Assembly (NCBI GenBank): GCA_049700215.1
Contig: JBNAVT010000001.1
Span: 61,016-125,015, forward strand
Direction: 5' to 3'
Length of the DNA stretch: 64,000 bases
Source: Thermoproteota archaeon
GTDB taxonomy: Archaea; Thermoproteota; EX4484-205; JAAOZP01
Below the pieces are notes generated by a model, which was given only the letters and a program-made list of their open reading frames with translations, did not search any database and was not told the DNA's origin. The translations under genes and the position numbers were made by a program. Shown here one piece after another: positions 1-64,000 of this stretch; within the stretch, counting starts at the first letter, position 1; each line of letters opens with the position of its first letter.

Positions 1-749
1 AGGTGGTATCTTCTAGCACCTCCTGGTCCAGCAAGCTCCATCCAGCTGCCCGTTTTACTAACGTAGAAGCTCATTGTGAGAGTAGCCTCTCCGTCGAGAA
101 ACAGGTTCTCCAAGACTAGGCTCTCAGGGGCTTCGATGTAATTGCCTGAGACCTGCATTACGACGCCCCTGGGGAGTCCTTCCTGCTCCAGCCTTATCAT
201 CTCGCTGTCACCACTCAGCTTCCTTAGCCTTATGGTGTAGTTCTCCTTTTCAATAAGGCCCTGGTCGAAGGCTAATGGTGTCAGGTCGAACTCCACAACG
301 TTCGTGACGCCTACATCAACATCTATATGGTAATTTATCCTTTCGACGGGGGGAAGTGTTTCAGAAGGTTGGATCGTTATCATATACCTTTTTGAACAGT
401 ATGTGGTTCCATCCGGAATGGTTTCCCTAGCGTCAACAGTGAAGTAGAAGTCCCCTGCTTCACGGGGGAAGCCTGACAACGTGAGAGTCCTTGACTCCAC
501 GCCTAGCGATGGGGAGGCTCCAAGCCCTGCTGGGGGAGAGCCGTCTTTTATTCTCCAAATCATGTTGTTTGGATAGGAGGACCCTGTGGTTGAGAATACT
601 GCTGAGTAATACTCGCCCACCCTGCCATCCGGCAACTTGAGATAAAGCTGGCCTTCATGAGTCACCGTGTCGATGGGCGACGGGTTTGAGATTATATCCA
701 TGTTGCTGCACTGCGCGTACGCTGCTAACAACGTGAAAGATGCTGGCAA
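1..749 (-). CDS. Partial surface protein with putative Ig (He_PIG-like) domain; appears to run off the window start; signal peptide probably begins at ATG 780 via a frameshift
   Basis: Manual translation: ...LPDGRVGEYYSAVFSTTGSSYPNNMIWRIKDGSPPAGL...LTLSGFPREAGDFYFTVDARE matches the He_PIG pattern. ATG at 780 (MRISLFLAYLIAS...) is in a different frame. Confidence 0.55.
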   Translation of the reverse strand, partial: MPASFTLLAAYAQCSNMDIISNPSPIDTVTHEGQLYLKLPDGRVGEYYSAVFSTTGSSYPNNMIWRIKDGSPPAGLGASPSLGVESRTLTLSGFPREAGDFYFTVDARETIPDGTTYCSKRYMITIQPSETLPPVERINYHIDVDVGVTNVVEFDLTPLAFDQGLIEKENYTIRLRKLSGDSEMIRLEQEGLPRGVVMQVSGNYIEAPESLVLENLFLDGEATLTMSFYVSKTGSWMELAGPGGARRYH

Positions 750-997
750 TTAGGTAGGCTAGAAATAGCGAAATCCTCATCTTCAACACGCTTCGCCATT
801 CTCGTACTCTAAAAGCTATATTTAAGCATTCATTTGCTCTGAAAGGAGTGGGACTGTTTGGGCGACTAGGCTCCGTTTTTTATCAGGTTGCGTACGCTTG
901 CTGAAGACGAATGGTGTGAGAAAAGCATCATGCCCCTGTTCACGTCTTGCCGGAGGCTTGGCAACAGAGTTAAAAACTCTCTGAGAGTCTTCAAACC

Positions 998-2092
998 GTG
1001 GAAACAGAGAGCAGGAAGGCTGAGCACATCCGAATAGTCCTTGAGAAGGATGTTTCCTCCAGGGTTTCCGCGGGCTTCGAGGATGTCGAGCTTATTCACA
1101 ATGCTGTTTGCGAGATTGATTTGAGCGAGATAGATACTAGTGTCACAGTCATGGGTAAGAGGCTTAGGCTGCCGCTCATAATAGAGGCTTTAACGGGTGG
1201 AACAAGGGAGGCTAAAAGGATAAACACGGGTCTGGCTGAGGTTGCTGAAACCGAGGGGATTGGGATCGGTGTTGGAAGCGTCAGGGCTGCGATGGAGGAT
1301 CCTAGCCTGGCTGACACTTACTCGGTGGTCAGGGAAAGGGCTTCGAGGACACTGGTGATTTCGAACATAGGGGCTGCCCAGGTTGCTAAGCACGGTTCAG
1401 AGTATGCTTTGAAAACAATGGAGGTTGTTGGAGCCGACGCTTTAGCCATACATTTCAACAAGCTTCAGGAGCTGGCTATGCCTGAGGGAGAAACATGTTT
1501 CAAAGGATATGGGCCGCATATAATTGAGCTTTCCAGGAAGCTCGGCGAAAAGCTGTGTTTGAAGGAGACTGGCGCAGGCTTCAGCTGCGAGGCTGCAAGG
1601 CTCGCAGAATCCTGGGGTGTTGAATGGGTTGACGTCGCTGGTGTCGGTGGGACAAGCTGGTACGCTGTGGAGTATTACCGTTCAAAGGGTAGCGGGAGTA
1701 AGGCTTCTCTGCTGGGTAAGTCTCTCTGGGACTGGGGTGTCCCGACGGCTGTCAGCATCGTTGAATCAAAGATGTGTGCAAAGAGCCTTAGGGTGATCGC
1801 GAGCGGGGGCGTCAGGACTGGTGTTGACGCTGCTAAGGCTATGGCGCTTGGAGCCAGCTGCGTGGGCATGGCTAGGCCTTTCCTAGTCTCCTTCTCGAAG
1901 GGTGGTGTAGAGGAGGCTAGAAGGCTGGTTAAATCGTTCGAGCTCGCCTTAAGATTCACAATGCTCCTCGTCGGCGCCAGGAGTGTTGAGGAGCTCGGCT
2001 TAGTGCCGCTGGTGGTAACGGGTAGGACGGCTGAATGGCTTGAGCAGAGAGGGCTTTTGAAAAAGCTTCTAAGCGGGAGGGGGAGCATATGA
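998..2092 (+). CDS. fni: Type 2 isopentenyl-diphosphate delta-isomerase
   Basis: RKAEHI, ALTGG, GVGS, NIGAAQ, LKETGAG, DVAGVGGTSW, IASGGVRTG motifs. Confidence 0.95.
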   Translation: METESRKAEHIRIVLEKDVSSRVSAGFEDVELIHNAVCEIDLSEIDTSVTVMGKRLRLPLIIEALTGGTREAKRINTGLAEVAETEGIGIGVGSVRAAMEDPSLADTYSVVRERASRTLVISNIGAAQVAKHGSEYALKTMEVVGADALAIHFNKLQELAMPEGETCFKGYGPHIIELSRKLGEKLCLKETGAGFSCEAARLAESWGVEWVDVAGVGGTSWYAVEYYRSKGSGSKASLLGKSLWDWGVPTAVSIVESKMCAKSLRVIASGGVRTGVDAAKAMALGASCVGMARPFLVSFSKGGVEEARRLVKSFELALRFTMLLVGARSVEELGLVPLVVTGRTAEWLEQRGLLKKLLSGRGSI

Positions 2093-3813
2093 GCGAGGAG
2101 CTCCTCAGCCTGATCGAGAGGCTTGCCCTGGAGAACGCTCTGGCTTTCAAGGGCGTGGCTAGGGCTGAAGCGGTGCTTGGGAAACTGCTCGGCATGAACC
2201 CTAGCTTGAGAAGCAGTGTTAAGGAGCTTATTCCGGTGATCCGGGAGGTGGCTGAAAGAGTTAACAGGCTTACGCTTGACGAGCAGGCTGAGCTTCTCAG
2301 GAGGCTCGGGGCTTTTGAGAAGACGGAGAAGGCTTTGAAGCAGGAGCCTCCGTCACTACCCAGGGCAGAAGGCTTCAGCCAGGTGGTTTTAAGGTTCGCC
2401 CCGAACCCAGACGGGCCGCTTACGCTCGGCAACGCTAGGCCAGCCGTGCTCTGCGACTATTATGCTAAGAGGATGAACGGGAGGCTTATCCTAAGGTTTG
2501 AAGACACGTCGCCGTCGGTTAAGCCGCCGTTAAGAGAGGCTTACGACTGGATTGTTGAAGACCTGGAGTGGCTCGGCATCCATCCGGATGAGACGCATTA
2601 CCAGTCGGACAGGCTTCAAACATACTACGGCTATGCTGAGGAGTTTCTGGAGAAGGGCTTCGCATACGTCTGCTTATGCAAGCCTGAGGAGTTCAGGCTT
2701 TTCGAAAAAAAGGGTGAGCCGTGCCCACATAGGGATCAGGAGCCCAGCGTAAGCCTGAGCCTCTGGGAGAAGATGCTGAACGGGGGCCTTAACCCGGGTG
2801 AGGCTGTTGTGAGAGTCAAGACTGACATGAAGCATCCTAATCCTGCTGTGAGAGACTGGCCTGCGTTAAGAATAGATGTTGCAAAGCATCCCAGGGTTTC
2901 GGGCTTCAGGGTCTGGCCGCTCTACAACTGGTCGTGCGCCATCGACGATTATGAGATGAGGGTTTCCCACGTGATAAGGGGTAGGGAGCATTTGACCAAC
3001 GAGGTCCGCCAATCCTACGTTTTCAAATACTTGAACTCTCCGCCACCGGTTTCAATACATATAGGCAGGGTCAGGCTTGAGGGCAGTGTTTTAAGCAAGT
3101 CTAGGATAATGAGGGGTCTGGCGGAGGGGTCTTACATCGGTCTTGACGATCCTAGGCTAGGCACGCTTAAGGCTCTGAGGAGAAGAGGCTTCAAGCCCGA
3201 GGTGATCAGGAGGGTTGTGCTTGAAATGGGTTTGAACATAGCTGAGTCAACCGTTAAATGGGAGAACCTTTACGCTTACAACAGGGAGGCTGTCGACTGG
3301 GAGGCTGAGCGATACTATTTCGTTAAAGACCCTGTAACGATGATTGTTAGAAGCATCCCGCAGCAGGTTGAGGCAAGGCTTTTCAGGCACCCGAGCAGGC
3401 CTGAGCTTGGTTCTAGAATTATTGTTTTAAAGCCTTCAAACGGAGAGGCTAGGCTGATCGTCTCCTCTGAAGACGTTGAGAACCTGGCTCCCGGTTCAAG
3501 GCTCAGGCTAATATCGCTCTTCAACGTTGAGGTCGAGGATGCTGACCCGCATAGTAGGACTGTTAAAGCCGTTTTCAAGGGCCTAGAGGTTCCTGAGAAA
3601 TCCTCCGGAGTAAAGCTGATCCAGTGGGTTCTCCCGAGTGACGCTGTGAAAACAGTGGTCCTGATGCCTGACGCCAGTGTCGCAGAGGGCCTAGGCGAGT
3701 CCCCTTTAACACTTCTTGATCCAGGCAGGGTTATCCAGCTTGTTCGATTCGGCTTCTGTAGGGTGGAGGCTGTTTCTAAAGACGCGGTCAACCTGGTTTT
3801 CTCACACCCTTAA
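2089..3813 (+). CDS. gltX: Glutamate-tRNA ligase (archaeal)
   Basis: RFAPNPDGPL(T)LGN, RFEDT, DWPALRI, WPLYN, HVIRGREH, LSKS. Confidence 0.96.
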   Translation: MSEELLSLIERLALENALAFKGVARAEAVLGKLLGMNPSLRSSVKELIPVIREVAERVNRLTLDEQAELLRRLGAFEKTEKALKQEPPSLPRAEGFSQVVLRFAPNPDGPLTLGNARPAVLCDYYAKRMNGRLILRFEDTSPSVKPPLREAYDWIVEDLEWLGIHPDETHYQSDRLQTYYGYAEEFLEKGFAYVCLCKPEEFRLFEKKGEPCPHRDQEPSVSLSLWEKMLNGGLNPGEAVVRVKTDMKHPNPAVRDWPALRIDVAKHPRVSGFRVWPLYNWSCAIDDYEMRVSHVIRGREHLTNEVRQSYVFKYLNSPPPVSIHIGRVRLEGSVLSKSRIMRGLAEGSYIGLDDPRLGTLKALRRRGFKPEVIRRVVLEMGLNIAESTVKWENLYAYNREAVDWEAERYYFVKDPVTMIVRSIPQQVEARLFRHPSRPELGSRIIVLKPSNGEARLIVSSEDVENLAPGSRLRLISLFNVEVEDADPHSRTVKAVFKGLEVPEKSSGVKLIQWVLPSDAVKTVVLMPDASVAEGLGESPLTLLDPGRVIQLVRFGFCRVEAVSKDAVNLVFSHP

Positions 3814-3877
3814 AAGCGCATCAAGTTTTTATACCCCTCTATCCCCGTGTGTGGAAGGGTAGAGGTGCTTAACGGAA

Positions 3878-4270
3878 ATGGTTAGGGTTACAACGGCTGA
3901 ATACGAGCCGAGTAAGGAGCTCGTCGAGGAAGCGTTAGAACTGCTTAGGATCGCCTCCAAGACTGGTAAGGTTAAAAGAGGCACCAATGAAACCACGAAA
4001 GCCCTTGAAAGAGGGGTGGCTAAACTAGCGTACGTGGCTGACAACACTGACCCGGTTGAGGTCGTCCTCCACATACCCTTGCTGAGCAGGGACAGGAAAA
4101 TCCCTTACATAGTTGTCCCTGATAAGAAGCAGCTCGGCGAGGCTGCTGGGCTCTCCAACGTTTCAGCCGCGGCCGTGGCGATAATAGACCCGGGTGAGGC
4201 TGCTCCCATGCTTGAAAGCGTCGCTAAGAAGATAGAGTCTGCAAGGGCTAAGGCTGGGGGAAGCAGTTGA
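3878..4270 (+). CDS. rpl7ae: 50S ribosomal protein L7Ae
   Basis: [28 protein letters not shown]. Confidence 0.97.
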
Positions 4271-4473
4271 GCGAGGAAGCTACTCCTGCAGAGGTTGTCG
4301 AGCTGGTAGCAAGGTCCGGTGCTTCAGGAGAGGTTACTCAAGTCAGGGTGAGGATTCTCACGGGAAGAGACAAGGGCAGGGTTATTCTCAGGAACGTGCG
4401 CGGCCCGGTTAGGGTTGGAGACGTACTTATGCTGAGGGAGACTGAGAGGGAAGCCAGAAGGTTCTCAGGGTGA
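4267..4473 (+). CDS. rps28e: 30S ribosomal protein S28e
   Basis: [35 protein letters not shown]. Confidence 0.97.
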
Positions 4474-4479
4474 TGAGCC

Positions 4480-4677
4480 ACGCCCACAGCCTTCAAATGC
4501 AGCTTCTGCGACAAGACGTTTCTGATCGGTGAGGGTGTTCTTTACGTTAAGAGAGACGGAAGCATCCTGAGGTTCTGCAGCTCCAAGTGCTTGAGAAACT
4601 CTGTTAAACTCGGCAGGAACCCTAGGAAGGTCAAGTGGGCTGCTGGGAGAACTCGGCCCGGAGGCTTGTCTCAATGA
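4480..4677 (+). CDS. rpl24e: 50S ribosomal protein L24e (not in ORF track; no canonical in-frame start, ACG at 4480)
   Basis: Manual translation (M)PTAFKCSFCDKTFLIGEGVLYVKRDGSILRFCSSKCLRNSVKLGRNPRKVKW; conserved position after rps28e. Confidence 0.92.
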   Translation, partial: TPTAFKCSFCDKTFLIGEGVLYVKRDGSILRFCSSKCLRNSVKLGRNPRKVKWAAGRTRPGGLSQ

Positions 4678-5333
4678 GGCTCGTGATCTTCGGCCCGCCT
4701 GGCTCAGGCAAGGGCACGTATGCTTCAAGGCTTGCGCCGAGGCTTGGAGTACCGCATATTTCAACCGGGGATATTTTGAGGGATGAGGTGAAGAGCGGCT
4801 CCGAGCTTGGGAAAAACATATCGAGCTATGTTTCAAGCGGGAGGCTTGTTCCAGACGAGGTTGTGAACATGGTTATGGCGAAAAGGCTTTCTCAGGAGGA
4901 CTGTAGGAAGGGCTTCATACTTGACGGTTACCCGAGGACGCTGCAGCAGGCCTGTTTCCTGGAAAAGGTTTCGAAAATAGACTTCGTGATAAACCTGAAC
5001 GTTCCGGATGAGGTGATAGTCAGACGCTTGTCTTCAAGGCTTGTCTGCAGGAAATGCGGCGCAATATACAATAGGATAACGATGCCGCCGAAGGTTGACT
5101 GTGTTTGCGACAAGTGTGGCGGCGAGCTTTATCAGAGGGATGACGATAAGCCTGAAGTCGTAAGGGAAAGAATAAGGATCTATAAGAGTGAGGCTGCTCC
5201 GCTGCTTGAGCACTACCGTAGGGCTGGGGTGGCTGTAATAGATTTCTTCTACGAGCCCGATGAGACTGGTGGAGACGTTCCGCCAGACGTTGCCGCGGAA
5301 AGGATTCTTAAGGCTCTTAAAGGCTCATGCTGA
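4674..5333 (+). CDS. adk: Adenylate kinase, bacterial-type with zinc-binding LID
   Basis: MRLVIFGPPGSGKGT, HISTGDILR, GFILDGYPRT, CxxC...CxxC LID, QRDDD; ATGA overlap with rpl24e. Confidence 0.93.
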   Translation: MRLVIFGPPGSGKGTYASRLAPRLGVPHISTGDILRDEVKSGSELGKNISSYVSSGRLVPDEVVNMVMAKRLSQEDCRKGFILDGYPRTLQQACFLEKVSKIDFVINLNVPDEVIVRRLSSRLVCRKCGAIYNRITMPPKVDCVCDKCGGELYQRDDDKPEVVRERIRIYKSEAAPLLEHYRRAGVAVIDFFYEPDETGGDVPPDVAAERILKALKGSC

Positions 5334-5529
5334 TTCCGAGGCTTCGACGGGCTGCGCTAACGCGAGGCCCTAGAGCGTCTAGACGGGGAGCACGTTTCTC
5401 TCCAAAGGCTAATCCACGTGTTTTTAAGCCTGTTCACGGCTTTTTCAACCCTCAGACTAGTGGCCAGCCTGCTTAATCACGGGAGATAGAGATTAATACT
5501 TCCACGCCGCCAGTGACCCTGAAGGTGCT

Positions 5530-7308
5530 GTGTTAAAAATGGGTGTTAGAGAGCCCATCGTGGTCGTCCTTGGGCATGTCGACAGCGGTAAGACGTCTCT
5601 GCTGGACAAGATACGCGGCACCTTCGTCGCTATGAGGGAGGCCGGCGGCATAACTCAACACGTCGGGGCAAGCCTAATACCGGCTGAAGTCATAGTTAGA
5701 GTGGCTAAGACGCTTAACATAAGGCTGGAGGAGAGGCTAAGGGTCCCTGGAATACTTTTCATCGACACGCCTGGGCACGAGGCCTTCGTAAACCTTAGGA
5801 GGAGAGGCGGGTCTATCGCCGACTTCGCCATCCTCGTGATAGACCTTGTTAAAGGGGTTGAGCCCCAGACTGTCGAGTCCCTAGATATCCTTAGGGCTAG
5901 GAAGACCCCGTTTCTTATCGCGGCGAACAAGATTGATCTTCTCCCTGGTTGGAAGCCCCAGGGTGTTTTAAGCGTGCTTCAATCACTCTCCAAGCAGGAT
6001 GAGAGGGTTAAGCGGAGTCTTGACGAGCATCTCTACAGGATAATCGGTGATCTTTCAGCAATGGGCTTCAGGTCAGACAGGTTCGACCGGTTGACTGACT
6101 TCAGGAGGAATGTTGCGATAGTGCCTGTGAGCGCGGTAACAGGGGAAGGGGTCTCCGAGCTTATAGCGGTCTTAATCGGGCTTGTCCAACAGTTTCTGAT
6201 AAGCGGGCTTGAGTGCAGCGAGGGCCCTGCGAGGGGTGTTGTGCTGGAGGTTGTTGAGGAGACGGGGATGGGAACTACTGTGAACGCTGTCATCTTCGAC
6301 GGCGTGCTGAGGAGCGGCGACACGATTGTGCTAATGGGCCTGAGCAAGCCGATCGTTACAAAGGTTAGGGCTCTTCTCATGCCTAAGCCTCTTGACGAGA
6401 TGAGGGATCCGAGGGACAGGTTCAACCAGGTTGAAGAAGTCAGGCCATCCGCAGGGGTTAAGATTGTTGCGCCAAACCTGGAGGATGCTCTACCCGGCTC
6501 TCCTTTAACAGTCGCCTCCGGGAGCATTGAGGAGGCTGTTAGAGGAGTCACGTCTGAGGTGGAGTCGATAAGGATCAGGAGTGGCGAGGAGGGCGTCGTG
6601 GTTAAAGCGGACACGCTCGGCTCTCTTGAAGCCATCGTGGGGGAGCTTGAGAAGAAGGGTGTTCCAGTCAGGCTTGGAGACCTTGGTCCTGTTTCCGAGA
6701 GGGACGTTATTGAAGCATCCATCTCTTCGCAGGACCCGACTCTCAGGGTCCTGCTGGCGTTCAACGTTAGACTGATGCCTGAAGCGGTTGAGGAGGCTAG
6801 GAGGAGGAGTGTTCCGGTTTTCCACGGCAGGATCATCTACAGGCTGGTTGAAGAGTTTCTAGAGTGGCGTAGGCAGGAGAAGCAGAGGGAGGCAAGCATG
6901 CAGCTAGAGCAGCTAATACTCCCAGCCAGGATTAGAATCCTGCCTGCATACGTCTTCAGAAGGAGTAAGCCCGCTATAGTCGGCGTTAAGGTTGAGGCGG
7001 GCGGAATAAAGCCGGGCTACCCCTTGATAAATACTAAAGGCGAGAAAATAGGAGTTATCGACCAGATTCAGAAGGAGGGTAAGAGTGTTCCCAAGGCTGA
7101 GGCTGGGGAGGAGGTTGCAATCTCCATACCTGAGGCAATAGTTGGCAGGAACCTGAGGGAGGAGGATGTTCTCCTTGTAGACGTGCCGAGTAGGGACGCA
7201 TCCCTGATAAACAGGGTTTTCAAAGAGCAGTTGGAGCCCCACTATCTCCAGGCGTTGGAGGAGGTCTCTAGGCTTAAGAAGAGGGATAACCCGTTCTACG
7301 GCTTGTAG
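5530..7308 (+). CDS. infB: Translation initiation factor aIF5B (IF-2)
   Basis: LGHVDSGKT, EAGGITQHVGA, DTPGHEAF, NKID, KADTLGSLEA. Confidence 0.97.
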   Translation: MLKMGVREPIVVVLGHVDSGKTSLLDKIRGTFVAMREAGGITQHVGASLIPAEVIVRVAKTLNIRLEERLRVPGILFIDTPGHEAFVNLRRRGGSIADFAILVIDLVKGVEPQTVESLDILRARKTPFLIAANKIDLLPGWKPQGVLSVLQSLSKQDERVKRSLDEHLYRIIGDLSAMGFRSDRFDRLTDFRRNVAIVPVSAVTGEGVSELIAVLIGLVQQFLISGLECSEGPARGVVLEVVEETGMGTTVNAVIFDGVLRSGDTIVLMGLSKPIVTKVRALLMPKPLDEMRDPRDRFNQVEEVRPSAGVKIVAPNLEDALPGSPLTVASGSIEEAVRGVTSEVESIRIRSGEEGVVVKADTLGSLEAIVGELEKKGVPVRLGDLGPVSERDVIEASISSQDPTLRVLLAFNVRLMPEAVEEARRRSVPVFHGRIIYRLVEEFLEWRRQEKQREASMQLEQLILPARIRILPAYVFRRSKPAIVGVKVEAGGIKPGYPLINTKGEKIGVIDQIQKEGKSVPKAEAGEEVAISIPEAIVGRNLREEDVLLVDVPSRDASLINRVFKEQLEPHYLQALEEVSRLKKRDNPFYGL

Positions 7309-7420
7309 TTTAAAACACGCCTGTAAAGGGCTACGCTTTCTTCCGAGTGTTTTTAAACGTTGCAGAGGCTTCTCGACGCTGGGTAATGTTTTAATACTGG
7401 TTTAACAGCCATACTGCTGC

Positions 7421-7765
7421 ATGCCGCCTGAATTCAAGCTGTGCATCTCCGACCCTAAGAGTGGTAAAACCGAGTCGGTTAAGCTGGAGGGAAGTAGTGC
7501 TATCCCTCTGCTCGGCTTAAAGATAGGAAGCGTTGTAGACGGCTCTATCGCCGGTAAGCCGGGAGTCAAGCTAATGATAACCGGGGGGTCGGACAGGTCC
7601 GGCATACCGATGGTCCCCTCTGTCCAAGGCGGTGTTAAAAAAGAGATCTGGGTTAAGAGGAAGACTGTTGTCGGAGAAACAAGGAGGAAAATGCTGGTGA
7701 GGGGTAACCAGGTTTCTGAAGAGATTTACCAGGTTAACATGAAGATTATCACTGGAGACGCTTGA
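7421..7765 (+). CDS. rps6e: 30S ribosomal protein S6e
   Basis: FKLCISDPKSGK, ITGGSDRSGIPM, VRGNQVSEEIYQVNMKI. Confidence 0.95.
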   Translation: MPPEFKLCISDPKSGKTESVKLEGSSAIPLLGLKIGSVVDGSIAGKPGVKLMITGGSDRSGIPMVPSVQGGVKKEIWVKRKTVVGETRRKMLVRGNQVSEEIYQVNMKIITGDA

Positions 7766-7856
7766 AAACTAAGCTTGTAGGCGCGTCGAGCTCGCGTAAG
7801 CACTCGCCATTTAAAGATTATAAATAGGCTTGCCTCATCTACGGTGAGTTGGGAAC

Positions 7857-9152
7857 ATGTCGCAGCCAGCTGAGTCCGCGAAAATGATGGTCGCTCATGG
7901 TTCTGGTAAAGAAATAGATAATTATAAACGTATTCAACCATGTCTAAATTTGGGGACTCTGGGTCACGTAGATCATGGGAAGACTACTCTCGTACAAGCC
8001 ATCACCGGTGTCTGGACCGCTAAGCACAGTGATGAACTGAAAAGGGGTATAACGATAAAGCTTGGCTACGCTAACTTCAGTGTTTTCCAATGCCCGAAGT
8101 GTCCGCTGCCATACAACTTCGTGACGACCCCCAGATGCTCATGCGGCTCCGAGGCTGTCTTCCAGAGGAAGATAAGCTTCGTGGACTCGCCTGGCCACGA
8201 GATATTGATGACTACTATGCTGAGTGGTGCCGCCGTCATGGATGCCGCAATACTTGTGATCGGCGCGGATGAGGTTTGCCCTCAGCCCCAGACCTATGAG
8301 CATCTCCTGGCTGCTGAGATAATGGGCATTAAGAGGCTGATCGTAGTCCAGAATAAGATCGACATAGTTTCCAGGGAGAGGGCCTTGAAAAACCTGGAGG
8401 AGATTAAGAACTTCCTCTCTGAAACGAGGTTTGCCGACGCTACCATAGTGCCGGTTTCCGCGCAGCACAAGGTTAACGTGGACGTGTTGCTCTACGTTAT
8501 TCAGAAAGAGGTTCCAACACCGGTTTTCGACCTAAGCTCCCCGGCTAGGATGATAGTGATAAGGTCTTTCGACGTTAACAGGCCTGGTACTCCGGTTAGA
8601 GAGATGAGAGGCGGAATACTGGGCGGCTCGATCATCAGGGGGGAGATAAGGGTTGGAGATGAGGTTGAAATACTGCCTGGCCTAAGGGTTAAGAAGGATG
8701 ACGCTGTTGAAACCATACCGCTTATTGCTGAAGTGGTTTCAGTGGGCTTCGACAATGTTTTTGTAGAAAGCGTCAGGAGCGGGGGTCTAGTCGGAATTGG
8801 GACAACCCTCGACCCTTCCCTGACTAAGAACGACCTGCTGGTGGGAAACCTTGCCGGGAAGCCCGGTACGCTCCCACCCGTTACAAGAAGCATTACCCTT
8901 GAATACAGCATGTTTGAAAGGGTTGTTGGCGTCAGAGGCCTTGTGAAGACGGAGCCCATCCGGGCTGGGGAGGTTTTGAACGTTAACGTCGGCTCAGCGT
9001 TAACGCAGGCGGTCGTGAAGGATGTTAAGGATAACAGGATCAACCTAAGCCTCAAGATGCCTGTCTGCGCTGAGAAGGGTCAGAGGATTGCTGTGAGCAG
9101 GCTTGTCGAGAGGCGTTGGAGGCTTATCGGCCACGGTGTGCTTGTTGATTGA
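7857..9152 (+). CDS. eif2g: Translation initiation factor 2 gamma subunit
   Basis: GHVDHGKTT, ELKRGITIKLGY, DSPGHE, PQPQT.EH, RSFDVNRPG, WRLIGHG. Confidence 0.97.
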   Translation: MSQPAESAKMMVAHGSGKEIDNYKRIQPCLNLGTLGHVDHGKTTLVQAITGVWTAKHSDELKRGITIKLGYANFSVFQCPKCPLPYNFVTTPRCSCGSEAVFQRKISFVDSPGHEILMTTMLSGAAVMDAAILVIGADEVCPQPQTYEHLLAAEIMGIKRLIVVQNKIDIVSRERALKNLEEIKNFLSETRFADATIVPVSAQHKVNVDVLLYVIQKEVPTPVFDLSSPARMIVIRSFDVNRPGTPVREMRGGILGGSIIRGEIRVGDEVEILPGLRVKKDDAVETIPLIAEVVSVGFDNVFVESVRSGGLVGIGTTLDPSLTKNDLLVGNLAGKPGTLPPVTRSITLEYSMFERVVGVRGLVKTEPIRAGEVLNVNVGSALTQAVVKDVKDNRINLSLKMPVCAEKGQRIAVSRLVERRWRLIGHGVLVD

Positions 9153-9538
9153 TGGTGCTCCTGGATTCCAGCGCGCTGCTGGCCCCCTTCGAAACCGGGG
9201 TTGACTTCATAAACGGGATAACTGGTTTAACTCACGGCAGGGTGCTGTTTCTAGTGCCTTTCGAAACCCTCGTTGAGCTTAGGAGGCTTACCGGGGGTAG
9301 GCCTAAGCTGGCTGGCATGGCTAGGCTAGCCCTATCCGTTGCAAGCGGCTTCAGAACCTTGCTTCCAACCGGAATGGGCTGCGACGACGCGCTTGTCTAC
9401 CTTGCAAAAACTTATAAAGCGGCTGTGGCGACAGGCGACAGGACGTTAAGCAGGAGGCTTAGGACCTTGCGTATACCTGTTTTCTATCCTTCCGGAGGGG
9501 GAAGGATAATTGGGAAAGGATGGTTCGAAAAGGGGTGA
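9149..9538 (+). CDS. PIN-domain protein (Fcf1/Utp24-like)
   Basis: LLDSS...EL...DDALV...ATGDR; conserved position between eif2g and rpoE1. Confidence 0.8.
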   Translation: MMVLLDSSALLAPFETGVDFINGITGLTHGRVLFLVPFETLVELRRLTGGRPKLAGMARLALSVASGFRTLLPTGMGCDDALVYLAKTYKAAVATGDRTLSRRLRTLRIPVFYPSGGGRIIGKGWFEKG

Positions 9539-9544
9539 TGAGGG

Positions 9545-10126
9545 TTATTTAAGATAATCGAGCTTGAAGACGTGGTTAAGGTCCCCCCTTCCAGGCTCGG
9601 GGAGCCTGTGACAGAGATTTTCAGAAACGTTCTTAAAGACAGGTATGAGGGTATGGTTATAGAAGGAATCGGCTACATAATTCTCCTCATTGACTACGAG
9701 TTCAACCCTGTGGGGCAGATATCTCCTGGAGACGGTCACAGTTACCACAGGGTTAAGGCGAAGGTGCTTTCCTATTACCCTGAGGTCAACGAGGTTGTTG
9801 AGGGGAGGGTTGTTGAGGTGGAGGAGTTCGGGGTTTTCGTGAGGCTTGTTACGACCGACGCCTTGATGCATGTGAGCCAGATAACCGACGACTACATGGA
9901 TTACAATAGTTCTCAGGGGATACTTGTTGGGAGGCAGACTAAGAGAATAATTCAGAAGAACGACTGGGTTAGGGCGAGGGTGGCTGCAGTTTCGATAGGC
10001 AGGGGAGCAATGACCGACAAGATTGGCTTGACTGCTAGGCAGCCCTTCCTAGGGAAGAGCGAGTGGATTGAGGAGGACATTAGGAAGCTGGCTGGGGAGA
10101 AGCCTAAGCAGGAGGCTAAGGCTTAA
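9545..10126 (+). CDS. rpoE1: RNA polymerase subunit Rpo7 (E'); start uncertain (TTA 9545 or GTG 9572)
   Basis: FKIIELEDVVKVPP, EVVEG.V.EVEEFGVFV, DALMHVSQI, LTARQPFLGK. Confidence 0.94.
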   Translation, partial: LFKIIELEDVVKVPPSRLGEPVTEIFRNVLKDRYEGMVIEGIGYIILLIDYEFNPVGQISPGDGHSYHRVKAKVLSYYPEVNEVVEGRVVEVEEFGVFVRLVTTDALMHVSQITDDYMDYNSSQGILVGRQTKRIIQKNDWVRARVAAVSIGRGAMTDKIGLTARQPFLGKSEWIEEDIRKLAGEKPKQEAKA

Positions 10127-10311
10127 TGCCTCTTAGAGCATGCTTAAACTGTAGAATGATAAGCGATTCGCCGCGGTGTCCAAACTGCGGCGGGGAAGAG
10201 TTTACGCAGGAGTGGAGTGGCGAGGTTCTTGTTTTCAACCCTGAGGCCTCTTCAATAGCTAAACTCATCGGGGCGAGGGTTCCGGGAAGATACGCGGTGA
10301 GGCTGAGGTAG
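10126..10311 (+). CDS. spt4: Transcription elongation factor Spt4 (RpoE'')
   Basis: ACLNC...CPNCG...WSG...PGRYAV. Confidence 0.93.
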   Translation: MPLRACLNCRMISDSPRCPNCGGEEFTQEWSGEVLVFNPEASSIAKLIGARVPGRYAVRLR

Positions 10312-10313
10312 GA

Positions 10314-10811
10314 GTGTTGAAAGCCTCGGAGGAAACGAGAAGGATCGTTAGAAAGCCGTTGGGAGCCCTGCTTGATACGGATGGTTTAAGAAGGAGGCTG
10401 AAAGAGTTTAAAGGGGTCGTTGTCTCCGTCGGCGACGTTGTTTCCCAAAGCCTGTTAGACGCGGGTTTCAACCCGGGTGTATGCGTGGTTGACGGGAAAA
10501 CCCTGCGGACACGCCCATACGGTGTCGAGCGCTTCCAACAGGGGAGAAGAGTCTTAAGGCTGGTGAATCCTCCGGGGACAATATCCGGTGAATCCTGGAG
10601 TGTGTTCAAGCAGGCGCTTGACCTAAGGCCTTCAACAATACTGGTTGAAGGCGAGGAGGATCTTCTGACGCTTGTAGCGGTTGAAACAGCGCCCGACGGC
10701 TCCCTAGTGGTTTACGGGCAGCCGGGGGAGGGCGTGGTCTTAATAGAGGTTAACGCTTCTTCCAGGAAAGTGGTCTCGGAGATCCTTGGGACAATGGAGG
10801 CGTGCGACTAG
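10314..10811 (+). CDS. GTP-dependent dephospho-CoA kinase (DUF359)
   Basis: VGDVVS, VVDGKT.R, NPPGTI, VEGEEDLL, YGQPGEG. Confidence 0.9.
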   Translation: MLKASEETRRIVRKPLGALLDTDGLRRRLKEFKGVVVSVGDVVSQSLLDAGFNPGVCVVDGKTLRTRPYGVERFQQGRRVLRLVNPPGTISGESWSVFKQALDLRPSTILVEGEEDLLTLVAVETAPDGSLVVYGQPGEGVVLIEVNASSRKVVSEILGTMEACD

Positions 10812-10962
10812 CGTCTGCTCAGCGTAGCGCGCTACTTTACGCATTAAGGATGTGGGTGCTGCTAGCCTAATAATGCGATTTATACGGGTTGCATACTCCA
10901 CGCCGCGCTCGGTCTGTCTACAGTAATGTTTAAAGCCTGACTGCCCGTGGGGAGCACAGCAA

Positions 10963-11322
10963 ATGGTGGAGATAAGGATACTTAAAGAGGTTGAGAACCC
11001 TCTTTTAAAGAGGAGGGAAGTAGTGTTCGAGATTCCGCACCCCGGGGGTAAGACTCCCACTATTGTTGAAGCCAGGGAGGCTGTTTCAGCCTTGAAAAGA
11101 GTCCCCATGGAGGCGGTCTACGTTAGGAGTCTTAAGAGCGTTTCAGGCAGGCAGTCTTCAATAGGCGAGGCGCATGTCTACTTTTCCCCGGAGTACGCCA
11201 GGATCGAGCCTATGCACGTCAGGGTTGCGAACCTGCCTCCGGAGGAGAAGAAGCGTAGGAAAGAGGAGCTTAAGAAGATGAGGATGGAGATGAAGGCTAA
11301 GGCAGCCGGCGGTAGGAGATGA
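10963..11322 (+). CDS. rps24e: 30S ribosomal protein S24e
   Basis: [17 protein letters not shown]; synteny. Confidence 0.92.
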
Positions 11323-11480
11323 AGGACACTGTGAAATATTATGAGGTTGACGCGAGCAAGGCCTCAGTGAGGCTTAGAAACAGGAAGTGCCCCAGGTGCG
11401 GCAGGGTCATGGCTTTCCACAAGGAGGGTAAACCCAGGTGGCACTGCGGCGCTTGCAACTATACGGAGTTCCAAAGGTGA
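11319..11480 (+). CDS. rps27ae: 30S ribosomal protein S27ae (not in ORF track)
   Basis: Manual translation [10 protein letters not shown]...[34 protein letters not shown]. Confidence 0.95.
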
Positions 11481-11497
11481 GGGGGAGCGTCTAGCCT

Positions 11498-12499
11498 GTG
11501 GGGGAGCGTCTCACGTGCATCGGCGTTGAATCCACTGCTCATACTTTCGGGATAGGTGTCGTGAGGCATCCTCCTTTCGAGGCTCTTTGCGACGTCCGAA
11601 GGGTTTACAGACCTTCGGCAGGCGGCATACATCCGAGTGAGGCTGCGAAGCATCATTTGGACAAAGCTTCCAGCGCGCTTCAGGAGGCGCTGTCGAAAAT
11701 AAGCGTTGAAGACATAGACCTGGTTTCCTTTTCACGAGGCCCCGGCCTGGGGCCGTGTTTAAGGGTTGGAGCAGCCTTGGCTAGAATGATTGCTCTAAAG
11801 CTTGGTAAACCACTGGTGGGGGTTAACCATGCTGCTGCACACGTGGAGATCGGGAGGGCTCTAACCGGGGCCGCTAACCCGGTTGTGCTCTATGTTTCCG
11901 GAGGCAACACTCAGGTTATTCATCCTTCTGAAGGAAGATACGTTGTTCTCGGGGAGACTGAGGATATTGCTGTCGGAAACCTTATAGACGCTTTCGCTAG
12001 GAAAGCAGGCCTCGGTTTCCCTGGTGGCCCAAGAGTTATGGAGCTGGCTTCGAAGTCGCGCAGGCTGGTAAGGCTACCCTACAGTGTTAAAGGCATGAAC
12101 GTATCCTTCTCAGGAATGCTGACGATGCTTGAAAACCTGGTTGAGAGGGAGCCGCTTGAAGACCTCTGCTTCTCGCTGCAGGAAACCGCTTTCTCCATGC
12201 TGATAGAGGTTTCGGAAAGGGCTATGGCGATGCTCGGGCTCAACGAGTTCATAATAGCCGGTGGCGTTGGCGCCAACCAGCGGCTTAGGGAGATGGCTGG
12301 GGAAATGTGTAGGGAGAGGAGAGCCGTCTTCCTGGATTACCCTGTTGAGTACTACGCTGACAACGGTGTCATGGTAGCTTGGGAGGGGATTGTGCAGTAC
12401 AGGCTGGGAGAGTCTCTAAGGATTGAAGAGTCTATTGTTAAACCGAGGTGGAGGCTGAGCGATGTCAAGTCTCCTCCCCCAGGGATGTACTCGAGTTAA
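11498..12499 (+). CDS. kae1: KEOPS tRNA t6A threonylcarbamoyltransferase Kae1
   Basis: GVESTAHTFGIG, GGIHP, GPGLGPCLRVG, VNHAAAHVE, LYVSGGNTQ, DNGVM. Confidence 0.96.
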   Translation: MGERLTCIGVESTAHTFGIGVVRHPPFEALCDVRRVYRPSAGGIHPSEAAKHHLDKASSALQEALSKISVEDIDLVSFSRGPGLGPCLRVGAALARMIALKLGKPLVGVNHAAAHVEIGRALTGAANPVVLYVSGGNTQVIHPSEGRYVVLGETEDIAVGNLIDAFARKAGLGFPGGPRVMELASKSRRLVRLPYSVKGMNVSFSGMLTMLENLVEREPLEDLCFSLQETAFSMLIEVSERAMAMLGLNEFIIAGGVGANQRLREMAGEMCRERRAVFLDYPVEYYADNGVMVAWEGIVQYRLGESLRIEESIVKPRWRLSDVKSPPPGMYSS

Positions 12500-13148
12500 A
12501 ACCCTATACCAGGGTGCGGAGGCGGTTGTAGACCTCTGCGAATGGCTCGGAATAAGGGTTGTTGTTAAGACTAGGGTCGCTAAAGGCTACAGGGTTAGGG
12601 AGCTTGACGATTTTATAAGGCGCTCGAGAACAGTGAGGGAAGCATCCCTCCTGAGCTTGGCTAAGAAGGCTGGTGTAAAAACTCCTTTCGTCTACCACGT
12701 GAACCCTCTAGAGGGCCGCATAATAATGAGCTACGTTGAAGGCCAGAGTCTGAGGAGCATGCAGGGCTCAAGCATTTTCGCCAGTTTAATACGCATGCTT
12801 GGAGGCATCGTTGGGAGGCTTCACTCGGCAGGGATTATTCACGGCGACCTAACGCTTTCAAACGTGCTTGCCTCAGAGGACGGGCTCACCCTGATAGATT
12901 TCGGCCTAGGAGAGTTTTCAAACGAGGTTGAGAAGAAGGCTGAGGATGTTTACACGCTTTTCTCAAGCCTAAGGGCGCTCCCGGATTCTGGGACACTGGT
13001 GGCAGCCTTCCTCGAGGGCTACAGGCCTTCAGCCGGAGAGTCCGCGGCGAGGGTTGAGGAGAGGCTTAGGGAGATAGGCAGCAGGGGCAGGTATGTTGAG
13101 AAGGAGCTTAGACGAGGCTCAGCGGGAAGAGTGGAACGTAGATGCTGA
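12462..13148 (+). CDS. bud32: KEOPS kinase Bud32 (true start probably near 12495)
   Basis: QGAEA, KTRVAKGYR, HGDLTLSN, LIDFGLG, RGRY. Confidence 0.93.
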   Translation: MSSLLPQGCTRVKTLYQGAEAVVDLCEWLGIRVVVKTRVAKGYRVRELDDFIRRSRTVREASLLSLAKKAGVKTPFVYHVNPLEGRIIMSYVEGQSLRSMQGSSIFASLIRMLGGIVGRLHSAGIIHGDLTLSNVLASEDGLTLIDFGLGEFSNEVEKKAEDVYTLFSSLRALPDSGTLVAAFLEGYRPSAGESAARVEERLREIGSRGRYVEKELRRGSAGRVERRC

Positions 13149-13174
13149 AACCGGTTGCCGTCAGCCTGAGGAAG

Positions 13175-14527
13175 CTAAAAACCAAGGATAATCCTGTCGT
13201 GAACAGCTTTAACAGCTTTCTCAGCATCGCCCATCGACACGGCGAAGGATATGCTTGTCTCAGACGAGCCTTGAGCTATGGCTAGAACATTAACCCCTGC
13301 TTCTGCAACGGCGGAGAATATTCTGGCTGCAACACCCTTAGTCCCCCTCATGCCCTCCCCGACGGCGGATATTACTGCAACACCCCTCTGTATCCTGATT
13401 CTTTTAACAAGCCTCTGTCTGCTAAAGCCTTCCCTCAAGCCTTTCAAAGCCATGTCTAGATCCCTGTCTTTAACAAGCAGGGTTATGCCGATTTCTGAAG
13501 CATCCTGGCTTATCATGGAGACGCTCACCCCTCTCTTCGCAATCTCGCCGAGTATGGCTGAGGCCACGCCAGGGGCCCCCGCCATCGCAGCCCCCTCAAC
13601 GGTTATAATACTCATGTCGGGTATCATCGCCACAGCCTTAACAATCTGTTTTTCAACAGCCTTCTCAAAGCCTATTGTCGTGCATTCCTTGAAAGGTTCC
13701 TGAATGCTTGAAACTATGATTCTTACCCCAAGCTCCTCGGCAAGCTCCACTGCCTGGGGGCTCACAACCCATTCTCCGAGCCTTGAAAGCTCCAGCGCCT
13801 CCGAGTAGGATAGGCTTGGTATTACCCTTGCCTTGTCGGCGATCCAGGGGTCGGCTGTGTAGACGCCGCCGTTAGCCTTCGGAACATACACCTCGTTAAC
13901 CCTGAGCTCGCTAGCAGCAAGTATCGATACTACGCTGCCCATCCCTTTCCTGAGCGATGCTTCGCCGCCCTCGTGGTCGACGCAGGCCCTGCCGGATATT
14001 ACGAGGGCTCCTTTCGAAACGCTTTTCAACCCATCCGGGTTGACGAGGCTCACGTAATGGCTCCACGGCGGCTCATAGTCCTCTACGATCATGAATCCCG
14101 CTTGCCCGGCGGAAACCCATTTAGCGTCGACACCAACCGCGTTCAAATGGCTTGAAACAACCTTGGAAACAGTGTTTCCAAGCAGGTTTAGCATTACATG
14201 CAGCCCCCTGGGCGTTGCACCCTCCGCCTTCTTCTCAGCATGCAGGTACTCAGCGATCCTGTTCAAGCTTTCAACAAGCTCAGCTTCAACACCCCTTCTA
14301 AGTCCACCGGGAACTCCTTTCGCCAGACTGTTAAGCTCGCCAGCCAGCTTCGCCAAAGCCTCGTCCTCGCTCACTCGTGAAGCAGCAGCCTCAGTTAAAA
14401 CCCTCAGGGCTTCCTCGCGCGGCTCGACTATGATCACCAGCCCCTGCGGTGCTTTTTCAGCAAGCTTCTCCAATAGCTCTTTTAACTCGAGCCCCGTGTT
14501 CTCAAGGTTAAGGTTTACAATCATCAA
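13175..14527 (-). CDS. Aspartate kinase-like protein with degenerate kinase domain and intact tandem ACT domains
   Basis: GVYTADP, SYSEA.ELS, ACT motifs (GAPGVA, ISQDASE, SAVGEGMRGTKGVAARIF, IAQGSSE); lacks KFGG and GRGGSD. Confidence 0.8.
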   Translation of the reverse strand: MMIVNLNLENTGLELKELLEKLAEKAPQGLVIIVEPREEALRVLTEAAASRVSEDEALAKLAGELNSLAKGVPGGLRRGVEAELVESLNRIAEYLHAEKKAEGATPRGLHVMLNLLGNTVSKVVSSHLNAVGVDAKWVSAGQAGFMIVEDYEPPWSHYVSLVNPDGLKSVSKGALVISGRACVDHEGGEASLRKGMGSVVSILAASELRVNEVYVPKANGGVYTADPWIADKARVIPSLSYSEALELSRLGEWVVSPQAVELAEELGVRIIVSSIQEPFKECTTIGFEKAVEKQIVKAVAMIPDMSIITVEGAAMAGAPGVASAILGEIAKRGVSVSMISQDASEIGITLLVKDRDLDMALKGLREGFSRQRLVKRIRIQRGVAVISAVGEGMRGTKGVAARIFSAVAEAGVNVLAIAQGSSETSISFAVSMGDAEKAVKAVHDRIILGF

Positions 14528-15534
14528 CGCTTCTCCTCCTCCAGTATTTCAAAGATGTCTCTAATTATTGCGGCGGCTGTTTCAAACGGTCCAGCTCCTC
14601 TCCCAAGCAGGTAAACCGGCCCAGCCCTCCTCATTCTGAACTCCACCGCGTTCAGCGTCCCGCTCACATCAAGCACGCTCCCCCTCTTAAGCTTTGAAGG
14701 ACCAACCCTGAGCCTACCTTCCTCAGTGAACTCTCCTATGAGCCTTATTGAGCAGCCGTTTAGAGCAGCTTCACGCAGGTCCCTTGGCTCAACGCCCTCT
14801 ATACCCTTCAACTCGACCTCGTCAACCCTGTGACCCCCCTCGATACTGTTGGCTATTATGGTTATCTTGTAGGCAGTATCCATCCCCGAGACATCCATAG
14901 TTGGGTCGGCTTCAGCAATACCTATTTCGCGTGCAAGCCTCAAAGCCTCCTCGTAGCTCTTCCCCTCCTCCATCAGTGTGAGAATATAGTTGGAGGTCGC
15001 GTTTAAAACTCCTCTGAAGCCCTCGACAACATCCCCAACGGTGAGCGTCCTGAGAGTTTTCAAAACGGGCAGTCCACCGCCGACCGTCGCGCTATACTTC
15101 ACCATTCTCCCCCGTGTAAGAGCCGTCCTCATGACAGTGTCGTAATCATAGGCGAAAGGAGCCTTGTTCGCTGAGACAACGTGGGAGCCATGCTCGAGAG
15201 CCTTAAGAATGTGTTTTAAAGCCGGTCCTGAGCCACCCCTGCTCGTTGGCGTTGCTTCAACAGTCACATCGGGCTGGGCGAGCCTTATCGCCTCCGCCGC
15301 ATCCATACTTGGAAAACCCCCCTGCTCAGAATAGGCCACGGAACCCCTCGCGATCTTCGTGGCCAAAAGGCTGCTGGCCTTAACACCGTTCTCCGAGAGC
15401 GTCGCTCCACCTCTGTCCACTATTCCAACAATCCTCGGGTCTGCTCCGAGCCTTCTGAACCCCCTCCTCTCCTCCTCCATCAGCTGGAGGAATGCTCTTC
15501 CAACGTTTCCAAAGCCGATTAAAAGTATCCTCAT
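14524..15534 (-). CDS. hom: Homoserine dehydrogenase
   Basis: IGFGNVG, VVSANK, ATVGGGLP, GVLNATSNYIL, AEADPT.DVSG.D, GRGAG. Confidence 0.95.
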   Translation of the reverse strand: MRILLIGFGNVGRAFLQLMEEERRGFRRLGADPRIVGIVDRGGATLSENGVKASSLLATKIARGSVAYSEQGGFPSMDAAEAIRLAQPDVTVEATPTSRGGSGPALKHILKALEHGSHVVSANKAPFAYDYDTVMRTALTRGRMVKYSATVGGGLPVLKTLRTLTVGDVVEGFRGVLNATSNYILTLMEEGKSYEEALRLAREIGIAEADPTMDVSGMDTAYKITIIANSIEGGHRVDEVELKGIEGVEPRDLREAALNGCSIRLIGEFTEEGRLRVGPSKLKRGSVLDVSGTLNAVEFRMRRAGPVYLLGRGAGPFETAAAIIRDIFEILEEEKR

Positions 15535-16748
15535 AACAGTTTCCTCAAAGCCTCCGCAGGGTTTTCACCGGGGTTGATCACGAGCTCAGCATAGGGCTTT
15601 ATGTCGACGCTCGGATCCTTCAAGCCGTGTCCAGTCGCCACGACGACGATTGTTTCATCACCCTTAAAGAACCCTTCTTTAGAAAGCTTAGCCAAGCCCG
15701 CCACAGGGGCTGCTCCAGCCGGCTCCGCGAACAAGCCCTCCATCCTGGCGAGGTCCACCTGAGCCCTCAATATTTCACGGTCGCTCACAGTAACCGCCGT
15801 CCCCCGGGAGTCTCTAATCGCCTTCAACGCTTTTTTCCATGAAAACGGCCTTCCGATTCTTATTGCTGTTGCAACGGTCTCAGGCTTCTCAACAGGCTCT
15901 ATAGTTTCCTCTCCCCGGAGGTATGCTTTTGCTATCGGGGCGGCTCCCTCAGCCTGAACCCCTATCATCCTCGGCTTAGACTCCGCCAGCCCGGCTTCAA
16001 CAAGCTCTTTAAAACCCTTCCAGCCTGAAGATATGTTGGCAGCGTTTCCAACAGGGTATACGACGAAATCCGGCGTGTGGTTCAAGCCCTCCCATATTTC
16101 GAAGGCAACTGTCTTCTGGCCTTCAATCCTATACGGGTTCACTGAGTTTAAAACGTAAACCCCAAGCTCCTCTCTGTGGGAAAGAAGTGTTTCCAAAGCT
16201 TCGTCGAAGTTCCCTCTGACCCTGACTACGGTGGCCCCGTGGGCAACAGCCTGGAGAAGCTTCCCGGGGGCAACGTAGCCGTCTGGAAGGAAGACGAGGC
16301 TTCTCAAGCCAGCTCTTGCCGCGTAGGCTGACATTGATGCTGAAGTGTTGCCTGTTGAAGCACACGCTACGCTCCTGGCGTGGAACCTGAGGGCTATGCT
16401 GACGGCGACAGTCATACCCCTGTCTTTAAAAGAACCAGTTGGATTAGCTCCCTCAAACTTGACGTAGAGGCTTCTCAAGCCCAAGTATTCCCCAAGCCTT
16501 TCAGCCTTAATGAGGGGAGTATCACCCTCACCTAGCGTGACGATTCTCCCAACCCTGGGAAGGAGGCTCCTATACCTCCAAACACCCCTGCCGTTGAACG
16601 AGACGCTTCTGAAGACACTCCTAGGGTAAACAACCTCCAAGAGGCCTCCGCACCTCCCGCATACAAGCACGCCTCCCCCGGGCGCATGGGTTGCGCCGCA
16701 ATCCATGCACACCAGAGCCTCGTCACCCTGATACTCCATTACGCGCAT
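15531..16748 (-). CDS. thrC: Threonine synthase
   Basis: LGEGDTPL, NPTGSFKDRG, CASTGNTSAS, NSVNPYR.EGQKT, PVGNA, TGHGLKDP. Confidence 0.96.
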   Translation of the reverse strand: MRVMEYQGDEALVCMDCGATHAPGGGVLVCGRCGGLLEVVYPRSVFRSVSFNGRGVWRYRSLLPRVGRIVTLGEGDTPLIKAERLGEYLGLRSLYVKFEGANPTGSFKDRGMTVAVSIALRFHARSVACASTGNTSASMSAYAARAGLRSLVFLPDGYVAPGKLLQAVAHGATVVRVRGNFDEALETLLSHREELGVYVLNSVNPYRIEGQKTVAFEIWEGLNHTPDFVVYPVGNAANISSGWKGFKELVEAGLAESKPRMIGVQAEGAAPIAKAYLRGEETIEPVEKPETVATAIRIGRPFSWKKALKAIRDSRGTAVTVSDREILRAQVDLARMEGLFAEPAGAAPVAGLAKLSKEGFFKGDETIVVVATGHGLKDPSVDIKPYAELVINPGENPAEALRKLL

Positions 16749-16803
16749 ACTCGCCTCCTCAGAGTTTTAAGCTTTAATAGTTCTCAGCATGGAAAAATGG
16801 CTG

Positions 16804-17370
16804 ATGAAGCTAGTGTTCATAACGGGGAACCCTGGGAAATTCCTCGAGGCGAGGAGGCTGCTTGAAGAATACGGGATAATTCTTGAACAGGCCGATGTTG
16901 AAGTAACAGAGCCGCAGACAGATAGCCTGGAGGAGGTTGCTGAGAAATGCGCTGAGGAGGCTTTGGAAAAAATTGGTGAAAGCTTCCTAATCGAGGACTC
17001 CGGGCTATTCGTAAACTCTCTAAACGGCTTCCCAGGAGTATACTCCTCATACGTCTACAGGAAAATAGGCTGCGAAGGAATACTCAAGCTTCTCACAGGC
17101 TCAGCAGACAGGTCAGCATACTTCATGACGGCCCTAGCCTACGGCGAGCCAGGCAAAGGCGTCAAGATATTCACCGGAAGAGTCGACGGAACAATCGCAA
17201 CAGAGCCACGCGGGAAAAGCGGGTTCGGTTATGACCCCTTATTCATCCCTCTGGGCTCTAATCTGACTTTCGCGGAGATGAGCACTGAGGAGAAGAACAG
17301 GTTTTCCCACAGGGCTAGGGCGTTGAGAAGCTTTGCGTCATGGTTTCTGAGCAGGCATGAGGAAAAGTAG
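16804..17370 (+). CDS. rdgB: Non-canonical purine NTP pyrophosphatase (RdgB/HAM1)
   Basis: FITGNPGK, EDSGL, GFPGVYS, GFGYDPLF, EKNRFSHR.RAL. Confidence 0.95.
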   Translation: MKLVFITGNPGKFLEARRLLEEYGIILEQADVEVTEPQTDSLEEVAEKCAEEALEKIGESFLIEDSGLFVNSLNGFPGVYSSYVYRKIGCEGILKLLTGSADRSAYFMTALAYGEPGKGVKIFTGRVDGTIATEPRGKSGFGYDPLFIPLGSNLTFAEMSTEEKNRFSHRARALRSFASWFLSRHEEK

Positions 17371-18466
17371 GTGTGGCGTCTCGTGTAGAGACTGCCATTA
17401 TTACGATTACAGACAGCTATGCCCAGGATGCGCGATTGAACGTTGTCTCGTAGATTCGTGTCTAAGGGGCATTTCTTTTTCAGGTATTACATACCCCAAA
17501 TCGTTCTGCAAGTTAAGAGCATATTGTCCTATTGGAGGGATGCCGAGACCGTTTCCAGTCCTACTTCCCCAATTAAGGAAAAAGGATATGCTTAGGATTA
17601 ATTTTCCGTCATTCATTCCTCAAATCGATATATGGAATCGTGAATCATGGTTTTGGATAGAAGGGGTAGATGCACCTGCTGTTTTTGTACCCCTCTGGCA
17701 ACTGATTTTTAATAGTAGTTTAATATCAGAGGCTTCACGTAAAGGTCTTCACGATTTTCTCGGCTTTAATGGAAAAATATTGTTGTCTACGGTTATGCCT
17801 GACGAGCTTATTGATAGACTTACAAAGGATGATTACTTTAAGCTGATTAAAGAATTAAGACCCGATGCCACAATGATTCCCGATAACTATACTTATGTTG
17901 ACGCTCCATTATACCAATCTTGGTCTCAAACTATGCGGTTAATATCGTTTGCAAATGATTTTCTAGATCTCGATATCCCGTTAATCGGCTTAATCAAGGG
18001 TGCAAATCTGCGCCAAATCTACGTATCGCTTAAAAGTGAGGTTGAAATGAATTATGTTTCATTTGTTATGCCTGCGAGAGAACTTTTTGAGCAGGGCTTG
18101 TTAAATGATCTTCTTTCTCATGTGTTAATCATGTTAAAGAGGTTGGGTAGAGTTAATAATAAAAAACTTGAAATACTTATTTACGGGGTTGGACGAAAGC
18201 TTGGGTACAAAGGGATGAGCTATAGTAATTTTTCATGGTTTCTTGAAGCCAAACATGGTCTTTATTTTCGAGACGGCAAATTATACGATATGCGTGACGA
18301 GAAAATAAGATTTAGGGAGTGTTATTGTGATGCTTGCGAAGGCAAGATGCCACAGGACCTTATCAATCTATGGGTGGAAAATTCAGAATCTTGTAGAAGA
18401 ATACTGGCTCTTCATAACCTGCTGGATTGGCTGAGGAGAAGTAAGAGTTGGGTGGGGGCTCTTTAA
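17357..18466 (+). CDS. tRNA-guanine transglycosylase (TGT)/DpdA-like protein with Cys-rich N-terminal domain
   Basis: C-terminal TGT-type zinc site CYCDAC...LALHN, TIM-barrel-like MIPD and LIGLIKG segments, N-terminal CGVSCRDC...CPGC...C cluster. Confidence 0.6.
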   Translation: MRKSRCGVSCRDCHYYDYRQLCPGCAIERCLVDSCLRGISFSGITYPKSFCKLRAYCPIGGMPRPFPVLLPQLRKKDMLRINFPSFIPQIDIWNRESWFWIEGVDAPAVFVPLWQLIFNSSLISEASRKGLHDFLGFNGKILLSTVMPDELIDRLTKDDYFKLIKELRPDATMIPDNYTYVDAPLYQSWSQTMRLISFANDFLDLDIPLIGLIKGANLRQIYVSLKSEVEMNYVSFVMPARELFEQGLLNDLLSHVLIMLKRLGRVNNKKLEILIYGVGRKLGYKGMSYSNFSWFLEAKHGLYFRDGKLYDMRDEKIRFRECYCDACEGKMPQDLINLWVENSESCRRILALHNLLDWLRRSKSWVGAL

Positions 18467-19366
18467 TAGATCAGCATAAATCAAGGTTCCGGGAGGGAGA
18501 CCAGGTTCTAACAGAACGGAAGGAAGAATGGGAAGAATGCCGTAAAGAGGCCTATAGCGAGGTGAAGGAATTCGGTGAGTATAAAGTGGCATAACAGAAA
18601 TTGGAGAATATGAGCTACTTAAAGGAAATATCGTTATCTCAACGTTTGTAGAGGCAAGAATAGAAGAAGATAGGATTTTGTTTCCTTTGAGCCATGGAAC
18701 CCTATTAGAAATCTCTTTTAGTGGGATTAGAGAAATTCTTACTCCTGAGAAGGCGGAATTATGCGGCCTTATAGCTGCAGAAGGCAGCTTATCTCCCTAT
18801 GAAGGAGAGTCTCGCCAAATCTTCTTTCACTCTGCAGATATGGAACTTATTGAAAGGTATATTGAGTTGTTCGAGAAGATTTATAACAAAACTCCGCATA
18901 TTTACCAAGGTAAGGGCGAATTTATTGCGGGAATAAAGAATAAAGAGGCATATTACGATCTGAGGGAGATCGGGGCTAAACCGGGCCTTACAGGTACCAC
19001 GTTCCTTTAAAACATTTAGACGAAGAGGGTGTTAAGGCATATTTAAGAGGGTTTTTCTCTGGTGATGGAAGCGTAGCAAGGCATGGAAAGTATTCGATTA
19101 AACTTAGAATATCCTCAAAGTACGGGGATTGCCTAGAGGAGATAAGAGAGGCTTTGGTGAAGATTGGTTTTCAGCCTTCTGAGGTTCGTCTGGATAAGAC
19201 TTATGGGACACATTATTTGGAGATATACGCTCAAGATCGGATAAGGTTTATCGAAGAAATAGGAAGCTATAACCCTGCACATGTAAAGAAATTCGAAGAA
19301 TTCTTAAAAGCGTATGAGGAGGATAAATTAAAGGGAGGAAGACCAAAAAGGAATGATGACAAATGA
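18448..19366 (+). CDS. Double-motif LAGLIDADG endonuclease-like protein, split by two single-G frameshifts (~18588, ~18985)
   Basis: ELCGLIAAEGSL in ORF 18678-19010; YLRGFFSGDGSV in the frame that continues into ORF 19154-19366 (RFIEEIGSYNP). Confidence 0.75.
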
Positions 19367-20064
19367 GTAAAATCACTGTTTGGGGATGGGGTGATAAATA
19401 TGAGGCTGCCAGAGTCAATAGTGAAGCATGCGTTGAGAAGTTTTGGAGAGAAGCAACTAAAGAGTGTCGAATAGCTTTAGTGGGTAAAGATCGGCGTGAG
19501 GGCATGATTTTTGGAATTGATGTTTACACGGATGATCCGAAGAGTGTCGGATTTTTAGTGGAAAGACTACTAAACCTAGTCCTTACAAGAAAAAATAAGG
19601 TTTACGAAATTACAATAGAATTTCTTACGGAGGAAGTCTCTTATAAGGGACACTTGAAAACACTTGAGGAGATAGAGAAACAGTACGAAACCCTGGCAAG
19701 TATATGTATCGAGAAAGTTAAAGACGATCCGCGGGTGAAACCATTAACCGGCGGAAGGAGAATACTGGTCTTCCCGGATATGAGCTTATTTATCGAGCTT
19801 GAACCCGGGTACGGATTAAGGATGAAGGTGGGAGTCTTCCACTTCAATTTCGATGAGATGCTTAAATTCATCCAATTACTATCAGAGGATTTGATTAAAA
19901 GTAAACTGGCTAAGCGTATTTTAGGTTATGGACTTTCGTTGGACATAGATAGGCTCGAGATTTCTGATGTTGATGTTACTGATGATGAGGTTCTGGTGGA
20001 TCTTGCAGTGTCCGAGTCCGAAAATCTAACACTCATTAGTTTTGATTACCATTATTATGATTAA
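19363..20064 (+). CDS. Hypothetical protein, translationally coupled to the LAGLIDADG gene
   Basis: 233-aa ORF with ATGA overlap; no recognised motif. Confidence 0.7.
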   Translation: MSKITVWGWGDKYEAARVNSEACVEKFWREATKECRIALVGKDRREGMIFGIDVYTDDPKSVGFLVERLLNLVLTRKNKVYEITIEFLTEEVSYKGHLKTLEEIEKQYETLASICIEKVKDDPRVKPLTGGRRILVFPDMSLFIELEPGYGLRMKVGVFHFNFDEMLKFIQLLSEDLIKSKLAKRILGYGLSLDIDRLEISDVDVTDDEVLVDLAVSESENLTLISFDYHYYD

Positions 20065-20242
20065 AAGAGTTATGTACATTCTATAGATAAGGTCAAATAA
20101 GTACTATATTTTCACTTTAATCGGTATTGTCACACTCATCTCCGAAAGCAATGCCATTGTCCCTACCTGCCTCAACATAATCCATGTAAATAATGTTCAC
20201 ATCCCTGTCCATATGGTGCGCATGACCCTTATTAGCGCGTGC

Positions 20243-20328
20243 TTTCCCACAGGGCTAGAGCTTTAAGAGCATTCGCCTCATGGTTTCTTAATGAGAAAAT
20301 CGCGCGCGCTATCCTTTTTCAACCGTAA
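20243..20328 (+). pseudogene. Displaced alternative 3' end of rdgB
   Basis: Reads SHRARALRAFASWFLNEK versus SHRARALRSFASWFLSRH in rdgB. Confidence 0.8.
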
Positions 20329-20755
20329 GCTTAGCGTGGGGCCCGTTGAGAATGATCTTCAACTTGTTGAGCATCTTCCTGCCGATTACAATATCCTCGA
20401 CGAGGTCTGGGGCAGACAGGGGTACAAAGATTTCGTTCAAACCCAAGTCGATTATACGGTTAGCTTCTTCAGATATTAGGAATACTGGGAGCTCGAAAAC
20501 TTCTCCCTTAATCAAGTGTCCAGGAGCCTCCATCTGCCTTGTGGAGACCGGCTTAAGGTTAAGGAGGAACTCTGCCAGTTCAAAGTTGGAGTATAAGGCC
20601 CCGTCGAAACCCGTGTCGACCAGACCCTCCACTATGGCGGCTTTACGTAAGTCATGCCTGACTATGAGAAGGCTCATCACAGGTATATCGGGTAGTTTAA
20701 AACCGTCAGACAGGACCCCGTCTTCATGATATTTGAAGCTTATCGATGTCGACAA
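20309..20755 (-). CDS. Clan AA (retropepsin-like) aspartic protease
   Basis: GLVDTGFDGAL and IVIGRKML motifs. Confidence 0.75.
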   Translation of the reverse strand: MSTSISFKYHEDGVLSDGFKLPDIPVMSLLIVRHDLRKAAIVEGLVDTGFDGALYSNFELAEFLLNLKPVSTRQMEAPGHLIKGEVFELPVFLISEEANRIIDLGLNEIFVPLSAPDLVEDIVIGRKMLNKLKIILNGPHAKLTVEKG

Positions 20756-21011
20756 TTCTGAACGACCCCGTCTTCACCCTCCCCATTCTAACCGATGGTC
20801 CCCTTGGGCTAACTCGTCCTCTAACTCTCCAGACGACCTTAGGATGAACATCCGGTTCCTCCTCATCCGGTTCCAATCCACGAAGATACTCCTCGACAGC
20901 TTTCCTCACAAGGGTTGAAACCTTCAGATCGTTTCCTCTCGCAGCCTCCAGTAAAGCCTTAGCTAGTTTCTCGTCAAGCGATACAGTGATACGTTTTGTC
21001 ATAAGATTCAT
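20724..21011 (-). CDS. CopG/ribbon-helix-helix protein
   Basis: KRITVSLDEKL...VSTLVRKAVEEYL. Confidence 0.8.
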   Translation of the reverse strand: MNLMTKRITVSLDEKLAKALLEAARGNDLKVSTLVRKAVEEYLRGLEPDEEEPDVHPKVVWRVRGRVSPRGPSVRMGRVKTGSFRIVDIDKLQIS

Positions 21012-21178
21012 ACTTTTATGATATAATTTAAACTTTTAACCTCCCATTAACACAGGCTTCTGTAGTTCTTCTGGCTATGCTTACTATAAGCAATAGCTTG
21101 TCTGCATACCTTGAGCTTAGGATTTGTTTCTAGAGAAGCTTAAATAGGGGGGTTGCAGGAGAAAGCTGGGCTTAAAGA

Positions 21179-21619
21179 TTGGCTAGGATGCATAGTCACA
21201 AGAAGGGTAAGTCGGGTTCGCGGAGAGTAGTGTATAGCGGGGCTCCGCCATGGTTATCATTGAAGCCCGAGGAGGTTGAGGAGCTTGTGGTCAAGCTGGC
21301 TTCAGAAGGATACGGGCCTTCTCAAATAGGGTTGATACTGAGAGACTCGTACGGTATCCCCTCCGTCAGGAACATAACGGGTAAGAAGATTGCGAGAATA
21401 CTTCTTGAGAGGGGGGTCAGGTTCTCCAGGACGGAGGACCTGGATGGGCTTGTGGCTAAGGCTGAGAGGATGGTTACTCACTTAACCAGGAACAGGTCTG
21501 ACCGTTTCAACGTTCACAATCTTCAACTGGTGGAGTCTAAGATTAGGAGGCTTGCCCGTTACTATTCTAGGAGGAAAGTGCCTCTTCCCGACCTGAAGGT
21601 TCTTGAAGCCAAGATATGA
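21179..21619 (+). CDS. rps15: 30S ribosomal protein S15 (S13e)
   Basis: MARMHSHKKGKSGS, IGLILRDSYGIP, ESKIRRLARYY. Confidence 0.97.
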   Translation: MARMHSHKKGKSGSRRVVYSGAPPWLSLKPEEVEELVVKLASEGYGPSQIGLILRDSYGIPSVRNITGKKIARILLERGVRFSRTEDLDGLVAKAERMVTHLTRNRSDRFNVHNLQLVESKIRRLARYYSRRKVPLPDLKVLEAKI

Positions 21620-23055
21620 GCAATGCGTCGGAGACTCAGACGAGGTTCATTTTTGAAGCGAGGGATTTCGCGAGCAGGCTGGGCTCCTTCAACTGGGATG
21701 ATGCTCTAATAGTTTTTCACGCTGATGCGGATGGGACTGCTGCTGCGGCAATAGCCTGTCTCGCCTTGAGAAGCATGGGCGTCTCCTTCTCAGCCAGATC
21801 CGTGACGCAGATAGATAGGGCTTTTCTGGAGAGCATCGCATTCACCCAGCGGCCGGTGCTTTTCCTAGATATTGGCGCAGGATACTTGAGTGAGATAACG
21901 AGTTTTCTAGAGCCTTCGAAGGTGGTGATACTCGACCATCATGAGGTTGAGGGTGATTCAAACAGCGTTCTAATGTTGAACCCTAATGAGCATGGTTTAA
22001 ACGGTGGCTCTGAAGTCTCGGGCTCAGGGGTTTCATACCTTGTTTTCAAAAACCTGGTTGAGGACTTCTCCAGGATGAATGAGCTCGCCATAGTCGGGGC
22101 GCTGGCTGACATGCAGGACGTGGGTGTCAACAGGTCGCTCGCAGGTTTAAACTCGACGATAGTGCTTGAAGGCGAGGAGATGAACATAGTTAGGGTTGAG
22201 GAGGACTTCGTGTTCTTCGGTAGGGAAACCCTGCCGATACATGTTTCAATCTCTTCTTCATCAAACTTTATAATACCTGGGCTGAGCGGAGACGAGAACG
22301 TTGCTCTAAACTTTTTGAGGAGCCTCGGCATAGAGGTTAAGACGGATGACAAGTGGAGGACTTTCAGCGACCTATCGCAGGCTGAGAGGTCCAGGCTTCT
22401 CACGGGGCTGATGCAGTATATTGCTGACCTAGGCTTCTCGCCGGAGAGTACTCAAAACCTGTTCGGCACGATTTACGTCTTCGAAAGAGAGCCGAGGGGC
22501 ACTGTTTTAAGAGATGGGAGGGAGTTCTCGGCCCTGCTGAACTCTTGCGCTAGAATGGGGCACTCCGCCGTAGGCCTGGCGGTTGCAATGGGTGAAAGAG
22601 GCAGAATGTTTGAGGAGGCTCAACGCGTGAGCCGGGAGTACAGGACAACCATCTCCAAGTCTCTCTCGAACCTTCTAAGCGTGCCTGGGGCAAGGGTTGA
22701 GTCTGAAAGAATACTGCTTTACAACGGTGAGGGAATAATAGATCAAAGAGTATTAAGCCCGGTTGCCTCAATAATATTCTCCAGTCTACCCAAGGATCTT
22801 GGCAAGATCCTGGTCGTAACTGCTTCAGAGGATGATTCGTTAAAGGTTTCAATAAGGGTTCCTAGGAGCCTTGTTGAAAAGGGTGTTAGGGGGAGCCTGC
22901 TGGCTTCGAATGCTGCTAGAGAAGCCGGAGGACTAGGAGGAGGGCACGATGTTGCAGCAGGTGCAACCGTTCCCAGGAGGCGGTTCCACTCCTTTATGGA
23001 GGCCTTCGAAAAGAATGTCGCAGAGCAGTTCGGCAGAATGCTTCGCGGTTCTTGA
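21616..23055 (+). CDS. RecJ-like DHH phosphoesterase
   Basis: HADADG, FLDIG, ILDHH, GALADMQD, GGGHDVAAG; conserved position after rps15. Confidence 0.9.
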   Translation: MSNASETQTRFIFEARDFASRLGSFNWDDALIVFHADADGTAAAAIACLALRSMGVSFSARSVTQIDRAFLESIAFTQRPVLFLDIGAGYLSEITSFLEPSKVVILDHHEVEGDSNSVLMLNPNEHGLNGGSEVSGSGVSYLVFKNLVEDFSRMNELAIVGALADMQDVGVNRSLAGLNSTIVLEGEEMNIVRVEEDFVFFGRETLPIHVSISSSSNFIIPGLSGDENVALNFLRSLGIEVKTDDKWRTFSDLSQAERSRLLTGLMQYIADLGFSPESTQNLFGTIYVFEREPRGTVLRDGREFSALLNSCARMGHSAVGLAVAMGERGRMFEEAQRVSREYRTTISKSLSNLLSVPGARVESERILLYNGEGIIDQRVLSPVASIIFSSLPKDLGKILVVTASEDDSLKVSIRVPRSLVEKGVRGSLLASNAAREAGGLGGGHDVAAGATVPRRRFHSFMEAFEKNVAEQFGRMLRGS

Positions 23056-23293
23056 AGCTGTTTTCAGAAGCGAGCTTGAAGCCAGGCTCGCATACTCAGC
23101 GTTGAAACCGGATGAGGCTTTGAAGGTTAAGGGGCTTAGGGCCTCGTCCAGTTTAAGAGGCCGGAGGATAATTCTTAAAGTGGCATGTAGAAGAGGATTG
23201 ATGTCCCTAGCCTACACGTTGCTTGAATACTTGAACCACCTTAAGATGATTCAGGAGGCTTCCTCAAGGCTTTCGGAGGCCAGGTATCCATGA
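23015..23293 (+). CDS. pcc1: KEOPS subunit Pcc1
   Basis: ARLAYSALKPD, small size, conserved position after recJ. Confidence 0.7.
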   Translation: MSQSSSAECFAVLEAVFRSELEARLAYSALKPDEALKVKGLRASSSLRGRRIILKVACRRGLMSLAYTLLEYLNHLKMIQEASSRLSEARYP

Positions 23294-24806
23294 TCACAGG
23301 CTTAAAGCTTGGCCACAGCCTCTTCACTTCAATAGGCCAGTCTTCAGCGTTGAAGCCGTGTCTAGCTAGGAAAGCGTAAACCCATCTTTCAAGACCGTTT
23401 CCCGAGCAGCCGGTCCAGACCTCCCTCCCTCTCCTCTCCTTAATGTTGAACCAGTCGACATACTTGTCGTAGTGGACTGACGCGTTAGCTATTTCAAGCC
23501 ACTCGCTTTCCCTGTCTCCCCTAAACGGGAGGTATGCTTCAATGTCGAAGGTTGCAGCCACGTTTCTCGAAACGTCCTCCACAACACCTGCGTGAGCCAT
23601 CCAGACGGGGGTTACTTCTGCAGACCTGACCTCCATGTCAAGCGTCTTGTCAAGCAGGCTCAGATAGTTCTCCACAAGCCTATCCCTGATCTCGACAACC
23701 TCCTCAGGCCTGCCTAGATAGACTATTTCTATCCTTGTGAAAGCCGTAAGCCTCTCCAGGCTTCTCAAGCCGCCGGCCTCATGTCTGAAGCTGAACCCGG
23801 ACCTGTCGTAGAGCCTGACAGGAGGATTGTCAAGGTTCACTATCTCCCCGGCGAAAAGCTCGTAGAAAGGCTCGCACTGCGCGTATGGAAGGGTGAACGT
23901 GGGCTCCTTCAAAAACTTTTTCAAAACCTCGGGCCTAGGCTCGTTGAAAACCTTCACCAGGTCAGTGTAGTCCTCGAAGTAGGACGGCTCCCTGGAGCCA
24001 GGCTCGCAGACGTAAAGCATTTCACTAGGTATCCCGGAGAGGTGGCCCTTCTTCCTTGCGACTTCAAGCGGTATAAGCTTAGGCAGAACAACCTCTTGAA
24101 AGCCCAGTGGCTTGGCAACCTTCTCAACTATCATTTCCTCAAGTATTCTTAGAAGGCTGGTGTAGGGTTGAAGGTAATACCATATGCCGGTGTGGAATCT
24201 TTTAACCCAGCCCTCTTCCTCGAGCAGCGGCCCAGGGTCTCCTGCGTACTTAACAGGCTTCTCAGGGCTCCTCCAGACAACCCTGTGAATCTCTCTGGCG
24301 GCTGCACGGGCCCCCTGCTTCTCCAGAAAGAGGCTTATGATCCTGTCGGGAACCTGAGCATATAGGCTGGACTCGTCGACCTCAAGCCAGTATTTCAAAC
24401 CATCCTCAACCTTCTCAACCTTTTTAGCGAACGGGAGCCTCGTCTCCCTCAAGCCTTCCCCTACGAATGTTACTTCGAAAGACTTGACGCTTATCCCCCT
24501 GACGCCAAGTCCCATTTCGGGCCCAAGCTCCTCGCTCAACACCCTCCTAGCCCTTTTAACAGCCTCGTGCGCCCTAACCCTTCTCCCAGACTCCACCGTG
24601 ATGCTTAGCCTATCCCTAGTGACGGTCAGCTCAACTATCTTCGGCTCCTCGCCTTTCACCGCGCCCCGTGAGAACACTCCGGGGAGGTTTGAAACAGCAT
24701 ACTCCGCAACCTTTTCAACCTCGTCCCCGCGCAGCTCCCGGCTTAAGTAAAGGTCTGCTGAGACCCTCAGCCTTAAGTCTCTAACCGCCGTCTGCTTCCC
24801 CTCCAA
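23241..24806 (-). CDS. serS: Serine-tRNA ligase, methanogen (type 2) form
   Basis: SGRRVRAHEA N-domain, YAQCEPFY, FRHEAGG...ER...F.RIE, EWLEI, WTGCSG.GLERW. Confidence 0.88.
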   Translation of the reverse strand: MEGKQTAVRDLRLRVSADLYLSRELRGDEVEKVAEYAVSNLPGVFSRGAVKGEEPKIVELTVTRDRLSITVESGRRVRAHEAVKRARRVLSEELGPEMGLGVRGISVKSFEVTFVGEGLRETRLPFAKKVEKVEDGLKYWLEVDESSLYAQVPDRIISLFLEKQGARAAAREIHRVVWRSPEKPVKYAGDPGPLLEEEGWVKRFHTGIWYYLQPYTSLLRILEEMIVEKVAKPLGFQEVVLPKLIPLEVARKKGHLSGIPSEMLYVCEPGSREPSYFEDYTDLVKVFNEPRPEVLKKFLKEPTFTLPYAQCEPFYELFAGEIVNLDNPPVRLYDRSGFSFRHEAGGLRSLERLTAFTRIEIVYLGRPEEVVEIRDRLVENYLSLLDKTLDMEVRSAEVTPVWMAHAGVVEDVSRNVAATFDIEAYLPFRGDRESEWLEIANASVHYDKYVDWFNIKERRGREVWTGCSGNGLERWVYAFLARHGFNAEDWPIEVKRLWPSFKPVIMDTWPPKALRKPPESS

Positions 24807-24929
24807 CGTTGCGACAACAATTCCTGCTTGAAAACAGGCTTTTATAAGTTATGATGCTGGCAAAGGCTGGGATGCAAGGGCTTCTTAAAGAGCATAGTTT
24901 AAATACGCTGTCTGCAAACCTCTTCCAGA

Positions 24930-25532
24930 TTGGTGAAGCAGAAAAAGGCTAAAAAATGGTTTCCAGTAGTTGCCCCAGATTACCTCGGGGGAAAACTAGT
25001 CGGCAGTGTGCTGGCCTCGGAGCCAAGTGACCTTATAGGCCGGACTATAAGCGTTCTCTTAAGCGAGCTGACGGACGATCCTTCTCACACAACCGTTAAA
25101 ATAAGGTTCAAAATAACGGGTGTGAAGGGGGAGACTGCCTTCACAGAACTGTGGGGCTACGAGCTTGACAGGGATTTTGTGAGGAGTCTTCTTAGAAAAG
25201 GCTCCTCGAGGGTTGACATTATTTTCAACGCTGCCACGAAGGACGGCTACCAGATGCGTGTTTCAGCAATCGCCGTGACCCGTTACAGTGCTTCGCAATC
25301 CCAGAAGAAGAAGATGAGGAAGGCGATGATGAACATAGTGTTAGGAAAATGCGGCAAGCTGAATTACTCCCAGCTTGTTCAGGAGCTTGTCTTCGGGAAG
25401 ATTGAGTCGGATCTCTATAATGAGACTAAGAAGTTTCACAGGATAAAGCTGGCAGGCATTAAGAAGCTGAAGGTCCTTCAGTCTCCTATTAGGCTCGAGG
25501 AGGTTAGGGCGAGCCTAGCCGAGGCTGCTTAA
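24930..25532 (+). CDS. rps3ae: 30S ribosomal protein S3Ae
   Basis: KKWFPVVAP, LIGRT, RDFVRSLLRKGSSRVD, TKDGY. Confidence 0.95.
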   Translation: MVKQKKAKKWFPVVAPDYLGGKLVGSVLASEPSDLIGRTISVLLSELTDDPSHTTVKIRFKITGVKGETAFTELWGYELDRDFVRSLLRKGSSRVDIIFNAATKDGYQMRVSAIAVTRYSASQSQKKKMRKAMMNIVLGKCGKLNYSQLVQELVFGKIESDLYNETKKFHRIKLAGIKKLKVLQSPIRLEEVRASLAEAA

Positions 25533-25533
25533 A

Positions 25534-25818
25534 ATGTCAACCAGCCTCAGCGAGGAGGAGCTGATGAAGATAGCTGTTGAAGGGTACTCTGAGAGCCTTG
25601 AGCCCAAGACTCTTAGAGGGTATGTTCCAAACGTTTTCGACTATATTAGGAGGTGCGACAGTGTCGAGGAGGCTTTCCAGATAATCGACTTCCTCGTCTC
25701 CCGGAACGAGCTTTCTGAGAATGTTGCCCGAGTCATAAAAAGGAGGATAATGGAGAAAGGGGTAAGGTTCTACGGTCCGAAGAAGCAGGTTGGCTACTAT
25801 GTTGAAAAATACAGGTGA
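25534..25818 (+). CDS. DUF2095-like protein
   Basis: GYVPNVFDYIRRC...EEA..IIDFL...GVRFYGPKK..GYY. Confidence 0.75.
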   Translation: MSTSLSEEELMKIAVEGYSESLEPKTLRGYVPNVFDYIRRCDSVEEAFQIIDFLVSRNELSENVARVIKRRIMEKGVRFYGPKKQVGYYVEKYR

Positions 25819-25849
25819 GTTTTAAAATTTTTAGTCTGGGTCAACTCTT

Positions 25850-27052
25850 CTATCTGCCTACGGCCACGATGCTCACCACATCATCATCCTTCAAAACGTA
25901 TTCCTCGCCCAGCCTAATCTTGCGCCTAGCGTCAATAGCGTAGAGAAAATTGTTCATAAGGTCGCTGTGTATAAGCCCGGCGAACTCTCTAACACTCATC
26001 CCCGTTGGAACAAGGTAAACGTCGGGCAGAACATTCCCCTTCTTGTCAGTAAGCTTGTTCGGATCCTCAACGGGGTAAACAGTTATCATTTTAAGAACCC
26101 TGAAATACACGGTGTTCAACAGTTCCTGGACGCCGGTGGAGCCCCAGGGCTTCAAAACCTTCTCCCTAACCATTTCAAGAGCCTCCCTCTGCTTCTCCCT
26201 GAGAGCCTCCGGCTTGACAATCCTGAAGTCACTGTCCCCCGGGAAATATTCTACAAGCCCTGCTTCAGCAGCCCTCCTGAGGACGAGCTCAGCCTCAGCG
26301 CTAATCGGAATAGGATCATAGCCTGCCTCCCTCATCCGCCTAACCCCCTCTTCAGCACCCTTCCTGTCAACCTTGTTCGCCGCTATAACCATCGGCTTAG
26401 CAATAATCCTAACCGTCCTAGCCAGCTCAATCATGTTCTCCCTGCTCCACTTCGAGAAATCGTCAGGCGGGTTAACTTTCTCAACAGCCTTCTCAACATC
26501 ACTCCTGCCTATCGCCAGCCCGCTTAAAACTTGGCTGAGAACATCCTCAACGCTCCTCCTGCTCGGCCTCGCCCTCGGAGCCTTCTGGAGGCCTCTTTCA
26601 ATAATCCCTGCTAGCCAACGGTCATACTCGTCCTCCAGAAACCCTATGTCCTTCAGAGTGTTCTCAGGATCAGGCTCAGCCGGCCTGCCCTCAGCATCCA
26701 GGCTGCCCGAAGCGTCGACCACATGGATCAAAGCATCCGCCATGCTTATCTCAGAGAGAAACTGGTTGCCGAGACCCCTGCCCTCGTGCGCACCGGGAAC
26801 AATACCCGGAAGGTCGACGAGCTCAACCGGGATAAACCTGAAGCCGTTGGCACACTTGGAGTTCACGGGATTATCAGTGACACCGAAGCTTCTGCAGACG
26901 CACTTCTTCCTCAAGTAGCCGACACCCTTGTTCGGAGTCAAAGTGGTGAAAGGATAATCAGCAATCTTAACAATGTTAAGTGTCAAGGCTGAGTATAAGG
27001 TCGACTTGCCAACACTGGGCTTACCAGTCAGGCCTACCAACCTCGTAACCAT
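25850..27052 (-). CDS. ychF: Obg-family YchF-like ATPase/GTPase with TGS domain
   Basis: GKPSVGKST, YPFTT, DLPG.VPGAHEGRGLGNQFL, ANKVD, IHSDL. Confidence 0.9.
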   Translation of the reverse strand: MVTRLVGLTGKPSVGKSTLYSALTLNIVKIADYPFTTLTPNKGVGYLRKKCVCRSFGVTDNPVNSKCANGFRFIPVELVDLPGIVPGAHEGRGLGNQFLSEISMADALIHVVDASGSLDAEGRPAEPDPENTLKDIGFLEDEYDRWLAGIIERGLQKAPRARPSRRSVEDVLSQVLSGLAIGRSDVEKAVEKVNPPDDFSKWSRENMIELARTVRIIAKPMVIAANKVDRKGAEEGVRRMREAGYDPIPISAEAELVLRRAAEAGLVEYFPGDSDFRIVKPEALREKQREALEMVREKVLKPWGSTGVQELLNTVYFRVLKMITVYPVEDPNKLTDKKGNVLPDVYLVPTGMSVREFAGLIHSDLMNNFLYAIDARRKIRLGEEYVLKDDDVVSIVAVGR

Positions 27053-27444
27053 TGTAGGTGGCTTTGCGCCACTAGGATTTAAACAATATTCTCGAGTATT
27101 CGATGCCTAATCCTGGTTTCATGCGCTTTATATGATGGCATGTTCCTTCTAACATGCACTCGAAATTCTTAGAAAACAGGAAGCTTTTTCTCCAGAACCG
27201 TTATGAATACCATGGATTGGTTGGGTGTCTTCAAATTTCTCTGGCTCCAGCTGTACGTCCTTCTCTCTTATTTTCCAGAGCCATAGGACTACTAAACCCG
27301 GCTGAGAATTTGACTATAAATTTCCTCCATGAAGGATTTCTGTAACATGGGTGCTTAAAAAGTTCCTGTTTCACGCTTAACTGGATGGGAATGTACTGTT
27401 ATTCGAAAAACTTATTTAAAACCTTAACTCCTATATTTCCAGCC

Positions 27445-28595
27445 ATGGTTAGACCCGTAGGGCTTGTTCTAACCCTAGCTTACTGTCAGCCCTCCTTCCG
27501 GGCTTTCTGAAGGCTTACGCCTCCCCATTCGAGCTTTCCCGTGACGATGGCAACGCTGAATACGGTTGGAGCGATTTCTATCCCTGTGCAGCGGCCGTCA
27601 GGTTTACTCCTCCGTCGGAAAGCTGGAGGATAACAGGGATAAGGATTCATGCAACATGCCTGCTAAGGGGCCCAGCCCCGGTCTTCTACGTTCAAATCTG
27701 GGACAGCGGGTTAAACACCAGATACTGGTCCGCTTTCCTCCTCGGCAAGGTCTTCAAGAACGCTACTCTAGACTGGTACACCATCCAGCTTCCAAACGTC
27801 GTCGTAACCGGAGCCTTCTACGTGGTCGTTGTTCCAATGTTCACCCTCGACGGCTCGCAGCTTTGGATAAGCGTCGACGACGATCCGCCTTTCTCGAACA
27901 ACAGCTTCATAGTTGACGCCGGCGAGCACACTATACTTGCTTCTCTAAACTCTACAAGTAAAAGACCGGGGGACTTCATGATCAGAGTCTTGGGAGAACC
28001 TACTCCAACTCCTCCCGAGCTGAGGCTCGCGTCAATCGAGTTTAACCAAGATGAAACCATCCTTACTTTCAACTACCCTGATGAAGCAGCAGGCTTAGAA
28101 GCAAGGCTCGTCAAGCCGGATGGAAGCTATACTGAGGAGAACATCACCATGGTCGGCGGGAAACTGGTTGTTAGGGTTAGGGATGAGGGCCTACTGAACG
28201 TTAACCTAGTAACCTCTGCATACGAGACTATTGGGGTGAGCGTGAGGCTTGAAGCAGGCTTGAGAAGCCTCTACCAGTCTCTCTTAGCCAACTATACTGT
28301 TTTAAGCCGTGTTGCTAGCGATATGACTGTTCAAATAGGTTTATTGACTAGGGAGAACGAGGACCTTAGGCTCAGGCTGAACCAAAGCCAAGCGTTGAAT
28401 AGGCTTCAGGAGGCGAGGATAGAGGAGCTTCTAGACAATGTTTCAACGCTCAGAGAAGGGTTGGAAAGCGTAAGGGCTGAGGCCTCGAGGCTTAGAGGCG
28501 AGAACACCCTCCTCAAAGCAGGACTGGTCTTTATGACAATGGTTTCATTCCTACTGGTTTTCCTCGAGGTGGGGAGAAGGTGGAGAAGAAGATAG
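27445..28595 (+). CDS. Exported, C-terminally membrane-anchored protein with coiled coil (frameshift at ~27480 in the signal peptide); toxin-locus partner
   Basis: ATG 27445 MVRPVGLVLTLA, then a shifted frame LLSALLPGFLKAYASPFELSRDDG... that is open into ORF 27822-28595; heptad coiled coil, TM helix and RRWRRR tail; overlaps next gene. Confidence 0.7.
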
Positions 28596-38513: not shown

Positions 38514-40810
38514 ATGGAAAGCAGGAAAGTGTTCTCAATCATTATCCTGCTGCTGATGCTGACTGCGGGCACACCTAGCTCTTCATCGAAGCCAATAAGA
38601 GTGGTAGGTAGCCCGGCTGAGGGTTCAGACCTGAAGGTTGACGCTGCAGTCTTCTTCCCACAGCCTGTTGCTGGGCTGAGAACAAGGATGATTGTAACCG
38701 TAAGCAACAAGGGTAGTCCTGTTAAACAGTTGGTCTGGGTGTCGGTTAAATGGGGCGGGTGCCAGCTTATCAACGGTACTTACGGGCTTGACGGTGGGGG
38801 AACAGTCGGCATTCTGTTCTATCCCCTGTTTCTGCAGGCGGGGAACTACTCGCTTGAAGTAGCGGTGGATCCCTACGGGGAGGTTACGGAGACGGATGAA
38901 GATAATAACGTTCTAGTGTTCTGGCAGGAGGTTAAGCTTCCTAAAGCCGGAGGCGTGAAAGCTCCTACTGAACTGGATTTTGGAAGCGAGGAGGCAGCAT
39001 GGGGTTATACGGGTAATCTGCCGAGTGGAGAACCATCTATGCACGCGCTTCCTGACTACGGTTTAATGGGGAGGCTTAACCCTAATGATCCCAACTCAGA
39101 CTTCGAAGAGCAGGGGGAAACGAGTGCCTGCGGCACAACTTCGCTAGCCGCCATACTGAGATACTTATCCAAGAAGGATTCCACGGTTTACAATCACAAT
39201 ATCATAGATCGGTCGATTAGAGGAGGAGGTGAACTTGACATTTACAGCGAAGGATTCTCCATCGCGGACTATGCTCGAAAGGAGGGATTCGAGGCGAGAA
39301 TATACGTGGACGGCACTTTTGAAGACGTAAAACGGTTAATCGACATGGGTATACCGGTGGAGATGTGTATAACGACCGATGGAAGCCACGACGAGATGAA
39401 CGTAGAGCATGGCCATTGGATCGTTGCAGTATGCTACTGGGAGGACGTGAACTACGGCACCATGATCGGCTACTATAATCCCCGGGGCCACTTGAGCGCG
39501 ATCCCTCAGAGCAGGTTCGAACTATACTGGACGGAGCAAAACCTCCTAGGAATAACGCTGTGGAGCAGGTTTTACGTCGCAATATGCAGTAAGCCAGCTC
39601 CTCCAGATATGCCTCCCAGCAACGCGGGTGCTCTTGAGAAAGCGTATGGTGCACTTGTAGAGGGTGTCAGCGTTTTTCTTAACGAACTTGGCTTAAGCAT
39701 TGAAATGATAAAGTCTGGTGACGCGGGAGAAGTGATAAAGGGCCTGGGGCTCCTAATCGGGGATGTAATATATGGCTCCATGCTTTTTATTCCCGTCTCG
39801 CTGACGCTCGTTGCCGAATGGGTCTGGAAAGGAATAAAGGCGGCTGCTGAATGGGTTTGGGAGGGGATAAAGGCTTTAGGCTGCAGGCTGTTCGGCTGGG
39901 GCTGCAAAAGCAAGAAGGAGTACTTCTACTATTTTTACTCGACAAGTCCCTGCGCCGAGTCGTTCTCGCTTTTAAACGACATGATTAAGGTTGAGGCCGT
40001 TGGATACGTATTCACCTCCCAGGTTGGAAACACTGTTCCGGTCTACGAGTATGCTGAAGTGGATGAGCAGACCCGCGAGGTAATACGCTACTTCGTGTCG
40101 ACGGACCCTAATTTGCCGGAGACCGGGGCTCCTGGTGTCAGAAGGCTCCTATACGGAAGGCTCGGTTACCTTCCTAAATCTGAGATTCAAGGTGTTCCGA
40201 ATGAGAAGCTGGTTGATAACTATCTTAAGAGATCTGAGTATCAGATTGGCTATGACGGTTCCGTGTTAAACATATGGTTCCCCAGTACTACCTAGAGGGT
40301 TCTAAAACGCTGTGGATGTTTAGATCATTCACGTTGGGGTATGCTTTCCTCAGCCCTGATGAGGCCGCTGGCACCCGCACCTTCCCCTACGTGGCGACTG
40401 ACTACGAGGGTAATTCCAAGGGGTATCACTTCACTAGGGACTATGTTGTTGGCTACGTGCATTACAACCATCTCCGGGGAACGGTTCCCCTCTACAGGTT
40501 CTACGACCCTGATGAGGAAGAGTTCTACCTTACTACTGATTTAAACGATGAGCCGAAGGAGCTCCGCCCTGTTAGGGAAATGGTTTTCTCCGGAGTAGTC
40601 GGGTATGTTTTTCTCAAGCAGAAGCCCGGTACTGTGCCGCTTTACAAGTATTACGCTTCCGAGAAAGGGGCTGACTACCTTTTCACCACGAAGGAGATCA
40701 CTTCTGACAAGTTCACCCTTCTCGGGGTAATCGGCTACGTGTACGAGTATGAGGAGGAATGCACAGCCGCGCTCTGGCTCTTCTGCTACAGGCAGGTGAA
40801 GGAGAAGTGA
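38514..40810 (+). CDS. Secreted CARDB + C39-like papain-fold peptidase + VPLYRFY-repeat (DUF5648-like) protein (frameshift at ~40281)
   Basis: VDPYGEVTETDEDNN; QGETSACGTTSLA...GHWIV...YYNP; repeats VGYVF...VPVYEY, VPLYRFY, VPLYKYY on both sides of the frameshift. Confidence 0.65.
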
Positions 40811-40828
40811 CCAAGGGGGCTTTGGAAA

Positions 40829-41263
40829 ATGGTTCGTGAGAAGTTTGCAAAAGGGTCTTTAGGCTTCGGAATCTTGGTAGCACTGCTGTTCCTGGTTGTT
40901 TTCAATCTAGCATCAATATTCCTATGCCTCTACCCGTTGATCATAATCATGCCAGTCTTGGCGGGGCTCGTGATAGGCTTCTACGCGAAGGGGAGCCGTG
41001 TGGCGAGGGGGAAAGCCGGTTTTAAAGGGGTCTTCGCTGCAATGCTCATACTGCTTCTAGTATCCGCGCCGTTCCTCGTAACGGCTTTTTCAGAGATAGT
41101 GGCGTTATGGACCGTCATTCCACTCGTCGTCCTTACCGCTTCCCCGGTGGTGAAGGGCCTCCTAGGGTTTGTCGGAGGCTTTTTAAGCGGGTTTTTCACA
41201 AAGCCTGAACGCCCCGAGGAGCCTCAGCCTCCTCCGCCACCTCCACCGCCTTCATCAACATAG
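40829..41263 (+). CDS. Small membrane protein (about 4 TM) with poly-Pro tail
   Basis: Hydrophobic segments; C-terminal PPPPPPPP. Confidence 0.7.
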   Translation: MVREKFAKGSLGFGILVALLFLVVFNLASIFLCLYPLIIIMPVLAGLVIGFYAKGSRVARGKAGFKGVFAAMLILLLVSAPFLVTAFSEIVALWTVIPLVVLTASPVVKGLLGFVGGFLSGFFTKPERPEEPQPPPPPPPPSST

Positions 41264-41331
41264 CTAACTGGGGTGGTCTGGAAGGAGGCATGTAGCGCGC
41301 GCTCAAGTGCTGTTTGAAAGCTTAAATATTA

Positions 41332-41349
41332 TGTTTTACATGTTATACA
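41332..41349. promoter_or_regulatory. Tandem TGTtwTACA sites between TATA box and antitoxin start (probable autoregulatory operator)
   Basis: TGTTTTACA-TGTTATACA immediately before ATG 41351. Confidence 0.45.
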
Positions 41350-41350
41350 T

Positions 41351-41605
41351 ATGAAGAAAGAATTGTTTGCGGTAAGAGGAATAGAGGAGGAGACGTATGT
41401 CAGGTTCAGGGAGAAAGCTATAGCTAAAAGGCTACGAGTAGGGGAAGCATTGACTTTAGCGATGAAGGAATGGCTTAAAAAAGAGGAGGAAAGGGAGAAA
41501 GTCAACCCCAGAAATCTGCTGAAAATTAAACCGTTTGACTGGGGGCCCGGGTCTGAAAGAACCAGCGAGGAGATAGATGAAATTCTATACGGTAGGAAAA
41601 GATGA
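41351..41605 (+). CDS. Antitoxin (RHH-like, VapB)
   Basis: Small ORF ending SEEIDEILYG, ATGA-coupled to PIN gene. Confidence 0.8.
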   Translation: MKKELFAVRGIEEETYVRFREKAIAKRLRVGEALTLAMKEWLKKEEEREKVNPRNLLKIKPFDWGPGSERTSEEIDEILYGRKR

Positions 41606-42012
41606 TATTCTTAGATACGAGTTTCATAGTCGCTTTTTACAACACTAGGGATGAGAATCATATTAAGGCGAAAAACCTGATGCCGGATATAGTTGCTTCT
41701 AAGTATGGTCCTTTATATATTTCCGATTATGTTTTCGATGAGACCATGACTGTTGTTTTCATTCGCCTCAGAAATCTACGTAGGGCAGTCCGCATCGGAG
41801 AATATTTAAGGAAATCACTGAGGCTTGTTGAAGTCACGAGTTCGAATTTTGAGGATGCTTGGCAAATTTTTAAAAAACAGAGGGAAACTGGTTTCAGCTT
41901 TACGGATTGCACGAGCATCTCTCTAATGAGGAGAATGAATATCAGAAATATTGCTACTTTTGACAAAGACTTTCTTAAACTAAGGGAAGTAAATGTGATT
42001 GGAGCGGAATAG
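41602..42012 (+). CDS. vapC: VapC PIN-domain toxin
   Basis: IFLDTSF, D.NH, E, SFTDCTS, IATFDKDF. Confidence 0.9.
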   Translation: MIFLDTSFIVAFYNTRDENHIKAKNLMPDIVASKYGPLYISDYVFDETMTVVFIRLRNLRRAVRIGEYLRKSLRLVEVTSSNFEDAWQIFKKQRETGFSFTDCTSISLMRRMNIRNIATFDKDFLKLREVNVIGAE

Positions 42013-42322
42013 ATACGACTATAGCTGGATTAAAAATGTCTTGATGCTTATACCGGGTTAATGATTCTACTGGAAGGATGAGCTCCTCTTACGGTGGAGC
42101 CTCGATAATCCGTTACTTTCCGGCTTTTTATAGGGGTTAGCCTGGGAAACATAGGGTCGACACGGCCGCCTGAATAGCTTATATACAGGTGTGTTGTGAC
42201 AAATACCTACGCTATGCACTTAAGGCTGGGGCACGGAGTATCGGTGGACATGAGTCGAGCCCAGGGGTTTAGAGTCATGCTTCTAGCTCCTGGTAAGCAA
42301 TCCCTAATGCTGGTGTCGCGGT

Positions 42323-42778
42323 ATGAAGAGGGTTAGGCTTTCAAAGGATTCTGAAAAGCTTCTCCTAGCCTCCGTTGAAGAGGTTCGCAGGAGGAGGCTG
42401 ATAGAGTGGAGGCGTCAGCCGGCTGTAACCAGGGTTGAGAAACCTACTGACGTTAATGCTGCGAGGAGGCTTGGCTACAGGGCTAAGCCTGGTTTCGTAA
42501 TAGTCAGGTCAAGGGTTAGGAAGGGTGGTAGGAGGAAGCCTAGGCCTAGGTCGGGAAGGAGGCCTAAGCATCTTGGGGTCGTCCTGTTTAAACCGGGTAA
42601 GAGTAGGCGGAAGATGGCTGAGGAGAGGGCTGCCCGTAAATACCCTAACATGAGGGTTCTAGGCTCATACTGGGTTGGGGAGGACGGGCTCTACAAGTGG
42701 TTTGAAGTCGTGATGGTGGATCCTAATCATCCGGCTGTCGCCGGCGACCCTAGGTTGAAGTGGCTTAGGGAAGATTAG
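42323..42778 (+). CDS. rpl15e: 50S ribosomal protein L15e (short C-terminus)
   Basis: [44 protein letters not shown]. Confidence 0.96.
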
Positions 42779-42780
42779 CC

Positions 42781-44346
42781 TTGGAGGAGAGTAAGATCCT
42801 TGTTTTCGACACGACTCTCAGGGATGGTAACCAGGCTGTTGGAATAAACTTCTCGCTTGAGGATAAGGTTAAGATTGCTCTGAAGCTTGACGACCTTGGC
42901 GTGAACTATATTGAGGGCGGATGGCCTAACCAGACTAACCCGGTTGATGTTTCTTTCTTCCAGCGGATACTGAAATACAGGCTGAGGGCCAGGGTTTCAA
43001 CATTCGGAAGGACTCGTAAGCCATTGGTCAGGGTTGAGGAGGATCCTGATTTAAAATACCTTGTTCAGCCTAACATTCCTACTGCAACGATATTCGGGAA
43101 ATCCTGGGTCCTGCACGTTAAGGATGTTTTAAACACGACGCTTGAAGAAAACCTAAGTATGATTTACGATAGTGTTAAGTATTTGAAGGAATCTAGCAGG
43201 GAAGTCGTGTTCGACGCTGAGCATTTCTTCGACGGCTACAGGGATGATCCGGACTACGCCTTGGAGGTTTTGAAGACGGCTGAGAAAGCAGGAGCCTCCT
43301 TCCTGGTTCTGGCTGACACGCGGGGCGCCTCAGACCCTCTGGAGGTCTATGAGGTCGTTAGGAAAGTTAAAGGGTTTTTCGAAACCCCGTTGGGGATTCA
43401 CGCTCACAACGATACTGGTATGGCTGTGGCTAACAGTGTTGCTGCTGTTAAAGCCGGGGCCGTGATGGTGCAGGGCACTATAAACGGGATAGGGGAGAGG
43501 TGTGGGAACGCTGACCTTGTTCAGGTTATAGGGGTTTTAGCCGCAAGGTTCAACTACAGGATGGATGTTAACCTGAGAATGCTCTCCACAGTCTCCCGGT
43601 ATCTGCGCGACATAGCTTCCCTAGAGGAGAACCCTAGGCAGCCTTTCGTAGGCAAGTATGCTTTCTCCCATAAGGGCGGTGTGCACGGCGACGCTGTTCT
43701 GAAAAACAGGGAGGCTTACGAGTTCACAGACCCAGCTATCTTCGGCAGCACGAGCGCGATAGTTGTTTCCTCGCAGTCGGGAACAGCTAACCTTGCAGCC
43801 AAGGCTCAGGAAATGGGTCTCGAAGTCGACAGGAGGGATCCGAGGATCCTTGAGGCTCTGAAAAGAATTAAGGATCTGGAGGCGAAAGGATATGTCTTCG
43901 AGGACGCCGACGGCAGTCTTTTCCTGCTTCTCCACGAGGCTCTACACGGTCCGCCGCAGCTTTTTGAGCTTGAACACTGGACCTCGATCGTCACATGGCT
44001 CGGGGACAGGCAGATTGTTGAATGCGTCGTTAAAGTAAGGGTCGGCGGGGTCAGCATGTCCGCCTCCGCGGAGGGAAACGGGCCTGTTAACGCTTTCGAC
44101 AGTGCTTTGAAGAAGGCTCTCAGCCCCGTTTACCCAGGTATCGCGTACGTTTCCCTAACGGGGTTCAGGGTCAGGGAGATAGACGCGCCCTCAGGCACTG
44201 CAGCCGCCGTAAGGATACTGGCTGAGTTCGAATCCGACGGCAGCAGGTGGACGACGATAGGTGTTTCAACAAACATTCTGAAGGCTGCTGAAGAGGCGCT
44301 TGTAGCCGGCTACAAGTATTTCCTTTTAAAGCACAATAAGCAATGA
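42781..44346 (+). CDS. cimA: Citramalate synthase / 2-isopropylmalate synthase family
   Basis: DTTLRDG, YIEGGWP, FGKSW.LHV, DAEHFFDG, HAHND, GERCGNA, HKGGVH, EGNGPVNA. Confidence 0.88.
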   Translation: MEESKILVFDTTLRDGNQAVGINFSLEDKVKIALKLDDLGVNYIEGGWPNQTNPVDVSFFQRILKYRLRARVSTFGRTRKPLVRVEEDPDLKYLVQPNIPTATIFGKSWVLHVKDVLNTTLEENLSMIYDSVKYLKESSREVVFDAEHFFDGYRDDPDYALEVLKTAEKAGASFLVLADTRGASDPLEVYEVVRKVKGFFETPLGIHAHNDTGMAVANSVAAVKAGAVMVQGTINGIGERCGNADLVQVIGVLAARFNYRMDVNLRMLSTVSRYLRDIASLEENPRQPFVGKYAFSHKGGVHGDAVLKNREAYEFTDPAIFGSTSAIVVSSQSGTANLAAKAQEMGLEVDRRDPRILEALKRIKDLEAKGYVFEDADGSLFLLLHEALHGPPQLFELEHWTSIVTWLGDRQIVECVVKVRVGGVSMSASAEGNGPVNAFDSALKKALSPVYPGIAYVSLTGFRVREIDAPSGTAAAVRILAEFESDGSRWTTIGVSTNILKAAEEALVAGYKYFLLKHNKQ

Positions 44347-44480
44347 CGCGATGCTTCTCGCATTTTCAACGCTTACCCTTGTTGAATCCTAAAGCCCGGA
44401 TTCGTGTGAATTATAAACGGCAGTAATAGGAGGAATGCTTATCAAGTAAGATTTTTAAACACGGCGGGTCGTGCGGCTCC

Positions 44481-44573
44481 ATGCTTAAGTCTTCGAGGCG
44501 CGTCGAACAGCCTCCTGAAGTCGCGGGAAGGGCTTCAGGAGAAGGCTTCTACCTAATGTTCCACTATTATTAA
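44481..44573 (+). promoter_or_regulatory. Putative leader peptide/attenuator of the aro operon (30 aa ending FYLMFHYY)
   Basis: TTTTTAAA at 44452-44459; ATG 44481; five Phe/Tyr among the last eight codons; alternative pairings of 44509-44521 with 44532-44541 or with the SD region 44578-44587. Confidence 0.6.
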
Positions 44574-44594
44574 ACGCTCAGGAGGTTTTGGGAA

Positions 44595-45815
44595 ATGGGT
44601 TTCAACGGGGTTCTCGTCGTCAAATTCGGGGGCGCGGCTCTCTCAACCAGGGAGAGGGTTGAGCATGCTGCTGAGCTAGTCGCCCAAGAGGTTAGGAAGG
44701 GCAGCAAGGTTGTGACCGTAGTCTCAGCCATGGGCTCAACCACGGATACTCTTCTCCAGCTTTTCAAGGAAGCCGGCGACCCCCAGTTCATGGACGAGAT
44801 TCTATCAATGGGTGAAAGGACTAGCGCCAGGGTTTTCTCAACCACGCTTTTAACGAAGGGTGTTAAAGCTACTTTCCTAGACCCGTCTCAGGACAACTGG
44901 CCGATCTTGACCGACAGTAACTACGGTAACGCTCGGATAATCGTTCAGGAGTCCTGCAGGAGGATCAGGCAGGTTTTAGAGGGCCTGCTGGATGAATTCG
45001 ACGTGGTTGTAGTCCCGGGTTTCGTAGGCAGGGATCAGGATGGTAATGTTACGACGCTCGGCAGGGGTGGGAGCGACTCAACAGCCTTCATACTCGCCTC
45101 AGCCCTGAACCCTAAGGACACTATTCTGGTTACAAGCGTCTCCGGAATAATGTCGGCTGACCCGCGGCTCGTGAAGTCGGCCAGGAGGCTGGAGGAGCTT
45201 ACGACCGAGGAGCTCGCAGCCCTCGCGGACGTCGGGGTTAAGTTCATACATAAATCATCCTTAAAATATATTCCGCCCTCGCTGAAGGTCAGGGTTATAA
45301 GCTATGATTCTGAGAGTCTAAGTGACGGTGGGACGCTCATACTTGCCTCAACACCGCCGTTAAGCATGGAGGTTATTAACGGCAGCATCTCCGCAGTCAT
45401 GTTCGTCGGCAGGAGCCTAAGGGCTGTCGGCAGGGCTATGGATGTTTTGAGAAGCGTCGATGCGAGCGAGCCTAGGCTCCTCGGAATCGTCGCAAACAAC
45501 AGGGAGGTGCTCGCATACTTCTCCGAGAGCCTCCGGGAGGAGACTGTTCAAAAGATGCATGACGAGTTCCTTCTAGGGGAGGATGCTGTAGGCCTCGCGG
45601 TGAGACAGGGCTTGCGGGGAATACTCATAAGGGGGACAGACCTTCACGAGACGCCCGGGGTCCTTTACAGGATTTCTGCACCCATGGCTAAGGAGGGGAT
45701 TAACATACACGGCATCCTGACGCTCGGCTCCTACTTCATAGTGCTCCTCCCTGAGGAGTATGTTGAGAAGGCCTTCAGGCTTCTGGAGGAGGCTTTCAGG
45801 ATTGAGGAGGATTAG
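44595..45815 (+). CDS. lysC: Aspartate kinase
   Basis: VVKFGG, VVSAMG.TTD, SMGERTS, TTLGRGGSD, ADPR. Confidence 0.92.
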   Translation: MGFNGVLVVKFGGAALSTRERVEHAAELVAQEVRKGSKVVTVVSAMGSTTDTLLQLFKEAGDPQFMDEILSMGERTSARVFSTTLLTKGVKATFLDPSQDNWPILTDSNYGNARIIVQESCRRIRQVLEGLLDEFDVVVVPGFVGRDQDGNVTTLGRGGSDSTAFILASALNPKDTILVTSVSGIMSADPRLVKSARRLEELTTEELAALADVGVKFIHKSSLKYIPPSLKVRVISYDSESLSDGGTLILASTPPLSMEVINGSISAVMFVGRSLRAVGRAMDVLRSVDASEPRLLGIVANNREVLAYFSESLREETVQKMHDEFLLGEDAVGLAVRQGLRGILIRGTDLHETPGVLYRISAPMAKEGINIHGILTLGSYFIVLLPEEYVEKAFRLLEEAFRIEED

Positions 45816-46842
45816 CGTAGCGGTTCTCGGGGCCACGGGTCTAGTTGGGCAAAGGTTTGTAAAGCTGCTTTCCAGCCACCCGTTTTTCGAAATAAAGGTT
45901 TTAACAGCCTCGGAGAGGTCTGTGGGAAGGAAGTACAGGGAGGCTGCGCACTGGCTTCTAGGAGGCGACCCACCTGAGCCTGCTTCAGAGATGATCATCC
46001 GGGAAACCAGCGTTGAGGCATTGAGGGATGTCGAGCTTGTTTTCTCAAGCCTCCCGAGCGACGTTGCTTCGAAATTTGAGCCCATGCTCGCCGAGCAGGG
46101 CTTTAAAATCGTCTCCACCGCGAGCGCCTTCAGGATGGACCCGCTCGTACCCATGATAATCCCTGAAGTCAACCCTGAACATTTGGGCTTAATAGAGAGG
46201 CAGCGTGAGGAGAAGCGTTGGAAGGGCTTTCTCGTAACGAAGTCGAACTGCACGACGATGCCGCTCGTAATCTCGCTGAAGCCTCTTCTAGACGCCTTCG
46301 GCTTGAGAAGGGTTGTGACTGTTTCGCTGCAGGCCTTGAGCGGGGCGGGCTACCCGGGTGTCCAGTCGCTCGACATTGTTGACAACGTAATACCCTTCAT
46401 AAAGGGTGAGGAGGAGAAGCTTCAGGCTGAAACCCTCAAGATACTGGGTGAACCCGGTAGACTGCTCAACATACCGGTTTTGGCTGGTGTTAACAGGGTT
46501 CCAACTCTAGACGGTCATCTGCTCCATGTTTTCGCCGAGCTTGAGAAAGACGTTGAAGCCGAGGATGTTAAGAGGGTGCTGCGAGAGTTCAAACCGCTGC
46601 CGCAGAGGATGGGCTTATACTCGGCTCCAGACCCCGTTATACAGGTTAGGGAGGAGGAGGACAGGCCTCAGCCCAGGCTTGACAGGGATTACAAGGGGGG
46701 GATGGGGGTTGTCGTGGGGAGGGTTGCGAAATGCGACTCTTTAACGGTTAAGTATACTGCTCTCTCACACAATACTGTGAGGGGTGCTGCAGGAGGCTCG
46801 ATACTCGTGGCGGAGCTGCTTAGGGAGATGAGGCTCGTTTGA
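45802..46842 (+). CDS. asd: Aspartate-semialdehyde dehydrogenase
   Basis: VLGATGLVGQ, IPEVN, SNCTT, QALSGAG, HNTVRGAAG. Confidence 0.96.
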   Translation: MRRISVAVLGATGLVGQRFVKLLSSHPFFEIKVLTASERSVGRKYREAAHWLLGGDPPEPASEMIIRETSVEALRDVELVFSSLPSDVASKFEPMLAEQGFKIVSTASAFRMDPLVPMIIPEVNPEHLGLIERQREEKRWKGFLVTKSNCTTMPLVISLKPLLDAFGLRRVVTVSLQALSGAGYPGVQSLDIVDNVIPFIKGEEEKLQAETLKILGEPGRLLNIPVLAGVNRVPTLDGHLLHVFAELEKDVEAEDVKRVLREFKPLPQRMGLYSAPDPVIQVREEEDRPQPRLDRDYKGGMGVVVGRVAKCDSLTVKYTALSHNTVRGAAGGSILVAELLREMRLV

Positions 46843-47642
46843 GCATGCTTGATGTTCCTGAGCCAGGTAAGAGGAGGAGGCTTAGAAGGATTTTCAGGGA
46901 GGATGGGAGGAGCGTCATAGTTCCTATGGACCACGGTGTCTCCATAGGGCCGGTGAAGGGCCTGGAGGACATGGCTAGGCTGGTGGGTGAGCTGGCTAAG
47001 GGTGGTGTCGACGCTATTGTTGTCCACAAGGGTTGGGCGAGGAGGATTGAAGCCTCGGGGCTGGGGATGATTGTGCACGGCTCAGCTGGGACAGACCTCA
47101 GCCCAGACAGGCTTAGGAAGGCTCGCTGCGCAACCCCTCTTGAGGCTCTTTCACTCGGTGCAGACGGCTTCTCCCTGCATGTCAACGTTGGCTCTGAAAC
47201 AGACTTTGAGCAGCTCGCATTCCTAGCGGAGTCAGCGAGGGTCTGCAGCGTTCTAGGCATGCCTCTTCTAGCCATGATGTATCCCAGGGGCCTGAAGATA
47301 GCTGACGAGCATTCCCCTAAAGAGGTTGCTCACGCCGCGAGAATAGGAGTGGAGCTAGGCGCCGACGTTGTTAAGACGAACTACACGGGCTCGCCGGAGT
47401 CGTTCAGGATCATAGTGGAGTCTACGCGCATACCCGTGGTTATAGCGGGCGGGCCAAAAACCTCGTCGGCCAGGGAATTCCTAAAGATGGTTAGCGAGGC
47501 TGTTTCAGCCGGTGCCGCCGGAGTCTCGATAGGCAGGAATGTTTTCCAGCATGATAGCCCGAGGAGGATGGCTGAGGCTCTTAAGGCGATTGTTCACGAA
47601 AACGCTTCCGTAGACTATGCGCTGGAGGTCGCTGAGGATTGA
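46839..47642 (+). CDS. aroA': 2-amino-3,7-dideoxy-D-threo-hept-6-ulosonate synthase
   Basis: IVPMDHG, LLAMMYPRG, ELGADVVKTNY, AGGPK, GRNVFQH; adjacent to DHQ synthase II. Confidence 0.9.
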   Translation: MSMLDVPEPGKRRRLRRIFREDGRSVIVPMDHGVSIGPVKGLEDMARLVGELAKGGVDAIVVHKGWARRIEASGLGMIVHGSAGTDLSPDRLRKARCATPLEALSLGADGFSLHVNVGSETDFEQLAFLAESARVCSVLGMPLLAMMYPRGLKIADEHSPKEVAHAARIGVELGADVVKTNYTGSPESFRIIVESTRIPVVIAGGPKTSSAREFLKMVSEAVSAGAAGVSIGRNVFQHDSPRRMAEALKAIVHENASVDYALEVAED

Positions 47643-48637
47643 AGGAGATCTGGGTTTTCGCGGAGAGCGTGGGCCAGGCTCCTGGCGTAGACAGGTTTGT
47701 CTCGAGAAGCCGGGGGATGGTGGAGGGCAGGGGTGAGAGCCTTAGGCTGGTGGAATGGGGCTCCCAGGAGCCTTGTGAACGCGTCGACCCCGGTTCAACA
47801 GTGCTTGAGCTAGAGGTGAGGTGCTCGGGGGACGAGGAGGAGGCTTTGAACGCTGTGGAGAAAGGCTTCAGAAGGATTCTTGTGAAAACATCCGACTGGA
47901 AGGTTATACCCTGGGAGAACCTTGTCGCGAAGCTTAGGAACAGGGCTATGATTATCGCCGAGGCATCCAGCATCGAGGAGGCTAAGCTCGCCCTCAGGGC
48001 TCTTGAGCTCGGCGTTGACGCTGTGGCTCTCGACATGCCTCTTGAAGAGGCTTCTAAAGCCGCGGAGGAGCTTAAGAGCATTGAAGCCGTGTTGAGGCTT
48101 CACGAGGCGACTGTCGAAAAAGTTTCTGAAGCAGGGGTTGGATTAAGAGCATGCATAGATGCTTGTGACAACATGAGCCCGGGAGAGGGCATGCTTATAG
48201 GGGCATTCTCGTCAATGCTGGTTCTCGTCGAGGCGGAGGTTGCTGAATCCGGCTTCACGAAGCCAAGGCCCTTCAGGGTTAACGCTGGAGCAATATCCCA
48301 GTATGTCCTCTCAACCAGGGGGCTTTCACCATACATTAGCGACCTCAGGTCTGGGGACATTGTCCTCGCTGTTTCGAGAACAGGCGAGGCCAGGGCCCTG
48401 ACAATATGCAGGATGAAGGTTGAGAAGAGGCCTCTCAGGATGGTTGAGATCGGTTTAAACGGTTCAAGGGGTAAGGTTTTCCTGCAGGATGCTGAAACCA
48501 TAAGGGTTGTGAGCCCAGCCGGCTCAGTGAGTGTTAGAGACCTTAAACCCGGTGACAGGATTGTTGCCTACGCTCCCAGAAGGGTTGGAAGGCATTTCGG
48601 CACCCCTGTGGAAGGGGAGCTGATGCTCGAGTTTTGA
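47639..48637 (+). CDS. aroB': 3-dehydroquinate synthase II
   Basis: DWKVIPWEN, RACID.C, RPFRVNAG, KVEKRPL, LQDAETIR, RHFG. Confidence 0.93.
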   Translation: MKEIWVFAESVGQAPGVDRFVSRSRGMVEGRGESLRLVEWGSQEPCERVDPGSTVLELEVRCSGDEEEALNAVEKGFRRILVKTSDWKVIPWENLVAKLRNRAMIIAEASSIEEAKLALRALELGVDAVALDMPLEEASKAAEELKSIEAVLRLHEATVEKVSEAGVGLRACIDACDNMSPGEGMLIGAFSSMLVLVEAEVAESGFTKPRPFRVNAGAISQYVLSTRGLSPYISDLRSGDIVLAVSRTGEARALTICRMKVEKRPLRMVEIGLNGSRGKVFLQDAETIRVVSPAGSVSVRDLKPGDRIVAYAPRRVGRHFGTPVEGELMLEF

Positions 48638-49314
48638 GGCCGAGGATATGCGTTTCAGTCAAGGCGGACAATGTCTCAAGGGTTTCAAGGGCGCTCGATG
48701 CTTCAAGCAGGCTTGGTGCCAGCCTTGTTGAGCTCAGGCTAGACTATTCGAGTGAGAAGCAGTATGAGGCTGTTTTGAAGGTCGTCGAGTCCTCACGCGT
48801 CCGCTGCGTTGCGACGATAAGGCCTAGCTGGGACGGCGGTGCTTACCGTGGCAGTGAGGAGGAGAGGCTGAGAATGTTCGAGAAGGCTCTGGAAGCCCCC
48901 TTCCGGTATGTGGATGTTGAGCAGAAATCCAGGATTATCGACGGGGTTTCTAGACTGGCTTCCGAAAAAGGCATCGGGCTGATTCTTTCACGCCACGAGT
49001 GGGCCGGCACCCCCAGCGTTAAAACCCTGTTCAGAATGCTTTCAGCGATGAAGAAGAGGAGGGCTGAAATATATAAGATTGTCACGACGGTCAGGAGCCC
49101 TTTTGACGAGTCTAGCCTACTGTTCTTCCTCAGCAGCATCCGGGGTAGCAGGGTCGTGTGCTTCGGCATGGGGGAGCAGGGTTTAGCCACAAGGATTCTC
49201 ACACCCCTACTTGGAGGCTTCATGACCTACGCCTCGTACGGTGAGGCTCTTGCACCGGGCCAGATAGGCCTGAGGAGAATGGTTTCGATATACAGGAGAA
49301 TGGGCGTATGGTAG
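48634..49314 (+). CDS. aroD: Type I 3-dehydroquinate dehydratase
   Basis: VELRLD, TIR...GG, SRH, GMGE.G..TR, APGQ. Confidence 0.92.
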   Translation: MRPRICVSVKADNVSRVSRALDASSRLGASLVELRLDYSSEKQYEAVLKVVESSRVRCVATIRPSWDGGAYRGSEEERLRMFEKALEAPFRYVDVEQKSRIIDGVSRLASEKGIGLILSRHEWAGTPSVKTLFRMLSAMKKRRAEIYKIVTTVRSPFDESSLLFFLSSIRGSRVVCFGMGEQGLATRILTPLLGGFMTYASYGEALAPGQIGLRRMVSIYRRMGVW

Positions 49315-50153
49315 GGTGGCTTCCAACATCGGAGTCGAGGCTGCTCTTCGTAATAGGAGACCCTGTTTCACACTCAGTAAGCCCAGCGATCCACAACAGG
49401 GCTATGAGGAGGCTGGGTATCGACGCCGTCTACCTTGCGCTGAGAGTAACTGGGGAAATGCTCGGATGCTTCGTCTCCATGTGCAGGCTGAACAGGGTGC
49501 TGGGCTTCAACGTCACAATACCGCATAAGATTGCTGTAGCAAGCCTTGTAGACACGCTGGATGAGTCGGCTGAGCTAACGGGCTGCGTCAACACGGTCAG
49601 GGTTGGAGACAGGCTTGAGGGTTTCAACACGGACGTAGCCGGGGTTGAGAAATCCCTCGTGAACGCCGGCTTCAAAGGCGGGGGTGTTGCAGCCGTCGTA
49701 GGCGCCGGCGGGGGTGCTAGGGCAGCTGTCCTAGCGTTGCTTTCGATGGGGTGCAGGGTCGTGGTTTTGAACAGGAGCCCGGGCAGGATGCTTGAGCTCG
49801 AGAAGCATTTCTCGAAGAAGGGCATGAGGATTGAGACCCGGAGCCTACAGGATGCTCAGCAGGCTGTTCAGCAGGCTGACCTAGTTGTCAACGCGACGCC
49901 TGTGGGGATGGGGGATGGTTTTGAAACGCCTTTTCCAACAAGCTTCCTCAGGAGGGGGCAGACTCTTCTAGACATGGTTTACACCCCCCACCCGACGAGG
50001 CTTGTCAAGGAGGCTTCTGAAAAAGGGTTGACCACTGTGCCGGGTGTTGAAATGCTCATCCACCAGGCTGCTGCAAGCTTCGAAATATGGTTTGGCGTGA
50101 AGCCTCCGCTGGAGGAGATGAGGGACGAAGCATTAAGGAGGCTTAAGGGTTGA
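49308..50153 (+). CDS. aroE: Shikimate dehydrogenase
   Basis: HSVSP.IHN, NVTIPHK, VNT, NTD, GAGGGA, NATPVGM, ML.HQA. Confidence 0.95.
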   Translation: MVGWLPTSESRLLFVIGDPVSHSVSPAIHNRAMRRLGIDAVYLALRVTGEMLGCFVSMCRLNRVLGFNVTIPHKIAVASLVDTLDESAELTGCVNTVRVGDRLEGFNTDVAGVEKSLVNAGFKGGGVAAVVGAGGGARAAVLALLSMGCRVVVLNRSPGRMLELEKHFSKKGMRIETRSLQDAQQAVQQADLVVNATPVGMGDGFETPFPTSFLRRGQTLLDMVYTPHPTRLVKEASEKGLTTVPGVEMLIHQAAASFEIWFGVKPPLEEMRDEALRRLKG

Positions 50154-50998
50154 GCAGGGCCAGGGTTCACGGAGCCGTAAGCATTGTCAACGCGATGGCG
50201 AACGGCCTGGGTGCAGCCCTGGGGGTTGGGCTGAGGGTTGAGGCGAGCTGCAGGCTGGTTGAGGAGCCCGTGTTCAGAGTATGCTCGGGAGACAGGTTTC
50301 TCAAGCCTGGAAGCCTGCCTGAAAAGGTTTGCAGACTAATACTTGGAGACCACGGCCTTCAGAAAGGCTGTGAAGTAAGCATCTACTCTGAAATACCCGT
50401 TAGGAAAGGCTTGAAGTCGAGCAGTGCCGTATCCTCAGCCGTCGCCCTCGCCTGCCTTAAAGAGGTTTCAGGCGAAGCCGGGCTAATGGAGGCAGCCAAG
50501 TACTCTGTTGAAGCAAGCATCCAGACAGGCGTGTCGGTGACAGGAGCCTTCGACGATGCTGCAGCATGCCTCCTCGGGGGGCTGGTGGTTACGGATAATT
50601 TTGAGAGGAGGCTCATCGCCAGGAGGCTGGTGGAGGATGATCTCAGGATCGTAATACTCGTCCCCCAGGGCGGAATGCTCAGCGGGAAGGTTGACACAAG
50701 CCTCTTCAAGCCTGTTGAACCCTTGATGAGGCTCGCCCACAGTCTGGCTTTAAACGGTGAGGAATGGCTGGCGATGACTCTAAATGGCCTTGCTGTTTCA
50801 ACAGCCCTAGGCTTAGATGTGAAGCCAGCCTTAGAGGCTTTGAAGAACGGCGCTGTCGCCGCCGGGGTTTCCGGCAAGGGGCCTGCCGTAGCCTCCGTAG
50901 TGAGGCCTCAGGATGCTGAAAGAGTCGGCAGAGCCCTTTCAAGGTTCGGCAGGGTTATTGAAACAGGTGTGTGCAACGAGAATGCGAGCGTCGAGTAG
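50150..50998 (+). CDS. aroK: Archaeal (GHMP) shikimate kinase
   Basis: GAVSIVNA, GLKSSSA, VTGAFDDA, SGKGP. Confidence 0.94.
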   Translation: MSRARVHGAVSIVNAMANGLGAALGVGLRVEASCRLVEEPVFRVCSGDRFLKPGSLPEKVCRLILGDHGLQKGCEVSIYSEIPVRKGLKSSSAVSSAVALACLKEVSGEAGLMEAAKYSVEASIQTGVSVTGAFDDAAACLLGGLVVTDNFERRLIARRLVEDDLRIVILVPQGGMLSGKVDTSLFKPVEPLMRLAHSLALNGEEWLAMTLNGLAVSTALGLDVKPALEALKNGAVAAGVSGKGPAVASVVRPQDAERVGRALSRFGRVIETGVCNENASVE

Positions 50999-50999
50999 A

Positions 51000-52265
51000 G
51001 TGTTGAAGATTAAGGGTGGCTGGGCTGGAAGAATCAGCTACACGGCTCCGCCCTCGAAATCATACTCTCACAGGAGCCTCCTGATTTCCGCTGTTTCGAA
51101 AGGGGTTTCAAGGATAACCGGGCTATCCGGGTGCGACGACATGGAGGTGACTCTGAGAGCGCTCAGCCTAACTGGTGTACGCGTTTCAAAACGGGGTGGA
51201 GAAACGCTTGTCGAAGGCGGCGGGCTCCGGAGCCCCAGCGGGGAGGTTGACTGCGGCGGCTCAGCCTCAACGCTCAGGATGCTTGCCCCCATCGTGGCCG
51301 CTAAGCCCTCTCACGCGGTCTACACGGGTGACGAGAGCCTTAGAAGGAGACCCGTTGACATGCTTGAGGAGGCGTTCGACACGCTTGGCGTTGAAGCAAG
51401 CTCGGTCAACGGGAAGCCTCCTTTAACCGTCAGGAGCAGCGGCTTCAAGGCTAATACTGTTCTCCTAGACGCTTCAGAGTCCAGCCAGCATGTTTCAGGC
51501 TTCCTCATCGCTGGAGCCAGTCTTGGAAGCGGCTTCACCGTTCTATTGAAAAACAGGGTTATAGTCTCAAAGCCCTACGTGGACCTGACTCTCAGAATGC
51601 TCCGTATGCATGGCGTGGAAACCCGAGTGGGGAAAGGGTTTATAAGGGTTGAGCCCGGGGAGCCTAAGCCTTTCAACCATACTGTTCCAGGCGACTATTC
51701 TCTTTCAGCAATACCCTTAGCAATGGCCGCGGTTTCAGGCAGCGTGATTAAGGTTCATGGGCTTGTGGACGAGCCTCAGCCGGATAGGGAGGTTGTCGAA
51801 ACACTGAGGCGGATGGGGCTTAAAATAGAGTGGTCCGGCAATACACTTATAGCTGAGAACACTGGCCTCCTGAAAGCATGCGTAGTGGACTGCTCGGGAA
51901 ACCCGGACCTGGTTCCGGCTCTGGCGCTTGCCGCGACAGCCGCGGAGGGTGAGACTATTCTGAAGAACGTTGGCAGGCTTGAAGCGAAGGAGTCGGCGAG
52001 GGCGACGCTCATCACCCGTGCCCTTTCAAAGATGGGTGTGAAAACTTTTTTCAAAAACGGGGAGATCATTGTCGAAGGGCCGTGCAGGCTCAGGGGTGCA
52101 ACCGTTGACGCTGGCGGAGACCACAGGATAGAGATGATGCTTATAGTGGCGGGGGCTGTGGCTGAGGGTGAGACGACAATCCTCAACGCGGGCTCTGTCT
52201 CAAAGTCTAACCCAGGGTTCTACGACTGGGTCTTGGAGACGGGGGTTGAGCTCAAATGGGTTTAA
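51000..52265 (+). CDS. aroA: EPSP synthase
   Basis: PPSKSYSHR, GDESLRRRP, SSQHVSG, VSKPYV, PGDYS, KES.R, DHRI, KSNPGF; start could be ATG 50982. Confidence 0.93.
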   Translation: MLKIKGGWAGRISYTAPPSKSYSHRSLLISAVSKGVSRITGLSGCDDMEVTLRALSLTGVRVSKRGGETLVEGGGLRSPSGEVDCGGSASTLRMLAPIVAAKPSHAVYTGDESLRRRPVDMLEEAFDTLGVEASSVNGKPPLTVRSSGFKANTVLLDASESSQHVSGFLIAGASLGSGFTVLLKNRVIVSKPYVDLTLRMLRMHGVETRVGKGFIRVEPGEPKPFNHTVPGDYSLSAIPLAMAAVSGSVIKVHGLVDEPQPDREVVETLRRMGLKIEWSGNTLIAENTGLLKACVVDCSGNPDLVPALALAATAAEGETILKNVGRLEAKESARATLITRALSKMGVKTFFKNGEIIVEGPCRLRGATVDAGGDHRIEMMLIVAGAVAEGETTILNAGSVSKSNPGFYDWVLETGVELKWV

Positions 52266-53350
52266 ACACTCTAGGCAGGCTGGTTGTGTTCAGCTTCTTC
52301 GGCGAGAGCCATGGCAAGCTTGTTGGAACACTAATACAGGGCTTCCCAGCTGGCCTAAGGGTTGACGAGGACAGGGTTAGGATCAGCCTCTCCCGCAGGA
52401 GGACCGGCTACGGCTCAACGGCGAGGGTTGAAGAGGATCGCTTCGAAATCCTCAGCGGGGTTTTCAAAGGCTTCACAACAGGAGCCCCCCTGCTCATAGC
52501 GGTTTGGAACAAGGAGGCTGACCAGGGCTTCTACGAGAGGATCAGGAGCACGCCTAGGCCTAGCCACGTTGACTACCCCTACAGGGTTAGGTACGGCGGC
52601 TTCAACGACTACAGGGGGGGCGGCTTCTCCTCGGGAAGGCTCACAGCAGGCTGGGTTGCAGCGGGCTCGCTCGCAGCCCAGGTTCTCGAGAAAAAGGGGG
52701 TGAGAATATACGCGCACGTCACCAGGATAGGCAGGGCCTTCTACAAGGGTGAGCCGAGCGAGGAGGACTTGAAAAAGGTTTACGAGTCCCCAGTCAGGTG
52801 CGTCGACCCGGATGCTTCAAGAATGATGATGAGGGAGATTGACGATGCTTCCCGTGAAAGGGACAGTGTCGGCGGGGTTGTGGAGTGCAGGGTCTACGGC
52901 GTTCCCCCGGGAATCGGGGACCCGCTTGCCGAGGGGCTTGACGTTGAGCTAGCCAGAGCAGTAATGTCTATTCCGAGCGTTAAAGGGGTTGAGTTCGGCA
53001 GGGGTTTCGAAGCCTCCTGCATGAGGGGGAGCGTTTTCAACGATGAGCTCGCCGTCAGGAATGGGAGGGTTGAGGTCACTGGGTTTAGCGACGGGGGTGT
53101 TGTCGGCGGTGTTTCAACGGGGAGCGTGATAGTTTTCAGAGCAGCCGTTAAACCCACTCCCTCCATAGGGAGGGTTCAGCGCACAGTAAACCTTGAGGAA
53201 ATGAGGAGCGTCGACCTTGACCTCTCCGGGGGAAGGTTCGACGTCTGCATCGCCCCCAGGGCTGTCCCCGTGGTTGAGGCTGTTGCAGCAATGGTTCTCA
53301 TCGACCATTATGCTAGAGCAGGCCTCGTCGGGAGGATTGTTAAGGATTGA
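52256..53350 (+). CDS. aroC: Chorismate synthase
   Basis: GESHG, PRPSH.D, GGG.SSGR, RDSVGG, KPTPSI, PRAVPVVEA. Confidence 0.96.
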   Translation: MGLNTLGRLVVFSFFGESHGKLVGTLIQGFPAGLRVDEDRVRISLSRRRTGYGSTARVEEDRFEILSGVFKGFTTGAPLLIAVWNKEADQGFYERIRSTPRPSHVDYPYRVRYGGFNDYRGGGFSSGRLTAGWVAAGSLAAQVLEKKGVRIYAHVTRIGRAFYKGEPSEEDLKKVYESPVRCVDPDASRMMMREIDDASRERDSVGGVVECRVYGVPPGIGDPLAEGLDVELARAVMSIPSVKGVEFGRGFEASCMRGSVFNDELAVRNGRVEVTGFSDGGVVGGVSTGSVIVFRAAVKPTPSIGRVQRTVNLEEMRSVDLDLSGGRFDVCIAPRAVPVVEAVAAMVLIDHYARAGLVGRIVKD

Positions 53351-54423
53351 GCCTTGAAGAACTGAGAAGGATGATTGACAGGGTTGACGAGAAGCTTGTT
53401 GATGCTATGGCTGAGAGGATCAGGATTGCGAGAATGATAGGCGGGGAGAAGAGGAGAAAGGGTGTCCCGGTTGTCGACGAGAGGAGGGAGAGGGAGGTTT
53501 ACAAGCATGTCGTTGAAAAGGCTTCTGCGAGAGGCTTGGACACTCGTCTGGTTGAAAAGGTTTTCAGCCTCCTCATAGACTACAGCAGGAGGACCCAGGG
53601 GTGTTTCAAAGTCGGCTATCTTGGGCCGAGAGGCTCCTTCACGATGGAGGCTGCTGAGAAATACTTCTCCGGAAAGCCGTATGCTCTCCAGCCCTACCCG
53701 ACGATTAGAAGCGTTTTCAGAAGCGTTGAGGAGGCTGAGGTGGACTACGGGGTTACACCGGTTGAAAACAGTCTTGAAGGCCCTGTTTCCGAGACCCTGG
53801 ACTGCCTAGCCTCCTCTAGACTCAGCATCGTGGGCGAGGAGGTGTTGAAAATAATGTTCCACCTTTCTTCCAGGGAGAGGAGGCTTGAAGACATCAGGAT
53901 TGTCTTCTCAAACCCTCACGCCCTCGCGCAGGTAAGGCTTTTCCTAGACAGGGTTCTGCCCGAAGCGCGGATAAGAGAGGTTTCAAGCACTTCTGCAGCC
54001 GCCTCCATGGCTGTTAAAACCAGGGGGGGTGCGGCAGTATGCTCCGAGGCTGCTGCCAGAGAATACGGCTTGAGAATCCTGGCGAGGAATATTCAGGATG
54101 AGCGGGAGAACTACACTCGATTCCTCATCCTTTCGAGAGAAGCCTCCAAGAGGTTTAAGGGGGCTGCGAGAACAATGCTGATAATGATTCTTGAGCACAA
54201 GCCCGGATCCCTCTACAGGGCTCTCGGAGTGTTCGCGAAGCACGGTCTAAACCTTACCAGGATAGAGTCTAGACCGGTCAGGGGCAAGCCCTGGGAATAC
54301 ATGTTTCTAGTCGAGTTTGAAGGCGCCTCCTGGAACCAGGGGGTGCGCGTGGCGCTGGAGAAGCTTAAGCGCAGGGCTGTGGAGATTAGAATACTCGGCT
54401 CCTACAGGCCTGCTGAACACTAA
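53347..54423 (+). CDS. pheA: Chorismate mutase/prephenate dehydratase
   Basis: LRRMIDRVD, YLGP.GSF, PVENS.EG, NYTRF, HKPGSL, LTRIESRP. Confidence 0.95.
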   Translation: MSLEELRRMIDRVDEKLVDAMAERIRIARMIGGEKRRKGVPVVDERREREVYKHVVEKASARGLDTRLVEKVFSLLIDYSRRTQGCFKVGYLGPRGSFTMEAAEKYFSGKPYALQPYPTIRSVFRSVEEAEVDYGVTPVENSLEGPVSETLDCLASSRLSIVGEEVLKIMFHLSSRERRLEDIRIVFSNPHALAQVRLFLDRVLPEARIREVSSTSAAASMAVKTRGGAAVCSEAAAREYGLRILARNIQDERENYTRFLILSREASKRFKGAARTMLIMILEHKPGSLYRALGVFAKHGLNLTRIESRPVRGKPWEYMFLVEFEGASWNQGVRVALEKLKRRAVEIRILGSYRPAEH

Positions 54424-54525
54424 GCACGCGCGGCTCAGGCTTCCACAGCTTGCCCCCCGCTTCAAGGCCTTTTGACGCTCAGCATACATGATGTTTTTAT
54501 ATTCCTCCAGCTCCGTTTAAAGCCT

Positions 54526-55290
54526 GTGGAGGAGGACGGCCTGGAGAAGGTTATACTGGCCCTCTCATACGGTAAGAGGAGAGCCCTGCTTATGAAGCTA
54601 GGGGAATCCGGGTCGATGAGCGTTAAGGATCTTAAGAGGGAGCTGGGCCTGAGCACGGGCAGCCTCTACCATAATCTCCTCGCGCTCGGCGAGCTCGTCG
54701 AGCAGACAAGCGACAAGAAGTATGCTTTAAGCGAGCAGGGCAGGAGGGTCTACCTCGCTTTGAAATCAGGCCTACTGCCTCCCCCGGCTTCAGGGGAGCT
54801 GCCCAGGGTTTTCGAAACCCTCGTCCCAGTATGGTTCTTCACCGGAATGCCGAGCAGGATTGTGACGCCCATGGCTGCGCTAATAGTGTTAAGCCTATCA
54901 GCCTCAAGCCTCTACGCTAAGATGGGTCTAGCCCTCCTTATCCCGGTTGCCAACGTAAGCTTCTCCTCGACGCTTGGAAGCGTCGCCCTAAGCCTCCTTC
55001 TCGCCTACCTTGTCCCCAGAACGGTTTTCCAGAAGAGGAGTGTTGAAACAGGCTTCTTAACAGCCATACCGTTCTGCTTCCTACCCCAGCTCCTCTACAG
55101 CATGGTTCTAGTGGTTTCAAACCCGCCGAGCCTCGCCGCCGGGCTTATTCAAATAGTCTCAGGAGGCTTAAGCGCGCTCCTGCTTTCAGCAGCAATAGTA
55201 TGCTGGTTTAAAGCGAGCCCCCAGGCTGCGATGCTAACCTCTTTCCTAATGCTTTACCTGGGGGCAGCCATCCAGCAGTTCATGGTTTAG
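54526..55290 (+). CDS. ArsR-type winged-helix regulator fused to a multi-TM domain
   Basis: RRALL..L...LGLSTGSLYHNL..L...Y.LSEQG followed by about 5 hydrophobic helices; GTG 54526 lies downstream of a TATA-like box. Confidence 0.7.
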   Translation: MEEDGLEKVILALSYGKRRALLMKLGESGSMSVKDLKRELGLSTGSLYHNLLALGELVEQTSDKKYALSEQGRRVYLALKSGLLPPPASGELPRVFETLVPVWFFTGMPSRIVTPMAALIVLSLSASSLYAKMGLALLIPVANVSFSSTLGSVALSLLLAYLVPRTVFQKRSVETGFLTAIPFCFLPQLLYSMVLVVSNPPSLAAGLIQIVSGGLSALLLSAAIVCWFKASPQAAMLTSFLMLYLGAAIQQFMV

Positions 55291-55351
55291 CCTTGCGCCT
55301 ATGGATCCTTAAGGGAACAGATTTAAAAGAAACTGTTTCCTGAAAGAACTC

Positions 55352-56653
55352 ATGGAAAACGTGTTAAGGGAAGTGCTCTCCTCTTGGTTAGCTAGAGAAC
55401 TGCCAGATCTAGTTGATAGGGATTACTCCACTGAGCTGTCTGACCGGGTGGTCACCATAATCGGGCCCAGAAGAGCTGGGAAAACATACTTCATGTTTCA
55501 AATGGCGAAGGAGCTGATGGAAAAAGGGTTCTCTAAGCAGAATATTGCCTTCGTTGATTTCGAGGATGTAAGACTGCAGGCTTTAAGGCCCACGGATTAC
55601 TCTGCTTTCGTGAAAACGCTGCATGAGGTTTTCAAGGGGAAGAATGGTAAGATTGTTCTTTTACTGGATGAGGTTCAAAACCTTATGGGTTGGGAAAGAT
55701 GGGTGAGGACGCTTCACAGCTCTCAAAACTATTACATCGTCGTATCCGGCTCTTCCTCCAAACTGTCTTCAAAAGAGGTTTCTACGAAGCTTAGAGGAAG
55801 ATGCGTTTCTAGACTTGTTTTACCACTCTCTTTTAAAGAATTCCTTAGGTTCAAGAACTTTAAAACTCAATACTTAGAGGCTCCGGAGACAAGGGGGGAA
55901 CTCCTGCAGATGCTGAGGGAGTTCATGGAGTTCGGCGGTTTCCCTGAGGTTGTTAGCAGTGACCGAAGTAAGATGGAGCTTTTAAAGACGTACAGGGAAA
56001 CCATCTTCTACCGGGATATAGTTGAAAGGTTCAGAGTGAGGGATGTATCGTCGCTCGACATGTTTGTTAGACTGGTTATGGAAAACTTCGGGAAATATGT
56101 TTCAATATCGAAGCTCAACAACTACTTTAAAAGCCTAGGGTTAAGGAAAAGCAAGAAAACACTGGCCAACTATCTCAGGTACTTGGAGACAGCGTTCTTC
56201 ATCTTCCCTGTTGAAAAATTCGGCTATAAGACTAGAGAAAGAGTTATGCAACCTAAGAAGATCTATCCTATAGACCTAGGGTTCTACCGGCTCCTACCTA
56301 GGTTTGGAACCGAGTATGGAAACCGTATGGAAAGCCTCGTGGCAATAGAGCTGTTTAAAAAGGCTTTCCAGGAAGGCCTCGAGCTCTTCTACTGGAAAGA
56401 CTATCAGGGTAGAGAGGTGGATTTCGTTGTTAAGGAGGGCTTGAATATTAAGCAGCTTATTCAAGTAGCTTACGCTTCTGAAAGAAACGAGGTTGAAGGA
56501 AGAGAGGTAAAGGCGCTCGTAAAGGCGTCGGATGATTTGGGGTGCAACAACCTTCTAATCGTAACGTGGGACTATGAGGGTGTGGAGACAGTAGAGGGTA
56601 AAAAGGTAAAATTCACCCCGCTCTACGAATGGCTGCTTCACCAACCCGAATGA
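55352..56653 (+). CDS. AAA_14/DUF4143 ATP-binding protein
   Basis: GPRRAGKT, LLDEVQ, SGSSS, GGFPE, KKIY.ID.G, EVDFV. Confidence 0.9.
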   Translation: MENVLREVLSSWLARELPDLVDRDYSTELSDRVVTIIGPRRAGKTYFMFQMAKELMEKGFSKQNIAFVDFEDVRLQALRPTDYSAFVKTLHEVFKGKNGKIVLLLDEVQNLMGWERWVRTLHSSQNYYIVVSGSSSKLSSKEVSTKLRGRCVSRLVLPLSFKEFLRFKNFKTQYLEAPETRGELLQMLREFMEFGGFPEVVSSDRSKMELLKTYRETIFYRDIVERFRVRDVSSLDMFVRLVMENFGKYVSISKLNNYFKSLGLRKSKKTLANYLRYLETAFFIFPVEKFGYKTRERVMQPKKIYPIDLGFYRLLPRFGTEYGNRMESLVAIELFKKAFQEGLELFYWKDYQGREVDFVVKEGLNIKQLIQVAYASERNEVEGREVKALVKASDDLGCNNLLIVTWDYEGVETVEGKKVKFTPLYEWLLHQPE

Positions 56654-56684
56654 TTACGTAGCAAGCCCAGATGCTTGCGTGCAT

Positions 56685-57503
56685 TTACTCTTTAAGCTTC
56701 TTAACATACTCGTGGAGGGGCTCCAGTATAACTATCCCCTCCAGGGGCTTAATCTCGTAAACGTAAGGAGTCAGGTCAACCCTGGTCCACCTGAGCTTCC
56801 TAACCATAAGCGTCCTAAGATTCCTGTTCTCAATCGGGGTTATTGAGAGCTTTATTATCCCTGAGGAGAGGAACTCCTCCACTCCAAACCTGCTTAGGAG
56901 GCCGCTGCCAGTAGGAACCTCGCTGGTTATGATAGTCGTGCAGCCTAGAAACTTCTCCACGGCGGTGACGAAGCCCCTTATAAAGTCCCTCGTCCATGAA
57001 ACGTCGACAACCTCTCCGACGAGCGGTGCAACAGGGTCTATGACGAGCCTCTTAGCCCCTATCTCTGCAACATGCCTCTTAAGCTCCTTAACAATCTCCC
57101 TGACGACCTCAGCCATGAACTTCTCCCTCGTAACCTCGGCGAAGAAAGGCCTGGCGTCGAGTATTCTAAGCATGTTCCTCCTCATCGGCGTCTCAAGATC
57201 CCAGCCGAGTGTTAAAGCTCCCTCAACAGTGCCCTCAACAGTCTCGTCGAAGGGAACGTAGACGCATGGCTCGCCTATCTCAATACCCTTCAGAATAAAC
57301 CTTAGGCTGAAAATAGTCTTACCCGTACCAGTTTCCCCCGCGACAAGGTATGTCTTACCCCTCAGCAGGCCCCCGTCAATAATCTTGTCTAAGCCGACTA
57401 TGCCGGTCGGGGTTCTCAAAGAGTATTCTTGAGCATGCTCCTCCTCAGCCTCCTCAACCGGGGGCGGGGGTGGATTCTCCTCATCCCTTCTCCTTATAAG
57501 CAT
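56685..57503 (-). CDS. KaiC/RAD55-like ATPase
   Basis: TGI.GLD.IIDGG, GETGTGKT, RLVIDP, FGVEEF, VRKLR. Confidence 0.9.
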   Translation of the reverse strand: MLIRRRDEENPPPPPVEEAEEEHAQEYSLRTPTGIVGLDKIIDGGLLRGKTYLVAGETGTGKTIFSLRFILKGIEIGEPCVYVPFDETVEGTVEGALTLGWDLETPMRRNMLRILDARPFFAEVTREKFMAEVVREIVKELKRHVAEIGAKRLVIDPVAPLVGEVVDVSWTRDFIRGFVTAVEKFLGCTTIITSEVPTGSGLLSRFGVEEFLSSGIIKLSITPIENRNLRTLMVRKLRWTRVDLTPYVYEIKPLEGIVILEPLHEYVKKLKE

Positions 57504-57917
57504 GCTTCAGCCTATTAGGAGAGCGTTTAAATGTCTTTTTCAACACATTTCATCCGGGTTTGAATGAGATTGGATGAAAAAGCCTACGGGGATCGTCTGG
57601 ATATATGCTTCCACAGGGTCTCCCGAAAGGTGGTGCCGAGAAATGTTATGTTGGAAAGATAGTTAAAAACATGGGGTGAATGAAGCTTACGATAAGGTGA
57701 GAACGGAAAACGCGCTTTTCATCTCCTCGGGAGCCTCGTTCAGTTTCTCCGATTATTATCCATGGCTTTCAACAAGTCCTGAAGCATACTGTTTACCAGC
57801 GTGCGCGGCCATAAATTAAACGGGTTTACTTTTGCAGGGCTATATAATGACGCATAGAAACGTGCTGATAAGGACTTGTGGAGAAAAGGTTAAATAGTAA
57901 TATGGTCTTTTTTCAAC

Positions 57918-58193
57918 ATGCCTGGTCTCAGGATTCAAATAAGAAGGGATTTGGAGGCTAGGTTCAGAGAAGCTGCGATGCGCAGGTTCGGCTATTCAAA
58001 GGGAGCTCTCAGCCGTGCTGCTGAGGAGGCGGTTGAAAAATGGCTCTCCAGCGTTGAGGGGGTTGTTTTCGAAGGGGATCCTGTTGAGGCTATAAAAGGG
58101 CTCATTTCAGACATTAAGATTAGCTCCGTCGAACTGCAGCACTCAGCTATGAAGTCGTGGTTCGAGGCTGCTTCTGAAAATGTACCTCGTTGA
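57918..58193 (+). CDS. RHH antitoxin
   Basis: FREAAMRRFG..KGALS.A.EEA...W, SSVELQH; overlaps PIN gene. Confidence 0.8.
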   Translation: MPGLRIQIRRDLEARFREAAMRRFGYSKGALSRAAEEAVEKWLSSVEGVVFEGDPVEAIKGLISDIKISSVELQHSAMKSWFEAASENVPR

Positions 58194-58584
58194 CACGAAT
58201 ATTTTTCTAGAAGTCATGCTTTCCCAGGCCAGAAGCAAAGAGTGTGAAGTCTTTCTGAAGAGTGTTAAGGAGGGTGTTTCAAAGGCGTTCATCACAGATT
58301 TCTCAATATATTCCATCATGATTATAATGACAGGCCTTTCCAAGCTGGGTGAGCTGAAGGTTTTCCTCTCCAGCCTTTCAGCATATAAGGGGCTCGCGAT
58401 ACACTGCAACGGGCTTAAAGACTTGTTGAGAGCTGTAGAGACGATGAGGGAGAAGCACTTAGACTTGGATGATGCCATACAGTATTCAGTAGCCATGTCG
58501 CTCGGGGTGAAAGCCATAGTTTCCTTCGACAAGCATTTCGACGGCCTGGAGGTTCCGAGAGCGGAACCCGCCCAGCTGGTTTGA
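58180..58584 (+). CDS. vapC: VapC PIN toxin
   Basis: YLVDTNIFLE, LD.DDA.QY, IVSFDKHFD. Confidence 0.9.
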   Translation: MYLVDTNIFLEVMLSQARSKECEVFLKSVKEGVSKAFITDFSIYSIMIIMTGLSKLGELKVFLSSLSAYKGLAIHCNGLKDLLRAVETMREKHLDLDDAIQYSVAMSLGVKAIVSFDKHFDGLEVPRAEPAQLV

Positions 58585-58725
58585 AGAGAAACCGTTTTCA
58601 GGCACCAGTTTGCTTCATCTCTTGAAGAAATCAGCAGCACGCGTTACTCCTTGATTGCTAGCGCGCGATACTGAGCATAAACTTTAAAGCGTAATACGTT
58701 TTGGGTCTACCATAATGCTTAAATA

Positions 58726-58745
58726 GGTATACTTTATGGTATACT
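58726..58745. promoter_or_regulatory. Two GGTATACT boxes upstream of antitoxin (probable operator)
   Basis: GGTATACT at 58726-58733 and 58738-58745, just after TTAAATA. Confidence 0.45.
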
Positions 58746-58748
58746 ATT

Positions 58749-58976
58749 ATGTCGGTCGTCAGCGTTAAGGTTCCCCGCTGGGTCAAGGAAAAAATGAAGC
58801 AGTACGGGAATGTAGTGAACTGGCCTGAGGAAATCAGGAAGAGTATTCTCGCCAGGCTTGAGGAGCTCGAGAGAAGACAGGCGGTTGAAGAAGCCGTCAA
58901 GCTTCTTGAAAAGGTGAAGCCGGCTCCCGTAGGCACGGCAGCCAGCATGGTGAGAAATGATCGTGAAAGTCATTGA
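58749..58976 (+). CDS. VapB antitoxin
   Basis: VVSVKVP..VKEKM...VNWPEEIR...VR.DRE. Confidence 0.85.
   Translation: MSVVSVKVPRWVKEKMKQYGNVVNWPEEIRKSILARLEELERRQAVEEAVKLLEKVKPAPVGTAASMVRNDRESH

Positions 58977-64000: not shown

Follow-up and report, generated by a model that had tools for sequence, protein, structure and literature searches.

The aro operon in the DNA analysed here, a stretch of 64,000 nucleotides from a Thermoproteota archaeon (the window), is preceded by a short open reading frame (ORF) that, judged by its sequence features, is most likely a leader peptide sensing the supply of Phe- and Tyr-tRNA. The ORF, its promoter spacing, its aromatic tail and a hairpin inside it are present and conserved, and analogous leaders with hairpins abutting the stop codon mark aro-linked kinase genes across the phylum; the signal is a recurrent design tied to one pathway, not a single odd ORF. 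As to its function, we consider it likely that the 30-codon ORF is translated as a regulatory leader peptide with a mainly translational output.

A leader ORF ahead of the aro operon and its conservation within the genus

All features described for the window lie on the plus strand. The promoter (44445-44459) consists of a purine-rich, BRE-like AGTAA followed by a TATA octamer (44452-44459), both of which are invariant in 14/14 same-genus loci. The leader ORF comprises 30 codons and a TAA stop (44481-44573), and its ATG (44481) lies 29 nt downstream of the start of the TATA octamer. Since this distance matches the usual archaeal spacing between TATA box and transcript start, which fits the 29-31 nt seen before the leader ATG in the genus, the leader transcript probably starts at or next to ATG 44481, and the ORF is probably leaderless. 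Phe and Tyr codons make up five of the last eight (F23, Y24, F27, Y29 and Y30; 44547-44570), and this run, which ends with the Y30 codon (44568-44570) directly before the stop (44571-44573), is the presumed sensing part; given a background F+Y+W content of about 9%, the bias of the tail is beyond chance. A spacer of 21 nt (44574-44594) with the Shine-Dalgarno (SD) sequence GGAGG (44581-44585) and a T4 tract (44586-44589) then leads to the aspartate kinase gene, the ATG of which is at 44595. The positions that a preliminary description had assigned to the TATA box, the ATG, the ORF, the SD and three pairing segments (A, B and C, see below) hold in every case.

Upstream of the promoter there is a further box of 17 nt (44411-44427), nearly all positions of which are invariant in the alignment of the 14 same-genus loci and which may represent a regulator site or a second TATA-like element. 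The genome holds one other copy (with at most two mismatches), which was dropped as a further site because it sits within a coding region.

The kinase is the first enzyme gene (44595-45815; Pfam AA_kinase, E 3.4e-42) and carries a C-terminal ACT domain, for which ACT_7 exceeds its cut-off and ACT_9 falls below. It is followed by nine further genes with Pfam matches (45760-54423), namely asd, aroA' (DeoC type), aroB' (DHQS II), aroD, aroE and, as the last four, those for a GHMP shikimate kinase, EPSP synthase, chorismate synthase and CM-PDT-ACT (pheA), with ORFs that abut or overlap one another. The ten-gene operon with lysC first and pheA last that had been proposed is hence borne out by Pfam. 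The matches to PF01791 (aroA', E 8.8e-54) and PF01959 (aroB', E 2.4e-81) identify it as an operon of the DKFP route, in which a DeoC-type ADH synthase and a type II dehydroquinate synthase replace DAHP synthase and AroB; the preceding aspartate kinase and asd genes supply aspartate semialdehyde. The gene cluster ends with an ORF that has weak winged-helix matches. The source organism is known from assembled contigs alone.

A search of 17 same-genus genomes yielded 14 orthologous loci, all of which were compared. An in-frame leader ORF of 27-31 codons is present in 14/14 of them, ending with TAA (7), TAG (5) or TGA (2), and the leader ATG follows the start of the TATA box by 29 nt in 12 loci and by 30 and 31 nt in one locus each, counts that have to be read with the caveat that related genomes are not independent samples. 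The gap between leader stop and kinase spans 21-37 nt in the 14 species and always contains an SD-like motif. Among the nearest species the leader ORFs differ in length by whole codons, and exchanges between species of TTC for TTT, of TAC for TAT and of Phe for Tyr preserve the aromatic character of the tail. Across the 14 leaders, Phe, Tyr or Trp account for 66/126 residues in the last nine positions versus 3/267 in the heads, and the aromatic tail is kept in 14/14 congeners.

These data bear on the idea that the ORF is untranslated and that its UAY/UUY run serves as the RNA target of an amino-acid-binding protein (TRAP-like), or that control is exerted solely by a factor at the upstream box. 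The invariant 17-nt box and the ORF with weak winged-helix matches at the cluster end would agree with such a scheme. It is, however, difficult to reconcile with a start codon kept at constant spacing from the TATA box and a stop in the same frame in 14/14 loci, with whole-codon length differences and Phe/Tyr exchanges that keep the reading frame, and with the leaders of other families (see below), which differ in nucleotides and share the amino-acid bias. We hence regard this explanation as improbable.

RNA pairing in the leader and the question of output

It had been suggested that segment A (44509-44520) pairs either with B (44533-44541) or, exclusively, with C (44578-44587), which includes the kinase SD. 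The first half of this switch stands. The minimum free energy fold and the RNAalifold consensus both contain the A:B hairpin (44512-44541; arms 44512-44522 and 44531-44541), which lies inside the ORF, extends to 11 pairs and is predicted in each of the 14 species, and 89% of its cells pair compared with 29-60% in slid registers. The 5' arm of the hairpin contains a core resembling an anti-SD, and the 3' arm stops 5 nt short of the first aromatic codon. Covariation, which had been named as a check of this helix, did not exceed that of shuffles among the 14 species, in which three pairs show double changes.

The second half fared less well. A:C amounts to 10 pairs including one G-U, and among the 14 species A ranks first as a partner of the kinase start region in no more than the 8 closest. 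It also does not rise above background, given that 15 of 170 other GGAGG start regions in the genome, a set that may include the kinase's own start region, offer A an equal or better pairing. As A:C falls within this general anti-SD:SD background and is confined to the 8 closest species, we rejected it as a specific switch. The mini-ORF MFHYY, proposed to begin at the internal ATG 44556, was likewise discarded, as this ATG is absent in at least 6 of the 14 species.

Folding energies count against the attenuation reading. The whole leader is not more stable than shuffled sequences (z = +0.46; 133/200 shuffles fold at least as well), nor is the stop-to-start segment of the window compared with dinucleotide shuffles (z = -0.05), and within the window genus no convincing SD-sequestering structure was found 3' of the leader stop. 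A classical attenuator of the trpL/pheL type was rejected for the window, as its stop-to-start segment, with this z value and only a T4 tract, contains no hairpin terminator. When the footprint of a stalled ribosome was imposed on the folding, most of the nearest species showed a closed kinase start region for a stall at F23/Y24, and a stall at the last aromatic codons clearly opened this region in only some species. No consistent on/off direction emerged within the genus, in line with the earlier view that the direction cannot be deduced from sequence.

The same sensor ORF could also act on transcription, with the leading ribosome deciding whether RNA polymerase stops at the T tract. Archaea terminate transcription at oligo-T tracts and also show factor-dependent termination of untranslated RNA. 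One could accordingly imagine two variants, namely (i) intrinsic termination or (ii) a termination factor that loads on RNA bared by the release of the ribosome; a ribosome stalled at the ORF end would shield the RNA and allow read-through. In 13/14 congeners there is indeed a T4-T5 tract between leader stop and kinase ATG. However, the tract in the window is only T4, is not preceded by a hairpin and sits in the spacer between SD and ATG, where T-rich spacers are common. Including the evidence from other families given below, we consider a transcriptional output unlikely, though worth bearing in mind, and prefer the translational reading for the window.

Leaders of the same kind in other genera

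The survey across the phylum covered 401 genomes, and 107 kinase loci outside the genus were examined (from one set of 104 kinase places, 100 were retrieved). A short ORF was counted as a leader if at least 5 of its last 10 residues were aromatic, which applied to 45/66 aro-linked kinase loci in other genera, compared with 1/66 on the reverse strand, 0/20 at kinase-asd loci without aro genes and 3/21 at other kinase loci. At least 11 family codes of the phylum contain aro-linked kinases preceded by equally aromatic leader ORFs of unrelated appearance, and what is shared across families is the amino-acid composition, not sequence or length. Together with the ORF, frame, spacing and tail kept in 14/14 congeneric loci, this strongly supports the central proposal of the preliminary description, a Phe/Tyr-rich leader peptide as candidate attenuator of the aro operon. 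Around aroA' (80 named records), such ORFs were found at 23 loci on the sense strand and at 2 on the reverse strand; by label, they occurred at 21/41 loci of Thermoproteota, Bathyarchaeia or similar and at 2/39 labelled otherwise.

Two further explanations can be weighed against these results. If the short ORF were a constitutive ribosome-loading device, from which ribosomes re-initiate at the kinase 21-37 nt downstream without any sensing, the short gap and the ever-present SD motif would be readily understood, and such archaea usually have a leaderless first cistron with SD-led distal genes behind it. This would, however, leave unexplained the extreme aromatic bias confined to the tail, and would account neither for its recurrence in leaders of unrelated sequence nor for its absence at kinase-asd loci without aro genes, for which reasons there is in our opinion little chance that it is correct. 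Even harder to credit is a functional aromatic micropeptide without regulatory role, in favour of which nothing specific can be put forward except that small hydrophobic peptides exist; across families composition alone is conserved, and the ORF is strictly upstream of aro-linked kinases.

The leaders of other genera differ from that of the window in the RNA structure that follows the ORF. In 37/48 of them, the segment between stop and kinase folds more stably than its dinucleotide shuffles do (z <= -2). In one family, a 14-bp hairpin directly 3' of the stop is followed by a U5-G-U4 tract (z = -3.75 and -4.85; 0/200 shuffles as stable), and the kinase start region is predicted to be open in every state, which is why a terminator fits this family better than SD masking and why it lends some weight to the transcriptional alternative. 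Against that alternative, a U tract directly follows the first helix in just 3/48 leaders of other genera. In some other families, bases just after the stop or the last sense codons pair with the SD as anti-SD arms, and one family with 16 aligned leaders keeps two helices in all of them, with 3 pairs changed on both sides. Under the footprint-constrained model, 11 of the 48 leaders open the start region by at least 2 kcal/mol and 5 close it, and because the directions are mixed, a single SD-unmasking model for all families was rejected. We also set aside as weak the measure of whether the first helix starts at the stop codon, since it holds for 44/48 leaders and is matched by 67% of mononucleotide shuffles. 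Searches of Rfam 15 gave only a chance-level match for the window region (18.7 bits versus a gathering score of 70) and nothing on 10 loci of other families.

Scanning the window's own genome for other cognate-codon leaders gave noisy or empty results. Among 19 ORFs in this genome with the architecture of a leaderless ORF followed by an SD-led gene, only the one before the aro operon has a tail dominated by one residue class; that no second operon here carries a comparable leader weighs against the attenuation reading. A six-codon F/Y-rich ORF on contig C5, situated directly behind the stop codon of the gene before it, was dropped. No match to PF00425 (TrpE) came up in this genome (94.6% complete). 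Scanning up to about 900 nt upstream of trpE at 30 loci of the phylum revealed no consistent Trp-rich short ORF, which is weak evidence because the scan covered trpE-proximal DNA and trpE may not head its operon.

Proposed mechanism and its implications

We infer the following course of events, in which the aro mRNA would have the leader ORF as its first cistron and would probably begin at the ATG of that ORF. Because its last eight codons hold five Phe/Tyr codons, the speed at which a translating ribosome clears the end of the ORF would depend on charged tRNA-Phe and tRNA-Tyr. With the last Tyr codon 24 nt upstream of the kinase ATG, the P sites of ribosomes at these two places would be separated by roughly one footprint, and a ribosome stalled at this codon would occlude the stop codon together with the sequence as far as the SD. 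Such a ribosome would hold the RNA around the kinase start in another shape than a ribosome that terminates and departs, and the output would lie in how accessible the kinase SD and start are and, by way of the kinase, in the expression of the coupled operon.

As to level and direction, we infer for the window genus a mainly translational control in which a shortage of Phe- and Tyr-tRNA would raise expression. It speaks against a rise, however, that the A arm is predicted to pair with the SD when a ribosome sits on the first aromatic pair; starvation would then lower expression rather than raise it.

For the phylum, we lean towards the wider reading that a large part of the Thermoproteota, comprising the Bathyarchaeia and the hot-spring lineage of the window (records labelled Brockarchaeota or Thermoproteota), may control aromatic synthesis by ribosome-mediated attenuation, as a first case in Archaea, with the sensor ORF at the extreme 5' end of the mRNA and with family-specific outputs. 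Leader-peptide attenuation is a textbook bacterial mechanism that needs coupled transcription and translation. To our knowledge, no archaeal case has been described, and full-text searches of the literature found no description; short-ORF lists that accompany archaeal transcriptome or ribosome-profiling papers may contain such ORFs.

If the leaders work in the way proposed, archaea would sense charged tRNA via the speed of the ribosome, and a natural system would be at hand for the coupling of the archaeal ribosome with RNA polymerase or with the start of the next cistron. An aspartate kinase could then be dedicated to, and co-regulated with, aromatic synthesis, and the leader would provide a marker of aro regulation for annotating uncultured lineages. 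Should one family indeed use a ribosome-controlled hairpin plus U tract as its output, termination by an archaeal RNA polymerase could be governed by RNA structure and by where the ribosome is.

Comparison with known systems

In the enterobacterial pheL-pheA and trpL-type systems, a short leader ORF with cognate codons precedes an aromatic amino acid gene and the position of the ribosome is the signal. The aro leader resembles them in having a cognate-codon ORF before an aromatic gene, with the position of the ribosome as what would be sensed. The classical attenuator further relies on alternative 1:2, 2:3 and 3:4 hairpins and on a terminator of hairpin and U tract that is read by bacterial RNA polymerase. 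In contrast, the aro leader lacks such a terminator, belongs to an archaeal polymerase, is probably a leaderless ORF and has its aromatic run at the very end.

A model for the transcriptional alternative is tnaC with its Rho-dependent termination, where a ribosome held at the end of the leader ORF shields the RNA from the termination factor. tnaC senses free Trp via the nascent peptide and turns on a catabolic operon, and we know of no archaeal counterpart.

For an effect on the start of the next gene, ermCL-ermC offers a parallel, as a ribosome that arrests on its leader ORF rearranges hairpins and exposes the SD of the following gene; the system is bacterial and differs in its trigger, which is a drug and the nascent peptide instead of the availability of charged tRNA (as summarised in 10.1101/834739). 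Closest to the aro leader are the polycysteine leaderless short ORFs of mycobacteria, in which stalled ribosomes keep RNA structures from sequestering the downstream ribosome-binding site (Canestrari et al., bioRxiv 10.1101/834739). In both systems a short ORF that is leaderless (in the aro case probably so) opens the mRNA of a biosynthetic operon, carries a run of end-product codons and is followed by an SD-led gene. The mycobacterial ORFs are, however, bacterial, sense Cys and have been tested by mutation and proteomics (10.1101/834739), whereas the aro leader is archaeal, concerns Phe and Tyr and is predicted from sequence. A further difference is that the conserved hairpin of the aro leader lies inside the ORF, upstream of the sensing codons. 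As the leaderless poly-Cys ORFs of mycobacteria work in this way (10.1101/834739), they provide a precedent for reading the aro ORF as a Phe/Tyr leader.

Results

Leader and operon in the window

Within the window (G000:C1:61016-125015, G000 being its genome and C1 its contig), sequence inspection bore out every coordinate of the preliminary description. On the forward strand, a TATA-like octamer (44452-44459) precedes a 30-codon leader ORF (44481-44573; ATG 44481, stop codon TAA 44571-44573) with Phe or Tyr at codons 23, 24, 27, 29 and 30, followed by an SD core GGAGG (44581-44585), a T4 tract (44586-44589) and the ATG (44595) of a 406-residue ORF (44595-45815), in which Pfam recognises an aspartate kinase carrying a C-terminal ACT domain. 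The last Tyr codon of the leader lies 24 nt upstream of this ATG. The proposed ten-gene operon ending in pheA was likewise recovered with Pfam, as the kinase is followed by nine ORFs, each overlapping or abutting its neighbour, namely aspartate-semialdehyde dehydrogenase (asd), a DeoC-family aldolase (aroA'), type II dehydroquinate synthase (aroB'), dehydroquinase, shikimate dehydrogenase, a GHMP-type kinase, EPSP synthase, chorismate synthase and a chorismate mutase/prephenate dehydratase/ACT fusion. The operon is the archaeal route in which dehydroquinate is built from aspartate semialdehyde, which is why an aro operon is headed by a kinase previously called lysC.

This kinase is the sole full-length aspartate kinase match in G000, the other two being a 120-residue partial match (E 3.4e-15) and a distant amino-acid kinase (E 7.8e-5). 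Since, in addition, a LeuA/homocitrate-synthase-like gene (42781-44346) lies upstream of the leader in the direction of the operon, aspartate semialdehyde supply may be tied mainly to aromatic synthesis in this organism. Further upstream (41351-42012), a small ORF overlaps a PIN-domain ORF just upstream of the gene for ribosomal protein L15e, a pair that looks like a VapBC-type toxin-antitoxin system.

Against the background of the long ORFs of G000 (F 4.4%, Y 3.3%, W 1.3%), five aromatics in eight residues are unusual, yet the genome has many ORFs, of which this is one. Dinucleotide shuffling makes the 130-nt leader no less stable (-34.7 for the leader vs -36.3 +/- 3.6 kcal/mol for the shuffles, z = +0.46). 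Such single-sequence evidence is mixed, and the window alone leaves the question of an attenuator open.

Conservation within the genus

Clear kinase orthologues (72-97% identity) were found in 13 of the 16 other same-genus genomes searched and none in the remaining three, which are 70-77% complete and one of which gave a marginal match only. All 14 loci, window included, have a common anatomy: a purine-rich element before an identical TATA octamer, a leader ORF of 27-31 codons and a gap of 21-37 nt with an SD motif before the kinase. The leader ATG follows the start of the TATA box by 29 nt in 12 loci and by 30 and 31 nt in one each, a spacing that fits the predicted transcript start at this ATG, which was placed there from the customary distance between an archaeal TATA box and the transcript start.

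The nearest species differ in leader length by whole codons, the stop codon varies (TAA 7, TAG 5, TGA 2), and TTC/TTT, TAC/TAT and Phe/Tyr exchanges keep the aromatic character, all of which argue that the ORF is read as codons. Across the 14 leaders, aromatic residues occupy 66 of the last 126 positions (nine per leader) vs 3 of the 267 before them, so that the leader ORF with its aromatic tail is kept in all 14 loci.

The proposed pairing switch

The preliminary description had postulated that segment A (44509-44520) pairs either with B (44533-44541) or with C (44578-44587), the SD of the kinase, and of this switch the first half stands better than the second. A hairpin like A:B belongs to the predicted fold of all 14 species and to the RNAalifold consensus, and in alignment A2 of the genus leaders its 11-pair helix has standard pairs in 89% of cells vs 29-60% with the partner slid by 1-3 columns. 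As only three pairs are changed on both sides, with a covariation score reached by 113 of 500 shuffles, the hairpin is conserved but not proven by covariation. The C/U-rich, anti-SD-like core of its 5' arm is kept in 14/14 species, for which we offer no explanation. Pairing of segment A with the kinase start region is worth -17.3 kcal/mol; since 15 of 170 other GGAGG-bearing start regions in G000 (a set that may include the kinase's own) match or exceed this value, the 10-bp A:C match is little more than an anti-SD against an SD. In the eight closest species, no part of the leader pairs better than arm A with the kinase start region (-13 to -18 kcal/mol); the arm pairs weakly in one species and is outdone by other parts of the leader in the five most distant. 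The suggested mini-ORF MFHYY has to be abandoned, its internal ATG (44556) being missing in at least 6 of the 14 species.

Distribution across the phylum

When 401 genomes of the phylum were searched with the kinase, 112 matched at E <= 1e-40. Outside the genus, 100 of 104 listed places were fetched, and seven further loci were added; tblastn searches with asd, aroA', aroB' and aroD of the window served to class the loci, and from the 260 nt upstream of each kinase we took the short ORF whose last ten residues are richest in aromatics. At least five of these ten residues are aromatic in 45/66 aro-linked loci (reverse strand 1/66), in 0/20 kinase-asd loci with no aro genes in reach (reverse strand 0/20) and in 3/21 other kinase loci (reverse strand 0/21), counts to which we attach no p-value, since genomes related to one another are not independent samples. 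Raising the threshold to six leaves 40 of the 66 aro-linked loci, and several of the 21 below the lower threshold score 4/10 or have an aromatic cluster away from the very end. In the window's own genus the same test is passed by 8/14 loci; five of the others score 4/10, and at the sixth (L013, 3/10) the scan chose a different ORF.

Positive loci span at least 11 family codes. The tails include runs of seven Tyr or Phe/Tyr alternating over ten codons, and leaders cannot be aligned between families. The three positives among the other kinase loci belong to one genus (L075, L078, L094), with no asd or aro gene in the fetched stretch and a Phe/Tyr-tailed ORF 21-26 nt upstream of a lone kinase, so that the leader may follow the kinase, not the operon.

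A named genome collection was scanned with the aroA' alignment (A4). The window's closest relatives (81-89% identity) are hot-spring metagenome-assembled genomes labelled variously Thermoproteota, Brockarchaeota, Thaumarchaeota or Nitrososphaerota, and most further matches are Bathyarchaeia. Eighty aroA' loci, each with as much as 6 kb of flanking DNA on both sides, were then examined for short intergenic ORFs in which six or more of the last ten residues are aromatic; these occur at 23 loci on the sense vs two on the reverse strand, by label in 21/41 Thermoproteota, Bathyarchaeia or similar vs 2/39 others. One of these two exceptions is an acidobacterium-labelled contig (L139) with aroA' and a typical Bathyarchaeia leader, which is probably mis-binned; the second, from a Methanothermococcus record, is an AT-rich ORF lying 4.5 kb upstream. 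No aromatic-tailed ORF was found beside aroA' in the surveyed loci of Methanocellales, Archaeoglobi, Methanothrix, ANME-1, Methanocaldococcus and Desulfobacterota.

Structures around the stop codon

In the 48 other-genus leaders, the stretch that begins 9 nt ahead of the stop and reaches to the kinase start was compared with 200 dinucleotide shuffles each. It is more stable (z <= -2) in 37, for 34 of which at most five shuffles are equally stable. The post-stop structures are family-specific. Two helices are kept in 16 aligned leaders of the largest family (alignment A3), one of 7 bp between the extreme 5' region and the codons immediately ahead of the Tyr run, the other a 9-bp hairpin that begins 0-3 nt after the stop, with three pairs changed on both sides in these helices; many of these leaders also show weak pairing of the last codons and the stop with the SD region, at the base of this hairpin. 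The SD is paired in two or three families, either with nucleotides immediately 3' of the stop or with the final two sense codons. Two traits are found repeatedly, in the window's genus too: the aromatic run ends 0-3 codons before the stop, and a helix ends with its 3' arm directly ahead of that run. The position of the first helix within -9 to +6 of the stop (44/48) was discarded as weak evidence, 67% of shuffles behaving likewise.

In one family, a 14-bp hairpin directly 3' of the stop is followed by a U5-G-U4 tract, which looks like an intrinsic terminator, and the kinase start region is predicted to be open in all states. For this family, the main rival to translational control, i.e. control of termination at the T tract or of the access of a termination factor to RNA left bare after ribosome release, would be the better reading; in the window's genus, by contrast, the gap is without a hairpin and the T tract is short.

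Folding was further constrained with a ribosome footprint (-12 to +14 around the P site single-stranded), and the energy to open -13 to +3 of the kinase start was computed. Of the 48 other-genus leaders, 11 open by at least 2 kcal/mol and five close. In the genus, a stall on the first aromatic pair releases arm A for pairing with the SD and is thereby predicted to close the kinase start in the majority of the closest species, and a stall on the last aromatic codons to open it by 1-4 kcal/mol in some species only. The model thus gives no uniform answer across leaders, and these mixed directions agree with the earlier view that the on/off direction is unreadable from sequence.

Discussion

Counting both output variants, we consider it very probable from the comparative evidence that the ORF is a sensory leader peptide. 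The proposal of a Phe/Tyr leader peptide as candidate attenuator of the aro operon, kept throughout the genus and recurring at aro-linked loci almost exclusively on the sense strand, is supported far beyond the single-sequence view, the A:B/A:C switch only partly. Given that the first helix ends just before the aromatic run and the run 0-3 codons before the stop, a ribosome awaiting Phe- or Tyr-tRNA would hold this helix open and cover the stop and the next ~7-10 bases. For the window's genus we favour a translational output, on account of the 24-nt distance, the gap with an SD and without a hairpin, and the short T tract; ribosomes with their P sites at the last Tyr codon and at the kinase start would be about one footprint apart. 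Pathway logic, not the folds, suggests that expression would rise when Phe/Tyr-tRNA is scarce.

A transcription factor may act as well. A 17-nt box (44411-44427), about 25 nt upstream of BRE/TATA, is almost invariant in 14/14 genus loci, has a single other copy in G000 (<= 2 mismatches, inside a coding region) and may serve either as a regulator site or as a second TATA-like element. Immediately downstream of pheA, an ORF of 272 residues (54472-55290) has only sub-threshold winged-helix matches (HTH_5 E 0.011, MarR E 0.085) and may code for a regulator that belongs to the operon.

Neither G000 nor five other same-genus species carrying the aro leader gave a match to TrpE (PF00425), which is present in 10 of the 16 other genus genomes; both genus leaders with a Trp codon in the aromatic tail come from TrpE-bearing species. 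At L242, a locus of another genome, the inferred trpE start is preceded by a short ORF that contains two Trp codons and stops about 20 nt short of it; L240, from a genome in the same genus as L242, has this ORF tail upstream of trpE as well. This ORF could be a Trp leader.

The pheL and trpL attenuators likewise have a leader with cognate codons, but they require a terminator hairpin, which is absent in the window. Our full-text literature search, with subscription journals and supplements outside its reach, found no archaeal cognate-codon leader or ribosome-mediated attenuation; the introduction of a tool paper states, citing reviews, that uORFs regulate genes in archaea too. The leader would be a new archaeal variant of ribosome-mediated leader-peptide control, and it is conserved widely enough to merit experiments. 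The nearest described system is that of the leaderless polycysteine short ORFs of mycobacteria, where, for their other loci, the authors call the level of control undetermined, and where ribosome stalling within the Cys run prevents the RNA structures by which the downstream RBS is otherwise sequestered (10.1101/834739).
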